Part shown: positions 1 to 64,000 of the stretch, one piece after another
Layout: every line of letters starts with the position of its first letter
Numbering within the stretch: position 1 is the first letter of the stretch
NCBI GenBank assembly: GCA_965216465.1
Contig: CBDCFW010000001.1
Coordinates: 288,001 to 352,000, forward strand
Direction: 5' to 3'
Origin: Bacteroidia bacterium
Lineage (GTDB): Bacteria > Bacteroidota > Bacteroidia > NS11-12g > UBA9320
DNA length: 64,000 bases
Program-made: the position numbers and the translations under genes
Notes under the pieces: model-generated
Told to the model about the DNA's origin: nothing
What the model saw: only the letters and a program-made list of their open reading frames with translations
The model's database searches: none

Positions 1-493
1 TAACCGTATGAACCTTGTCTCCTGGATTAATTCTTTCTGGAGAATAGCCACAGAAAAAGTCCTTGTTAAAGCTTAATCCACTTTCTTTTTCCAGTATTGG
101 AACACATACTTCTTCAGTGCAGCCAGGAAAAACAGTTGATTCATAAATTACAATATCACCTTCTTTAAGCACCTTACCAACGCTTGTACTGGATTTAATC
201 AGCGGGGTAAGATCAGGTCGTTTATTTCGATCAATCGGTGTTGGCACCGTAACCACATAGATTGTGCAGTCAGCAATGTCACTTAACTGTGTTGTGAAAG
301 ACAGCTGGGTTGAAGACTCTAAATTTTCAGGCTCAACTTCGAGAGTTGAGTCTTCTCCTCTTCTAAGCTCAGCAATACGGTCGTCGTTTATATCAAATCC
401 TACGGTTTGATAGCGTTTCCCAAATTCTACAGCTAACGGCAGCCCCACATAACCAAGGCCAATTACCGCAATCTTCTTATCGGATAAATTCAA
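1..493 (-). CDS. tviB: Nucleotide sugar dehydrogenase (TviB/WbpO-type UDP-GlcNAc/GalNAc C-6 dehydrogenase), 3' end off-window
   Basis: Not in ORF track. Manual translation from TTG at 493: MNLSDKKIAVIGLGYVGLPLAVEFG...VTVPTP...YESTVFPGCTEEVCVP...YSPERINPGDK, i.e. Rossmann GLGYVG and family motifs. Lies downstream of upxY. Confidence 0.88.
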   Translation of the reverse strand, partial: MNLSDKKIAVIGLGYVGLPLAVEFGKRYQTVGFDINDDRIAELRRGEDSTLEVEPENLESSTQLSFTTQLSDIADCTIYVVTVPTPIDRNKRPDLTPLIKSSTSVGKVLKEGDIVIYESTVFPGCTEEVCVPILEKESGLSFNKDFFCGYSPERINPGDKVHTV

Positions 494-574
494 TTGAGTA
501 ATAATTTGGCACAAAGTTTTAATTTTTCACCTATAACAGAAGTGAGAAACAATAAACATACTAACAATTACTGC

Positions 575-1081
575 TCAATTTGTTTTTCTAAAAACATGGT
601 AAGGCAATCCCACTTTAATGCTTTGCCCTAAGGTCTCAAAACTCACCAAGTATTCTTCGTCGTTGTTTCGTCGTAATATGTCAACTTTTTGTCCTTTCAG
701 CGGACCTTCGCTAACTATCACATTTTCACCAATTTCGAAGTCCTCAGGCCGATTAATGGTCTCTAAAGAATAACCTGATTCGAGCATATTTTCGATGATT
801 TTTATCTCTTCTTCACGCACTTCTGCATCACCCTTGTTGTACCTCACGTAAGCAACGACTCCGGCTTGTTGCAGCACTTCATCACGTTGCAATGATGTTG
901 GTTTAACGAAAAGATAACCAGTAAATAATGGAACTTCAACCCACTTTTTGCGGTCGCTCCATTGACTTAATTTTCGGTATAATGGGAGGTAATGATTTAC
1001 ACCAATTTGTGCCAAACGAAGAGCAACCTTCTTTTCTTGCCTGCTTGCAACATATACTACCTTCCAACCTTGATTTTCCAT
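575..1081 (-). CDS. upxY: UpxY family (NusG paralog) transcription antiterminator
   Basis: WKVVYVASRQEKKV, QWSDRKKWVEVPLFTGYLFV NGN domain; KOW motif GENVIVSEGPLKG. Start taken at MENQGW (1081). Confidence 0.9.
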   Translation of the reverse strand: MENQGWKVVYVASRQEKKVALRLAQIGVNHYLPLYRKLSQWSDRKKWVEVPLFTGYLFVKPTSLQRDEVLQQAGVVAYVRYNKGDAEVREEEIKIIENMLESGYSLETINRPEDFEIGENVIVSEGPLKGQKVDILRRNNDEEYLVSFETLGQSIKVGLPYHVFRKTN

Positions 1082-1088
1082 TTTGACT

Positions 1089-1121
1089 AAAAAAAATCCA
1101 GACACAAAGGTCTGGATTTTT
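1089..1121 (-). terminator. Intrinsic terminator after the POT transporter gene
   Basis: Arms AAAATCCAGAC (1093-1103) / GTCTGGATTTT (1110-1120); 8-T run on the minus strand. Confidence 0.75.
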
Positions 1122-1142
1122 CAATATATTTCAGTTCGTGTT

Positions 1143-3110
1143 TTATTCTACGCCGTGCATTAATTTCTTAATTGGATTGTTAACCAACATTATCAATCCT
1201 GAGATTACAAGTAAGATTAGACCAATTTTAGTAAATACGTCAATGTATCTATCTAAACTCTCACCCTGAACCTTGTCAACTTGCTTGTCAAATGCATCTT
1301 TAAGTGAAATGTCGCCTTCAGAAGCCCAATCTTCAATACCACTTCTGAAGTACAACCAGTCTTTCACATTAATATGAGGATTATCTTCATCAGCAAGGTC
1401 ACTCTTAGCAATAGCCGTATAAGCTGTACCAAGTGATGCCCAAGCCTCCTTATTAAGCCAATCTCCAGATGTAGCAAAGGTATCCGAAACCGAACGAGAT
1501 GCTAGCCAATCTTTAAGCGAAACATTAGCGTCCATTCCTTTTCTGAACTCAACCCAATCTCTTGCGTCGAACCAAGATTGATACGTAATGTTCTTACCCA
1601 TATCATATGGTTTTTTGATATCGTCTCCCACTAATGGGCTCCAATCTTCAAAGTTTACGCTTTCAACTTCATCTGCAGCGTCCATCACAGTGTAATCCAT
1701 ATTGAACTCTTCCACTTCTTCTTCATCTCCACCGCCGTGTCCACCACCAGTGTAAGCAGCAATCTTACCACCAAGGAAGTTAGCTATAGCAAAGCTTAAG
1801 AACCAAGCACCCATGGCCGTTCCTGCCATTTTCTTAGGAGATAGCTTTGTTACCATTGAAAGTCCAATAGGCGACAAGAAAAGCTCTCCAGTTGTGTGTA
1901 ACAGGTATAAGAAAACTAAAGTTAATAACGGTACTAGATTTTCTGAAGAGAATTGGTATCCTACATAGGTAATCAAGAATCCAAGTCCTAGTTGAAGAAT
2001 ACCAAAAGCGAACTTCATTGGAATACTAGGATTCCTACCTTTTTCAGATAAACGAATCCACATTTGGGAGAAAATAGAACCAAAAATGATGATAAAAGCA
2101 GGGTTAAATACCTGAGTCATCGAAGCTGGCATCTGCCATCCAAATATGCTTCTATCAACGTTTCTATCTGCAAATAGAGTTAGTGAAGTACCTGCTTGTT
2201 CAAAACAAGCCCAGAATACAATGTTGATTACAATAAAGATGATTAAAGCAATCATCCTATCCTTCCAAATATTCTGCTTTGTTTCCTGATCTTCTTTCAT
2301 CCCTGCCCTCAGTAATGATATCGAAACAAGCACAAAGAGAGCTAAGAAGATGTAATCAAGAAATGAGTTATTTAAGATTAGTGTGTAGCATAAAGGAATA
2401 AGTAAAAGTGAACCTAAGGTAATCACATGAACCATATTAAGTGGTCCAGCAACTTTGCGTTTTCCAGCCTCATGAACATTAAGTCCTGGTGCTTTTTCAA
2501 AGTCTTTTCTATTGCTCCAGAATATGAGTAAACCGAGCAGCATACCGATACCGGCTAGGCCAAATCCTTTGTCAAAACCGTAAGTTTCTCCTACATATGC
2601 AACAACAGATGTAGCTAAGAGAGCACCAATATTGATACCGATATAAAATATAGTAAAACCAGAATCTCTTCTTGGGTCATTGTCTTTGTAAAGCTTTCCT
2701 ACGATGGTTGAGATATTGGCTTTGAAGTAGCCATTACCTATAATTAAGGCACCCATACCAATCAATAAGGCCTCTTCAGTTCCTCCTATAATTAAGAACT
2801 CACCAATTGCCATTAATACAGCACCTAGCATTACGGCATATCGGTAGCCTAAAAACTTGTCGGCCATTCTACCTCCAAGAATTGGAGCAGCATATACCAG
2901 ACCAGTGTATGCACCATAGATCAACGCCGCATCAGCATCCCCTTTCATCAAGGACTTTACCAAATAAAGCATTAAGATGGTACGCATACCATAATAACAG
3001 AACCTCTCCCACATTTCGGAGAAAAACAAGGTCATCAAACCTCGCGGATGGCCATTAGCAATTTTCAGCCATGATCCTTCTATAACATCATTGTTGTTTT
3101 CTTCACTCAT
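1143..3110 (-). CDS. POT/PTR family proton-dependent oligopeptide MFS transporter with a large C-terminal loop insertion
   Basis: EMWERFCYYGMR (ExxERFxYY), GNGYFKANIS, FYIGINIG, GELFLSPIGLS; many hydrophobic helices. Confidence 0.95.
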   Translation of the reverse strand: MSEENNNDVIEGSWLKIANGHPRGLMTLFFSEMWERFCYYGMRTILMLYLVKSLMKGDADAALIYGAYTGLVYAAPILGGRMADKFLGYRYAVMLGAVLMAIGEFLIIGGTEEALLIGMGALIIGNGYFKANISTIVGKLYKDNDPRRDSGFTIFYIGINIGALLATSVVAYVGETYGFDKGFGLAGIGMLLGLLIFWSNRKDFEKAPGLNVHEAGKRKVAGPLNMVHVITLGSLLLIPLCYTLILNNSFLDYIFLALFVLVSISLLRAGMKEDQETKQNIWKDRMIALIIFIVINIVFWACFEQAGTSLTLFADRNVDRSIFGWQMPASMTQVFNPAFIIIFGSIFSQMWIRLSEKGRNPSIPMKFAFGILQLGLGFLITYVGYQFSSENLVPLLTLVFLYLLHTTGELFLSPIGLSMVTKLSPKKMAGTAMGAWFLSFAIANFLGGKIAAYTGGGHGGGDEEEVEEFNMDYTVMDAADEVESVNFEDWSPLVGDDIKKPYDMGKNITYQSWFDARDWVEFRKGMDANVSLKDWLASRSVSDTFATSGDWLNKEAWASLGTAYTAIAKSDLADEDNPHINVKDWLYFRSGIEDWASEGDISLKDAFDKQVDKVQGESLDRYIDVFTKIGLILLVISGLIMLVNNPIKKLMHGVE

Positions 3111-3174
3111 ATAAAGTTGATTTAAATTTCGGTAAAAATAGATTTTTTACGCGAAATACAAGAAAATAGGCAGC

Positions 3175-5346
3175 TTATAAGTTTTCTATGATAAAGTCGG
3201 TCATACGTGTAAACAAGTGCAAACGCGTATACCCTCCAAAAATACCATGATTCTTGTTTGGATAGAATTCTGAATCGAAAGGAATATTTGAGGCAATCAT
3301 ACTGTTCACCATCTCAACGCTGTTCTGAAAATGAACATTATCATCTCCGGTTCCATGTACGATTAAGTACTTTCCTTTTATGTCTTTTACAAAGTTAATC
3401 GGCGAATTATCATCATATCCAGAAGCATTGTCTTTCGGCAAAGCCATGTATCTTTCTGTGTAGATGTTGTCATAGTATCTCCAATTGGTAACAGGAGCAA
3501 CTGCGATAGCCATTTTAAACACATCATTTCCTTTGGCCAGACATAAGCTGCTCATATAGCCCCCATAACTCCAACCAAAAATTCCAATTCTATCCGAATC
3601 AATGTAAGCCATTTCGCCCAGCACCTTGGCTGCAGCAATTTGATCTTCTGTTTCGTACTTACCCAGTTGTTTGTAAGTCATTTTCTTAAACTCCTCGCCA
3701 CGAGCTCCAGTGCCTCTGTTATCTACAGATACTACAATAACATCGTGCTTGTTAGCTAGCATTTGGTACCAAAAGCTATTGCTGAATCCAAAGTTGTTGG
3801 TCACAGTCTGTGAACCTGGACCACCATATACGTACATGAAAAGAGGGTATTTTTTATTTGGATCAAAGTCGTTTGGCTTGATCATCCAATAATTAAGGTC
3901 TACCCCATTGGCATTTAGCACATCAAATGTAATCTCACTCATTTCGAAGCCTTCCATACGCTTAGCGTATGCTGCATTGTCTTCAACTACTCTAATCTCG
4001 TTCCAATTCTGATCTCTAATTACATACTTATGTGGTTTAAATGCAGCTGTATAACTGTGTAAGACCAAGCTAAAATCTTCACTAAACTTAGCTGTGTGCC
4101 AGCCATCCTCAGTTGAAAGTCTTTTTTTATCTTTTCCTAAGAAAGAAATAGAGTGGATTTGGCGTTGTGTTGGGGAAGTTTCGGCTGAAGTAAAGTAAAT
4201 CACTTCGTTTTTATTATCAACATCAAGTACACGATCAACTTCCCAATTTCCTTTCGTAATCTGGTGAATTTGAGGTCCTTCAATTTTATGGAAGTACAAG
4301 TGTTTATTCCCATCTTTTTCGCTACTCACAATCATGTGCTTACCGTCTTCCAAAAAGAATATCTCATCGGTTATATCAACATAATATTTGTTCGTTTCTT
4401 CAAGTGAGCCATTTACTTCGGTTCCTGTAACCATAAGCAGTTCCCATTTGTTTTGTAGTCTGTTCAATCGTTGAACTGATAAAATCTCAGGATTCTTGGT
4501 CCACTTGATACGAGGCAAGTATTGATCGTTTTCGCTTCCCAATTCAATTTCTTTACATTTTCCTTTTACATCAGAAATAAAAACCTGAACCTTACTGTTG
4601 TCTTCACCCGCTTTTGGATATTTAAACTTGTATTGAAATGGATAGAGATCGCCATACATTGGCATAGTCCATTCTTTTACCGCACTTTCATCAAATCGAT
4701 AGAAAGCAATTTTGGTTCCGTCGACATTCCACTGAAATCCTCTGCTCATACTAAATTCTTCTTCGTACACCCAGTCAACAGCACCGTTAATTATCTTATT
4801 GTACTCACCATCTTTTGTAACTCTTTTCGCCTTTCCTTTGGCAAGGTCCATGATGTAAAGGTCATTGTCATGTACAAAGGCAACATGACTTCCTTGAGGA
4901 TTCATGGTTGGGTATCTTACTTTATCATCTGAGCCATGCATACCTCCAATTACCGACTTTGTTGCCAAATCGATAACTAAAAAGTGAACACGAGTTGAAC
5001 GGCGATAAATTGGTTCAGAGTTAAAGGTAATAAGCACTTGACTTTGAGCTTCATTAAACTTATACGAGTTAAATGTTTTTAAGCTTTCATCTGCGGTAAG
5101 TCCTTTAAGGCTCAAAATTTCTTTCACAAAATCACCGCTTTTGTAGTCGTATTGGTTTATCACCGAATAACCATCTACCGTTTCTTGAATACAATAGCTT
5201 TTGCCATCGTTCAAATTGACAAAACCGCTAATGGTTTTTGGGAAAAATGTGCCTGAGGCCCATATGTCTGTTAATTCAATATCTCGTTTCTGACTGTAGG
5301 TAAATAGTGTACAGCTAATTAGTAATAAGAAAAGTGATTTACGCAT
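3175..5346 (-). CDS. S9 family peptidase, dipeptidyl peptidase IV-like
   Basis: Signal peptide; DWVYEEE; YPKAG; GWSYGG nucleophile; HGTGDDNVH; NH-GI triad His. Confidence 0.95.
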   Translation of the reverse strand: MRKSLFLLLISCTLFTYSQKRDIELTDIWASGTFFPKTISGFVNLNDGKSYCIQETVDGYSVINQYDYKSGDFVKEILSLKGLTADESLKTFNSYKFNEAQSQVLITFNSEPIYRRSTRVHFLVIDLATKSVIGGMHGSDDKVRYPTMNPQGSHVAFVHDNDLYIMDLAKGKAKRVTKDGEYNKIINGAVDWVYEEEFSMSRGFQWNVDGTKIAFYRFDESAVKEWTMPMYGDLYPFQYKFKYPKAGEDNSKVQVFISDVKGKCKEIELGSENDQYLPRIKWTKNPEILSVQRLNRLQNKWELLMVTGTEVNGSLEETNKYYVDITDEIFFLEDGKHMIVSSEKDGNKHLYFHKIEGPQIHQITKGNWEVDRVLDVDNKNEVIYFTSAETSPTQRQIHSISFLGKDKKRLSTEDGWHTAKFSEDFSLVLHSYTAAFKPHKYVIRDQNWNEIRVVEDNAAYAKRMEGFEMSEITFDVLNANGVDLNYWMIKPNDFDPNKKYPLFMYVYGGPGSQTVTNNFGFSNSFWYQMLANKHDVIVVSVDNRGTGARGEEFKKMTYKQLGKYETEDQIAAAKVLGEMAYIDSDRIGIFGWSYGGYMSSLCLAKGNDVFKMAIAVAPVTNWRYYDNIYTERYMALPKDNASGYDDNSPINFVKDIKGKYLIVHGTGDDNVHFQNSVEMVNSMIASNIPFDSEFYPNKNHGIFGGYTRLHLFTRMTDFIIENL

Positions 5347-5384
5347 CCTTCAATAAATTTGTTTCAATATTAAGCGATTTCAAA

Positions 5385-6770
5385 ATGGATTGGATACAGG
5401 AGCTAAAATTAATTGTCGGAGAGCAAATAATTTCGACAAACACAGAAGTCTTAGAGCGTTATGCCAGTGACTATACTGAAGATTTAAAGCACCTTCCTGA
5501 AGCGGTTGCCACTCCTCAGACAGTTGATCAAATTGCCGAAATTCTGAAGTTTTGCAACAAGCACGAAATCTATGTCACCCCCCGTGGTGCAGGAACTGGT
5601 CTTAGTGGGGGAAGCTTGCCGCACTTAGGCGGACTATCTCTGTCAATGGAAAACTTCAATAAGATTCTTGAAATTGACCCACAAAACTTTCAAGCTACCG
5701 TTGAAAGTGGAGTAATAAACGAAACGTTTCAACAAGCCGTTAAGGAAAAAGATCTTTTCTATCCTCCTGACCCCGCAAGCAAGGGAAGTTGTTTTCTCGG
5801 TGGAAATATCGCACACAGCAGCGGTGGCCCAAAAGCACTAAAATATGGAACCACAAAAGATTATGTTTTAAACCTTGAAGTGGTTTTACCAAATGGCGAG
5901 GTAATTTGGACTGGTGCAGACACCCTTAAAAACAGCACCGGATACAATCTGACTCAACTGTTTATTGGCAGTGAAGGAACGCTCGGCATCGTGACTAAAA
6001 TTGTATTTAAACTTTTGCCACTTCCTAAACACGATTTGCTGATGCTGGCAAAATTCCCATCAATTGTGGATGCATGCAATGCAGTACCTCGAATCTTTAC
6101 CGCAGGGGTAAGCCCAAGTGCCCTTGAATTGATGGAGTCATCGGCTGTCGATTATGTATTGGCCCATTCAGACTTGCAATTCCCTACCGACGCCACGACT
6201 AAAGCCTATTTGCTTATTGAAGTTGACGGCAACGATTTAGAACGACTGTACTCTGATTGCGAAGTTATTAATGAGGTGCTCGAACAACATAATGTTATTG
6301 AAGTTCAATTTGCTGATTCTTCAGACCAAAAAGAACGACTGTGGACCATCCGACGATCGATCGGTGAAAAGGTAAAATTACATAGTATATATAAAGAAGA
6401 AGACACGGTAGTTAAAAGAGCACACCTCCCAGAATTAATGAAAGAAGTCAAAATCATCGGTTCTAAATATGGATTTGATAGTGTTTGCTATGGTCATGCC
6501 GGAGACGGAAATCTTCATATCAATATTCTAAAAGGTGAAATGTCGGATGAAGAATGGAACGGAAATCATTTGGAACAAGGAATCCGTGAAATTTTCAGAT
6601 TATGTAAGAAACTAGGTGGAACCATTAGTGGCGAACATGGTATAGGATTAGTACAGAAAAAGTTTCTAAACGAAGTGTTTGAATCAACCCATTTTGAGCT
6701 ATTAAAAGGCATAAAAAACGTATTTGACCCCAAAAATATCATGAATCCAGGCAAAATTTGGGAAAATTAA
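5385..6770 (+). CDS. FAD-binding oxidoreductase (GlcD / D-lactate dehydrogenase-like, FAD_binding_4 + FAD-oxidase_C)
   Basis: RGAGTGLSGG, YPPDPAS, GSEGTLGIVT, GHAGDGNLH, GEHGIG, MNPGK. Start taken at MDWIQ. Confidence 0.92.
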   Translation: MDWIQELKLIVGEQIISTNTEVLERYASDYTEDLKHLPEAVATPQTVDQIAEILKFCNKHEIYVTPRGAGTGLSGGSLPHLGGLSLSMENFNKILEIDPQNFQATVESGVINETFQQAVKEKDLFYPPDPASKGSCFLGGNIAHSSGGPKALKYGTTKDYVLNLEVVLPNGEVIWTGADTLKNSTGYNLTQLFIGSEGTLGIVTKIVFKLLPLPKHDLLMLAKFPSIVDACNAVPRIFTAGVSPSALELMESSAVDYVLAHSDLQFPTDATTKAYLLIEVDGNDLERLYSDCEVINEVLEQHNVIEVQFADSSDQKERLWTIRRSIGEKVKLHSIYKEEDTVVKRAHLPELMKEVKIIGSKYGFDSVCYGHAGDGNLHINILKGEMSDEEWNGNHLEQGIREIFRLCKKLGGTISGEHGIGLVQKKFLNEVFESTHFELLKGIKNVFDPKNIMNPGKIWEN

Positions 6771-6872
6771 TTTTTGACTTCGATTCAACTCTAAATCACT
6801 CTTTATCAGGTTTTTGCAAAATTCTTAATTTGTAAAGCCTACCCCCTAGTAGGTATTTTTTTTAGAAATTTC

Positions 6873-6904
6873 TTGTTTTAAGGAAAATTTTATCTCTACA
6901 TTTG
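6873..6904 (+). promoter_or_regulatory. Bacteroidota housekeeping sigma promoter (-33 TTG / -7 TACATTTG)
   Basis: TTG 6873-6875, 21-nt spacer, TACATTTG 6897-6904, 24 nt before ATG 6929. Confidence 0.65.
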
Positions 6905-6928
6905 TAGCACTACTATTTATTACTACTT

Positions 6929-9184
6929 ATGACAACAAGAACAAACTACTACGGTCTATGCTATGTGCTATTTTTTATTTTCCTAACTAATATAGCCATT
7001 GCTCAAACACAAAGCGAAAAGCTTACAGTTTCAATTCAAGTTTCAAGTTTCTCTAATAGTTCCGTATCATTTTCATGGGACAATTACGACATTAACTACA
7101 CGGACATTTACCGTAAAGAAATTTCGAATACCTCATGGACACTTTTACAAGGCAACGTTAGCGGTACTACTTTTACCGACAACTCTATCTCTTCAAACAA
7201 AGAGTATGAGTACAAGTTTGAAGTAACTACCAACAACACTTCTGTTCCGACTGCTTATGGTTACATAGCGTTTGGAGCTCAGATTGCTAAGAAGGACAAT
7301 CGCGGTAACATCCTTTTGGTTGTTGACGACCGATTCACTTCTTCTCTCACTCTAGAATTAGACAATTTACAGTACGACCTTATCAGCGATGGGTACACTC
7401 CTATTTTGATTGCGTGCAGCAAAGATTCTTCTGTATCTTTTGTGAAAAACATGATTGACAGTGTTAACACTGCTTCATCATTAAATTCAGTTTACCTGAT
7501 TGGTCACATTGCAATTCCTTACGCTGGAATTATTTTCCCTGATGGTCATACTGATCACAGAGGCGCTTGGCCAACTGATTTATTCTACGTTACAGATTCA
7601 TCTAATTGGAGCGATAATTCTATCAATTATACCAACACCACAAGAACGGCTAACACCAACCTTGTGAACGATGGTAAATTTGACCAATCTTCAATTAGCG
7701 ATGAAGCTTTTGCTGCAATCTCAAGAGTAGATTTTTATGATCTTCCTGCAAATGGAAACACTGAAACTCAAATGCTATCTAACTACTTGATGCAAGTTTC
7801 AAGATACAAAAGAGGTGAAATCGTTGCAGTTGATAACGGTCTGATCGATGATAAGCTTTCAACTTTCAGTGAAGGTTTTGCTCGTAATGGTTTCATGAAC
7901 TTCTCTAGTTTATTCGGAGACAGCATTACAACTGGTGACTTAATCACCAACTTAGAAAGCAGAACGCACAAATGGGCTTACTCTTGTAGCTACGGTACTG
8001 ACACAAGCATGTGGAATACTGCAGACCCAACTGTACTTAACACTTCGAACTACCAAGGTATTTTCTCTATGGTATTTGGAAGTTACTTTGGAGATTGGAA
8101 TACACAAGACAACTTTATGAGATCGCTGCTTGCAGATGGTAAGATGCTTACTACGTGCTGGGCAGGTAGACCACACTGGTTCTACCACCACATGGGACTT
8201 AACAACCCAATAAGCCTTTCTTCTAAGATGTCAATCGAAAACAGTACGGCTTCAATGAGTTTGACCACTACTGCTTACGATGTTGCTGGTTACTCACCAA
8301 ACAGTGTTCACATGAGCTTGCTTGGAGACCTTACCTTACGTCAGAATTATAATCCTGCACTTACAACATTCAACGGTACATACGATTCTGCTGATGATGA
8401 AATTGATTTATCATGGAATGCACCAGCAAACACCAACGTAACTGCTTACGAAATTTACAAAGCTTCTAGCAAGCTTGGTCCTTATACTCTACTTGCATCT
8501 GTTACTAGCGGTACTTCTTACACGGATGCTACTGTATTAACAGACAACTTCTATTTTATTAAGTATATCACATTAGATACTACCCTTAGTGGTTCTTACT
8601 ACAACAACTCTGTAGGTACTTTCATTTCATTGAACCCAAGTTCTAGTTCTTCTGCAGATCCATTACCAGTAGAATTAATGTCTTTCAAAGCTGAAAAAAT
8701 TAAAGATGAAGGTGTTTTAACTTGGTCTACAGCTTCTGAAGTTAACTTCAGTCACTACGAGGTTGAAAAAAGCTTAGACATGAACAACTGGGCACTTATT
8801 AATACTGTAAAAGGTAGCGAGCACGCTAACCAAATGAATAGCTACTTCACTATTGATCCTGAATTAGCTAAAGGAATCACGTATTACAGATTAAAAATGG
8901 TAGATATAGATGGAAGTTACGAATACTCTCACATCGAGACAATCTCAACCACTAGAAATAAACTATCAGTTTATCCTAACCCAACAACGAACAACACAGT
9001 TACGGTTTCAACCGAACGCAGAATGAGAAATATTAAATCTAACGATGTAGAAGTCTTAGACAACAATGGAAGATCAGTTAGTTTTAGTCTTAATGACTTT
9101 ACTGGCGAATTGACCATCGATGGCTCAAGAGGAATCTACACAGTTAGAGTGCTTGGAGAATCAAGACGAATAATCTTGTTATAG
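6929..9184 (+). CDS. Secreted T9SS type A CTD protein with Fn3-like domains and a central C25/gingipain-like region
   Basis: Signal peptide ending AIA-Q; Fn3-like W..YRK/YEY segments; VYLIGHIAIP and PDGHTDHRGAWPTD; PLPVELMSF...W.TASE.N..YEVEKS Ig module; YPNP CTD. Confidence 0.8.
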   Translation: MTTRTNYYGLCYVLFFIFLTNIAIAQTQSEKLTVSIQVSSFSNSSVSFSWDNYDINYTDIYRKEISNTSWTLLQGNVSGTTFTDNSISSNKEYEYKFEVTTNNTSVPTAYGYIAFGAQIAKKDNRGNILLVVDDRFTSSLTLELDNLQYDLISDGYTPILIACSKDSSVSFVKNMIDSVNTASSLNSVYLIGHIAIPYAGIIFPDGHTDHRGAWPTDLFYVTDSSNWSDNSINYTNTTRTANTNLVNDGKFDQSSISDEAFAAISRVDFYDLPANGNTETQMLSNYLMQVSRYKRGEIVAVDNGLIDDKLSTFSEGFARNGFMNFSSLFGDSITTGDLITNLESRTHKWAYSCSYGTDTSMWNTADPTVLNTSNYQGIFSMVFGSYFGDWNTQDNFMRSLLADGKMLTTCWAGRPHWFYHHMGLNNPISLSSKMSIENSTASMSLTTTAYDVAGYSPNSVHMSLLGDLTLRQNYNPALTTFNGTYDSADDEIDLSWNAPANTNVTAYEIYKASSKLGPYTLLASVTSGTSYTDATVLTDNFYFIKYITLDTTLSGSYYNNSVGTFISLNPSSSSSADPLPVELMSFKAEKIKDEGVLTWSTASEVNFSHYEVEKSLDMNNWALINTVKGSEHANQMNSYFTIDPELAKGITYYRLKMVDIDGSYEYSHIETISTTRNKLSVYPNPTTNNTVTVSTERRMRNIKSNDVEVLDNNGRSVSFSLNDFTGELTIDGSRGIYTVRVLGESRRIILL

Positions 9185-9207
9185 TAAATTGTAGTAGATT
9201 AACTATG

Positions 9208-9237
9208 AAAAAGGCCGCTATTTTGCGGCCTTTTTTT
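9208..9237. terminator. Bidirectional intrinsic terminator between the T9SS gene and clpB
   Basis: AAAAAGGCCGC-TATTTT-GCGGCCTTTTTTT between convergent genes. Confidence 0.9.
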
Positions 9238-9238
9238 A

Positions 9239-11857
9239 TTAGTTTGGATTAAGTTCAAATTCGTTATTGAACACAAATTCTTTCTTATCATTAAGGTCTA
9301 AAATTATCTTGCTATCCGACTGAATTCTTCCTGACAATATCTCCTTCGAGAGTTTATTCAACACCTCTCTTTGCATTGCTCTCTTTAGTGGTCTAGCTCC
9401 AAATTGAGGATCATATCCAATTTCGCCCAGCCAATCTAAAGCCTTTTCAGTAGCCGAAATACCAATACTTTGCTCTTTTAACATATTTGCCAAAATGTTG
9501 AATTGTATTTCCACAATACCGCGAATATTATCTCTGCTTAATGGTGTAAACATGATAACTTCATCAATTCGATTTAAAAATTCTGGGCGAATTGACTTTT
9601 TCAACAATTCAAATACCTCGAATTTTGTCTTAGCATTAACCTCTTCTTCTGAATCTGGAGTAATTTCGCTAAACCTTTCTTGGATCAAATGAGAACCAAT
9701 ATTACTGGTCATTATAACGATGGTGTTTTTGAAATTAGCTGTTCTACCCTTGTTGTCAGTTAGCCTTCCATCGTCTAAAACCTGAAGTAAAATATTGAAT
9801 ACATCTGGATGAGCCTTTTCTATTTCATCAAGCAACACAACAGAATAAGGTTTTCTTCTTACCACCTCAGTTAGCTGTCCACCTTCATCGTATCCAACAT
9901 AGCCTGGAGGTGCCCCTATCAACCTGCTTACCGTATGCTTTTCTTGATATTCACTCATATCAATGCGAACCATTGCATCTTCTTTGTCAAAAAGATACTC
10001 TGCTAGAGCCTTAGCTAACTCGGTCTTCCCCACTCCAGTTGTTCCTAGAAAAATAAATGACCCGATAGGCTTTTTAGGATCTGAAAGCCCTGCTCTACTT
10101 CTTCGAATTGCATCCGAAATTGCAGTAATTGCTTCATCTTGACCCACAACACGCTTATGAAGCTCCTCTTCTAGACGCAACAGCTTTTCTCGTTCGCTTT
10201 GAAGCATGCTTTGTACGGGAACACCAGTCCACTTGCTAATCACTTCTGCAATGTCTTCACTGGTAACTTCTTCTTTAACCAAAGAACTATTGGCTTGCTT
10301 TTCAATAAGCTCTTTTTTGAGCGTCTCAAGATCCTCCTCTGCAGCTTTTATTCTACCATAACGTATTTCCGCTACTTTCCCAAAATCCCCAGCCCTTTCT
10401 GCTTGGTCTGCCTCTAATCTTAGGCGTTCAATTTCTTTCTTTTTAGACTGTATGCCATCCACAACCGCTTTTTCTTCCTGCCATTTCGCTTTTAACTGAT
10501 TTCGTTCTTCGGAAAGGTTGGCAATCTCTTCGTTAAGAGTCGACAGCTTCTTTTCATCTTTTTCACGCTTGATGGCTTCACGTTCAATTTCGAGCTGCAT
10601 AATCTTACGCTCTATTTCGTCTAACTCTTCTGGAACTGAATCAATTTCTAATCTCAATTTAGCCGCTGACTCATCAACAAGGTCAATTGCCTTGTCCGGT
10701 AAAAATCGATCCGAAATATAGCGTTGAGACAGCTCAACTGCAGCGATCACAGCTTCATCTTTGATTCTCACCTTATGGTGTACTTCATATTTTTCTTTTA
10801 TCCCTCTTAAAATTGAAATGGCATCTTCTGTATCGGGTTCATCAACCAACACGCTTTGAAAACGACGTTCAAGAGCCTTGTCTTTCTCAATATACTTTTG
10901 ATATTCATTGAGCGTTGTTGCTCCAATTGCCTTGAGCTCACCACGAGCTAATGCTGGTTTCAAAATGTTTGCAGCATCCATCGCACCTTCCCCACTCGCT
11001 CCAGCACCAACAAGAGTATGAATTTCATCAATAAAGAGTACAATCTCTCCATCTGCTGAGGTGACCTCTTTGACTACCGCTTTTAAACGTTCCTCAAATT
11101 CACCTTTATACTTTGCACCCGCAATAAGACTTCCCATATCAAGGCTGTAAATGTCTTTTGATTTTAGGTTTTCTGGTACATCTCCACTAATTACGCGATG
11201 AGCTAGTCCTTCAGCAATTGCTGTTTTACCTACTCCTGGTTCACCTATTAAAATGGGATTATTTTTTGTTCTTCGCGATAAGATTTGCAATACCCGTCGA
11301 ATTTCTTCGTCTCTTCCAATTACGGGATCTAGTTTACCACTCTTAGCCAATTGATTTAAGTTTCTGGCATATTTATTCAGAGCATTATATTGTCCTTCAG
11401 CACTAGTACTCGTAGCTCTGCTTCCACCTCTCAACTCTTTAAAGGCTTTAATAATCTCTTTCTTGGCAACACCAGCATCCTTGAGTAAGTTAGCCACCTG
11501 ATCTTTTCCATCGATCAACGCTAAGAAGAGGTGTTCTATCGTTACAAACTCATCGTCAAAGTCTTTTAGGTATGTACTTGCCTTTACTAAAGCTTGCTGT
11601 GCATCTTTTGATAGGTAATGGTTTCCTCCGCCTGTTACTTTTGGGTAACTGGAAACGATGCCATCTAAAGCTTGTTCAATTCGTTTTACATTAGCATTCA
11701 CTTTTTTCAGAGCATACTCTAAAACTTCTTCATCTACAACAAACAATGCCTTAAGAACATGCCCTGTTTCAATGGCTTGTTGCTCACCTATAATAGCAAG
11801 CTCTTGTGCTTTTTGAATAGCCTCTTGAGATTTAATGGTGAAATTGTTTGTATTCAT
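9239..11857 (-). CDS. clpB: ATP-dependent chaperone ClpB
   Basis: Two AAA+ modules ([16 protein letters not shown]), FIDEIH, coiled-coil middle domain, [13 protein letters not shown]; 872 aa. Confidence 0.98.
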
Positions 11858-11893
11858 TATTCTGTTTTTTAGTTAATATTTCGGTTTCAACGG

Positions 11894-12017
11894 TTCAAAA
11901 TCTGAGCCTGCAATGCAATTCAGCCATTTTGGCTCAATTGTTAAGCTAACATATTTGTTTTCAAGACATTATGACCCTATTGAGGCACATCATTAATCAA
12001 AACATGGCAAAAATGTC
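11894..12017 (-). promoter_or_regulatory. Putative clpB control region: sigma54-like -24/-12 element plus three related inverted repeats
   Basis: Minus strand AGGCTCAGATTTTGAA (11909-11894); GCCA-TTT-TGGC 11923-11933, GACA-TTA-TGAC 11965-11975, GGCA-AAAA-TGTC 12006-12017. Confidence 0.45.
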
Positions 12018-12129
12018 AGCTCTAAAACTTTATAACGAGCAGTTGTAAACACATTTGTATATAACCTATTCAAAAAATAATGTATTCAATATATGCCCCT
12101 ATGTTAAAAGTGATAAATTCGCCTTGTAA

Positions 12130-13314
12130 ATGAAATTCACGGATCGCATAAATCGTGTTCAAGAGTCACTAACCATAGGAATGGCTAAGAAGGCTCGTGA
12201 AATGAAAGCAAAAGGAATTGATGTTATCAGCCTAAGTTTAGGTGAGCCAGATTTTGACACCCCAAACCATATCAAGCAAGCTGCAATTGAAGCCATAAAT
12301 GCGGGTAAAACAAAATACCCTCCTGTTGGTGGTATTGCTGAACTAAAGGAAGCAATCTGTAACAAATTTCGCTCAAACTATGGTCTCGATTTCGGACCAA
12401 GCGAAGTTATGGTATCTACCGGAGCAAAGCAATGCATCATGAACGTAATGTTGAGCTTGGTTCAGCCTGGCGATGAAGTTGTTATCCCTCTCCCATATTG
12501 GGTTAGCTATTCAGAGATGGTGAAGTTTGCAGGAGGTAAAACGGTATTTGTACCTTCCAATTTTGAAGATGGATTTGCTATAGATATCGACAAACTTAGA
12601 GCAAGTATTAATGCCAACACTAAAGTGATAATCTTCTCTAGCCCGAGCAACCCTGCAGGAAGTGTTTTAAGCAAAGAACAATTAAAGCAAATTGCAGAAA
12701 TAGTTGCTGAGAATCCTCAACTCACCATAATTTCTGATGAAATATATGAACACATCAATTTCGAAGGTAAGCACATTAGCATTTCTCAGTTTCCTGAAAT
12801 TAGAGATCAACTCGTCATTATAAATGGTGTGTCTAAAGGATTTGCCATGACTGGTTGGAGATTAGGTTATATGGCAGGACCTAAAGATATTGTTGCAGCC
12901 TGCGATAAACTTCAAGGTCAATTTACATCAGGAGCAAATGGAATTGCACAATGGGCTGCTGTTACAGCACTGAACTCTGACCTTAAGCCAACTACTGAAA
13001 TGGTTGCTACCTTCAAAATTAGAAGAGATATGATGATTGAACTTATGGGAGACATTCCAGGCTTAGAAATCGACAGACCTAAAGGAGCTTTTTACCTTTT
13101 TCCAAGAATTTCTTCGTATTTTGGTAGAACATTACGCGGTACCTCGATTAGTAATAGCTTAGATTTTTGCAAGTACATTTTAGAACAAGCAAACGTATCA
13201 TTAGTTCCCGGTATCGCATTTGGAATGGACGACCACGTTAGAATTAGTTACGCATCTTCTGAAAAAGAATTGAGAGAAGCTGTTAGAAGAATAAAAGCTG
13301 CATTGACAGAATGA
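12130..13314 (+). CDS. PLP-dependent aminotransferase class I/II (aspartate aminotransferase-like)
   Basis: GEPDFDTP, SPSNPAG, SDEIY, GVSKGFAMTGWRLGY (PLP Lys). Confidence 0.95.
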   Translation: MKFTDRINRVQESLTIGMAKKAREMKAKGIDVISLSLGEPDFDTPNHIKQAAIEAINAGKTKYPPVGGIAELKEAICNKFRSNYGLDFGPSEVMVSTGAKQCIMNVMLSLVQPGDEVVIPLPYWVSYSEMVKFAGGKTVFVPSNFEDGFAIDIDKLRASINANTKVIIFSSPSNPAGSVLSKEQLKQIAEIVAENPQLTIISDEIYEHINFEGKHISISQFPEIRDQLVIINGVSKGFAMTGWRLGYMAGPKDIVAACDKLQGQFTSGANGIAQWAAVTALNSDLKPTTEMVATFKIRRDMMIELMGDIPGLEIDRPKGAFYLFPRISSYFGRTLRGTSISNSLDFCKYILEQANVSLVPGIAFGMDDHVRISYASSEKELREAVRRIKAALTE

Positions 13315-14300
13315 ATATAAACAGACTATTTAAAGAATTTGAGAACATCAAAGTACTTGTCTTAGGAGACACGATGTTAGATGCATACTTTTATGGTTCG
13401 GTAAATCGAATTAGCCCTGAGGCCCCGGTTCCTATTGTAAATCTTCGGTCTAAAGAGAGAAGGTTAGGCGGAGCAGCAAATGTGGCTCTAAATTTAAAAG
13501 CTATGGGTGCACATCCCATTATTTGTAGCATCAAAGGCAACGACAAAGACGGTAAGCATCTCAAAAACTTAATGATTGAAAATAAGCTAAATTCAGATTG
13601 CTTATTCAATGACTACCGTCGAAGTACTACGGTTAAGACACGAATAATTGGAAACAATCACCAATTGCTAAGAATAGACGAAGAAGAAACTCAAGATATT
13701 GACAAGACGCTTGAAGACTTGATATTCAATACCATCAAAGAAATGATCAAAACCATCGATGTATTGATCTTTCAAGATTACAACAAGGGCTTGTTAACCA
13801 AAAGCTTGATATCTCGGGTAATTGAACTTTGCAAAAGCAACAAGGTGCCAATGGTTGTTGATCCGAAATTCGACAACTTTTTCGAGTACCAAGGTGTTAC
13901 GCTCTTCAAACCCAACAAAAAAGAGCTTATGCAAGCAGAGAACATAAACTCACCACTAAACTTAAAGGAAGTAAAAGAGTTAGCAGGTTCGATTAGAGAG
14001 AAGCTTGGAGCAGATAAAGTAATGACCACCTTGTCAGAAGATGGCATTTATATTGTAGGCAAGAATAACTCTATTCACCTTCCGGCTCATGAAAGAAAAA
14101 TTGTTGATGTAAGTGGTGCGGGGGACTCCGTTCTTAGCGTTGCGGCACTGTGTGTTGCATGCGGTGTAAGCAACGAAGTAACTGCTGCATTATCTAATCT
14201 TGCTGGCGGAATTGTTTGCGAGAAAGTTGGTGTTGTTCCTATCGACAAAGACCTTTTGTTTACTGAAGCTTTTGAGCTGAATGTAGGCGAACGATATTAA
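13311..14300 (+). CDS. rfaE1: D-glycero-beta-D-manno-heptose-7-phosphate kinase (RfaE domain I, PfkB family)
   Basis: GDTMLD, RISPEAPVP, GGAANVA, DYNKG, VDPK, DVSGAGD. Confidence 0.9.
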   Translation: MNINRLFKEFENIKVLVLGDTMLDAYFYGSVNRISPEAPVPIVNLRSKERRLGGAANVALNLKAMGAHPIICSIKGNDKDGKHLKNLMIENKLNSDCLFNDYRRSTTVKTRIIGNNHQLLRIDEEETQDIDKTLEDLIFNTIKEMIKTIDVLIFQDYNKGLLTKSLISRVIELCKSNKVPMVVDPKFDNFFEYQGVTLFKPNKKELMQAENINSPLNLKEVKELAGSIREKLGADKVMTTLSEDGIYIVGKNNSIHLPAHERKIVDVSGAGDSVLSVAALCVACGVSNEVTAALSNLAGGIVCEKVGVVPIDKDLLFTEAFELNVGERY

Positions 14301-14311
14301 TAAAAATTACT

Positions 14312-15250
14312 ATGAAACAACTCAGTTTAATTCTAATTCTATTTATCTTTAGTTCAATTGGCTTTGCACAGACCAATGCTAACTTGACCAAAGCCCAAGA
14401 TTTTTATAACGACAATAAATTTAAGAAGGCTGAAAAATTTGCTGAAAAAGCAATGAATGATGAAGAATCGAAAGTTGAAGCAACCATTCTTTATGCATAT
14501 GCTATCATAGCCCAAAGCAAGGTTACTGAGGGGGTAGATGTTTTAGTTTCTGCACACGAAGGGGATGTTGAAAACATTATGTACCTTACATCTCTAGGGC
14601 ATCTTACCATGATGATGCAGGATTATAAAAAAGCCTCAAGTTATTTTTCGCTGGCTTTGAAATATGAAACAGTAGATAGCAATCGGTGTGCACATTACAC
14701 CAATCGTGCTGCCTGCAAACTAAGGATGAGAAAGATGGAAGGGGCATTTAAAGATCTTTCAAAAGCATTAGAAATTGATAGTATGAATTTTTCTGCTAAC
14801 AATGACATGGGAATAGTTGCCAAATATTTAAAAAAAGACTCTGTGGCGGAAAGTTGTTTAAAGCGAGTGATACAAGTTAAACCGGAAGATCATTTGGGTT
14901 ATGCTAACCTTGGATGGTTTTACCAGGAGCGAAAAAGATTTGACGAAGCACTAGTTTTGCTAAACAAGGCCATCGAAATTAATCCTGATTTTGCCTATGC
15001 ATATAACAATCGCTCAATGGTAAAACTCGACATGGGTGACTTTGAAGGTGCTTATGCTGATGTGAATCATTCATTAAAACTTGATGGTACAAACTCGTAT
15101 GCTTACAAGAATCTTGGAATCATACTTTTTAAGGATGGAAAGAAGGAGGAAGCATGCTCAGCTTGGAAAACTGCCTTGGCTCTGGGATTCACAGAACAGT
15201 ACGGCAGAACGGTAAGCGAATTAATCAAACACAACTGCGGAAGCGAATAA
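14312..15250 (+). CDS. Secreted tetratricopeptide repeat protein
   Basis: Signal peptide (GFA-Q); repeated TPR patterns (YANLG, AYNNR, AYKNLG, AC..W..A..LG). Confidence 0.88.
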   Translation: MKQLSLILILFIFSSIGFAQTNANLTKAQDFYNDNKFKKAEKFAEKAMNDEESKVEATILYAYAIIAQSKVTEGVDVLVSAHEGDVENIMYLTSLGHLTMMMQDYKKASSYFSLALKYETVDSNRCAHYTNRAACKLRMRKMEGAFKDLSKALEIDSMNFSANNDMGIVAKYLKKDSVAESCLKRVIQVKPEDHLGYANLGWFYQERKRFDEALVLLNKAIEINPDFAYAYNNRSMVKLDMGDFEGAYADVNHSLKLDGTNSYAYKNLGIILFKDGKKEEACSAWKTALALGFTEQYGRTVSELIKHNCGSE

Positions 15251-15340
15251 CAAGCCAGCAACTCAATTTCTTACCTGCTGATTATCTGCAGTTTACAAAA
15301 TTTTATAATTATTATTTGGTTTTTTGCCTTTTTGAGCTCC

Positions 15341-15348
15341 TATATTTG
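15341..15348 (+). promoter_or_regulatory. -7 promoter element (TATATTTG) for the leader/rtcB operon
   Basis: Exact TAnnTTTG with TTTG/TTG runs upstream (15315-15326); immediately precedes a long hairpin. Confidence 0.65.
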
Positions 15349-15353
15349 TAGTG

Positions 15354-15420
15354 CAATTCTGGAAGACTCTAAGTTCAACAAGATTTTTGTAAATGTTTTG
15401 AATTCTTAGTCCTAGAGTTG
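15354..15420 (+). other. Long imperfect RNA hairpin at the predicted 5' end of the rtcB-operon leader
   Basis: Nested pairings CAAUUCUGG/CUAGAGUUG, GACU/AGUC, AAG/CUU, UUCAA/UUGAA, AUUU/AAAU (with G-U pairs). Confidence 0.5.
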
Positions 15421-15457
15421 GCTAAATAAAAGTTTAAAAAATTTAAATAACACTAAA

Positions 15458-15532
15458 ATGAATCTGTATAAGACAACGACAATTTGGGGCACGAAACCTC
15501 CTTTTGTAAAAAACGGTTATCAGAAATTTTAG
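15458..15532 (+). CDS. Putative leader peptide (24 aa, MNLYKTTTIWGTKPPFVKNGYQKF)
   Basis: ATG preceded by A-rich AAATAACACTAAA; TAG at 15530-15532; last codons carry the antiterminator strand. Confidence 0.6.
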   Translation: MNLYKTTTIWGTKPPFVKNGYQKF

Positions 15533-15592
15533 GCGACAAATAAACGAATTTGAAGGCCCGATTTCTGATAACGAAATCGGGCTTTTTATTTT
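15516..15592 (+). terminator. Transcription attenuator: intrinsic terminator with overlapping antiterminator
   Basis: Terminator GCCCGATTTC (15556-15565)-TGATAAC-GAAATCGGGC (15573-15582)-TTTTTATTTT. GTTATCAGAAAT (15516-15527) is the exact reverse complement of ATTTCTGATAAC (15561-15572). Confidence 0.8.
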
Positions 15593-15678
15593 AACAAAGC
15601 ACATGAGAAAAGAAAAACAAACCTAAGATCCACTGACATTTTTACTTGAATGTCTGTGGACTACAAAAACAAGTAAAA

Positions 15679-16614
15679 ATGAACAACGAAGAAATTCAGT
15701 GGATTAAGAGTTGTTTACCAAGTCAAATCTCTTATTCCTATTACAAAGACTTATATGCTCTTGACTTACTTCAATATTGTTTCGAAGACGGAACGAAGAT
15801 TCAAGACATTAAGAAATCAAAACTTGGTGGTTTACTGAATAAGCCAATTGTTAAGCAAATAGTGCAACAATGCGGTAATGGTAAGCTCGATATGAGTAAA
15901 GTTGAAGGGCATTGGGAAAAACATCCCCATGTATTGAAGTTAACTTTAGATGAGTGGGGTTCCATTTCAAAACGAAAAGGAAAAACACAATGGGACCAAG
16001 TAAGCAGACCCGAAAAAAATCTTGTTCTTCAAGTAAATTTTGGTAGTGAGCACAAATTACTATTCAATAAAAAACTTGGAGAAAATAACCGAGATGCGTT
16101 TGAACGGCACTTACACCCTATTCACGCCGAACATTATACCCTAGGTTGGATTCGGCTAGATATCAATATTGAGCATAATGAATTACTAATTGAAGAGATT
16201 CAAGCAGATTGGACGAGAGACGTACTCGAGTTATATGATCGTTTGAATTGTACTAAATCTTGTTGCACAGGTCATTGGATAAAACCGTTTAAAGGAAAAT
16301 TTGAGGCTTACATGAAGTTCCTCAACCCTTACATCAAGATTAAAGATGAAATGTTACTAGCGGCAGCTCTCCACTTTACGAAGTGTGAACTCGGTATCGA
16401 CCATGTCTGGTATCATTCAAACCAAAGTAACATTCACTACAAACTCATGAAAGGGCAATTTCCTCCAAAATCGGTTTACCAGCAATTACCTAAAAAATTT
16501 GGGTTCAGTAAAACAACTAATAAACCGCGTTTGATCCAAGACTGTTCTGCACTAGAGGCATTGAACAAAAAAGGAAAAAACGTACCGTTTTACCATTTAA
16601 AATTAGGAAAATGA
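15679..16614 (+). CDS. Hypothetical protein (311 aa) coupled to rtcB
   Basis: Long ORF with A-rich start context at MNNEEI; conserved-looking NLVLQVNF, TLGWIRLD, LIEEIQADW, PPKSVY motifs; ATGA overlap with rtcB. Confidence 0.85.
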   Translation: MNNEEIQWIKSCLPSQISYSYYKDLYALDLLQYCFEDGTKIQDIKKSKLGGLLNKPIVKQIVQQCGNGKLDMSKVEGHWEKHPHVLKLTLDEWGSISKRKGKTQWDQVSRPEKNLVLQVNFGSEHKLLFNKKLGENNRDAFERHLHPIHAEHYTLGWIRLDINIEHNELLIEEIQADWTRDVLELYDRLNCTKSCCTGHWIKPFKGKFEAYMKFLNPYIKIKDEMLLAAALHFTKCELGIDHVWYHSNQSNIHYKLMKGQFPPKSVYQQLPKKFGFSKTTNKPRLIQDCSALEALNKKGKNVPFYHLKLGK

Positions 16615-18014
16615 AGAATAGAATAATACGAGGAAATCACTTGAAGAAATTTGGAATTACCAATCCAAAACAAATTAGCATGATTCTCGAAACCTTGCGC
16701 AAGCAGTACAAGCGTGAAAGCTTTAATGCTAAGCTTAGTCTGGTTCAGAAGGTTGTTTCTAATGCAAACGAATACATAAGTGATGACATTTGGGGAAGCT
16801 TGGCGTCACAACTTGTAACCACGGCACCTCAAGTGCCAGACACTTTGCAACTCCAAACGGCGAGACCTTATGCTGTTTTCGGTGAGGAGAATATTTCGGA
16901 AAATGCAAAACACCAAATGTATCAGGCAATGAAGCTACCTGTAACTGTTCAAGGGGCTTTAATGCCAGACTCTCACCATGGATATGGACTTCCAATTGGA
17001 GGAGTATTGGCAACAAAGAATGCAATTATACCCTATGCAGTTGGGGTTGACATTGGGTGCAGAATGTGCCTAAGTATCTTTAGAGATTCACCAACCGTTT
17101 TGGAGTCTCACGCCGATCAGTTTGAAAAGGTGTTACGAGAGCATACTAAGTTCGGTTTAAGAGAAACGCACGAGCGTCCTAACGATGCAGAAGTGCTACA
17201 TCGCAGTTTGTATCAAGAGATTCCAATGCTTAAGCAACTTCAAAAGCGTGCAGCAATGCAGCTTGGCACATCTGGAGCAGGAAATCACTTTGTAGAATTT
17301 GGTATTGTAACCATCAATGAAGATAGCAAAGAGCTTGATTTTAAAAAAGGACAATACCTGGCTCTGTTATCGCATTCAGGTTCACGAGGACTTGGTGCGA
17401 ACATTGCCAAACACTACACTAGACTTGCTAGCAACAATAGTCGTTTACCAAAAGGAGTTAGAAATCTAGCATGGCTTGATCTCAACTCTGAAGAAGGTAT
17501 GGAATATTGGCTCGCAATGAACCTAGCTGGAGATTATGCCTCTGCATGTCACCACGATATACATAATCGAATTGCGAAAGTTTTAAAACTTCAAGCGAAA
17601 ACAGTGGTTGAAAATCATCACAATTTTGCTTGGAAAGAGAAACTGGCAAATGGAGATGAAGTTATCGTGCATCGAAAAGGAGCAACGCCTGCAGGTGAAG
17701 GAGTGTTGGGTATTATACCTGGCAGCATGACAGCGCCTGGATACATTGTTAAAGGATTAGGAAATTCCGCGAGTATCAGTTCTGCAAGTCATGGTGCGGG
17801 CAGAACGATGAGCCGGGGTGCGGCCAAGCAAGGAATATCCAAAGATGCCATGAAAAAAGCATTGAAGCAACACAACGTTCGCCTTATTGGTGGTGGTGTC
17901 GACGAAGCACCTATGGCCTATAAGGACATAAACACAGTAATGAGCTATCAGCAAGATTTGGTTGAAATCTTAGGAAAATTCACTCCAAAGATTGTTCGAA
18001 TGGCTAGAGAATAA
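16611..18014 (+). CDS. rtcB: RtcB family RNA ligase
   Basis: MPDSHHGYGLPIGGV, VGVDIGC, QLGT..GNHFVE, HSGSRG, HHN, HRKGAT, PGSM, SASHGAGR, DEAPMAYK. Confidence 0.96.
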   Translation: MKNRIIRGNHLKKFGITNPKQISMILETLRKQYKRESFNAKLSLVQKVVSNANEYISDDIWGSLASQLVTTAPQVPDTLQLQTARPYAVFGEENISENAKHQMYQAMKLPVTVQGALMPDSHHGYGLPIGGVLATKNAIIPYAVGVDIGCRMCLSIFRDSPTVLESHADQFEKVLREHTKFGLRETHERPNDAEVLHRSLYQEIPMLKQLQKRAAMQLGTSGAGNHFVEFGIVTINEDSKELDFKKGQYLALLSHSGSRGLGANIAKHYTRLASNNSRLPKGVRNLAWLDLNSEEGMEYWLAMNLAGDYASACHHDIHNRIAKVLKLQAKTVVENHHNFAWKEKLANGDEVIVHRKGATPAGEGVLGIIPGSMTAPGYIVKGLGNSASISSASHGAGRTMSRGAAKQGISKDAMKKALKQHNVRLIGGGVDEAPMAYKDINTVMSYQQDLVEILGKFTPKIVRMARE

Positions 18015-18017
18015 CCT

Positions 18018-18063
18018 GTCTAAGATTAAGTCTGAGCTATGTTCAATAGACTTAGTCTTAGAC
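18018..18063. repeat. 16-bp inverted repeat between rtcB and the TPR gene
   Basis: GTCTAAGATTAAGTCT (18018-18033) / AGACTTAGTCTTAGAC (18048-18063), 15/16 Watson-Crick plus one G-U. Confidence 0.75.
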
Positions 18064-18079
18064 TTAATTGAGACAAAAA

Positions 18080-18601
18080 ATGAGACCATATAATGAATCC
18101 CATATCGACCGATTGTACTTAAACGCACGTGATATGCTGAACGAAAATAAGGCACCTGAAAGCGTTGAAGTTCTAATCGAAATACTTTGCGAAGACCCAT
18201 GCTATGCTAGAGCGCACACCATGCTTGGTCATATCTATAGCAATATCTTAGTTAACCTAGAAAGAGCCGAAAAACACTATCTGCTTGCGCTTAAATATGC
18301 CAAAGGCTATCCTTATGTGGTAAGCGAATATGCTCGGCATTTATTGGATTGTAATAAGACCAGCGAGTTAATTTTATTCGTTGATGAGCACAGAAACCAA
18401 TTAGGTGTAGATCAAGCTCTATTGCACTTGCTAAAAGGTAACGCTTTAGAAATGAAGGGCCATTTGCACAAAGCAATTAAATGCTACAAGTTGGCCAAAA
18501 TAATAGGTCTTAATATAGATTTCGTAAGAAACGTTGACCATCACATGGACCGTGTAAAAATGAAAATGAGTCGTTTAGCTTGGGCTTATGCAATGTTTTA
18601 G
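18080..18601 (+). CDS. Cytoplasmic TPR-like helical protein
   Basis: DP.YARAHTMLGHIY...AEKHY..AL and LLKGNALE..G...KAI..Y TPR patterns. Start taken at MRPYNE. Confidence 0.78.
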   Translation: MRPYNESHIDRLYLNARDMLNENKAPESVEVLIEILCEDPCYARAHTMLGHIYSNILVNLERAEKHYLLALKYAKGYPYVVSEYARHLLDCNKTSELILFVDEHRNQLGVDQALLHLLKGNALEMKGHLHKAIKCYKLAKIIGLNIDFVRNVDHHMDRVKMKMSRLAWAYAMF

Positions 18602-18627
18602 AATTCTCCCTCCTCGGAGGGGGAATT
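18602..18627. terminator. GC-rich hairpin between the convergent TPR gene and trmD
   Basis: AATTCTCCCTC-CTCG-GAGGGGGAATT; only weak U-tracts. Confidence 0.55.
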
Positions 18628-19310
18628 TATTCTTCATCCAGTAAGTCTGGACGTCTTTCTTGCGTTAACTTTAAAGCTTGTTCGTACCTCCAAGCATCAA
18701 TGTTTGCAAAATGACCGCTGAGCAGGATATCGGGCACCTTCCATCCTTTAAATTCTGCTGGTCTCGTATAAACTGGAGGAGCAAGTAAATCATCTTGAAA
18801 ACTATCCGTAAGTGCAGATTCTTCGTCCGATATTACCCCCGGAATAAGTCTGCATATTGCATCTGTCACGGCTACTGCAGCAATTTCACCTCCACTCAAA
18901 ACATAGCTTCCAATGGAAATTTCTTTTGTGATTAGATGATCGCGAATTCGTTGATCAATGCCTTTGTAATGTCCGCAAAGAATAATAATATTCTTCTTTA
19001 ACGAGAGCTGATTTGCCGTTTTCTGATCGAACAGTTCTCCATCCGGACACATGTAAATTATTTCATCGTAATCTCGCTCTTTTTGTAAGGCTTCAATACA
19101 GGCGAAAACAGGTTCACAGCGAATGACCATGCCGGCTCCTCCCCCATAAACAGTATCGTCGACCTGCTTATAATTTCCTAAACCATAGTCTTTGAGATTG
19201 TGTAATACGATTTCTACAATGCCTTTGTCCTTGGCCCGCTGAACTATGCTGTGATTCAAAGGGCTTTCCATCAATTGAGGCTGAACAGATATGATGTCTA
19301 TGCGGTGCAT
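18627..19310 (-). CDS. trmD: tRNA (guanine37-N1)-methyltransferase TrmD
   Basis: [46 protein letters not shown]. Confidence 0.98.
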
Positions 19311-19810
19311 TAAATATCGAGTAATCCGTTTGGTAAGTTAAGCCAAATTTCTTGATTCTCGGCAGAAATGTAGTCGATAAAGTCCTCAACTAAGGGAATC
19401 AAGCATTCTTTGTTCTGGTAGTCTACCACCAAAATAATCTGTTGAGGTAGTTCCTGTACATCCTTAACTATTCCGATTGTACCTAAGTGTTTATCTACAA
19501 GTTCAAACCCTAAGAAGCTAATCTCAGACTCTTCTTCTTGAACCTTTGCAAGATCTAGGAAAATTGAATTTCGAACCAACTCCTGGGCTTCATCAAATGT
19601 AGTCACAAATTCGAGGTTTAAAACCGGTTCATTAGGTTTTCCTTTCATTGCAAGAATTTTGAAAGGAATAAATTGACCTTCAATTTGAACAAAAATAAAG
19701 TCGCCCTGATCAAGAGCGACTTTTTTATTAAGTGTTATTTGAATTTCTCCTTTAAAACTATGTGGACGACTAATGTGTCCGATATTTACCAAGTCATCCT
19801 TGGAAATCAT
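19310..19810 (-). CDS. rimM: Ribosome maturation factor RimM
   Basis: [16 protein letters not shown]-barrel C-terminus LIPLVEDFI...LPNGLL; located between rpsP and trmD. Start taken at MISKDD (19810). Confidence 0.95.
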
Positions 19811-19814
19811 AATT

Positions 19815-20447
19815 TTAAGCTTGTTCTTCTTCTGCTGGTGCTTCTGGAGCTGCTTCTTCAGTAGCTTCTTCAGCAACCGTTTCTTGAGCAGCAGTTTCCT
19901 CAGCAACTGCTTCTACTTCAGGAGCTGCATCTTCAGCTGGTGCTTCAGCAACTTCTCCTTCTGCAGTTTCAGCTTCTTCTTCAGTAACTTCAGGAGCATT
20001 CTTTTCAGCAATTGCTTTTTCAATAGCTTGTCTCTTCTCAACCTCTTTCTGGTGAGCAGCAGCTTGAGCATCAGCTTCAGCTTGAGATAAACCATCTTTT
20101 TTCGCTTGAATTCTACCTTCTTTTTCCTCTAACCATGCAGCAAATTTTGCATCTGCTTGATCTTGAGTTAACGCACCTTTTGCAACACCTTTGTTTAAGT
20201 GATGCTTGTGCATTGCTCCTTTATAAGATAAAATAGCTCTGCAAGTGTTTGTTGGAATTGCTCCGTTTCCTAACCAACGAACTGCGTCTTCTAAGTTAAG
20301 ATCAATTGTTGCAGGATTGGTATTCGGATTATACGAACCAATTCTTTCAATAAATCGACCATCCCTAGGAGCACGCTCATCCGCCGCTACGATGTAGTAA
20401 AAAGGCTTCCTTTTTCTACCGTGTCTTTGTAATCTAATCTTTACCAT
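19815..20447 (-). CDS. rpsP: 30S ribosomal protein S16 with long acidic C-terminal extension
   Basis: [41 protein letters not shown]; Glu/Ala-rich tail. Confidence 0.98.
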
Positions 20448-20580
20448 TTCTGTTTTCTTTAAAAACTCTGTTAGGCCTCCCAACTCTAACAGGGCTGCAA
20501 AAGTCGTTATTTTAATGAAATTTGCAACACTTTAACCTGTTTTTATTAATTGGCTCTAAGAATAGGATTTTAACCAACCG

Positions 20581-23493
20581 CTAACCAGCATCCGATTTAA
20601 GACAAACATGGAAACTAACAATGGTACCTGATTCTTTCGGATTGAGCTTGCTACGGTCTCTTAAAAGCAACTCGCTGCTTACTTCTGAGTTTTGATTTAT
20701 AAGCTTTAAGTGCTCTCGTATTAGCTGCAATCCTTTCGACTTATGAACGCTATTTTCTGTCGCACTTCCTATGCCTATTCCGTTATCTATTACCTCAACG
20801 TCTAAACACCTAAAGTTACTGCTATAATTGATATGTATACTTATGCTGCCAGGCCCTTGCATTGCATTAAAAGCATGTTTAATACTATTTTCAACTATGG
20901 GCTGAATCAAGTGTGGTGGAATTTCAACCTCTTCTTCAAGCAGTGCATCGTCACAAATAATTTCGTAAGTAAATTTTTCAGGAAACCTCAATTTTTCCAA
21001 CTCAAGGTATTCTTTTAAATATTCAATTTCCTCTTCTAACGTTATTCTTTTGAGGTCAGAATAATTTAGGCCCTTCCTCAATAAGCTTGAGAACATGGCG
21101 ATATATGTGTTTGCTTCTTCCTTTTTATCTTCAAAAAACAAGTGCTGTATTGAGTTGAGTGCATTGTATATGAAGTGAGGATTAACCTGTGATTTGAACA
21201 TCCCTAACTTCGCATTTGTCGCTTGAATGCTTGCCTCCTGTGCCAGGATAGTTTTCTCGTTAATTAGTTTTTGAACATTCAGTTCACGTATTTTCAATTG
21301 GGCTTTTCTGCGCACATAAGCCCAAATGAATGAAGCTAAAATCAATCCAATGAGAGTAATAAACCACAATTTCTGTGTAAAATGTTTTTCAACTACAAAC
21401 TCTATCAACTCTGGCTTACTCCAAATATTGGCACTGTTCCTTGCCTTTACTTCAAAGCGGTAACTTCCGTTCGACAAATTAATGAATTGAGCAAAACGGT
21501 CACCAGTGAAATAGGAAAGTAGCAATCTACCATTATGGTATAGTGAAACTGCATACATTTTATCTTTAAAGGGTTCAAAATTGGTGAGGCCGCTGAACTC
21601 AATTCTTACATTATTTCTATTATTGCTTAACGAAGTTCCAGACTTAAAGGAAACCATGTCTCCTAACACAATAGCCTGATTTAGTGCAACTTTCGGACGA
21701 ACATGAGTTCTAAATGCTCGAGATAAAGGAAAGATATTTATTCCATCCTCACCCGCAACATGTAAAGAATCGTTATAAAGAAGTGCATCTATTACTTCCG
21801 TATTAATTAACCCATTCGATGAATTAAAAACATTTTGAATACTAAGTGTATTACTGTCCTTATCAAAATTACATACTACAACGCCCTTGCTAGTAGATAA
21901 GACAACAACATCTTGATAAACCGAAACGTTGTTTACTTTTCTAAAAGGAAACTTTTCTTCATCAAAAAAAGACCGCACATCTGAAGTGCTCAAGTTAAAA
22001 TTTAGAAGTCCATTATCGATAGTTGACACCCATAATACTTCTCCATCTACCATCATCTCCGATACCCTAATGCTATCCTTGATTATTTGTGGAGGTCCAA
22101 AATGTATGAAAGTATCTTCTATTGCATAATCGACAAAGTACAAGTCACGAGGAGAGGCCACGTAGACCCGGTTATCGACCACTGTCGTGCGTGTCCCTAA
22201 AAGTGCTAAACCGTTCCAAAATACAGGAGTTAATTGCTTCCGATTTTTGAACACTGCTCGTAGATGTCGATCTATTTGAATTTCCTCATCCAAATCATTA
22301 GTCATTGCTGTAATACTCTCTGTATCAAAATAGTTATTGACTAGTTCCAAGCTCTTGTAATTAATTACCTTGTTGTTTCTCAGAAATATGTTTTGATTAT
22401 CGTTATAGATTCTATAATGATAATCATCCATAAAGTAATCAACTTTGAGAGCATCGTCTTCGATATGAGATAAAGCTCCAATTTGCATGGCATATACCTT
22501 ATCGTCTAAGACTTTCAAATCGGTAATGAGGTCATCGTAATTATAAATTACTGTTCCCTGTTGTTCTATAAGTTTCGTTACACCTCTGTTATGGAGACTT
22601 AGCCAGGCAACCCCCTCATAATCAATGCAGACATCAGTGACCAATACTCCAGGATATAATATTTTATCAATGCTTGTGAAAGAATCGTTGAGGACCATAA
22701 CGCCCATATCGGTACACAACCAATTTTCACCATAAACTTTTGCATAGCGAACATAGAGTGAGGTTACTTCGAGCTCAAATAGTGTATCTCTTTGCTTATT
22801 GTAAATGTATACCTGCTTTCCAGCCGCAAAAGCAAAATGATTCTCGCTCATCTTCTCTGCATATTCAATTTGTAACTTGTCGAACAGCAGATGATCCCCT
22901 AAATGCCTGTAAGAAGGATCATTTGTAATAGGCGGACGACGTGGTGTAAAAAACGCTTTGTCTTCGTCAATAAAGAGTTGGGAAGACTTAATATTTTCAT
23001 CTTTTACCACAACCAGCACCGTATCCTTCACTTCTAGTTGCTTATAAAATCGATAAGTTGTAGTTAACTTTAATCTATTATCCTCATCAAAACTGTAGGT
23101 ATTAATTCTCTTCCCTTTTAAAAAGTTTTGAAATTTACAAGCCTTAAATCGGTCTTCGCTTTTTGAGTAAACATATAAGCCATCGTCATAACAATTTACA
23201 TAAAGCACACCATTTTGATCGAATTCCATATCTACCACAAGCAGATTTCCTAGACCTTCATTTAGTCCATAGGTTTTAAACTCATGGTAGTTGTAACGAA
23301 CCACGCCTCGATCGGTTCCTAGCCACAAGAAACCTTCGTTGTCTTGAACTACATTGTATATCTCGTTACTTGGAAGTCCTTGCTTTACGGTAAAATTCAC
23401 ATCAGCATAACCTTCAACATCTTGAGCATGAGCTATTTCACAAAGCGAACCAATAGCAATCAAAAATAATAACAGGTAAATTCTAGCGGTCAT
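20581..23493 (-). CDS. LytS/YehU-type sensor histidine kinase with periplasmic beta-propeller and Y_Y_Y domain
   Basis: GLPSNEIY..QD.EGFLWLGT propeller repeats; NLSNGSYRFEVKA; one TM helix; SQVNPHFIYNALNSI; IQPIVENSIKH; DNGIG. Start may be 23502. Confidence 0.92.
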   Translation of the reverse strand: MTARIYLLLFLIAIGSLCEIAHAQDVEGYADVNFTVKQGLPSNEIYNVVQDNEGFLWLGTDRGVVRYNYHEFKTYGLNEGLGNLLVVDMEFDQNGVLYVNCYDDGLYVYSKSEDRFKACKFQNFLKGKRINTYSFDEDNRLKLTTTYRFYKQLEVKDTVLVVVKDENIKSSQLFIDEDKAFFTPRRPPITNDPSYRHLGDHLLFDKLQIEYAEKMSENHFAFAAGKQVYIYNKQRDTLFELEVTSLYVRYAKVYGENWLCTDMGVMVLNDSFTSIDKILYPGVLVTDVCIDYEGVAWLSLHNRGVTKLIEQQGTVIYNYDDLITDLKVLDDKVYAMQIGALSHIEDDALKVDYFMDDYHYRIYNDNQNIFLRNNKVINYKSLELVNNYFDTESITAMTNDLDEEIQIDRHLRAVFKNRKQLTPVFWNGLALLGTRTTVVDNRVYVASPRDLYFVDYAIEDTFIHFGPPQIIKDSIRVSEMMVDGEVLWVSTIDNGLLNFNLSTSDVRSFFDEEKFPFRKVNNVSVYQDVVVLSTSKGVVVCNFDKDSNTLSIQNVFNSSNGLINTEVIDALLYNDSLHVAGEDGINIFPLSRAFRTHVRPKVALNQAIVLGDMVSFKSGTSLSNNRNNVRIEFSGLTNFEPFKDKMYAVSLYHNGRLLLSYFTGDRFAQFINLSNGSYRFEVKARNSANIWSKPELIEFVVEKHFTQKLWFITLIGLILASFIWAYVRRKAQLKIRELNVQKLINEKTILAQEASIQATNAKLGMFKSQVNPHFIYNALNSIQHLFFEDKKEEANTYIAMFSSLLRKGLNYSDLKRITLEEEIEYLKEYLELEKLRFPEKFTYEIICDDALLEEEVEIPPHLIQPIVENSIKHAFNAMQGPGSISIHINYSSNFRCLDVEVIDNGIGIGSATENSVHKSKGLQLIREHLKLINQNSEVSSELLLRDRSKLNPKESGTIVSFHVCLKSDAG

Positions 23494-23541
23494 AGCCAAC
23501 ACCGTTCAAACATACGAAATCTAGGAAGAATGAGAAACGAC

Positions 23542-24087
23542 CTAATCCAGCAATTTTCGAACTTTATCTGCATTCCAATCTGCAGCACCAATTTTCTTAA
23601 TCACAATATTACCTTCCTCAGAGATCAAGAATGTAGTAGGCAGGCTTCGAGATTGCAAAAGGGTTGGAGTAGTCGAAACTGCCTGATAAACAGGCAAGGT
23701 GTAGTTTCCTTTTTCGATGAATTTATTCACCGCATCGTGATCATCATTGGTAACGAATAAGAAAACTGCTTTGTCTGAATAATCGTTATACAGTTGCTGC
23801 ATACTTGGCATCTCTGCCACACATGGAGGGCACCATGTGGCCCAGAAATTTATTAGTATCTTCTTCCCTTTAAAATCAGAAAAATTAACCTGATTTCCTG
23901 CTTGATCTCTTAATTTCCAATTGTAATCACTTAAAACATCTTGGTCATCCTCCGAGGTTGTACCTGGTGCAAAAGCAAATACTCGGTTAATAAACACCTT
24001 AACGGGCATGCGTGTTTGAGGAAAAACCATTAATCCTAAAAAAATCAACAAAAGGATGTTAGACCAGTGCTTCTTGATAAAATTCAT
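23542..24087 (-). CDS. TlpA family thiol-disulfide oxidoreductase
   Basis: INFWATWCPPCVAEMP; N-terminal membrane anchor; LPTT cis-Pro motif. Confidence 0.93.
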   Translation of the reverse strand: MNFIKKHWSNILLLIFLGLMVFPQTRMPVKVFINRVFAFAPGTTSEDDQDVLSDYNWKLRDQAGNQVNFSDFKGKKILINFWATWCPPCVAEMPSMQQLYNDYSDKAVFLFVTNDDHDAVNKFIEKGNYTLPVYQAVSTTPTLLQSRSLPTTFLISEEGNIVIKKIGAADWNADKVRKLLD

Positions 24088-24137
24088 CTGCAAATGTTAA
24101 TTAATTAATTCCTAGTTAAATTAACACAGGTTACACA

Positions 24138-26957
24138 TTAAGGTTTGGGCTCAGACTCTCTAAATTTTCTTAGGTTGTAGCTAAACGACAGCATCACGTA
24201 TCGGGTAAGCACATTGGTATTTGTTTCTTGATAATAACTATCGTAAAAATTTTGAGCCACATTGTTGTTCTGACCTAAAATATCGTACATGCTCAATTGA
24301 ATCTCCCCTCTTTCATTTTTGAACAGCTGCTTTCCTATACCAGCTGTCCATAATAGCACGGTGTTATCCAATTCGTCACTCAATCCGAAGAACTGCTGAT
24401 GTTGCAGTTGCGTTCTAATCGTTAGCCCATTTTTAAAAATCCAGTCGTACTTCACCTTGCTATTTTGAATCAAATATTGGGTGTTCAAATCGCTGCTTAA
24501 AGAGTTCATTGAAGTACTGTATCCTGATTCAGATGATATGGTAAAGTCAATATACTCACTGATATTGCTGCTTAAAACCAGTCCAAAACTGTAGTTTTGA
24601 TTAAATGTGTTTGACACTCTTCCATTAATTTTGGAAGGAATATTGCTAATTCCAGCAGACAAATTTAGATTCACATTACTTTTAATCTTCTTAAATGGAA
24701 AACCATAGGTTACAAATGCATTAGAAGAATACTGCCCATCAAGATTTTCAGGGTTGGTCAACTGGGTTCCAGCTGCCATTGGAACACCCAAGTATGAGGT
24801 ATCGTTTCGAGCAGTAAACGTATTTTGACCTATATAATTTTGAGCTATAGACCCATTAATCATAGCATAAAAAATGGTACTCTTCTTTGTATTAGCTCCA
24901 TTATATTTCGCCATTAACCAATGGCCGTATTGTTGATTTAGATCCGCATTCCCTGTAGACAATTGGAGCGGATTAGAATTATTCACTGTATTGGTAAGTT
25001 GTGATGCTTGAGGTGCAATCGTGTACGTTCTGTACATCGTAAAGAAGCTTGACTTATTCTCAAATCTCTTACGATAAATTGCAAATGGTAAAAAGGCATT
25101 AAATGTTTTATTTACCGAATCAGAAATTGGCAAAACCTGATCATTTGCCAATTGTGCAATTTGGTACTTTAAACGAACAACAAAACCACCTTCACGATTA
25201 AATTTTCTGAGACCAATTCCTCCCATTTGGGTTAGCCATGAATTATCATATTGTGAAGACAAAACACTATCCAACGTTGTATTAATCAGTCCAAAAGGAT
25301 TTTGGTACGTATTGGTATTTACTTTGCTTTGGGTATTTGTAATATCGTAAGAATAAAATGACCCCAACCCCTTTTCTCCTATCGGTTCAGAGTACATTAC
25401 ACTTCCAGTTAGGCCATTTGTTCTTTCGTCAAGTGCTGAATTCTGGTACAGTGAGTCAACATCTAGATTCGAAGCATTAAATGAGTTCAAATAAGCATTG
25501 CCATCGTTTCCATCTATATCGTGTTTTGCTTGCACAAAGAGTGATCGTCCTCTTTTCTCACCGTTCAGTCTAAACATTAAATTGTTTGATAGAGAATATG
25601 CATTTAAATCACTAGTAAGCGTCTGATTCAAGGCATTTATTACCGAACCTTCTTGATTAGTATTACTGATTAAATCACTAGAACCATTGTTCTGCTGGAT
25701 GGTAACCCTCGGTATATAAAACAGCGAAGCTCTTTCGTTGATTTTATATACAATTTTAGCATTTAGCTTATGGTTAATGTTGGTTGAAGAGCTTGAATCT
25801 AGCTCGTCGTACTCTTGGCCATTTGAATTTGGCAAATAGTATAGTTGATAGGTGTTTTGTTGTGTTTCATTATTTCCTTGATTGTAGAAATAACTGCTGC
25901 TCACTTCAATTTTCTTACCCCAATTGTCTTGATAGTTTAGTCCGCCAGCTACTGTTTGAGTAAGCCCTCCACTTTGAGAAACCTGAAAATCACGAGCGCT
26001 AGACCCAGCGGAGAACCCAGTTAAAAATGAAGGTCTTCCTCCTCCTGGACCTCTACTTCCTCGTCTTCTTCCTCTTCCTGAAGAATTATCTCCTACCACA
26101 CCCAAAAGATCTTCAGTAGAAAAATTTTGTTGATTAATGTTATTGACTTGTCCTAGAACCGATAGCCTTCTTTCCCCTCTAAAGACATTAATATTTGCTC
26201 CAGCACTATATCTATCATCGGTTCCTCCTCCAGCATAGACTCTTCCAAATTCTCCATTACGCATATTTATCTTGGTAACTACGTTTAACGTCTTAATCCG
26301 CGTACCATCATCAATTCCACTGGCCTTGCTTTGCTCGCTTTGATCGTCAAAGACTTGAATTTTATCAACCACCTCAGCAGGTAGTGTATTTAAAGCAGTT
26401 TTAGGATCCTGACCAAAGAATTGCTTTCCATCAACTAAAACCTGTTGCACCTTTTCTCCTTGGGCTCTAAGTTCTCCATTAACATCTTGAATTCCCGGCA
26501 TTTTTTCAACCAGATCCTTTGCACTTGCATTTTTATTGGTTTTATAAGCCTTCGAACTAAATGAAGTTGTATCGCCCGACACCGTTGCTTGCAATGCTTC
26601 TCTTTTTACTTCAACACCTTCAATATCTGCAGTTGAAGCTTTTAGCTCAATTGTACCTAAATATTCATCTCGCCAGAAGCGAAAGTTCTCAACATAAGGT
26701 TCATAGCCTAAATAGTTAATCTTTAAAGTATACTCTCCTCGTTTAAGATCGATACTAAACCTTCCTTTTTCGTCCGTAACCGCACCACCAGCAAGTGTGC
26801 TGTCAGGCGAAATGATAAAAACTGTCGCTCCAATTATTGGCTCTTTTGATTCAGCGTCTTTAAGTTTACCGCCCAAAGGATAGGTAGTTTGTGCTGTTGA
26901 CGAAAGGAATGACAATATTCCAATCACAGCCATAACTAGGGTTAAAAACCTTTTCAT
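24138..26957 (-). CDS. Outer-membrane beta-barrel / TonB-dependent receptor-like protein with N-terminal carboxypeptidase-regulatory-like domain
   Basis: Signal peptide; EPIIGATV..TDEKGRF..Y.L.INYLGY; DLVEKMPG, LVDGKQFFG.DP; C-terminal RYVMLSFSYNL. Start taken at MKRFL. Confidence 0.88.
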   Translation of the reverse strand: MKRFLTLVMAVIGILSFLSSTAQTTYPLGGKLKDAESKEPIIGATVFIISPDSTLAGGAVTDEKGRFSIDLKRGEYTLKINYLGYEPYVENFRFWRDEYLGTIELKASTADIEGVEVKREALQATVSGDTTSFSSKAYKTNKNASAKDLVEKMPGIQDVNGELRAQGEKVQQVLVDGKQFFGQDPKTALNTLPAEVVDKIQVFDDQSEQSKASGIDDGTRIKTLNVVTKINMRNGEFGRVYAGGGTDDRYSAGANINVFRGERRLSVLGQVNNINQQNFSTEDLLGVVGDNSSGRGRRRGSRGPGGGRPSFLTGFSAGSSARDFQVSQSGGLTQTVAGGLNYQDNWGKKIEVSSSYFYNQGNNETQQNTYQLYYLPNSNGQEYDELDSSSSTNINHKLNAKIVYKINERASLFYIPRVTIQQNNGSSDLISNTNQEGSVINALNQTLTSDLNAYSLSNNLMFRLNGEKRGRSLFVQAKHDIDGNDGNAYLNSFNASNLDVDSLYQNSALDERTNGLTGSVMYSEPIGEKGLGSFYSYDITNTQSKVNTNTYQNPFGLINTTLDSVLSSQYDNSWLTQMGGIGLRKFNREGGFVVRLKYQIAQLANDQVLPISDSVNKTFNAFLPFAIYRKRFENKSSFFTMYRTYTIAPQASQLTNTVNNSNPLQLSTGNADLNQQYGHWLMAKYNGANTKKSTIFYAMINGSIAQNYIGQNTFTARNDTSYLGVPMAAGTQLTNPENLDGQYSSNAFVTYGFPFKKIKSNVNLNLSAGISNIPSKINGRVSNTFNQNYSFGLVLSSNISEYIDFTISSESGYSTSMNSLSSDLNTQYLIQNSKVKYDWIFKNGLTIRTQLQHQQFFGLSDELDNTVLLWTAGIGKQLFKNERGEIQLSMYDILGQNNNVAQNFYDSYYQETNTNVLTRYVMLSFSYNLRKFRESEPKP

Positions 26958-27018
26958 ATATTCTAAGACAATATTATTTGGATTTTGATTCCAAAGAATC
27001 AAAAATTAGCTGAAATAA

Positions 27019-28686
27019 TTATTTCAATCTATCCTTGATGTTCAAGTTGTGCTGTCTTGCCGTATCTAATGCAATATCATATCCTGCATCGGCATGACGA
27101 ATTACACCCATTGCTGGATCATTATGAAGAACTCGTTTCAATCTTCTTTCTGCATCTTCAGTACCATCTGCTACAATTACCATTCCGGCATGTATTGAGT
27201 ACCCGATACCAACTCCTCCACCATGGTGTAAACTAACCCAACTAGCACCACCAGCTGTATTGATTAAAGCATTAAGAATTGGCCAGTCAGCGACAGCATC
27301 GCTTCCATCTTTCATCGCTTCAGTCTCTCTGTTAGGAGAAGCTACCGAACCAGTATCCAAATGATCTCTTCCTATAACGATTGGTGCTTTCACTTTTCCT
27401 TCTGCAACCAATTTATTAAATAGTAATCCGGCTTTTTCTCTTTGGCCTTGACCTAACCAGCAAATTCTACAAGGCAAACCTTGAAACTCAATTTTTTCTT
27501 GTGCCATGGTTATCCAACGCCCTAAGCCTTCATCCTCTGGGAACAACTCAAGAATTGCCTTGTCTGTTTCATAAATATCTTGTGGATCTCCACTTAAAGC
27601 CGCCCATCTAAACGGGCCTCTTCCTTCGCAAAACTGAGGCCGAATAAATGCAGGTACAAAACCAGGAAAATCGAATGCATTCTCAACTCCATGTTCAAGT
27701 GCACGTCCTCTAAGGTTGTTTCCATAATCAAAAGTAATGGACCCTTTCGACTGAAAATCAATCATTAAGCGAACATGCTTAGCCATAGTATCATAAGCTA
27801 AGGCAATATATTTATCAGGATCTGAGTTTCTTAGTTCTTCTCCATTTACTGCATCAATTCCTTCAGGGAAATATCCAACAAGGGGATCGTGAGCTGAAGT
27901 TTGGTCAGTTAACAGCTCAGGAATAATATTCCGCTCCATCAGTCGCTCTAGTAATGTTACGGCATTTCCAAGCCATGCAATGGAAATTGCTTCACCATTC
28001 TTTTTAGCCTCAATAGCTCTGTCAATTGCAGCATCAAGATCCTTCTCCATTACATCGCAATAGCGTGTTTCTAATCTTTTTTCGATTCTCCACTCTTCAA
28101 CCTCAGCAGCTAAGCACACACCTTCGTTCATTGTAACGGCGAGCGGTTGTGCGCCACCCATACCTCCTAGACCAGCAGTAACAGATAGCGTTCCCTTTAA
28201 AGTACCACCAAAATGCTGTCTGGCCGCTTCTGCAAATGTTTCATACGTCCCTTGCACAATACCCTGAGAACCGATATAGATCCAACTTCCTGCGGTCATT
28301 TGACCATACATCATTAAGCCTTTCGCTTCAAGGTCTCTAAAATGATCCCAGTTTGCCCAATGCGGCACAAGCTGAGAATTGGAGATAATAACACGAGGAG
28401 CATCTTTGTGAGTAGGCAGAATTCCGATTGGCTTACCACTTTGAACAAGTAAAGTTTCATCCTCGTTAAGGTCTTTGAGTGCCTTTACAATTAAATCATA
28501 ACTCTCCCAATTTCTTGCAGCTTTACCTGTACCACCATAAACAACCAAATCTTCAGGCCTTTCGGCTACGTCTGGGTCTAAGTTATTCATGAGCATTCTT
28601 AGTGCTCCTTCTTGTACCCAGCCTTTAGTATTTAATTGGTCTCCATAAGGAGCTCTGATTATCCTTTTTTGAGAAGTTGTGTCCAT
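27019..28686 (-). CDS. hutU: Urocanate hydratase
   Basis: [59 protein letters not shown]. Confidence 0.98.
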
Positions 28687-28838
28687 TGCCGGCAAATGTA
28701 ATAACTACATTTTTGAAATGAATGGTATTTCTGCTTACAATATACATTTCTAGACAATCTTTTATCTGGTGATGTTAATGCAATTTTTCAAATTAAAATT
28801 TGTCGGTTATCTTCGTAAAAGTACTGCAGCTACACATC

Positions 28839-31800
28839 TTGAGACAATTTCTCACATATATTCTGCTTTTTAACTTATTAGCAGCGGTTGGCCAGTGTCC
28901 AAATATTACAATTTCATCTAGTCAAAACACCTATTGTCTATCTGATTTTGTTCAACTCAGTGCATCCAATGTACCCGCTGGAGCAACATTAGAATGGAAC
29001 GTTGGCAATGGATGGAATTCAGGCTCTAGCAATTATGCCGTTCAACCCGCAAATGCTGGTTCACTAAACGTCGATTTACGTGTAACGCTTAGTTCTGGCA
29101 CAATCTGCAACTATAACGCTTCGGCTCTTGCAACTGTAAACGACATACCCGCTGTCGATTTAAAACTTTCACGAACTTTGGTTTGTGAAGGATTAGACAC
29201 GCTTACGCTTACAGATCTTTCACCCACCTCAGTTAATAGAACATGGGTTATAGGAACTTCAAACTATACAGATGTGACAAAAACGCAAATTGTTTCACTA
29301 AAAGAGCTAGGGGTTCATGATGTCAAGTTGATTGTTCAAGATGCCAATGGTTGCCGAAACTCAAAAACCATAAACAACCATGTTAATGTGTATGAAGACA
29401 TTGATTTAGACTTTACAAAATCTAACATTGGAAGTTGTGCCCCTATTGTCACCAATCTGACTTCGTTTTACAACCTGGGCAATCAAAGTATATCATCAGT
29501 TCAGTGGAATTTACCGGGATCCAACAATATCAACCCAACTACTAATAATGTTAGTGGCGTTACCTACAATACTTTTGGGCGACATCGTGTAACCTTAACT
29601 ATCGAAACACAAAGTGGATGCACTTATGTTCATTCAAAAAACAATTATATTTCAATAGGCGAATCAGCAAATCTTGCCATAACTGCTTCTAAATCAGAAG
29701 TATGCCTAAGTGAGCCCGTTAGTTTAACGCAAACTAACCAACCTTTGCCCGGGAGCATTTTTTGGGACATAAACAGCCATTCGGTCGATCGAATAAGCAA
29801 ATACAAATCGACTTTTGTATTTAAAGATACGGGGTATTATGATGTGACACTGACCTACGATCATTTTAATTGCAAAACAATTCTTAATGTGAACGATGTT
29901 ATAAGAGTGGTTGGACTTAAAGCGAGTTTTGAGTCAAATAACAGTTTTCATTGTGAGGCACCTCATCTGGTAAACATCACAAACATTTCAGACACAACAA
30001 GTACTCCTATTTTAGGTTTCAAGTGGAACATCTTCGATGCCCTAACCGACACCTTGGTGGTTACTGACACCACTAAACATATCAATTTCAATATTCAGAA
30101 CGATAGTGCATTTTATGATGTTCAACTTATAGCAGATGCAGTTAATGGTTGTAGCGACACAACTACGTTGGAAGATTTTATGTACGTTGCTCCATATGAT
30201 TTTGATTATGGTGCTTCACCAGATATAGGTTGCGTTGGACAAGAGTTTCAAATTACAAACAATACAGAATCACCATCTTATTATGGGTTTGATTTTTACT
30301 CTTGGAAGTTTTTGGATAAGGATACGACTACAGTCCTTAAAACCACTTCAAGTCTATCTCCTAAAATAATCTATTTAGATACTGGCAAGTACCACATTGA
30401 AGTTACTGGGGCAAACCCTTTGGGCTGTCAAGATATAGATACAGCATTAAACATCATAGAAATTGTACTTCCTGTTTTAGATTTTAGCATTGGAGACAGT
30501 GTTATTTGCAAAGAAGATCTTGCCCTTTTTACTGGCAACAGCACACCCATAAACAGTAAATTCAAGCACAATTATCGATTGGTTCATAGGACTTCAGGGC
30601 AAAGCTTCAAAACAAGCGGCATTACGGCCAATTCTTCGGTTGGCCCGGTTGGTGTGTATGATGTGTACTACAATTATGTCATTTCTCCTTCTTGCAACGA
30701 CACCATACAAAAAGCTTTATACGTAAATGGCTTATCTGGCACCATCGAACTTGACAGCACCTCTGGTTGTCCGCAGATGATAACCAAGCCTCGATTTAAA
30801 AAAGATTACAACATTCATTTCGGAAGTCAGGATACGAGCTTACAGTACTTTTGGGATGTAACACCCAGTTCTGGAGCAATTGTGCTTGGTGCCACGACTA
30901 AAAATCCAGAGTTTAGATTTTTAGAATCGAAAAATTATAAAATTACACTATATGTTTCGAACAGTACTGGTTGCGGCTTTTATGTTGAGTCTGACGTAAT
31001 TAAAACCGGGGTACTTTCCGATTTCACGCTCAATCGAACACTTAGTTGTGTTGGTGATACTTTCGTTGCAATCAACATAACAGATAACAACCCTAGCCTA
31101 ATTAAATGGGAAGTCGAACCTGCAGCCAAAGCAACTGTCGACTCTATCAATCCTAACGAGATAAGAATCATACCTAATGACACAGGTTTTATCGACATCA
31201 AACTCATCACGGGAAAAAACAATTATTGCTTCGACACCTTAACAAGAACTATAGAAGTAAGTAACCTTGCTGCTGATTTTTCAATAAGCGATACGAATGT
31301 ATATTGTGCTCCGAGCACCGTGACATTTACTAACCTTTCACTAAACGCAGATACGCTTCATTGGTTTTTTGGTGATCAGAATCAACTCAAAACCACCAAT
31401 GACACGTCCGCAACCCATACATACTCACTTAACAGTGATTCTACAGGTTACGATGTCAGTCTTATTGCCATTAGTTCGTATGGATGCAGAGATACAATTA
31501 CAAAGAGAGGAGCAGTAAAAGTTAATGGCCCGATTGCAAACTTTGACGTTTCTGCTAAAATTGGTTGCGAGCCCTTTGTTGTTTCATTTACTAACTTGAG
31601 TAAGTTTTACGACAGCACAATTATATTTTATGGTTTCGGTTTTAAACCTGACACCAATGAGTTTAGTACGCATACATACTATAACACATCCGACAAACTG
31701 CTTCAAAACTACACTCCAATACTAACAGTTATAGATTCAACAGGTTGTCGTGCTACCTTTGTTGGACCGACAGTAAAACCCGCAAATGTCCCCGAATCTG

Positions 31801-33659
31801 CAATTTCTTTAGATCCAGACACGTCAATATGCCGGGGTGAGTCCATTTTCTGTTCGGACACTGGTCTATACGGTACTACTTGGAAATGGTATGTAGAAAA
31901 TAATTTGGTCGCAACGAGAAAGAGCGAAAACATTGAATTCAATCAATACGGTAGCAACGAATTAGTGCTCATCTCAGAAAACCAATATGGATGTAAGGAC
32001 ACAACTAAACGTACAATCACAGTATTAGAGTCACCAGATTTTGTTTTCGATGCACCCCAATTTTTATGTGCCAATAAACCTCTAAATATTGAGGTCTTGG
32101 TTGATACTCCTCCTCACCCATTAAACTACATCTGGGATTTTGGAGAGCCGTCGAACCCCGACAACAACCAAACTACAATCGGCAACTCTGCTGTAATTAC
32201 TTATGCTACAAGCGGTACGAAACGCATAAAAGCTCAGGCAAGTCTAAGCAACGGCTGCTCCGTACCTGATTCTATAGAAATTGAGATTTTCGACCCTGTA
32301 AACATTCCTGTTGTTAAACTAGAAATGGTTAGTTTTAACGATCAGAATCAAGTATTTATTCAACACGAAGATGTTGTATTTGATTACCTTAAAAATTTCA
32401 ATATTCTCAGAGACAATATTGCAATTAAGCAACAAGATCTAAATGCCGATCGACGCTTAATCGACTCATTCCCGATAACATCGCAAAAGAGTTGTTACAA
32501 CATTTCGGTAATTGATCAATGCGATAATGAAGGACTATCTGATCGTGACCACTGTCCTGTAATTCTGAACCTAAACAACGGAGGAAGTAAAAATATAGAG
32601 CTAAATTGGTCATATTACATCGGATGGGATCTAGTTGACAAATACGAAATATACCGTAAGGCTCCAGGTGAGAATTTTATTAAAATTGGTGAAGTGTTAA
32701 ACACAGCAAGGTCATTTACCGATACTTCCTCTCTTTGTAATTTCGAATTCTCGTACAAAATTGCTGCTCTCAAAAGTGGAGAAGATTTAGTTTCTTATAG
32801 CAACATTGAAACAACTGTTCCGTTTTACATCACCAATGACATTCCAAATGAAATTACAGTAGTTTCGGTTAGCAATAATGATATAGAGGTACTATGGACC
32901 CCAAGCAGTTTTGCTGGACATGAAAAATACAAGCTTTTCAAGTATGAAAATAGTTTGAATAACCTGGTTGATTCGTTTGAAACAACAAATACGCAATATT
33001 TAGACAACAACGTAGATATTGATAATAACAACTACTTCTATCGATTACAAGATATTGACCAATGCCAAAATGCTACAGATGCAATTAACTACGGAAATTC
33101 TATTTTACTCGTTGCTAAAACTGACCAATTCACATCTACTTTAAATTGGAATAAATACGAAGACTGGGTGCCCGCATACACCAACAATATTGTTGAGTAC
33201 ATTGGACCAAATGGCCCAGAACAACTTACGCAATTAGGTCCTAATCAACTGACCTTCAAAGATCAGGAGATACATGAAGACATCGATGGATATTATACTT
33301 ATCGTGTTTATGCTTTGAACGAAGCCGGTGACAAAAGCTATTCAAATATTGTAAAAACTCAAGGTACATCTGTACACCATATCCCAACGGCATTTAGTCC
33401 AAACGCAGATGGCACCAACGATGAATTCAAATATTTTACGCTTTTCATCTCCAATGATGTTGATAACAACGATTTTGAAATTAGCATTTATAACAGATGG
33501 GGCAGTAAAGTATTTGGAAGTAATAATGTAACTGAATATTGGGATGGAAACTCAAATGGGAATCCTCAACCTCAAGGCGTATATCTATATCAAATTAAGA
33601 TAACAGACAATGCAGGTCGGATATACAATCACAGCGGCTTATTACACCTTCTGCGTTAA
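28839..33659 (+). CDS. Large PKD-domain surface protein with T9SS type B (gliding motility-associated) C-terminal domain
   Basis: Repeated GC.P..V.FTNLS / W.FGD / Y.V.L....GC PKD units; Fn3-like units; IPTAFSPNADGTNDEF...IYNRWG...WDG...GVYLY. Start uncertain (28800-28839). Confidence 0.9.
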   Translation: MRQFLTYILLFNLLAAVGQCPNITISSSQNTYCLSDFVQLSASNVPAGATLEWNVGNGWNSGSSNYAVQPANAGSLNVDLRVTLSSGTICNYNASALATVNDIPAVDLKLSRTLVCEGLDTLTLTDLSPTSVNRTWVIGTSNYTDVTKTQIVSLKELGVHDVKLIVQDANGCRNSKTINNHVNVYEDIDLDFTKSNIGSCAPIVTNLTSFYNLGNQSISSVQWNLPGSNNINPTTNNVSGVTYNTFGRHRVTLTIETQSGCTYVHSKNNYISIGESANLAITASKSEVCLSEPVSLTQTNQPLPGSIFWDINSHSVDRISKYKSTFVFKDTGYYDVTLTYDHFNCKTILNVNDVIRVVGLKASFESNNSFHCEAPHLVNITNISDTTSTPILGFKWNIFDALTDTLVVTDTTKHINFNIQNDSAFYDVQLIADAVNGCSDTTTLEDFMYVAPYDFDYGASPDIGCVGQEFQITNNTESPSYYGFDFYSWKFLDKDTTTVLKTTSSLSPKIIYLDTGKYHIEVTGANPLGCQDIDTALNIIEIVLPVLDFSIGDSVICKEDLALFTGNSTPINSKFKHNYRLVHRTSGQSFKTSGITANSSVGPVGVYDVYYNYVISPSCNDTIQKALYVNGLSGTIELDSTSGCPQMITKPRFKKDYNIHFGSQDTSLQYFWDVTPSSGAIVLGATTKNPEFRFLESKNYKITLYVSNSTGCGFYVESDVIKTGVLSDFTLNRTLSCVGDTFVAINITDNNPSLIKWEVEPAAKATVDSINPNEIRIIPNDTGFIDIKLITGKNNYCFDTLTRTIEVSNLAADFSISDTNVYCAPSTVTFTNLSLNADTLHWFFGDQNQLKTTNDTSATHTYSLNSDSTGYDVSLIAISSYGCRDTITKRGAVKVNGPIANFDVSAKIGCEPFVVSFTNLSKFYDSTIIFYGFGFKPDTNEFSTHTYYNTSDKLLQNYTPILTVIDSTGCRATFVGPTVKPANVPESAISLDPDTSICRGESIFCSDTGLYGTTWKWYVENNLVATRKSENIEFNQYGSNELVLISENQYGCKDTTKRTITVLESPDFVFDAPQFLCANKPLNIEVLVDTPPHPLNYIWDFGEPSNPDNNQTTIGNSAVITYATSGTKRIKAQASLSNGCSVPDSIEIEIFDPVNIPVVKLEMVSFNDQNQVFIQHEDVVFDYLKNFNILRDNIAIKQQDLNADRRLIDSFPITSQKSCYNISVIDQCDNEGLSDRDHCPVILNLNNGGSKNIELNWSYYIGWDLVDKYEIYRKAPGENFIKIGEVLNTARSFTDTSSLCNFEFSYKIAALKSGEDLVSYSNIETTVPFYITNDIPNEITVVSVSNNDIEVLWTPSSFAGHEKYKLFKYENSLNNLVDSFETTNTQYLDNNVDIDNNNYFYRLQDIDQCQNATDAINYGNSILLVAKTDQFTSTLNWNKYEDWVPAYTNNIVEYIGPNGPEQLTQLGPNQLTFKDQEIHEDIDGYYTYRVYALNEAGDKSYSNIVKTQGTSVHHIPTAFSPNADGTNDEFKYFTLFISNDVDNNDFEISIYNRWGSKVFGSNNVTEYWDGNSNGNPQPQGVYLYQIKITDNAGRIYNHSGLLHLLR

Positions 33660-33700
33660 CGTCGAAATCAAATTTTAGTAAGTGCCTAAAATAAGAAGTG

Positions 33701-34243
33701 CTAAACTAGCACCTCCCCTTTCATCGAATAGTAGCTCAACGAAATGGTATTGAAAGTCTCTGTTTCCTGATTAAAAACATCACACTTTGTAATTGGTTTT
33801 TGGTACAAATGAAGGCTCATGGCACGTTCCCCTGAAACATTTTCTAAAGTATGGTAGATCTTATTGTCTTCAACAAATGTCGTTTGGTTGATTTCAAGCA
33901 GTTCATTCGAGACACGAGTAAGCTCATTGTTTTTCATCATATATTGCTCTTCCCTAAACTCACCTGAAATAACCTGAACCCAACATTCTTGCTGATCGTG
34001 GCTATGTATTTTTGTGATTTGATCTGGCTCCCAACACAACAGCAATAGTTCAAACTCTTCGTTTTTAGCTATACAATTACGGGTGTAAAATTTAGAGTTC
34101 CAATTTATATAAGGATGTAGCTCCTCAATATCAATCTCTAGGTGATCCAGTTTTTCAATTTGCGAAATGTCTTCACCTTGCTCCAACCTATTTATCAGAT
34201 CTTTCAGGCTTGTCACTTCTTGTTTCCCAACGCTTCCTTCCAT
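33701..34243 (-). CDS. Cysteine dioxygenase family protein (cupin)
   Basis: YTRN, LLCW, IHSH...C, third His in YHTLEN, SLHLY triad. Confidence 0.9.
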   Translation of the reverse strand: MEGSVGKQEVTSLKDLINRLEQGEDISQIEKLDHLEIDIEELHPYINWNSKFYTRNCIAKNEEFELLLLCWEPDQITKIHSHDQQECWVQVISGEFREEQYMMKNNELTRVSNELLEINQTTFVEDNKIYHTLENVSGERAMSLHLYQKPITKCDVFNQETETFNTISLSYYSMKGEVLV

Positions 34244-34258
34244 AACACTTTATGCTCT

Positions 34259-34266
34259 CAAAGGTA
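34259..34266 (-). promoter_or_regulatory. -7 promoter element (TACCTTTG) for the cysteine dioxygenase gene
   Basis: Exact TAnnTTTG on the minus strand, 15 nt before ATG. Confidence 0.6.
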
Positions 34267-34326
34267 ACAAACAATATGAATAGTTGTTTATGTCATTAAT
34301 TATATCAAATTTTGACAGCTCAATTT

Positions 34327-35670
34327 ATGCAACACGAGTTAAAGTTTTTTGAACAACTTGTTTCAAAACTTCTACAAGAAGAAAAAAAAGAACCGGTGGT
34401 AACTCCACTTGATCCCAAAACATTAAACCAACAACTAAATCTAGAATTTGAAGACCAGGGCCTAGACCAAAAAGATTGGGAAGATCTCGTTGAATCCGTT
34501 GTTCTCAACACTCCTCGTACCGCTAGTAGTCTCTTTTTTAATCAATTGTTCGGAGGCCGTCAACCAAAGGCGGTTTTAGGAGACCTGCTCGCTGTGGTTC
34601 TTAACAACAGTATGTATACCTACAAAGTTGCGGGACCCCAAGTTGGAATTGAAAAAGCAATAATGCATAAAGTTTGTGCTCTAGTTGGCTATCAGCATGG
34701 TGATGGCACCATTGCACCTGGAGGAAGCATGAGCAATCTCATGGCCATGTTAATGGGAAGAGATGCGAAAGACAAAGACATTAGATACAAAGGAGGTAAT
34801 ACCCATATGACCCTGTATACTTCTCAAGAATCGCATTATTCAATTCCAAAAAACGCTGCTTTCATGGGTATCGGAACCGAACAAGTACGAAAAGTAAAAA
34901 CCGACGAATTTGGAAAGATGGATGTCAACCATCTTAATGAACTTGTAGAGCAAGATATAGCACAAGGACTTCAACCATTTTTTGTGAATGCTACAGCCGG
35001 AACCACTGTTCTTGGGGCCTTTGATGACATAGATGCCATTTCTGAGGTTTGTAAAAAGCACAACTTGTGGCTTCACGTAGACGGGGCTTATTGTGGGGCT
35101 GTAATCTTTAGCAACAAATACAAGCACCTGCTAAATGGAGTTGAAAAAAGCGATTCATTTAGCTTCAACGCACATAAGATGTTAGGGACGCCGTTAACAT
35201 GCTCAATTGTTGTAACCAAACATCGTGAAGCATTGTACGACTCTTTCTCTATGGAAGCAGACTATTTATACCAAACCGACATTGACGATTATAATCTAGG
35301 AAAAATCTCTTTGCAATGCGGACGAAGAAACGATGCCCTTAAACTTTGGACCTTGTGGAAGTCAGTAGGTAATATTGGTCTTGAAGAGATGGTGAATACT
35401 CAATTTGAACTTGCTGACATCGCTCGAGAATATGTAAGCAATCATCCTGATTACAAACTTTACAGCTACCCAGCCTCTGTTTCAGTATGCTTCAATTACA
35501 AAGACATACCTGCAGATGACCTTTGCACTAAACTCTACGAAAGTGCCTCAACTTTAGTTGGTTATGGCAAATTTAGAGAAGATGAATTTGTTAGGCTAAT
35601 AACAATTAATGCCAACAATAGCAAAGATCAAATTATCAACTTCTTTAAAGCTTTGGAAGAAGGAGCCTAG
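34327..35670 (+). CDS. Group II PLP-dependent decarboxylase, probable cysteine sulfinic acid decarboxylase
   Basis: FFNQLFGG, PGGSMSN, SHYS, ATAGTTVLGAFD, LHVDGAY, NAHK (PLP Lys), LQCGRRND; F-x19-S-x-Y selectivity motif; divergent from CDO. Confidence 0.85.
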   Translation: MQHELKFFEQLVSKLLQEEKKEPVVTPLDPKTLNQQLNLEFEDQGLDQKDWEDLVESVVLNTPRTASSLFFNQLFGGRQPKAVLGDLLAVVLNNSMYTYKVAGPQVGIEKAIMHKVCALVGYQHGDGTIAPGGSMSNLMAMLMGRDAKDKDIRYKGGNTHMTLYTSQESHYSIPKNAAFMGIGTEQVRKVKTDEFGKMDVNHLNELVEQDIAQGLQPFFVNATAGTTVLGAFDDIDAISEVCKKHNLWLHVDGAYCGAVIFSNKYKHLLNGVEKSDSFSFNAHKMLGTPLTCSIVVTKHREALYDSFSMEADYLYQTDIDDYNLGKISLQCGRRNDALKLWTLWKSVGNIGLEEMVNTQFELADIAREYVSNHPDYKLYSYPASVSVCFNYKDIPADDLCTKLYESASTLVGYGKFREDEFVRLITINANNSKDQIINFFKALEEGA

Positions 35671-37112
35671 CCTCTCATAAACTTTACAAGTTTCTCGATT
35701 TCATAAGACCAAATCTTATCGCTGTCGCTAATGTCAGCTACTGATTTCACCTTTTCAACAAAAGACTCTATAGTTTTAGAAGACTTTAATGGTCTTCTAA
35801 ACTCTAACGCCTTTGCTCCGGTTAGTAATTCTATAGCCTGTATGCGTTCAACATTCTCAATAACACGTAAGCATTTAGTAGCGGCGTTTGCCCCCATGCT
35901 TACATGATCTTCTTGGCCATTGCTACTATCAATGGTATCAATACTGCTTGGTGTACACAATTGCTTATTCTGACTTACAATACTGGCTGCAGTGTATTGA
36001 GTTATCATCAATCCACTCTCTAATCCAGGGTTCCCTGTCAAGAATGGTGGTAGGTTTCTATTTCCTTCAACCAATCGGTATAATCTTCTTTCAGCAATAC
36101 TTCCTATCTCGGCCATAGCAATAGCTAAAAAATCTAGATTTAGTGCCAATGGCTGACCGTGAAAGTTTCCTGCACTCAGCACCAAATCTTCATCAGGAAA
36201 AACATTTGGATTATCTGTAACACTGTTTATTTCCGTTTCGAATACCGCTTTTACTGCTCGATAAACATCTTTACTAGCCCCGTGTACTTGTGGTACACAC
36301 CTAAAACTGTAAGGGTCTTGAACATGAACTTTCTCCTGAGTTATTATTTCACTTCCTTCAAGATAATTTAAAATATTCGACGCGGTTTCAAGTTGTCCTT
36401 GATGAGGTCTAATGCGGTGACTAAATGCTAAAAATGGTTCAATCCTACCGTCATACGCATCAATACACATTGCTGCTAGCTTATCAGCATTTTCAAGAAT
36501 CTTTTTCGCTCTAAACAAGCAATGCAATCCATATGCCTGCATAAATTGAGTTCCATTTATTAGTGCTAATCCTTCCTTAGGTCCTAATTTCAAATCACTA
36601 GAACTAGGGGCTACCTTGTCGAGTCCGCTCCAAATTTCACCTTCACCAATTAAGGGCAAACTCAAGTGAGATAAAGGAGCTAAATCTCCACTTGCACCTA
36701 AGCTTCCTAGTTGATATACAACAGGAATAGTATCGGAATTATAAAACTCAATTAGCTTTTCTACTGTAGCTAGTTGAACACCACTATGTCCGTAACTTAG
36801 GCTTTGCGCCTTAAGCAACAGCATAATTTTAACTACCTCTTTTGGAACATAATCTCCTGTGCCACAGGCATGTGAGCGTAGCAAGTTAAGCTGAAGATCT
36901 GCAAGATTTTCTTTGCTAACCTCTTTGTTATAAAGTGACCCAAAACCGGTATTTACGCCATATATTGGAGGCCCCGGTTGTTGTACTTTATTCAGTAAGT
37001 AAGTATTACACTTTTCAATTTTGTTCTTAGCTTCTTGAGATAAGCTAATTGGCTCGCCGCTTTCAACAATTCGTTGTAAATCTTCTAGGCTATGATGTTC
37101 TGCTAATTCCAT
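35667..37112 (-). CDS. hutH: Histidine ammonia-lyase
   Basis: YGVNTGFG, GSLGASGDLAPL (MIO-forming ASG), KEGLALINGTQ, QDPYSFRC, GNFHG, QEDHVSM. Confidence 0.97.
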   Translation of the reverse strand: MELAEHHSLEDLQRIVESGEPISLSQEAKNKIEKCNTYLLNKVQQPGPPIYGVNTGFGSLYNKEVSKENLADLQLNLLRSHACGTGDYVPKEVVKIMLLLKAQSLSYGHSGVQLATVEKLIEFYNSDTIPVVYQLGSLGASGDLAPLSHLSLPLIGEGEIWSGLDKVAPSSSDLKLGPKEGLALINGTQFMQAYGLHCLFRAKKILENADKLAAMCIDAYDGRIEPFLAFSHRIRPHQGQLETASNILNYLEGSEIITQEKVHVQDPYSFRCVPQVHGASKDVYRAVKAVFETEINSVTDNPNVFPDEDLVLSAGNFHGQPLALNLDFLAIAMAEIGSIAERRLYRLVEGNRNLPPFLTGNPGLESGLMITQYTAASIVSQNKQLCTPSSIDTIDSSNGQEDHVSMGANAATKCLRVIENVERIQAIELLTGAKALEFRRPLKSSKTIESFVEKVKSVADISDSDKIWSYEIEKLVKFMRG

Positions 37113-37164
37113 CCGCGGCAAATATCTAAAATAATTAGAGTTTGCTGCACGCGCGTCTTAGATT

Positions 37165-37929
37165 TTAAGAATTTCGGCTCTCTAAGATTAACTTGGTAAT
37201 AACCTGTTTTGTGTTCTCAGGAAAATCACCCTGCATCATCCAATCGTAGTAACCCCGATTGGTTTTAAACACATCAACAACCTTTTGGCCTTTGTATTTT
37301 CCAAAATTGAAGTAAGCCACGTTTCCATCTCCGCGCTTAATTCTTCGAGCAAAATCAAAAAATTCGCTTTCACCGGAAAATGCATGAAGAAAGTCAATAT
37401 CTCCCTCTATTTCATCGTAGTGATTTACTTGTGCTTTAATAACTTCCCAAGTCGCAACCGTATCAGCTTTAGCACTATGGGCATCGGTCAATTCTTTGTT
37501 GCAGAAGAACTTATAAGCAGCTGTTAGATTTCTTGGTTCCATTTTATGGAAAATTCTTTGAGCATCAATAAACTTTCTATCCGTGTTAAAATTTACACCT
37601 GCTCGATAAAACTCTTCCGCAAGCATTGGAAAATCAAAGCGATTGCTATTGAATCCTCCAAAATCGCAATTTTGCATAAACCCATTAAGTTCATTTGCCA
37701 AATCCGAAAATGTCGGCTTATCTGCAACATCCTTATCCCAAATACCATGAATTTGAGATACTTCAGGAGGAATTGGAATTGTTGGATTAACTAGATGATG
37801 AAGGTGCTCTTCTTGACCATCGGGCTGAATTTTAATGCAATAAAGTTCAACAATTCGATCTGTTGCAATTTGAATTCCCGTAGTCTCAAGATCAAATACT
37901 ATAAGTGGTTTAGTTAGTTTGATATTCAC
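37165..37929 (-). CDS. DEDDh 3'-5' exonuclease (DNA polymerase III epsilon-like)
   Basis: VFDLETTG, FNSNRFD, AHSAKAD; C-terminal FNFGKYKG. Confidence 0.92.
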   Translation of the reverse strand: MNIKLTKPLIVFDLETTGIQIATDRIVELYCIKIQPDGQEEHLHHLVNPTIPIPPEVSQIHGIWDKDVADKPTFSDLANELNGFMQNCDFGGFNSNRFDFPMLAEEFYRAGVNFNTDRKFIDAQRIFHKMEPRNLTAAYKFFCNKELTDAHSAKADTVATWEVIKAQVNHYDEIEGDIDFLHAFSGESEFFDFARRIKRGDGNVAYFNFGKYKGQKVVDVFKTNRGYYDWMMQGDFPENTKQVITKLILESRNS

Positions 37930-37980
37930 ACAGCGAATGTAGCCAAGTTCAAGTGAACACCCTATATATTCAAGAAATAA

Positions 37981-40407
37981 TTAGCTCTCTAGCATCCTTT
38001 TAACCCGATCTGAAATACTCTCATTGCTTATGCGATCTCTGCTTAAACTGTCAACGAGCAAAGGAAAAGACAGCGGTGAGGGGCGTTTGATATACTTTAG
38101 TATAATTTCCTGGCTATCAATCCTTTCTAAAGCTTGTCTAATTCTATTTACTTCTAACTGGTAGTACAGCACTTCTTCATTTGCTTGCTGCAAAAGGAGA
38201 TTATTTGGGTCATATTCATTAAAAACTTCAAAGAACAACATTGAATGACTTTGAAGGTGTCGTTCTTTCACCTCTTTATTTGGAAACCCTCTAAAGGTTA
38301 AACCTGAAATAGCTGCAATCTCTCTAAACTTCTTGCCAGCAAGTGCCGTCATGTTGCTACTGTTTTGAATATCTTGGAGCAGGTTCTTTGAAGTAAACCA
38401 ATCTTCTTCTAAGGCTTCCATCAACGGAATTTCTTGGTCGCTCAGCAACTCAAATCCATAGTCGTTCATACCCAACGACAAACTAATTTTTGTAAGCTTA
38501 CTAATGCGATAGGCCAACAGTAGAGCAATTCCTTCATGCACCATTCTTCCTTCAAATGGATAAACATAAACATGGTGGCCCTCGTCATCTTCTAAATACT
38601 CAATTAACAGTTCGTTCGACCTAGGAACAGCAGATATCGACGATTGCATTTTAACCAAGCCTTGTAATTTTTTTCCTTCGGGATTGAGCGTTTCTGGATT
38701 AAGCAGATGATCAAACTCAAGTCTCAGCATTTCAGCTATTTCGCTGCTCAAGCTCATTCTTCCTCCATTCCAAGATGGGATAACTGCCTTCTTCGAACCT
38801 CCTGGTTTAACGTATGCTGTTAGCCCTTTAACACGAACAAGCTCAAAAACCTGACCAGCGAAGATGAAATGATCTCCGATGTTGAGCCTTGATATAAAGT
38901 ATTCCTCGATTGTACCCAAGCTCTTTCCGCGTTCTTTTTTTACGATCATTGCTGTTTCACCAACTATGGTTCCCATCGACAATCGATGACGCATGGCCAC
39001 CCTCCTATCCACTACCTTATATTTTCCCTCAATAAGTTTAACCTTATTGAAATCTTCATAGGCCTGTAGACTTTCTCCTCCTTGGGTGATGAAATGTAAC
39101 ACCCAATTAAAGTCTTCCCGTGTTATTGAATTATAACAATAAGTTGATTTCACTTCTTTAAAAACTTCCTCAGCATCAAAGCCATCAGAAACTGCCAATG
39201 TAACCAGGTATTGTACCAATAAATCAAAAGCTCGTACTACAGGTATTCTACTTTCAATATAGCCTTTCTTTATGGATCTTTGAATCGCGGATGATTCAAT
39301 TATTTCCAAAGAATTGGTAGGTAAAAAATAGATTTTTGAAGTGGCCGAAGGAGAATGTCCACTTCGACCAGCCCGCTGTAAGAAACGAGCTATGCCTTTA
39401 GGTGAACCGATTTGAATTACAGCAGATACAGGTCGGAAATCAACACCGAGATCCAGACTGCTGGTGCTTACAACAGCCTTTAATTTCCCCTGGTGCAAAG
39501 CATCTTCAACCCAAGCCCGAACTTCTTTATTCAAACTGCCATGATGAAGTGCGATTAACCCTGCCAATTCGGGAAAAGAATCGAGCAGTTTTTGATACCA
39601 AATTTCGGCCTGCGAACGTGTGTTTGTAAATATTAAGGTAGATGTATTTTGCTCTACAATTGGAAGAACTTTTTTTAGCAATCTCACTCCTAGGTGACCA
39701 GCCCAGGGCATCTCCTCTATCTTGTTGGGTAACAACGTAGCTATCTTTAGCTTTTTGGTGATTTTAGCCTTAACAATTGCCACCTGATCAACCGGGGTAG
39801 ACCCCATCAATACTTGCAGCGCCTCCTCCATATTGCCAATGGTAGCAGATATGCCCCAAATTTTCAAATCGGGTTTAAAACTTTTCAACCTACTCAGAGC
39901 CAATTCTACTTGCACTCCTCGTTTGCTACTTAAAAGCTCATGCCATTCGTCAACTATAACTGCATCTAAATATTTGAAGAAACTTCGGTATCCCTTTCGA
40001 GCCAACATCAACATCAAACTCTCAGGTGTTGTTACCAAGCAATCAGGACTGTTCTTTAATTGAGCTTGCTTTCGTGATGCAGAAATATCTCCACTCCTTC
40101 TTTCAATTTGCCATCCGGTATTTAAATCATCTGCCGCTTCTTGAAGAGCATTAGTTATGTCGACCGACAGTGCTCTTAAGGGTGTGATCCATAACACTTT
40201 AAGGCCTTTTTTATAGTCGCCTTTTAATCTATCATTTAGTAAGAAAGGCAGCCCTAAAGCGTAAGTCTTTCCACTGCCTGTCGGAGCATTTAACAAGCCA
40301 TGTTTGCCATCAAAAAAGTGACTAAGACATTCTTTCTGAAAATTGAACATTTTCCAGTTCCGGTTTTTAAACCAATCTTGAGCGATTTGTAAGGCTTCTT
40401 TTTGCAA
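37981..40407 (-). CDS. Ligase-associated DNA damage response DEXH-box helicase (Lhr-core type)
   Basis: APTGSGKT, TPLRAL, TTPESL, DEWHEL, SATIGN, HHGSL, LDLGVDF, QRAGRSGH. Start uncertain; TTG 40407 avoids overlap with prmA. Confidence 0.92.
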   Translation of the reverse strand: MQKEALQIAQDWFKNRNWKMFNFQKECLSHFFDGKHGLLNAPTGSGKTYALGLPFLLNDRLKGDYKKGLKVLWITPLRALSVDITNALQEAADDLNTGWQIERRSGDISASRKQAQLKNSPDCLVTTPESLMLMLARKGYRSFFKYLDAVIVDEWHELLSSKRGVQVELALSRLKSFKPDLKIWGISATIGNMEEALQVLMGSTPVDQVAIVKAKITKKLKIATLLPNKIEEMPWAGHLGVRLLKKVLPIVEQNTSTLIFTNTRSQAEIWYQKLLDSFPELAGLIALHHGSLNKEVRAWVEDALHQGKLKAVVSTSSLDLGVDFRPVSAVIQIGSPKGIARFLQRAGRSGHSPSATSKIYFLPTNSLEIIESSAIQRSIKKGYIESRIPVVRAFDLLVQYLVTLAVSDGFDAEEVFKEVKSTYCYNSITREDFNWVLHFITQGGESLQAYEDFNKVKLIEGKYKVVDRRVAMRHRLSMGTIVGETAMIVKKERGKSLGTIEEYFISRLNIGDHFIFAGQVFELVRVKGLTAYVKPGGSKKAVIPSWNGGRMSLSSEIAEMLRLEFDHLLNPETLNPEGKKLQGLVKMQSSISAVPRSNELLIEYLEDDEGHHVYVYPFEGRMVHEGIALLLAYRISKLTKISLSLGMNDYGFELLSDQEIPLMEALEEDWFTSKNLLQDIQNSSNMTALAGKKFREIAAISGLTFRGFPNKEVKERHLQSHSMLFFEVFNEYDPNNLLLQQANEEVLYYQLEVNRIRQALERIDSQEIILKYIKRPSPLSFPLLVDSLSRDRISNESISDRVKRMLES

Positions 40408-40470
40408 CGAATTGTTAGCAAGTTTAGGATTAATACTCTTAATCTCAAAGTAATATTGTAACCTTAATTG

Positions 40471-41286
40471 ATGAATTATACCGCCGTACAAATAGTATGT
40501 GAAAGTGATATAGCAGACACCATTTCTTTCCTATTGCAAGAAGAGGGATACCTTGGAACTTCATACGAAAAAGGGATGCTCGTAGGTTATATCGAACAAG
40601 AAAATTTCGATCGCAAGACTATTGACGAACTGCTCCAAAATTTCAATCTAATTCCTGAACGAATTTTTGACCTACCTGAACAAAATTGGAACCAACTGTG
40701 GGAAGACAATTTTAAGGATTCATGGATAGGTAAAAGTATTCATGTAAGAGCACCATTTCAACCAAAAGTTGAAGTTAAACACGATATAGTTATTAGTCCA
40801 AAAATGGCATTTGGTACTGGCCATCATGAAACAACCAAACTTTCTGCCTTATCTCTCGAGAAACTAAACTGTGAAAATAGCGTAGTACTTGATATGGGCT
40901 GCGGAAGCGGAATTTTAGCCATTTTAGCAGATCAGAAAGAAGCCGAAAAGGTCATTGCAATCGATTATGATATCAATTCTGTGGAGAATGCTCGCGAAAA
41001 TGTGCAATTAAACGGCTGCCAAAACGTTGAAGTAATGCAAGGTGATAATATTACATCACTGACCGATAAATTTGACATTATCGTAAGTAACATTGTAAAG
41101 AACATTAATTTGAGTTTATTGCCCCAGTTTGTTGATAAACTTAAGGCTAGCGGTACCCTTATACTGTGTGGATTCTTAGCTGAAGACCTAAATCAATTGG
41201 TTCAAGAAGCTGAGGCACACAATTTGAAACTCATAGAACAGAACACAGACAACAACTGGCTTCAAACCCGGTTTGAAAGAAAATAA
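40471..41286 (+). CDS. prmA: Ribosomal protein L11 methyltransferase
   Basis: NWNQLWE, PKMAFGTGHHETT, VLDMGCGSGILAI, FDIIVSNI. Confidence 0.95.
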   Translation: MNYTAVQIVCESDIADTISFLLQEEGYLGTSYEKGMLVGYIEQENFDRKTIDELLQNFNLIPERIFDLPEQNWNQLWEDNFKDSWIGKSIHVRAPFQPKVEVKHDIVISPKMAFGTGHHETTKLSALSLEKLNCENSVVLDMGCGSGILAILADQKEAEKVIAIDYDINSVENARENVQLNGCQNVEVMQGDNITSLTDKFDIIVSNIVKNINLSLLPQFVDKLKASGTLILCGFLAEDLNQLVQEAEAHNLKLIEQNTDNNWLQTRFERK

Positions 41287-41287
41287 T

Positions 41288-44200
41288 ATGCTACTAAAAA
41301 AAGGAATCATCTCTTTACTCATGGTTATGCTCGCTCTTGCGGTCTATGCACAACCGCGGAGTTTTTCAAAGAAGCCATCGGTATATATTGAAGAGTTTAA
41401 CAAATATGTAAACTCTGACAACACCAAAGAAGGAACTGAAATTGTCGGCTTATTCACTGAAAAATGGAATACAGGACATTTTCCTGAAGATGAGCAACGC
41501 GTTATCATAAAGGTATGCAATGAAATGTTGATGAACGATTTAGCTATTCCTGATTTTGTGTTGCTTACTGAAACGGTATTGCTCGGCAAAGATTCTGTCG
41601 ATGTTGAGAAATACGACAACTGGATGAAGTCTTTAATTCCTGCGGTTAGAGCTGGTAATAAGACTTTCTTAACCTTGCTAACCGCTTCGAAAAACCTGTT
41701 CAAAGACAATGTAATGTACTCTTCTCAAACCAAGCAATGGTACAGTTCTAAGAACAATTACATTTTTGATTTTAGCGATAACCGGGTAAAAATATCGTTC
41801 AAAGACATTGATTTAATCTGTCAAGCTCATGTCGACCAAATAGTCATTTACAATACAACGGGGAGCTACTACCTCGATAACGACCTTTGGGAAGGTTCTG
41901 AAGGAAGAATAACATGGGAAAGAGTTGGCTTTGGCAAAGACAACATTTATGCAGACATACAAGGCGATTATAAGCTTCGTTTTGATCGTGCAGAGGTTTC
42001 AATAGACACTGTTTTATTTACCAATGTCGATTTCTTGAGCAATTCAATTTACGGGTCTCTAAAAGATCGTGCATCGAGTGCCGATAAGATTGGAGAACAA
42101 CAATTATTGAAATCACAATACCCTCAATTCTCATCTTTTGAGAAACGATTAGAACTGGGCACATATCTCGAAGGACGGGTTAAGTTCAAAGGAGGCTATG
42201 CGATGAAAGGTGCTGAAATCATTTCTAATGGTACAGCCACTAACCCTTCGATTGTTGAAATTTACTACAAGAAAAAACCTCGAGTTATAGCTAGAAGCCA
42301 GCACTTTAGCTTGAAGGAAAACAAAATTGTATCGCGAGCAGCTGAAGTTACTATTAATACAGATAGTGGTGAAATATTTCACCCAAAGATCAACTTCAAC
42401 TTGAACCTCGAAAATAAGGTTCTCTTACTTACTAGAGGAAAAGAAGGTCTTCAGCAAGCACCATTCTTTAACTCTGATCATGAAGTCGAAATCTATGTTG
42501 ACCAGGTGATTTGGCGATTAGACCTTCCTAAAATTGAATTTGATATGGTTGGTGAAGACAGTCGAGCAATTGTTGAATCTGCCAATTTTTACAAAGAGGT
42601 TCGGTACGAACGAATTCCGAGGGGGATGCTTAAGTATCACCCGCTATCAAAAATGAGAGACTTTGTGATAACCTATCGCATGCGAGAGTTCACTTTTACA
42701 GAGTATGCAAATTGGATGGGTAGTAAGCAAACCTACCTCAGACCGCAAATTGTAGAACTTGCAGACCTTGGATATATTTTCTTTAATCCAGACACCGACA
42801 GCATAAAAGTTAGAAAGAAACTAGATCATGCCGTCTTATCGCACATGAAGCTTGTTGATTACGATGTGATTCGATTTTCTTCAGTTATTAGTGCTCGCTC
42901 AAATGGCTTTTTAAACTTGATCAACAACACCTTTGTTCTTGAGGGAGTTAGAGCATTTAGATTTAGCGATAGTCAAAGTGTTTATGCCTTTCCGCATGAA
43001 CAAAAGGTAATTCTTAAAAATAAACGAAGAATGCAGTTCGGTGGGCAACTCACCGCCGGAAAGTTTGATTTTTATGCCGAACGATTTGATTTCGACTATT
43101 ACAATTTCGATATCAACTCAGACCATATTGACTCAATGCGAATCTATGTTGAAGATTTCACCGGTGCGAATCGGTTGGTTGCTGTAAAATCTGTGCTTAG
43201 GGATATCAACGGAACTCTTGAGATCGATAAATCCACGAACAAGTCCGGAATAGAAGATTATCCCGAATACCCCCGATTCACAAGTAGGAAGGGGGCCAAA
43301 ATTGCATACGATAAAAAGAGTATTCATAACGGAGCCTACCCCAAAGACAAATTTCATTTTGAAGTAGATCCGTTTGTAATTGATAATCTAGATGATTTTA
43401 CGCCGAATGATTTGAGCTTCCCAGGAACTTTTGTGTCTGGAGGTATTATTCCAGAGTTTCGATTTGAAGCTAAAATTATGGATGACTATTCTCTTGGATT
43501 TGAAAAAACGAATCCAGTTGGTGGATATCCAATGTATGGTGGTTTAGGCCATGGTGAAATTGATATTAAGCTAAGCGAAGAAGGGTTTACTGCAAAAGGA
43601 GAAATAGAATACCAAGGGGCTAAAATTAAGTCTGACGATATCTTACTTACCCCAGACAGTACCTTAGCTTCTGCAGAATCGTATATCGTAAACGAAGATG
43701 CTCGCTATCCAAATGTTGTTGCTATGGATGTGCTCACCCGTTGGTTGCCAAACAAAGATTCATTATTTGTGAACACCAATGGCCACACAGCACAAGTTCT
43801 TCGTGACAACCAACAATTCGAAGGAAACTTAATCCAAACAAGCAAGCAAATTGCCGGTAACGGAGTGCTCTCCTGGGATCGAGCAAAACTTACTTCACGA
43901 GACATGAAGTACAAACCCAACGAGGTTGATGCCAAAGTTTCTCAAATCGAAATAGGTTCGATTGACAACGATAAAATTGCTTTTGCTTCATATAATGTTG
44001 ATGCCCATGTCGATTTCAACACCCGTATTGGTGAGTTTAAAGCAAATGAAAAAGGAAATCTTACAGAATTCCCATTCAATGCGTATGCCAGCTCAATGGA
44101 CGAATACACCTGGGACATGGATGCAGAGACGATCGAGCTAAACAAAGGACCGCTATTGGCTAAAGAGAAATCAATCTTTATAAGCAGAAAGCATGAACAA

Positions 44201-45691
44201 CAAGGCCTGCGTTTTCAAAGCACCAAAGCCTTATTCGACATGAAAGATGGTGTCATATATGCAGAAGAAGTACCCTATATTGATGTGGCAGATAGCCGAA
44301 TATTCCCATTCGAAGAAAAACTTACCATCTTCGAAGATGCGGATATGAAAAAACTTGAGCAAGCAAAAATGCTAGCTTCACGAGATAATAAGTATCATGA
44401 ACTTTTCGATGCCGGAATTAAGATTCATGGCAGATATAAACTGGGTGGTTCAGCAAATTATGAATACAAAGACAAGCATCTTACTGGTCAAATAGTTCAT
44501 TTCTCTAAAATTCGCGTCAAAGACCACACCGACTCTACCGTTCAAGCAAATGGCGGTATTGCTGACACTGCAGGATTTACAGTAAGTCCTAAAATTGCCT
44601 ACAAGGGTGGAATTGAGTTGCTTAGTACTGATGAGTTTATCAGCTTCAGTGGATATGTGAAGCCGCTTCACTCTTTAGAGCAGTATGCTAGTTCTTGGTT
44701 TAGATACAGACAACAGCCTGACCCAGAAGACGTTATAATACCTGCTTATGAAATTCTGAACGAAGACAGACGAAGAATGTCTGCATCGGTAAGTATTGCT
44801 AACGACTCAACGCATATCTATCCATCGATGTTTACATTTAAACGGAGCTATGCTGACCTAGAATTAACTTCTGACACAGGTATATTCTATTATGACGAAG
44901 ACAAACAAACGTTTTTTGTTGGTGACTCAATGAAACTATTGGGTGGTGCCAGTCGAGGTAGCTACTTGGCTTATAACGACGATTCTAAGCAAGTGTACTC
45001 TGAAGGTAAGATTGATTTCAACCTTGATGTTGATGAGAACTTCAATGGAGTAATGGCAGGAAATCTGGTTAAAGAAGATGAGGACACGACATTTAGTTTA
45101 ACTGGCATTTTAGCTTTGGATGTAAATATCCCAATAGAATGTTATGCTAGAATTATTGAAGTGATTAAAAACAGTGCTGATGGCAATGAGCAAGCTGACA
45201 ATAATTCTGAGTTCGTTGAAAAAGCAATGGCCGAATTCTTAGACGACAAAAAGTTGAAGAAAGCCTTAGAATCAACTCCAGCAACAGGACAAATTGATCC
45301 TGCAGGCGACTTGAACAAGCATTTCTTCATGACCCAAGTTGGTATTGAATACATTCCTCGTCTTAAATCATTTGTTGCCTTAGACCCAATTCATTTAGCT
45401 ACGGTAAATGGTGAACAAATCAATAAAGTACTAGAAGCCAAAATTCAAATCACCAAACGGAGAAGCGGAGTAAGGTATACAATGTATATCGAAGCAAGTA
45501 ACTACGATTGGTTCTATATTGACTACTATATGGGTGCTTTAAATGTATTAAGTACTGACAAGGAGTTTAATGACATTTTAAGAGAAAAAGGACCAAAGAT
45601 GAACAAAGGACGTTTTAGAATCCGTATGGCAAGCCCTAGAACGGTTGCAAACTTCTTGGCTAAATTAGAGCCTCCTGAGGATGTAGAATAA
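41288..45691 (+). CDS. Very large exported hypothetical protein (~1467 aa), beta-strand rich
   Basis: Long ORF; signal peptide VYA-Q; no catalytic motif recognised. Confidence 0.85.
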   Translation: MLLKKGIISLLMVMLALAVYAQPRSFSKKPSVYIEEFNKYVNSDNTKEGTEIVGLFTEKWNTGHFPEDEQRVIIKVCNEMLMNDLAIPDFVLLTETVLLGKDSVDVEKYDNWMKSLIPAVRAGNKTFLTLLTASKNLFKDNVMYSSQTKQWYSSKNNYIFDFSDNRVKISFKDIDLICQAHVDQIVIYNTTGSYYLDNDLWEGSEGRITWERVGFGKDNIYADIQGDYKLRFDRAEVSIDTVLFTNVDFLSNSIYGSLKDRASSADKIGEQQLLKSQYPQFSSFEKRLELGTYLEGRVKFKGGYAMKGAEIISNGTATNPSIVEIYYKKKPRVIARSQHFSLKENKIVSRAAEVTINTDSGEIFHPKINFNLNLENKVLLLTRGKEGLQQAPFFNSDHEVEIYVDQVIWRLDLPKIEFDMVGEDSRAIVESANFYKEVRYERIPRGMLKYHPLSKMRDFVITYRMREFTFTEYANWMGSKQTYLRPQIVELADLGYIFFNPDTDSIKVRKKLDHAVLSHMKLVDYDVIRFSSVISARSNGFLNLINNTFVLEGVRAFRFSDSQSVYAFPHEQKVILKNKRRMQFGGQLTAGKFDFYAERFDFDYYNFDINSDHIDSMRIYVEDFTGANRLVAVKSVLRDINGTLEIDKSTNKSGIEDYPEYPRFTSRKGAKIAYDKKSIHNGAYPKDKFHFEVDPFVIDNLDDFTPNDLSFPGTFVSGGIIPEFRFEAKIMDDYSLGFEKTNPVGGYPMYGGLGHGEIDIKLSEEGFTAKGEIEYQGAKIKSDDILLTPDSTLASAESYIVNEDARYPNVVAMDVLTRWLPNKDSLFVNTNGHTAQVLRDNQQFEGNLIQTSKQIAGNGVLSWDRAKLTSRDMKYKPNEVDAKVSQIEIGSIDNDKIAFASYNVDAHVDFNTRIGEFKANEKGNLTEFPFNAYASSMDEYTWDMDAETIELNKGPLLAKEKSIFISRKHEQQGLRFQSTKALFDMKDGVIYAEEVPYIDVADSRIFPFEEKLTIFEDADMKKLEQAKMLASRDNKYHELFDAGIKIHGRYKLGGSANYEYKDKHLTGQIVHFSKIRVKDHTDSTVQANGGIADTAGFTVSPKIAYKGGIELLSTDEFISFSGYVKPLHSLEQYASSWFRYRQQPDPEDVIIPAYEILNEDRRRMSASVSIANDSTHIYPSMFTFKRSYADLELTSDTGIFYYDEDKQTFFVGDSMKLLGGASRGSYLAYNDDSKQVYSEGKIDFNLDVDENFNGVMAGNLVKEDEDTTFSLTGILALDVNIPIECYARIIEVIKNSADGNEQADNNSEFVEKAMAEFLDDKKLKKALESTPATGQIDPAGDLNKHFFMTQVGIEYIPRLKSFVALDPIHLATVNGEQINKVLEAKIQITKRRSGVRYTMYIEASNYDWFYIDYYMGALNVLSTDKEFNDILREKGPKMNKGRFRIRMASPRTVANFLAKLEPPEDVE

Positions 45692-45711
45692 AAGCTTAGA
45701 TTTGCTTCTAT

Positions 45712-46221
45712 ATGAAGACATCTAAGCTTTATACCGTAGTATTAATCTTATTTTCCATTGCACTTATTCCAAAACGCATTGCAGGCTTTATAGGCATGTC
45801 TGTGAGTTATTTAATCTCATACTCTGACACTTCAAATGGAGATTACTTCATGCTCTATATCCCAAATTTTATTATTGAGTTAATTGTAGTTATATTGCTG
45901 ATTGTATATTCAAAAAAGATCATTGGTCTACTTGGACTAGGCAATCAAGCTGAAGATGAGGAAATTAACATTGATATGGGAGCTCCAAAATTGATCAAAG
46001 TCTTTGTAATCTGTCTAGGTCTATATATTTCCATTACCTCCTTTGCTAACGCCATCGACAACGGATTAATATACACTGAGAATATGCGGAGCATGATAAA
46101 GTACAACGCATTTAAAACTCCTTATCTCCTAATCAGCGATTTGACTCAAATTGTATTGGGAATAATCCTTGTATACATGTCTAACTTCTTCACTTCAAAG
46201 GTTACTCAGGCTGCTAACTAA
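45712..46221 (+). CDS. Hypothetical integral membrane protein (4 predicted TM helices)
   Basis: Four hydrophobic stretches; TAGATTTG just upstream. Confidence 0.75.
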   Translation: MKTSKLYTVVLILFSIALIPKRIAGFIGMSVSYLISYSDTSNGDYFMLYIPNFIIELIVVILLIVYSKKIIGLLGLGNQAEDEEINIDMGAPKLIKVFVICLGLYISITSFANAIDNGLIYTENMRSMIKYNAFKTPYLLISDLTQIVLGIILVYMSNFFTSKVTQAAN

Positions 46222-46967
46222 CGCAACTCATACACCAAAGACAACGTAAACCCATAGGTGCGGTATTTGGCCACTTCAGAATTCATAAAAGTGAAGTTGT
46301 TTATGATCTGAAAATCAGTTTCTAGATACGTTTGATTTAGCGGAAAGCGAGATTCATCTTTACCTAATCGAAATGCCATCCCTACCTGCTGAACAAAGTT
46401 AGCACTGCTGTAAGAATCTAAGCCTTCACCATAAAAGTTTTCCGTATCCGACTCAAAATAGCTTGAAGGCCAATGATTCTTTGACATCGACCTATAACCT
46501 TCAGCATCGATATCATATGCTAATAAACCTTCAACTCCGATTCCAAAGTTGTAAAAAAATCTACGTTTTGCAGGAGTAGTAAACCTTGCCATAGCTTTTA
46601 ACCCCAATAATGAGCTGGTCATATCAAGATTTGTAGATTGGGTAATGTTGGTATCGTTATCAAATGTATTTGAATAGCTTGAAGCATAAGCATATTCGGT
46701 TCCTTGAAGCAGATCTAGGTCAAAGTACACTGCTTTCGAATTAGCCGGCTTGAACCCAAACTCATAGGCACTAAAAGTTCTATTCAAGCTTCCATAAGTG
46801 CCTGAAGAAGCAATATCCGTCACTTCCTTAAAATTTGAAGAAATTAAATGATCTGGCACTCGTCCTGTACCATTGTAATTAAATCCTAAACCAAAGTGAT
46901 TAAATTGAGTTTGTGCGAATCCTACCATTGAACACAACACAAAAATTGAGCATAATATCTTTTTCAT
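46218..46967 (-). CDS. Hypothetical outer-membrane beta-barrel-like protein
   Basis: Signal peptide GFA-Q; alternating aromatic/Gly strands; C-terminal YGFTLSLVYEL. Confidence 0.7.
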   Translation of the reverse strand: MKKILCSIFVLCSMVGFAQTQFNHFGLGFNYNGTGRVPDHLISSNFKEVTDIASSGTYGSLNRTFSAYEFGFKPANSKAVYFDLDLLQGTEYAYASSYSNTFDNDTNITQSTNLDMTSSLLGLKAMARFTTPAKRRFFYNFGIGVEGLLAYDIDAEGYRSMSKNHWPSSYFESDTENFYGEGLDSYSSANFVQQVGMAFRLGKDESRFPLNQTYLETDFQIINNFTFMNSEVAKYRTYGFTLSLVYELR

Positions 46968-46969
46968 AA

Positions 46970-48379
46970 CTAATTCAAATTCAGCGACTCCCAGTATTTA
47001 TCAAGCAAATAAACCATAGCAGCCATACTTGCACCTCCCAATTCCAATTCGCGTTGATTTACATTCTCAAACACATCATCGTCTGAATGATGGTAATCAA
47101 AATAACGTTGTGGATCTGGATATAGTCCAAGGAGAACGAGATTCTCGTTCACAATATTTTCTTTTCTTTTTAGAGGTCCAATATCAACTCCACCATAGCC
47201 TGCTTCAAAGAAGTGAAGTCCATACGGTTCGAGTAGTTCTCTCCATTGTGCAATGGCCTCAACTTGAGATGGTTTGCCATCGATTGAAAATCCGCGTGGA
47301 GTGAATCCACCACGATCGGTCTCTATTGCTCCGATATGATTTTCACCCTTAGCCTTTGCTTCTGAAGCATAAGTGGTGCCACCAAAATTTCCATTTTCTT
47401 CGTTCATGTAAAGCACCATGCGAATAGTTCTTTTCGGTTGAATGTTTAACGCTTTGAACAAACGCATCACTTCCATGCATTGCACTACTCCTGCTCCATC
47501 ATCATGAGCTCCTTCTCCAACATCCCAGCTATCCATATGCCCGCCAATCACAATAATTTCATTTGGGAACTCGCTACCCTTTATCTCTCCTATTACATTA
47601 TATGTTTCGATTTTATCATTTGAGTAACAATCAAGATCTATCGTGACAAAATGCTCTTCTGATGTAGCCAGAACTTCATGTAACGAATCTGCATGAGCTG
47701 TGCTAATGGCCACTGATGGAATTTTATTAACTCCATCCTTATAAACCATACTCCCCGTATGCGGGAAATGATCTGTAAGCGTCGTCAATGATCTAACCAA
47801 AACACCTACAGCACCTTTTTCAGCTGCTGCATTTGCTCCCCAATAGCGTTGCGAGGCACAAGCTCCATAAGCTTCGAAAGTATTTATTTTCGATCGGTCA
47901 AAAGGCTTATTGTAAAAGACTATTGCTCCTTCAAGCACATCTCCTTTGAAACGCTCAAGATCTTCAATTCCGTCTACTTCAACTACCCTTGCTTTTAGAG
48001 GTGATTCCGTTCCGATAGAACCTCCTAATGCTGATGCTTCCAAAGGCTTTCCATCCAGCAAAACAATTTCCTTTGTACCTCTAATCCATAATGGTGCTTC
48101 AATTTGTTGTTTGTAGACTTGATCTAATCCATACTCAGATACCACTTCAACGGACCAATCGATGGCCTTAGAAGCTCCAGAAGATCCTGTTAACCGATGA
48201 CCAATCTGCTTACACAGATATTCTAAATTCTCGTAACTCTCTCCATTTAAAAGAGCTTCGTTAAATATTTTCTTGATTTGAATTGAATCTTCTTTGGATG
48301 ATCCAGGAAGATTAGTGATTTGAGCCATGCCTTGCATGAACCAAATGAGCGTTAAGCTAAGACTGAACAGGTACCTCAT
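46970..48379 (-). CDS. M28 family metallopeptidase (carboxypeptidase Q-like)
   Basis: IGHRLTGS, PA domain, GGHMDSWDVGEGAHDDGAG, NEENG, ETD, YFDYHH. Start taken at MRYLFS. Confidence 0.92.
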   Translation of the reverse strand: MRYLFSLSLTLIWFMQGMAQITNLPGSSKEDSIQIKKIFNEALLNGESYENLEYLCKQIGHRLTGSSGASKAIDWSVEVVSEYGLDQVYKQQIEAPLWIRGTKEIVLLDGKPLEASALGGSIGTESPLKARVVEVDGIEDLERFKGDVLEGAIVFYNKPFDRSKINTFEAYGACASQRYWGANAAAEKGAVGVLVRSLTTLTDHFPHTGSMVYKDGVNKIPSVAISTAHADSLHEVLATSEEHFVTIDLDCYSNDKIETYNVIGEIKGSEFPNEIIVIGGHMDSWDVGEGAHDDGAGVVQCMEVMRLFKALNIQPKRTIRMVLYMNEENGNFGGTTYASEAKAKGENHIGAIETDRGGFTPRGFSIDGKPSQVEAIAQWRELLEPYGLHFFEAGYGGVDIGPLKRKENIVNENLVLLGLYPDPQRYFDYHHSDDDVFENVNQRELELGGASMAAMVYLLDKYWESLNLN

Positions 48380-48965
48380 ATAAGTCCATCTTTTTAAATC
48401 CTTGTGACATGACCACCAAAGATAACGCAACTAAGATATGACTTACATCAGCAGGTTTAATAAATGACATTGTTTTGAATATTGAGAACACTGCAGCTGA
48501 GCCAATTAGAATAAGCAGTCCCAATATCATTAAGCCATTGGCCGATTTATTTCTACTGTAGTTCAAAACGAAAAGACTCATACTAATAATTGCCATCCCA
48601 AAGATGCCATAGAGCATAACTGGAGAGAACACATTTTGCATAATTAACCAGCAGAGGAAAATCAATATCAAACCATAGTTGCTTGTATTAACCCACTTTT
48701 TCTCCTTGTAATTGAAGTAGGTAAACGTTCCTGATACAAAAAAGAAGATCGAGAATAGGTTTACAATTCTTGATAAAAACAAGAGGCCTTTTTGGTAGGT
48801 CATTGGTAGCGTTTCCAAGTGCCCAAAAGCAGCAATTAACGACGTTATGCCTGTTAAAAACAAGAAATATAAGAAGCTCTTATTTCTAAGATTTTTACGC
48901 ATTGACATCCCCAATATCATTGCTGTAACAAAAATCAGTGCGTTCGTTGAAAAGCTAAACCACAT
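48357..48965 (-). CDS. Hypothetical 7-TM membrane protein
   Basis: Seven hydrophobic segments with polar AAFGH and DVSH motifs. Confidence 0.75.
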   Translation of the reverse strand: MWFSFSTNALIFVTAMILGMSMRKNLRNKSFLYFLFLTGITSLIAAFGHLETLPMTYQKGLLFLSRIVNLFSIFFFVSGTFTYFNYKEKKWVNTSNYGLILIFLCWLIMQNVFSPVMLYGIFGMAIISMSLFVLNYSRNKSANGLMILGLLILIGSAAVFSIFKTMSFIKPADVSHILVALSLVVMSQGFKKMDLYEVPVQS

Positions 48966-49010
48966 TTGAAGCTGCGAATTTAAACAATCTCAAGTGTTCA
49001 ATCTCAATTT

Positions 49011-49445
49011 TTATTGCGGAGCGAATAATCCGCTCTCATCAACTGCTGCAGGAATGCCGACTGGTCTTTTGGCGTCATAGTCGTAGCAAACAATCGCTGT
49101 TCGCACTTCAGCCATCAATGCGTTCTTAGTTAAATTCCAAAATTTATAAAAGATATTGAATGACGAATTGCCTGTTTTAACAGCAGCAACAGCAATTTCA
49201 ACCTTGTCGCCTAAGTGCCCTTCTCCTTTAAAAACAATTGCTGCATCAGCCTGAATCAGGGAGACCCCACCAAAATTCATTTCATCATACCCAAACGAAT
49301 GGAAGTACTTCAATCGTGCAATTTGTGCGTAGGCTAAAAACTGCTGATTAGCTAAATGATTACCATAATTAAGGTCTGTTACCCTAACTTCTAACTCTAC
49401 CTTAAAATGCCAATCTTGTGGCATGTCTATCTTCATTCTGGCCAT
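49011..49445 (-). CDS. Hotdog-fold acyl-CoA thioesterase
   Basis: VRVTDLNYGNHLAN...AR; 4HBT-like size. Confidence 0.88.
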   Translation of the reverse strand: MARMKIDMPQDWHFKVELEVRVTDLNYGNHLANQQFLAYAQIARLKYFHSFGYDEMNFGGVSLIQADAAIVFKGEGHLGDKVEIAVAAVKTGNSSFNIFYKFWNLTKNALMAEVRTAIVCYDYDAKRPVGIPAAVDESGLFAPQ

Positions 49446-49990
49446 TTTACTCCGTCTTCTGGGTTCTTTCCTTTAAACTCGCTAAAATACTTTTTAAACT
49501 CAATTACTGTATCACATAAATCTTTTGTAATGGTATAGGGCTCTGCAACAATTATTCTTTTAGTGCTGTAATCAATAGCTACCCGTACCACTGGCACTTC
49601 CGCCTGTCTGGCAATGTAGTAGAAACCTGTCTTCCACTCAGGACTGAAGCTACGCGTACCTTCAGGCGTTATTGTTGTGATAAAAGAATCGTTAGTGTTA
49701 TATGCCTCCACAATTGAATCAACAAAATTGGTGTTCTTGCTTCGCTCAACTGGATATCCTCCGAGCCAGCGAAAAAAGTAACCAAAAGGAAAAACAAAGA
49801 GCTCCTTTTTAGCTAAGTATTTTGGATTAAAGTTGGGTGTAAATTTTCGAAACAAAACGCCAATCGGGAAATCCCAATTGCTTGTATGCGGGGCAACAAC
49901 GATGAGGTATTTTTTCAAATCCGGAACCTCCCCTTCTACTCTCCAACCTGCGAGCTTAATCAATATGAATTTAGACAGCCAACTAAGCAT
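49433..49990 (-). CDS. 1-acyl-sn-glycerol-3-phosphate acyltransferase family protein
   Basis: APHTSNWDF (HX4D), AKKELF, PVER, TPEGTR, WKTGFY. Confidence 0.92.
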   Translation of the reverse strand: MLSWLSKFILIKLAGWRVEGEVPDLKKYLIVVAPHTSNWDFPIGVLFRKFTPNFNPKYLAKKELFVFPFGYFFRWLGGYPVERSKNTNFVDSIVEAYNTNDSFITTITPEGTRSFSPEWKTGFYYIARQAEVPVVRVAIDYSTKRIIVAEPYTITKDLCDTVIEFKKYFSEFKGKNPEDGVKWPE

Positions 49991-50411
49991 CTTGAATATT
50001 CATTAACTCTTCAAATTTAGTTCTGATAGTATCGTCAACCTTTATGGGTCTTCCAGAATCTCGGTCAAGCAAAACAAAAGTCACATCAGCTGTGCTATAC
50101 AAATTGGAATTCTCCTTGTCAATAATTCGCTGAGAAATAATCATACTCGCATTACTAAACTTAATGGAGTCGCAAACAACCTCAACTAAATGATCCGGCA
50201 AGAGTGGTTTTTTATAGGAAACATTGATGTTTACCACTACAATCATCAAATTGTGATTTTTAAAGAAGTTTTCATCAACGGCAGGTTGCAAGAAAGCCCA
50301 TCTACCCTCTTCATAAAACTCGAGATAACGGGCGTTATTGACATGGCCATAGGCATCGCAATGAAATCCTCGAACCATCAAATCCATTTTAAACACTTTA
50401 CAAATGTGCAC
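49983..50411 (-). CDS. YbgC/FadM-like acyl-CoA thioesterase
   Basis: VRGFHCDAYGHVNNARYLEFYEEGR. Start may be 50387. Confidence 0.9.
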   Translation of the reverse strand: MHICKVFKMDLMVRGFHCDAYGHVNNARYLEFYEEGRWAFLQPAVDENFFKNHNLMIVVVNINVSYKKPLLPDHLVEVVCDSIKFSNASMIISQRIIDKENSNLYSTADVTFVLLDRDSGRPIKVDDTIRTKFEELMNIQDA

Positions 50412-50468
50412 AATCCTAAGCTATTCTAAAACAAAAGGTAGGCTATTTCTGTATATTCGTTAGCGTTC

Positions 50469-51362
50469 ATGAAAGTTGTACTCATAGCAGGCGGAAGCGG
50501 ATTAATTGGCCAAGATTTAAAGCAACATTTAAAATCTATTGGATTTGAGGTTAGAATTCTGTCTCGTGCTTCAACTCAGCCAGAAAAAGGCATCTACCAC
50601 TGGAACATTCAAAAACAGTTTATCGACCCCCTAGCATTAGAAAATTTAGATACAGTAATTAATCTGGCAGGCAGTCGTATCATTGGCAACAGATGGACCA
50701 AAAAAAACAAAGCAAGACATACGACTTCACGAATAAATAGCACGCGTTTGTTGGTTCAAACCATTAACAAACAAACGCTTCAAATCAACCATTTCATTCA
50801 AGCTTCGGCAATGGGATACTTTGGCGATTGCGGCGATCAAGTCCTGATAGAAGACAGTCCGCCAGGCCAAGATTTCATGGCCACATTGTGTAGTCAGTGG
50901 GAAGCTGAAGCCAAAAACATATCAGAAATCAATAAGCTTAGTATTCTAAGAATTGGCTTGTACTTAAGTCCAAATGGCGGAGTTTACACCTTGCTTAAGC
51001 GACTGAGTAAATTTTATCTCGCTACATCCTTTGGCTCTGGAAAACAGTATGTTAACTACACACATCGCGATGAGTTTTGTGGGCTCGTTACAAATATTAT
51101 CCGCGGAAAGATTTCTTCGAACACCTACCATGCAGTTGGGCCCAAAGCAATGTCATTAGCTGAACTCACTCGTTCAATTGCTAGAGCAAATAAGCGAACT
51201 GTTATTTTCCCGAACATCCCTGCTTTCTTGCTAAAATTGGTTTTAGGGGAGGCTTCTTCTTCTCTGCTCAACAGCCACAGAATAGAATCGAGCTATTTGA
51301 ACGAAAAAAACTACCATTTATTCAAAACCTTGGATGAGGCCATTCAGGCACTTGAAGCATAA
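50469..51362 (+). CDS. TIGR01777/YfcH-like NAD(P)-dependent epimerase family protein
   Basis: GGSGLIG, VINLAG, RW....SR, ASAMGYFG, C..WE, LVLGE. Confidence 0.9.
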   Translation: MKVVLIAGGSGLIGQDLKQHLKSIGFEVRILSRASTQPEKGIYHWNIQKQFIDPLALENLDTVINLAGSRIIGNRWTKKNKARHTTSRINSTRLLVQTINKQTLQINHFIQASAMGYFGDCGDQVLIEDSPPGQDFMATLCSQWEAEAKNISEINKLSILRIGLYLSPNGGVYTLLKRLSKFYLATSFGSGKQYVNYTHRDEFCGLVTNIIRGKISSNTYHAVGPKAMSLAELTRSIARANKRTVIFPNIPAFLLKLVLGEASSSLLNSHRIESSYLNEKNYHLFKTLDEAIQALEA

Positions 51363-51434
51363 GTCGTTTAAAAGTAAATATCGAAACCGACACTTAAAAG
51401 TCGGGACATTTGTTTTACTTTGAGACCCCTTATT

Positions 51435-53654
51435 ATGGCATCTACAACACTTAATCCCAAAGGTAAATTTGGCACAGCACCTGTCTTTTTAACCGCCATA
51501 TCAACTATTCTTGGTGCTATAATGTTCCTTCGTTTTGGTTATTCGGTTGGAAGTGTTGGGGTGTATGGAACTATTGCGATTGTTATACTCGGTCATCTCG
51601 TTACGATACCTACCGCAATGGCCTTGGCAGAAATTGCAACGAATCAAAAAGTTGAAGGGGGCGGCGAATACTTCATCATTTCACGGTCGTTTGGCTTAAC
51701 CATTGGAGCAGCAATTGGCATCGCTCTTTATTTGTCACAGGCAATTAGCGTCGCATTTTATATCATCGCATTTACCGAAGCCTTTGAGCCTGTAATTCAC
51801 ATCATTCGTGAACAATACGATTTCATTATAACCAAACAGGCTATTGGTATAGTTTCAGTACTACTCTTAGCTTGGCTTATGTTAACCAAGGGTGCTAGCA
51901 GCGGAATGACCTTGCTCTATGTTGTTGTGGGAATTTTAGCCGTATCACTTATCGTATTCTTTGCAGGCTCGACTGAGTACACTGGAGGAGAAACCATAGA
52001 CTTTTTAGAAAACAAAGACTTCTTTTATGTCTTTGCCATAATATTTCCTGCATTTACCGGAATGACCGCAGGTGTAGGACTATCCGGCGACCTCAAAGAT
52101 CCAAAACGTTCCATTCCGATTGGTACACTGGCTGCTACCTTAATTGGAATGGTCATCTATGTTTTCATCGCGTTTAAATTGGGTTACTCAGCTTCTGCCG
52201 AAGACTTAATGAATTTAGAAGACAATCAACTTATAATGGCAGATATTGCTGTTTGGCCAATACTTATACCTATTGGATTAGCAGCTGCAACTATTTCATC
52301 AGCTTTAGGAAGCGTAATGGTTGCACCACGTACACTAAACGCAATATCAATTGATAAGATAATTCCGATACCTCGCTTGAACTACTGGCTATCGCGATTA
52401 AAGAAAGAGAATGGAGAACCTGTTAATGCTTCGTTAATTACGTGCATCATTGCCTTTTTCTTTGTACTCTTTGGAAACGTTAATGTGGTTGCGGAAATCA
52501 TTTCGATGTTTTTTATGGTAACCTATGGTTCGATTTGTACCATTTCGTTATTAGAAAACTTTGCTTCAAATCCTGGTTACCGCCCAGCGTTTAAATCAAG
52601 ATGGTACATCTCACTTTTAGGTGCAATTATGTGTGTATGGCTGATGTTTAAAATCAACTCATTTTATGCAGTAATCGCAATTCTAATCATGACATCCATC
52701 TACCTGATACTTAATCAGTATCATAAAAAAGGAGATATGGCAGCGATATTCAGCGGCGTGATTTTTCAAATTAGTCGTAACCTTCAAGTTTTTCTGCAAA
52801 AACGAAAAGGAAATGCAACAGATCATTGGCGTCCTTCGGTAGTTGCCATTTCAAAAGATTCGTTCGATCGATTTGCCATATTTGACTTGTTGCGTTGGAT
52901 ATCTCATCGCATTGGATTTGGGACCTATATTCATCACATCGATGGTTATCTTTCATCGGAAACAATGGCTAAGACCCAAGAAGACTACGATCGCTTGGTC
53001 AAAATGACTCAAATATCGGATAGCAGTGTTTTTGTCGACACGATGGTAAGTCCCAATTACACAACATCTATTGCTCAAGCTTTACAGCTTCCAGGTATAA
53101 GCGGTCAAGCCAACAACATGATATTGTTCGAATTCAACAAACATCAACCACAATCTTGTTCCGAAATCGTTCACAATTTAAGTTTAGCCAAGGCCGTAAA
53201 TTACGACATCTGTTTGCTCAGCAGCAGCGACAAAGATTTTGGATTCAATGCTGAAATACACTTGTGGATTACTACCAGCGACTATCAAAATGCGAATCTA
53301 ATGATCTACCTCGCCTATATCATTTTAGGCCATCCAGACTGGAATAAAGCAGGTCAGATTAAACTGTTTGCGGTTTATCCTGAGGAAGAAATTGTTACAC
53401 AACGTGAGAAAATTCAGCAGATGATCAGTTCCGGTAGACTTCCAATTTCGGCAAATAACATAGAGATCATTCCTAAATCAGAAGGAATCAGTCACAAAGA
53501 AGTGATAAACGACAAGTCTCGAGATGCCGACTTAACAATTGTTGGGTTTAGATATGAATTGGTTAAGCACGAAGGTCCTGATATTTTCATGGGCTACGAT
53601 AAAGTTGGGAACGTCTTATTTGTAAACGCTCAGAAAGAAAAGGAAATCAATTAA
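51435..53654 (+). CDS. APC-superfamily permease, cation-chloride cotransporter (SLC12)-like
   Basis: [55 protein letters not shown], soluble C-terminal domain starting HWRP. Confidence 0.9.
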
Positions 53655-54376
53655 GACCGAGACCAAGTGTTATACTTTAAAATGCAGTACAGAGCTCTAA
53701 ACCCGTCCTTCCAGCCAATCTTTTTACCTTCTTCATAGGTTCTGCCGTAGTAAGAAATTCCAATTTCATAGAATCGAATACCCGGAATACGCGATGTCTT
53801 TGCTGTCACCTCAGGTTCGAAGCCAAATCGTTTCTCTTTCAGTTTTAAAGATTTAAGATGTTCAGCCCTAAACAACTTGTAACAGGTTTCCATATCAGAA
53901 AGATTCAAGTTTGTAAAAGCATTGCTGATAAGTGTTAAGAACTTATTACCGATGCTGTGCCAGAAAAAGAGAATACGATGTGGCTTCCCTCCCATAAATC
54001 GAGAACCATAAACTACATCGGCATGACCTTCAACTATTGGTTTTAGTAGGTCGTTATACTCGTTAGGATCGTATTCCAAATCGGCATCCTGAATAATGAT
54101 AAGATCGCCTTTCGCTTCTTTAATCCCGGTATGCAATGCAGCACCTTTTCCCTGATTTTTTTCATGCTTGTAAAGCGAAATGGGCAGGTCTGGGTTTTCA
54201 TCTCTGTAAGACTGTAATCGCTCGTATGAATTATCAGAAGAACAATCATCTACCATTACTAATTCTTTGGTAATTCCTTCAATGAGATTAACCTCCTTAA
54301 TTTTATTCAAAATGAGATGGATGGTCTTTTCCTCATTGTATACAGGAATAATGATAGACAGCTTTTTAAATTGCAT
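53651..54376 (-). CDS. Glycosyltransferase family 2 (polyprenol-phosphate glycosyltransferase-like)
   Basis: [49 protein letters not shown]. Confidence 0.94.
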
Positions 54377-54417
54377 TGCGGTGCAAATTAAGTTCATTTT
54401 CGAATAAATTTGATGCC

Positions 54418-55074
54418 GTGAAATTGTATCCTACAAAAACTGGCGAAAACACGCTCTACATCCCCGAATTGGATGAAACTTATCACAGTAGAGACGGTGC
54501 AATTTCTGAAGCTCTGCATGTATTCATTATAGAAGGATTGCAACGCAATTTTCAGCATGGCGAAGTCACAAATATTCTAGAAATCGGATTTGGAACAGGA
54601 CTAAATGCTCTGGTTACAGCAATAGAAGCAGAAAAAGAGCAGAAAAAAATTCACTACATCACTCTGGAGCCCTTCCCTATTGACCAAGAATTAATAGCTC
54701 AGTTGGATTACGGCAAGTTCGTTAACAATCAAGAATTGTATGCTAAAATTCATGGTTTACCATGGCAATCTGACTGTACAGTAAGCCCTTACTTCACCCT
54801 AAAAAAATTGCAGGACAAGATTGAACATGTGGCATTAGCTAGCGATCAATTTCATGTTGTCTTTTTTGACGCATTTGGACCAAAGAAACAAGAAGAATTG
54901 TGGGAAGCCAGCGTATTTTCAAAACTTCACAATCTCATGAAAAAAGATGGAGTTCTGGTAACATATTCAGCTGCAGGCCACCTAAAAAGAAAGCTAAAAG
55001 CTCTAAATTTTAAGCTATTTCATCCTCCAGGAGCAAATGGAAAACGAGAAATGACTGTTGCCATTAAACGTTGA
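54418..55074 (+). CDS. mnmD: tRNA mnm5s2U34 methyltransferase MnmD (MnmC methyltransferase domain)
   Basis: [27 protein letters not shown]...ELW, TYSAAG, GKREM. GTG start at 54418. Confidence 0.9.
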
Positions 55075-55168
55075 CAATCTGTTCATATCTAGGATTTTTC
55101 TTGAAAATTTGGTAACTTTCGGCCTTTGGCACTTTGCCAATTAGACCTAACGACTAACCTTAAAACCT

Positions 55169-58100
55169 ATGGGACACCTACAAAAGGGGCTTTTGAAGTG
55201 TTGCTTCAGCTTATTATTTACTCTATTTTTCTCATCATCTTATGCTCAACTTTCTGGTAGTTATTTAATTGATCCAGGAGGTTCTGGAGACTTTCTAACT
55301 TTTACCGAAGCGGTCGACAGCCTTAAATCGCAAGGCGTGTCTGCAGCTGTAACTATTGAAGCTAAGGCCGGGACTTACAATGAGCAATTCCGAATTAATG
55401 AAATTGCAGGGGCATCCAGCACTAACACCATCACTTTCGTTTCTGAAACTAGCACAGCATCCGATGTTATCATTTCGTTTGCAACTATTTCATCGAGTAA
55501 TTATGTGGTTTATTTAGATAGTGCAAAGCATGTTCGCTTCGAAGACCTGACCATTACTTCGCTTGGTAGCAGTTATACGACTACTGTGTTAATGGCAAGA
55601 CAAATCAAGAATATAACATTCGACTCGTGTGTTTTTAACGGCAAGGACATAGTCTCGAGCTCCACAAATTATGCAGTTATTCGAGCTGCATCGTTGAGCC
55701 AAGATAGTGCATTTCACTTGCTTAATTCTCAAATTTCAGAAGGATCTTATGGTTTGTTTTACGACGGTAACAGTTCGAACCGAGCAGATTATGTTCAGGT
55801 AAGTGGCAACACATTTACCGGTCAATCTCAAGATGCAGGGTATTTTCAATATATCGATAGCCTAGATATATTAGAAAACCAATTTAGTTTGGCCGCTGGA
55901 AGCAAGGCGATTAATGTTGATCGATCTACGGCAGTAAACATTACAAAGAACATTATCCAAAATGATAATGGACCATATGGCATTTATCTCACCAGCAACC
56001 CGGGAACAGCTTCGAAGCATATTAAAATTGTAAATAACAGTATAAGTGTTAACCGAAATTCTACCTGTCACGGTATTTATCTGTACGCAACCGATTATAC
56101 AGATATCAGTTTCAACAGTATTCTAATGGGTACTAGTTCAAATAGTTCATCGAATGCCATATACATTGAGAACTATTGTGAGTACTTAAGCCTGCGAAAC
56201 AACAACATTTTTGCATCGGGTTCAGGAAGAGCACTTTTTGTTTACAGTAATTCTCAGGTTTCAACGCTTACTTCTGATTACAACAACTATTTCGCGAGTG
56301 GCAGTGTACCCATTTATGTGAATTTTGGTACATACGCTGGAGCATATCCTGATATTGCTTCTTTCACAGCTGCTACAACTTTAGACAGCAACTCAATTAG
56401 CGTAAATCCTTATTTTACTGCTTTTGGTGACTTACATGCAGCTAATGGATACTTGGATAATGCTGGAATTGCAATCAGTTCAATAACAACTGACATTGAT
56501 GATGAAGCACGAGCAAATCCGCCGTGCATCGGATCAGACGAATTTGTTGGACTTGCTTTTACACCTTTAAAGGGAATTTATACTATCGATTCGAACGGAA
56601 GTGGCTCACGAAACTTTGAAAGTTTTACATCTGCTTTAGCCGCACTTGATTCTTTTGGGGTTGACAGTGCCGTTATATTTAATGTTGCTTCTGACACCTT
56701 CAACGAAAAGGTTCATATGAAGGCCATTATAGGGTCATCAGCCGCAAATACCGTAACATTTAGAGCAGCCTCTGGCAATGTTGATGATGTTTTGATTGAA
56801 GATTTGGTTTCTTCATCTGCTAACTACACCTTCTGGATTCAGCATTCGGATCATGTCAGTTTTAGAAACATCACTTTTAAAAAGAACACGGTAACTTATA
56901 GCACAGCACTCTTGATTTCAGGAAATGCATCTCATCTTCAGTTTGATAGTTGCAAGTTTATTGGTTACAATACAACTTCTACAAGTGCTAATTTCTCTAC
57001 GGTTCGTACTTCTAGTTTATCTAATTCAAGCCATTTCACCTTTCAGAATTGTTCATTTATTAACGGAGGAAGAGCCTTAAATCTTGAAGGAGTTAATGGC
57101 GGCAAGCTTGACTCTGTAACCGTTTTTAACAACTCGTTTACTGATATTGGTTACGCAGGAATGTACCTTAGATATTTAGACGGGGCAGATCTGGATAGCA
57201 ATGACCATGTAGCAGGCACATGTACTTATGGTATTTACATCGATAACGTAACGGGGTATTTGATAAAGAACAACTCGGTTGAGATCAGCAATGGAGTGCA
57301 TGGTATTTCTATTAGAAGTAGCTCTGGATCTGCTTCTGAACACTGCTCCATAATCAACAATAATGTTAGCATTAATAGAAGCAATAATTGTTATGGAATG
57401 TATCTTTATAACAGTGACTATGTAGACTTTTATTTTAACAGCATCTATTTGGGGGCTTCGACCATTTCTGGGTCAGCTGGTATCTATTTTGACAACTATT
57501 GTGAACACTTAATATCAAAAAACAATTGCATATACAGTGCAGGGTCGGGAAGAGCTATTTACAACTATGGACATAGCACATTCTCAACATTCACCTCGGA
57601 CCACAACAATTACTATACTACTGGCCTTTATGTAATTCGAGTTGATCAAGGAGGTAATTCTGGTTCATATTCTAGCTTGGCTTCATTTATTTCTTCAACG
57701 AATAAAGACAGCAATTCGCTTACAGTAAATCCTTACTACACGGCTTTTGGCGATTTGCATGGTGCCAATCCGTATTTGGATAATGCAGGTACCGCCATTT
57801 CAGGCATTTCTACAGATTTTGAAGGCGATGCTCGTTCAACGCCTCCATGTATCGGAGCCGACGAATTTATTGCCACACCAATTGTTCCAATGAAAGGAAC
57901 ATACACCATTGATTCTGCAGGATCTGGAGTTCGAAACTTCTTGAGTTTTACCAAAGCGGTGGCAGCTTTAGACACCTTTGGAATTGATAGTGCGGTTGAA
58001 TTTGTTGTGGCTACAGACACCTTCATTGAGAAAGTAAAACTTACTCAAGTGAATGGAACATCAGAACAAAATACCATAACATTCAGGTCTGCCTCTGGAA

Positions 58101-61100
58101 ATGCTGCGGATGTTATGATTGAAGACTTGGTTTCTTCTTCTGCCAACTATACTTTCTGGATTCAAAACGCGGATCATATTGTATTTAAAAACATCACCTT
58201 TAAGAAGAATACTGCAACCTATAGCACAGCACTTTACATTTCCGGAAATGTAAATTATCTGACCTTAGATTCTTGTCAATTTATCGGTCGAACTACCACA
58301 AGTTCGAGTGTGAATTTTAGCGTTCTACGAACTGCAAGCCTTGCAAACAACAACCATTTTACGATCACAAACTGTTCGTTCGAAAATGGTTCTAACGGAA
58401 TGTACTTGAGCGGTTCAAGCACAACAAGTAGATTAGACTCTGTTGTCATTGCTAATAACACATTTTCGAGTTTTTATTATACGGGTATGCACATTCGCTA
58501 TTGTGGTGCCGTTACAGCAGATAGTAACACGCTATCTACTTCGTCAACTTCTTATGGCATATTCTTTAATAATGTACGTAACTATACCGTAAAGAGAAAT
58601 ACCGTAGTAATTACCAACGGAGCACATGGCATTAGTCTTCAAAGTAGTTCAGGAACTGGCGGAGAGCGATGTTATGTATTCAACAACTCGGTAAGCGTCA
58701 ATAGAACAAATACTTGTCATGGTTTCTATTTATACAATTCAGATTATATAGACCTGGACTTTAATAGTGTTTATGTCGGCTCTTCAACGAATAGTTCTTC
58801 AACAGGATTTTATATGGATATTTATTGTGAATTTAATGAATTGCGAAATAACAATATCTATAACTCATCAGCGGGATTAGCTTACAGAAACTACGGAAAT
58901 ACAACCTTTTCTACTTCAAACTCAGATTATAACAACTTCTATACTGCTGGTGCTAACGTTGTTTATATCCAAGCTGGAGGATTTGCTGGATACTATGCTG
59001 ATTTAGCTACTTATCAAGCTGCGACTACCCAGGACAGTAACTCAATTCGCGTTATACCATACTATACTTCATTCGGCGACCTCCATGCGAGCAACCCTTA
59101 TCTTGATAATGCAGGTATAGCTATTTCAGGAATAACAACAGACTTTGAAGGAGAAGTACGAAGCGACCCTCCTTGTATTGGTGCTGATGAGTATGATGTA
59201 CCTCCAATTGTTCCAATGAAAGGAATATATACAATCGACTCAGCCGGTTCTGGTTCGCGTAACTTCTTAAGCTTTACTGAGGCAGTTGCTTCCTTAGATA
59301 CTTTTGGAATTGACAGCAATGTCGTATTTGTTGTAGCTTCAGATACATTTATTGAGAAAGTTAAGTTAACAACTGTAAATGGGGCGTCAGCAGCAAACAC
59401 CATCACCTTCCGCTCAGCAAGCGGAAACGCAGATGATGTTCTTGTTGAAGATTTGGTTTCTTCTACCGCAAACTACTCCTTCTGGATTGAACATGCTGAT
59501 TATATCACGTTCAAAAATATATCGTTCAAGAAAGATGTAGCAACCTATAGCACAGCACTTTTACTCTCAGGAAGCGTTACAAACCTCACCTTCGATTCAT
59601 GTAAGTTTATCGGACGCTCTACTACCAGCACTAGCAACAATATGGCTGTATTTAGAACATCGAGCATGGCCAATAACAGCAACCTTGTTATCACAAACTG
59701 CACATTTGAAAATGGTTCGAATTCTATGTATTTATTCGGGGCAAGTACTAGTGACAGGATTGATACTGTTAATCTATCAAACAATACATTTCTAAATTTC
59801 AGAAATGTAGGAATTTTTACTGCGTACATCAAAGACTTTGTAGTTGAATCTAACTCAATTTCTACAACCATCGGAAACTATGCGGTGAGATTGGAAAACA
59901 TGAATCACTTCATATTCGCTCAGAACGACATTACCAGCAACTCAATGGATTATGGTTTATTCATAACTTCATGTAACGCTACATCTGGCAATCACAACTT
60001 AATTTACAATAACAGCGTTAGCTTAAATAACTCTACAACATGCCATGGCATGTATATTTACAATTCAGATTATTCTGACTTCTTCTATAACAGCGTTTAT
60101 ATGGGGTCAAGTGCAAATTCAGCTTCGAATGGACTGTATATTGACATCTATACCGAAAATATTGTATTGAAAAACAACTCCATTTATTGCAATGGACCTT
60201 CTCGAGCAATTCGAAATTATGGAGGATCGACATTAACAACGCTACATTCTGACTACAACAACTGGTTCACCAACGGATCCGTTTTGATTTATGTGCAAAC
60301 CGGTGGTAATGCTGCTTCATATTCAGATTTGTCAGCATATCAGCTTGCCACAAGTCTTGATTCAAATTCTGTAAGTGTAAACCCCTACTATACAGCTTTT
60401 GGAGACTTACATGCGAGCAACCCTTACCTCGACAATGCAGGAACAGACATACCTTCAGTAACTTCTGACTTCGATGGAGACGGAAGATCTGACCCACCAT
60501 GTATTGGGGCAGATGAATTTGCAGTCCCTCCAATTGTTCCATTATCTGGAGATTACACCATTGACTCAAGCGGTATAGGTGCAACAAACTTTTTAAGCTT
60601 TACCGACGCATTTGCAGCCCTAGACACGTTCGGCATTGATGGAGTTGTGCGCTTCTTAGTTGCTAGCGATACGTTTAACGAACAGCCTGCCCTTAATCGT
60701 GTAAATGGCTCATCACCGTCAAACACCATTACTTTCTTATCTGCAAGCGGCGATAATGATGTTTTAGTAAATACAGATGCGGCAACAAGCTCTAATAATT
60801 ATACGATGAGCATAACACATGCTGATTATATTGCTTTCAAGCACATCAATTTTAAAAACTCTACAAGTGCTAACTACAATACAGTGATGTATTTAGGGGG
60901 TACGGTATCCAACTTAATTATAGACTCTTGCAACTTTACAGGTAAAAGCACTACATCTACAGGCGATGCGTATAACCTCATTCACGCACAGCTCAACACC
61001 GACAGTGTAAATGTCATACGCAATTCAAATTTCTACAATGGGTCGCGAGCAATAAGATATTATAGTGCTGGAACTTCAAACCGAGGTCAAAACATCACGT

Positions 61101-64000
61101 TTCAAAATGACTCTGCATTCGATTTTAGCTATACCGGTATTCAAGTATACTACGTGCATAATCTAGATGTTTCAAACTGCTATTTCAGTACATCGGTATC
61201 AGGTTCAAGAGGAATAACCATCGACCAAGGGGCAAGGTTTACTTTCTCTAAAAACAAAATATGGCTGCAGAATGGCTCACGAGGAATTAAAGTATACTCC
61301 AGTGACGGAACGTCATCAGCAAGAAGTTTAATTGCAAATAACTTCATCTATAGCAATAACACATTTACCTACGGTATAGACAATCAGTATTGTGATTATT
61401 TGGATGTATATCACAACAGTGTTTATCTCGGTGCAAGTACAAATAGTAACTCCATATGCAACTACGTGTACACCGTTAATAATGTGAACAATCACAACAA
61501 CATTTTTATGAATAGTGGTACAGGGCGAGCTCTATATTTGCAAAGTCCGGGTGGAGTAGCTTCAGACTACAATGACCTCTTCACTAATGGAACAAATCTT
61601 TGTGCAACAAGCTCAACAAACTATACCACCCTCGCTGCGTGGATTACTTTTGGTAAAGATTCAAACTCACTTAACGTTGATCCTAGCTTCGTTTCTACTT
61701 CCGACCTTCATGCATCGACTACAGACTTATACAACGCTGGTAAGGAATCTGTGCGAACTGTTGTTCCTGACGATATAGACGACGATTTAAGAAGCGTAAA
61801 CAAACCCTGTTTGGGTGCCGATGAGTTTACCCCATTTTTTGCTCATGACGTTTCTATTTACAACCTAATAACACCAACTACTGAATGTGGTTTAACTAAA
61901 GTTCCTATACGTGTCGAAATTAAAAACACTGGAAACTCGTCTGAAGATACCATTCCGTTAGCCTACAGCTTGAACGGAGGCAGCATTGTAATCGACACGA
62001 TGTTCACTAACATTGGTCCAAATGCTACCGCAACTTTTGAATTCCCTGACTCAATTGATGTAACAGGGTTAAGCACGTTTGACTTCAAGATTTACACTTC
62101 CTTAAGCACAGATGGAAATAGTGCAAATGATACCAGCGATGCCACTTATACAAATCATAGTGCTTGGACCCATACGCTAACAAACGATACCTCTATTTGC
62201 TACGGAAGCAACATCATTCTTCAAGCAACAGGTGCGAATTATTTTACTTGGAGCAATGGCCGAACAACGAGCTACAATAGCGTTAATATTTATGGAGATG
62301 TCAGCTATTCCGTAATTATGGAAAATCTGCTTGGATGCTTGCGATACGACACGGTTAACATTACGGTTAAATCTAAGCCTAGCTTAACCTTTACAGGCGA
62401 AACAGGTTTTTCAAATTCATTTACAGACCCTGATGTTGCAACCTCGTCTACGCCAATAACATTTAAAGTTAAATACACGCATAGTGAAAATTCTGCTCCA
62501 TCTTCAGGATACCCATATGCTCAATTGGATAGAAACAACAACTATGTTTTCAATGACTTTACCGATTTATCTTACGGTACAATAGAAGAAGATGCCGACG
62601 ATACGGATTATACTGACGGAAAAATCTACTTGGTAACCACAACCTTGCCAGAATATGACTTTTACCGAACCAGATTCTATGCAGAAAGTGAAAATGGATG
62701 TATGAGTGCCTCATCTTACCGATCTGAACCACTTATCGACAACGACTTGGTTGATTTGAAGATTTGGGCTAATGACATCTCATTCTCAGATATTAATCCA
62801 GACACCAATGAGATTATCTCTATTTCAGCAACCATACACAACACATCAAATTATGATGCAGAAAGCTTTGATGTACGTATGTATGAAGAGGATACCCTGA
62901 GATACACCACCCAAGTAACTCGACTTCTTGCCAACACAGATACTACCATTACCTGGTATCATTCATTCCCAATTGATGAGTTCTACCCTATTCGAGTTGT
63001 TGTAGACACATTAGATGCAATCGAAGAAGATAATGAAGGAAATAATTTTGCAATACGTCCTGTTTTGGTTGGAGATTTTGCTCTATCCGCTTCAATTATC
63101 TTTAACGCCAACTTTACAGATACTACACCATGTAAAGGAACTTATTTGTCTTACTCTGGAACTGCAAATTACGACAGTGTAGCTAGCTCAGACACGAGGG
63201 TACAAGGAGCTACTATTGAGTTTGAGATTAACGAAACAGGTGCAAAGTATCAAACCTATACGAACTCAAATGGAGAAGCTTCATTAAGTTTCCGAGCGCC
63301 AACCGCAACCGGAACTTATACGATTAGTGGTACTATTACAGACTATACGCTTATTTCAACCTTTGAAGATACATTTACAGTTGTCGATTGCTACAACCCT
63401 TACGACATCATGGCAACTATAGAATTTGACAGTACGGTAGTTGTGCAAGGTGATAGCAGTAATGGTATGGCAACCATTAAAAATATTGGTGATTCAACGG
63501 TAAGAGATTTTGCAACAAAGGCTTTCTCTAACTTCCATGGTCAACTGTTTGATACAACCTTGGCCGAGTTGAAACCAGACTCAAGTATTACTATTCCACT
63601 TAAACAGATATTCACAACAATAGGAACCTATGCTGCTCAAATACACACGGATTATACGCACAAGTATTCGGAGCGATCGGAAAGCAATAACTACGACGTG
63701 CATTATGTTAAAGTGTTGAATCCTTTACCCGATATACAACCGGTAATACACCATCGCTACACGAGTAATCTTAACACTCCGTACAATTTGGCGTACACGA
63801 TTTACAATCACGGTGGGTCGTCGACAGGTCTGTTTTATGTTAACATATTTGATAGCACAAGCTCTGGAAAAGTACTCTTAACACGTGACACTGTACCTAA
63901 TTTAGGAAGATGTGCTTCGAAAGGATATGGTCAGACCTACAGTCTCACCCCTTCGGGATGCCACCGCTTAATCGTTGAAGCAGACACCAATGCTTCAAGC
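55169..64000 (+). CDS. Giant secreted protein (>2944 aa, 3' end off-window): five tandem parallel beta-helix modules followed by CARDB/Ig-like domains
   Basis: Not in ORF track (no stop in window). MGHLQKGLLKCCFSLLFTLFFSSSYA-QLSGSYLID...; frame checked at 56567, 57890, 59216, 60542 and at the end (HRLIVEADTNASS). CARDB-like ATIHN...V.VD....IEE.NE.NN. Confidence 0.9.
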   Translation, partial: MGHLQKGLLKCCFSLLFTLFFSSSYAQLSGSYLIDPGGSGDFLTFTEAVDSLKSQGVSAAVTIEAKAGTYNEQFRINEIAGASSTNTITFVSETSTASDVIISFATISSSNYVVYLDSAKHVRFEDLTITSLGSSYTTTVLMARQIKNITFDSCVFNGKDIVSSSTNYAVIRAASLSQDSAFHLLNSQISEGSYGLFYDGNSSNRADYVQVSGNTFTGQSQDAGYFQYIDSLDILENQFSLAAGSKAINVDRSTAVNITKNIIQNDNGPYGIYLTSNPGTASKHIKIVNNSISVNRNSTCHGIYLYATDYTDISFNSILMGTSSNSSSNAIYIENYCEYLSLRNNNIFASGSGRALFVYSNSQVSTLTSDYNNYFASGSVPIYVNFGTYAGAYPDIASFTAATTLDSNSISVNPYFTAFGDLHAANGYLDNAGIAISSITTDIDDEARANPPCIGSDEFVGLAFTPLKGIYTIDSNGSGSRNFESFTSALAALDSFGVDSAVIFNVASDTFNEKVHMKAIIGSSAANTVTFRAASGNVDDVLIEDLVSSSANYTFWIQHSDHVSFRNITFKKNTVTYSTALLISGNASHLQFDSCKFIGYNTTSTSANFSTVRTSSLSNSSHFTFQNCSFINGGRALNLEGVNGGKLDSVTVFNNSFTDIGYAGMYLRYLDGADLDSNDHVAGTCTYGIYIDNVTGYLIKNNSVEISNGVHGISIRSSSGSASEHCSIINNNVSINRSNNCYGMYLYNSDYVDFYFNSIYLGASTISGSAGIYFDNYCEHLISKNNCIYSAGSGRAIYNYGHSTFSTFTSDHNNYYTTGLYVIRVDQGGNSGSYSSLASFISSTNKDSNSLTVNPYYTAFGDLHGANPYLDNAGTAISGISTDFEGDARSTPPCIGADEFIATPIVPMKGTYTIDSAGSGVRNFLSFTKAVAALDTFGIDSAVEFVVATDTFIEKVKLTQVNGTSEQNTITFRSASGNAADVMIEDLVSSSANYTFWIQNADHIVFKNITFKKNTATYSTALYISGNVNYLTLDSCQFIGRTTTSSSVNFSVLRTASLANNNHFTITNCSFENGSNGMYLSGSSTTSRLDSVVIANNTFSSFYYTGMHIRYCGAVTADSNTLSTSSTSYGIFFNNVRNYTVKRNTVVITNGAHGISLQSSSGTGGERCYVFNNSVSVNRTNTCHGFYLYNSDYIDLDFNSVYVGSSTNSSSTGFYMDIYCEFNELRNNNIYNSSAGLAYRNYGNTTFSTSNSDYNNFYTAGANVVYIQAGGFAGYYADLATYQAATTQDSNSIRVIPYYTSFGDLHASNPYLDNAGIAISGITTDFEGEVRSDPPCIGADEYDVPPIVPMKGIYTIDSAGSGSRNFLSFTEAVASLDTFGIDSNVVFVVASDTFIEKVKLTTVNGASAANTITFRSASGNADDVLVEDLVSSTANYSFWIEHADYITFKNISFKKDVATYSTALLLSGSVTNLTFDSCKFIGRSTTSTSNNMAVFRTSSMANNSNLVITNCTFENGSNSMYLFGASTSDRIDTVNLSNNTFLNFRNVGIFTAYIKDFVVESNSISTTIGNYAVRLENMNHFIFAQNDITSNSMDYGLFITSCNATSGNHNLIYNNSVSLNNSTTCHGMYIYNSDYSDFFYNSVYMGSSANSASNGLYIDIYTENIVLKNNSIYCNGPSRAIRNYGGSTLTTLHSDYNNWFTNGSVLIYVQTGGNAASYSDLSAYQLATSLDSNSVSVNPYYTAFGDLHASNPYLDNAGTDIPSVTSDFDGDGRSDPPCIGADEFAVPPIVPLSGDYTIDSSGIGATNFLSFTDAFAALDTFGIDGVVRFLVASDTFNEQPALNRVNGSSPSNTITFLSASGDNDVLVNTDAATSSNNYTMSITHADYIAFKHINFKNSTSANYNTVMYLGGTVSNLIIDSCNFTGKSTTSTGDAYNLIHAQLNTDSVNVIRNSNFYNGSRAIRYYSAGTSNRGQNITFQNDSAFDFSYTGIQVYYVHNLDVSNCYFSTSVSGSRGITIDQGARFTFSKNKIWLQNGSRGIKVYSSDGTSSARSLIANNFIYSNNTFTYGIDNQYCDYLDVYHNSVYLGASTNSNSICNYVYTVNNVNNHNNIFMNSGTGRALYLQSPGGVASDYNDLFTNGTNLCATSSTNYTTLAAWITFGKDSNSLNVDPSFVSTSDLHASTTDLYNAGKESVRTVVPDDIDDDLRSVNKPCLGADEFTPFFAHDVSIYNLITPTTECGLTKVPIRVEIKNTGNSSEDTIPLAYSLNGGSIVIDTMFTNIGPNATATFEFPDSIDVTGLSTFDFKIYTSLSTDGNSANDTSDATYTNHSAWTHTLTNDTSICYGSNIILQATGANYFTWSNGRTTSYNSVNIYGDVSYSVIMENLLGCLRYDTVNITVKSKPSLTFTGETGFSNSFTDPDVATSSTPITFKVKYTHSENSAPSSGYPYAQLDRNNNYVFNDFTDLSYGTIEEDADDTDYTDGKIYLVTTTLPEYDFYRTRFYAESENGCMSASSYRSEPLIDNDLVDLKIWANDISFSDINPDTNEIISISATIHNTSNYDAESFDVRMYEEDTLRYTTQVTRLLANTDTTITWYHSFPIDEFYPIRVVVDTLDAIEEDNEGNNFAIRPVLVGDFALSASIIFNANFTDTTPCKGTYLSYSGTANYDSVASSDTRVQGATIEFEINETGAKYQTYTNSNGEASLSFRAPTATGTYTISGTITDYTLISTFEDTFTVVDCYNPYDIMATIEFDSTVVVQGDSSNGMATIKNIGDSTVRDFATKAFSNFHGQLFDTTLAELKPDSSITIPLKQIFTTIGTYAAQIHTDYTHKYSERSESNNYDVHYVKVLNPLPDIQPVIHHRYTSNLNTPYNLAYTIYNHGGSSTGLFYVNIFDSTSSGKVLLTRDTVPNLGRCASKGYGQTYSLTPSGCHRLIVEADTNASS
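55250..61834 (+). repeat. Five intragenic tandem repeats of ~1.32 kb (~440 aa)
   Basis: Units start at 55250, 56567, 57890, 59216, 60542 with [LM][KS]G.Y.ID and end P.CIGADEF-like. Shared DNA words such as GAAGA(T/C)TTGGTTTCTTC and TATAGCACAGCACT recur in units 2-4. Confidence 0.9.

What the first reader, a model, noticed from the sequence alone, without database searches (positions are those of the whole stretch)
15341..18601. Candidate ribosome-stalling-sensing RNA repair operon: leader-peptide attenuator + unknown gene + rtcB + TPR
Seen: promoter TATATTTG, 5' hairpin, 24-codon uORF, mutually exclusive antiterminator/terminator, a 311-aa unknown gene overlapping rtcB by ATGA, and a TPR gene, all co-oriented and closed by a hairpin at 18602. 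Known: RtcB ligates 2',3'-cyclic/3'-phosphate ends to 5'-OH ends. Characterised bacterial rtcB loci are controlled by RtcR/sigma54 and travel with rtcA, prfH or Ro60/Y RNA; none of these is adjacent here. Inference: a three-gene RNA/ribosome repair module switched on directly by failing translation (tRNA or rRNA cleavage, ribosome antibiotics) through attenuation, with two uncharacterised partners. It sits beside rpsP-rimM-trmD.
Basis: partly seen in the sequence, partly recalled or inferred. Interest (0 to 1): 0.82.

Follow-up and report, generated by a model that had tools for sequence, protein, structure and literature searches.

The report
Ribosome-gated RNA repair operon, new partner
An RNA-repair ligase gene sits behind a leader of tiny reading frames that probably switch it on only when ribosomes fail, next to an unstudied gene that travels with such ligases in many bacteria and may be a missing repair enzyme.

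Summary
The leader has a promoter motif, a 24-codon uORF and a terminator whose 5' arm pairs with the uORF tail. This antiterminator covaries across 9 related leaders (10 of 16 pairs change on both sides, 0 of 500 shuffles). A ribosome reaching the stop codon would favour termination, so failed translation means ON. The 311-aa gene heads a widespread family with no Pfam or NCBIfam match, a GNAT-like fold (Z 8.9) and no canonical CoA loop. It lies within 6 kb of rtcB in 56 of 80 genome loci, across three RtcB clades. RtcB is intact and carries a CCA-enzyme-tail-like N-terminus (weak support). The TPR gene is optional (5 of 10) and the trmD adjacency is not conserved. Leader-peptide control of an rtcB-like gene has precedent (P. 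aeruginosa armZ-prfH). Expression and the new protein's chemistry are untested.

The parts
15341..15348 (+). Bacteroidota-type -7 promoter motif (consensus TAnnTTTG recalled, not from a call)
   Evidence: same position in 8 related leaders, TATATTTG in 6 and TTAATTTG in 2
15359..15420 (+). Decayed tier 1: 16-codon CTG-started frame (15359-15409) at the position of uORF1 of relatives; terminator 1 eroded; folds as the 5' hairpin
   Evidence: relatives L001 and L006 have a 16-codon TTG uORF at the same offset followed by an intact terminator
15458..15532 (+). Tier 2 leader uORF, 24 codons, with a Pro-Pro pair; length (23-26) and stop position conserved, peptide not
15516..15572 (+). Antiterminator: uORF tail 15516-15527 (+15531-15534) pairs with terminator 5' arm and loop 15561-15572 (+15556-15559)
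15556..15591 (+). Intrinsic terminator (10-bp stem, -15.5 kcal/mol, U tail), 23 nt after the uORF stop
15603..15626 (+). Tier 3 uORF, 7 codons, ending 52 nt before the next ATG
15629..15681 (+). Tier 3 switch: hairpin 15629-15660 versus a 12-bp helix 15637-15648 with 15670-15681 that buries the start codon of the 311-aa gene
15679..16614 (+). 311-aa protein of an unnamed family (here U311): helical N-terminal part plus GNAT-like domain (about 84-311), basic (pI 9.1), invariant Q107, H146, W157, R159, E172, E173, Q175, D177, K255, Y267
16611..18014 (+). [quoted passage not shown]
18016..18074 (+). Long intergenic hairpin without U tail (-25.6 kcal/mol) between rtcB and the TPR gene; role unknown
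18080..18601 (+). 173-aa TPR protein, optional accessory of this RtcB subtype
18601..18628 (.). Hairpin between the TPR gene and the convergent trmD

Best explanation
An accessory RNA-repair operon of a Bacteroidia family that is switched on when translation fails. Regulation (structure shown, function inferred, about 80%): in unstressed cells a ribosome coupled to RNA polymerase runs to the end of the 24-codon uORF and covers its tail, so the terminator folds and transcription stops. If ribosomes are absent, late or arrested before about codon 19, the tail pairs with the terminator's 5' arm and transcription reads through. A 7-codon uORF adds a second gate (about 60%): a ribosome at its stop opens the hairpin and lets a 12-bp helix bury the start codon of U311; rtcB is probably translationally coupled to U311 through ATGA. 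Relatives stack a further attenuator in front, three gates of one polarity. Output: RtcB re-seals RNA broken by metal-independent nucleases (family knowledge, active site intact, about 90%), with tRNA the likelier substrate because of the CCA-tail-like extension (about 50%). U311 is most likely an RNA-directed enzyme with a remodelled GNAT fold that acts on the same damaged tRNA or ribosome pool, modifying or unblocking the substrate for ligation or reuse (inferred, about 45%). The TPR protein is an optional scaffold.
For: Antiterminator: 88.9% of cells paired, 10 of 16 pairs with changes on both sides, 0 of 500 shuffles, slid controls 37-48%; terminator 98.9% paired. In nascent RNA the terminator 5' arm is sequestered with P 0.73-0.98 when free and 0.0-0.5 with a ribosome on the last codons, in the 8 tier-2 leaders that call scored. 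Stop-to-stem spacing is 21-29 nt in all 16 units of that call while the peptides differ. Tier 3: uORF of 5-8 codons ending 43-52 nt upstream in 10 of 10 leaders (background 82 of 2301 genes); 1:2 hairpin at most 6 of 300 shuffles in 10 of 10; anti-start helix at most 6 of 500 in 9 of 10. A uORF plus terminator also precedes rtcB in 14 of 29 other Bacteroidota loci lacking U311. U311-rtcB linkage: 56 of 80 genome loci within 6 kb, 54 same strand within 1.6 kb; 63 of 80 carry some repair or translation-stress marker; 39 of 80 metagenome loci, 25 of 33 with longer flanks; rough chance level 0.9%. Three RtcB clades and both gene orders. In the family U311 is in 10 of 66 genomes and the extended RtcB in the same 10 plus one. 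Fold: pLDDT 92.5; nearly all of the top 50 of 48,161 chains are GNATs, best Z 8.9, rmsd 3.6, 125 aligned. 16 invariant columns in 80 homologues; median pI 9.2.
Against: No expression data. At equilibrium the full leader favours the terminator even without a ribosome (P 0.64-1.00 for tier 2, with loose stem limits; MFE), so read-through needs a co-transcriptional trap. Duplex energies omit loop closure. The tier-3 footprint switch is strong only in the window (0.92 to 0.18 unpaired) and L007 (0.87 to 0.25), modest in four and absent in L002, L005, L086 and L092; L004's anti-start helix is at chance (220 of 500). Tier-1 antiterminators are individually weak (10-192 of 500). The 9-10 leaders are kin, so covariation overstates independence. 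24 of 80 U311 loci have no rtcB within 6 kb and 17 of 80 no marker at all; only the best 80 of at least 433 and 80 of at least 139 hits were examined, and the two sets share some contigs. Most RtcBs do without U311: 45 of 301 phylum genomes hold this subtype, none of 29 fetched loci has U311 within 1.5 kb, and U311 is in 4 of 401 class genomes. The GNAT match is middling (Foldseek best E 0.019) and the Gly-rich CoA motif appears in 7 of 152 homologues. The CCA-tail match is weak (E 0.0037, two unrelated chains score slightly better; Z 4.6).
Confidence: 0.6

Rival explanations
1. Same regulation, but U311 is an acetyl-CoA-dependent acetyltransferase of a protein (ribosomal protein, RtcB) or of a ribosome-targeting antibiotic. 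It shares the operon because it answers the same stress, not the same substrate.
For: GNAT hits include RimI, GCN5, Nat and streptothricin acetyltransferases. The conserved YxxLPxxFxF stretch (149 of 153) sits where GNAT motif B lies (recalled). GNAT genes are in the Anabaena translation-stress regulon with rtcB (PMC10272220).
Against: Canonical CoA-binding motif in only 7 of 152 homologues. An invariant acidic EExQxD, His and Arg cluster is unusual for small-molecule GNATs (inference). The neighbours are repair genes (slipin 20, prfH 9, tRNA arrays 8, HNH 6 of 80).
Confidence: 0.2
2. U311 is a non-catalytic adaptor or activator that hands RNA to RtcB or recycles it, an archease-like role on a dead GNAT scaffold.
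For: Overlap with rtcB by ATGA and 44 of 80 loci within 450 nt; basic surface; lost CoA loop.
Against: It pairs with three deeply split RtcB clades, which argues against one fixed interface. The many invariant polar residues look catalytic.
Confidence: 0.15
3. The leader is not a translation sensor: an ordinary terminator or a ligand or protein-driven switch, with incidental short ORFs in AT-rich DNA.
For: The terminator wins at equilibrium; the peptides are not conserved.
Against: Start, length and stop position of three uORFs are conserved with different stop codons; the antiterminator covaries; it ranks first of 28 in the genome; no Rfam family at gathering score.
Confidence: 0.1

Closest known systems
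P. aeruginosa PA5471.1-armZ (PA5471)-prfH (PA5470) (PMC12057347, passages read)
   Same: RtcB-like gene behind a leader peptide with proposed transcription attenuation, induced by ribosome-targeting antibiotics.
   Different: ArmZ acts as MexZ anti-repressor and travels with prfH. Here there is no prfH, a different RtcB subtype, up to three stacked uORF gates, and U311.
Mycobacterial whiB7 uORF attenuator (PMC10274678, passages read)
   Same: Same polarity: efficient uORF translation gives the terminator, poor translation the antiterminator.
   Different: It controls a transcription factor with feedback; one Ala-rich uORF; no repair genes.
B. subtilis vmlR leader (PMC9226507, abstract and outline only)
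   Same: Transcription and translation attenuation layered in one leader.
   Different: It needs drug-specific stalling to block an anti-antiterminator; the output is an ABCF protein.
Bacteroidetes rtcB-prfH-TPR neighbourhoods with RFR-unk1/2 and PolB NTase (PMC6514570, section 2.4 and supplement part 120 of 132 read)
   Same: Probably the same RtcB subtype and a related TPR (E 1e-7 to the TPR after prfH in L102).
   Different: No prfH here. U311 does not match the 246-aa charged protein that I take to be RFR-unk2 (Probab 0.6; that identification is inferred from position). The passages read mention no leader.
RtcR/sigma54 rtcBA and rsr-yrlBA-rtcBA operons; Anabaena TrcR regulon with tRNA L-arrays (PMC10272220, PMC8421152, passages read)
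   Same: RtcB induced by translation or RNA damage; slipin, HNH and tRNA arrays are also the commonest U311 neighbours elsewhere.
   Different: Protein regulators instead of an RNA switch; rtcA, rtcR and TROVE were not found in this genome.
GNAT acetyltransferases; GNAT-like domains in large phage proteins
   Same: Core topology; best predicted-structure hits are segments of 1000-1200 aa viral proteins, E 1.1e-5 (unnamed), and one labelled large polyvalent protein at E 1.7e-3.
   Different: No sequence-level family match; a helical insert replaces the CoA loop; extra N-terminal helical part.

Membership tests
RtcB RNA ligase | PF01139 over the curated cut-off | tested here: met
   274.9 bits against cut-off 27
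RtcB RNA ligase | Metal-binding and guanylylation motifs (D65, D95, C98, N202-H203, H234, H329-N330, H404 in P. horikoshii numbering, recalled) | tested here: met
   all aligned and invariant in 18 homologues
RtcB RNA ligase | GTP/Mn-dependent ligation activity | not testable with these tools
   needs biochemistry
RtcB2-PrfH module | prfH adjacent; RtcB of the TIGR03073 type | tested here: not met
   TIGR03073 153 bits against cut-off 272; no TIGR03072 match over cut-off in the genome; separate clade in the tree
RtcR/sigma54 rtcBA or Ro60-linked operon | rtcR, rtcA or TROVE gene present | tested here: not met
   none found in the 100%-complete genome
Ribosome-dependent transcription attenuator (whiB7/PA5471.1 polarity) | uORF overlapping a conserved antiterminator that excludes the terminator | tested here: met
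Ribosome-dependent transcription attenuator (whiB7/PA5471.1 polarity) | uORF translated; read-through rises under translation stress | not testable with these tools
   needs ribosome profiling and 3'-end mapping
Amino-acid-specific attenuator (trp type) | Conserved run of control codons | tested here: not met
   peptides differ; only Pro-Pro is shared, in the three closest leaders
GNAT acetyltransferase | GNAT core fold | tested here: met
   Z 8.9, rmsd 3.6, 125 aligned; top 50 almost all GNAT; middling strength
GNAT acetyltransferase | Motif A [QR]xxGx[GA] after beta-4 | tested here: not met
   7 of 152 homologues have any match within 70 aa
GNAT acetyltransferase | Acyl-CoA-dependent transfer | not testable with these tools
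   needs an assay
Class II CCA-enzyme tail domain (RtcB N-terminus) | Sequence and fold homology | tested here: inconclusive
   profile E 0.0037 to 4x4w 363-411; CCA tails at ranks 1, 3 and 6, Z 4.3-4.6; PF13735 in 1 of 19 members at E 0.015
RFR-unk2 (Burroughs and Aravind) | Homology to the charged protein upstream of rtcB-prfH | tested here: inconclusive
   no match to the positional candidate; the paper's own RFR-unk2 sequences were not fetched

The most novel reading that the evidence does not exclude
U311 is the founding member of a new class of RNA-repair enzyme: a GNAT-derived fold with a rebuilt active site (EExQxD, His, Arg) that removes or adds a chemical group on toxin-damaged tRNA so that RtcB can seal it. 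Here it works with a tRNA-elbow-binding RtcB and is released only when up to three serial ribosome-sensing gates all report failure.
Probability: 0.3. Interest if true: 0.85.

Novelty: new variant of a known kind. Interest (0 to 1): 0.64.

Why it matters
What bacterial RtcBs repair in vivo, and what their accessory genes do, is still largely open. This locus gives three testable handles. First, a family with 988 clusters at 50% identity, no Pfam or NCBIfam model and clear invariant residues, which follows RtcB across three clades and five phyla. Second, an RtcB subtype found in 45 of 301 Bacteroidota genomes with a possible tRNA-anchoring domain. Third, an RNA-only sensor of translation failure that seems to stand in for RtcR across many Bacteroidota rtcB and rtcB-prfH operons and here is stacked in series, a design that should sharpen the response. 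The regulatory principle and the repair operon are known kinds; the partner family and the stacked leader were not found in the papers I could search.

Tried and rejected
U311 names: no Pfam or NCBIfam family at E 0.1; PHROGs only E 0.009 or worse in at most 2 of 30 members; no PDB sequence match below E 1.6; Atlas hits only 'hypothetical protein' clusters and no named hit. Longer or fused forms of 630-2000 aa: none, weak evidence. None in viral contigs or phage records. RtcB + U311 complex prediction: no answer, score 0.00, neither for nor against. No RNA holder listed. No Rfam family or tRNA in the window. One search used a structure misregistered by two columns and was redone. One search used loose terminator limits and was redone, which missed L003 tier 2 and found nothing in L007. 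L007 was left out of alignment A2 because its tier-2 hairpin lacks a U tail. Tier 3 is not general: 3 of 71 other U311 loci, equal to background, and 0 of the 10 testable other rtcB leaders. 8 of 10 genomes with unlinked U311 hold an rtcB elsewhere, which says little because rtcB is common. The RtcB tree is the quick version with long-branch warnings; no U311 tree was built. Burroughs and Aravind 2016 (NAR 44:8525), the main survey of RtcB neighbours, is not held and may already list U311 or the CCA-tail fusion. Paper searches; none listed a paper on this family or leader (listings only, unless a paper is cited as read). PMC5512222 passages describe polyvalent-protein GNATs as RimI-like with no RtcB link. 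PMC7790460 had none of my five terms. The PMC4007540 passages were unrelated. Earlier scan findings: nothing.
Full report
Observation. The layout is as described: promoter motif 15341, uORF 15458-15532, terminator stem 15556-15582, 311-aa ORF 15679-16614 (U311) overlapping rtcB 16611-18014 by ATGA, TPR ORF ending 18601, hairpin 18601-18628, then the convergent trmD-rimM-rpsP (names from my reading of the translations). The closest relatives are titled Bacteroidia. No Rfam family or tRNA lies in the window.

The attenuator. The last five codons of the uORF pair with the terminator's 5' arm and loop as a perfect 12-bp helix: -20.0 kcal/mol against -7.4 +/- 2.3 for shuffles, 0 of 500. Among 250 intergenic terminators of the genome, 28 have a uORF and a downstream gene, and this one has the strongest antiterminator. 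Nine other genomes of the family carry U311. I aligned tier 2 of the window and 8 of them, leaving out L007, whose hairpin lacks a U tail. The antiterminator is 88.9% paired with 10 of 16 pairs changed on both sides, 0 of 500 shuffles, slid controls 37-48%; the terminator is 98.9% paired. These sequences are kin and the structure came from the window, so the test leans favourable. The peptides (23-26 aa) are not conserved. Masking a ribosome footprint on nascent RNA lowers sequestration of the 5' arm from 0.73-0.98 to 0.0-0.5 only on the last five or six codons. The polarity is therefore finished translation = OFF. Against this, the terminator dominates at equilibrium on the full leader, so the switch must be kinetic.

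Eight relatives have a first unit directly behind the promoter: a TTG-started uORF of 16-19 codons, then a terminator with a U7 tail 22-29 nt later. Sequestration falls from 0.75-0.99 to 0.0-0.3 at the stop, though the duplexes are individually weak (10-192 of 500). In the window this unit survives as a 16-codon CTG frame with an eroded terminator. After terminator 2 all 10 leaders have an ATG uORF of 5-8 codons ending 43-52 nt before U311 (background 82 of 2301 genes). It is followed by a hairpin (at most 6 of 300 shuffles in 10 of 10) whose inside can instead pair with the U311 start region (at most 6 of 500 in 9 of 10). In the window that helix is 12 bp and includes the ATG; start-region accessibility goes from 0.92 to 0.18 as the ribosome reaches the stop. 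The modelled switch is weak or absent in most relatives. This tier is confined to the family. A single uORF plus terminator precedes rtcB in 14 of 29 other Bacteroidota loci, many of them rtcB-prfH-TPR operons.

U311. It has no Pfam or NCBIfam match. A profile finds 988 clusters at E 0.001 or better. At least 433 genome stretches encode a relative; I examined the best 80. rtcB lies within 6 kb in 56 of 80 (54 same strand within 1.6 kb; 39 of 57 with full flanks). Slipin occurs in 20, prfH in 9, three or more tRNAs in 8, HNH in 6, RtcR in 2 and TPR in 6; 63 carry some marker and 17 none. Metagenome loci, the best 80 of at least 139 and partly the same contigs, give 39 of 80 and 25 of 33 with longer flanks; a rough chance level is 0.9%. 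The partners fall in three RtcB clades (prfH-type, gammaproteobacterial, Bacteroidota-extended), plus one locus grouping with this genome's second RtcB, with either gene order (quick tree). The link is one-way: U311 is in 4 of 401 class genomes while the extended RtcB is in 45 of 301 phylum genomes. Within the family the two co-occur in 10 genomes of 66, and one more has the RtcB with prfH instead. The model (pLDDT 92.5) matches GNATs almost exclusively, best Z 8.9, rmsd 3.6, 125 aligned, and segments of large viral proteins (E 1.1e-5). The Gly-rich CoA loop is absent (7 of 152); a helical insert follows the invariant EExQxD. With H146, R159, K255 and Y267 invariant and a median pI of 9.2, I infer an RNA-directed enzyme, but a shared fold shows no function.

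RtcB and TPR. RtcB passes Pfam's cut-off and keeps its catalytic motifs. It is below the PrfH-linked model's cut-off. Its N-terminal 70 residues resemble the class II CCA-enzyme tail by profile (E 0.0037) and by fold (ranks 1, 3 and 6, Z 4.3-4.6). That tail anchors the tRNA elbow (PMC3925840, passages). The evidence is weak but two-fold, and points to tRNA. The TPR gene is in 5 of the 10 family operons, always right after rtcB, and has relatives beside this RtcB without U311. The genome lacks rtcA, rtcR, TROVE and a prfH over cut-off and has a second rtcB between slipin and RlaP.

Comparison. Leader-peptide attenuation of an RtcB-like gene is proposed for P. aeruginosa armZ-prfH (PMC12057347, passages). 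The same polarity is described for whiB7 (PMC10274678, passages), and layered transcription and translation attenuation for vmlR (PMC9226507, abstract). TPR and unknown genes beside Bacteroidetes rtcB-prfH are listed in PMC6514570 (section 2.4 and one supplement part); U311 does not match the positional candidate for RFR-unk2. tRNA arrays, HNH, slipin and rtcB are co-induced by translation stress in Anabaena (PMC8421152, PMC10272220, passages). Ten paper searches listed no description of U311, of the stacked leader or of the tail fusion. The 2016 survey most likely to hold one could not be read.

Verdict. A real, conserved translation-failure switch on an RNA-repair operon, a variant of known kinds. 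Its most valuable part is an unnamed GNAT-like family tied to RtcB across phyla. Shown: sequence anatomy, covariation, linkage, fold class. Inferred: induction, tRNA substrate, U311 chemistry. Interest 0.64.

Noticed in passing
G000:C6:443869-451379 (L093 and upstream): Second rtcB system in the same genome: a divergent 576-aa gene that looks like a WYL-type regulator (my reading, not scanned), a stretch of tRNA-like sequences (read by eye), slipin, rtcB and RlaP nucleotidyltransferase.
   Followed up: partly
L093:3602-4081 (minus strand): Another promoter-proximal 25-codon uORF plus terminator (gap 26 nt, antiterminator -12.5, rank 3 in the genome) in front of a 108-aa gene with no Pfam match, convergent on the second rtcB operon.
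   Followed up: partly
L100, L102, L105-L111, L114-L117, L121: Bacteroidota rtcB operons without U311, many with prfH and TPR, carry a 25-30 codon uORF and a CCCGAAG-type terminator; several peptides end in an LRGxxxS-like tail.
   Followed up: partly
L029, L039, L062, L077, L025: U311 homologues lie beside long tRNA arrays (13, 20, 22, 19 and 7 genes), mostly with HNH, slipin or rtcB, like stress-induced L-arrays.
   Followed up: partly
L060, L069, L074: In three alphaproteobacterial loci U311 sits among genes that look like guaB, an RsmB-type methyltransferase and guaA (my reading, not scanned), with no rtcB nearby.
   Followed up: no
L076:6001-7939: Two tandem U311 copies upstream of an rtcB that is split into two tblastn pieces.
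   Followed up: no
L071: Two rtcB-like genes within 6 kb; the one next to U311 was called in two pieces.
   Followed up: no
L005:5620-5920: About 300 extra bases with a palindromic repeat-like element inserted between terminator 2 and uORF3, leaving both tiers intact.
   Followed up: no
window 18016-18074: Long perfect-looking hairpin without U tail between rtcB and the TPR gene; may stabilise or punctuate the mRNA.
   Followed up: no
L108: The extended rtcB carries one in-frame TAG.
   Followed up: no
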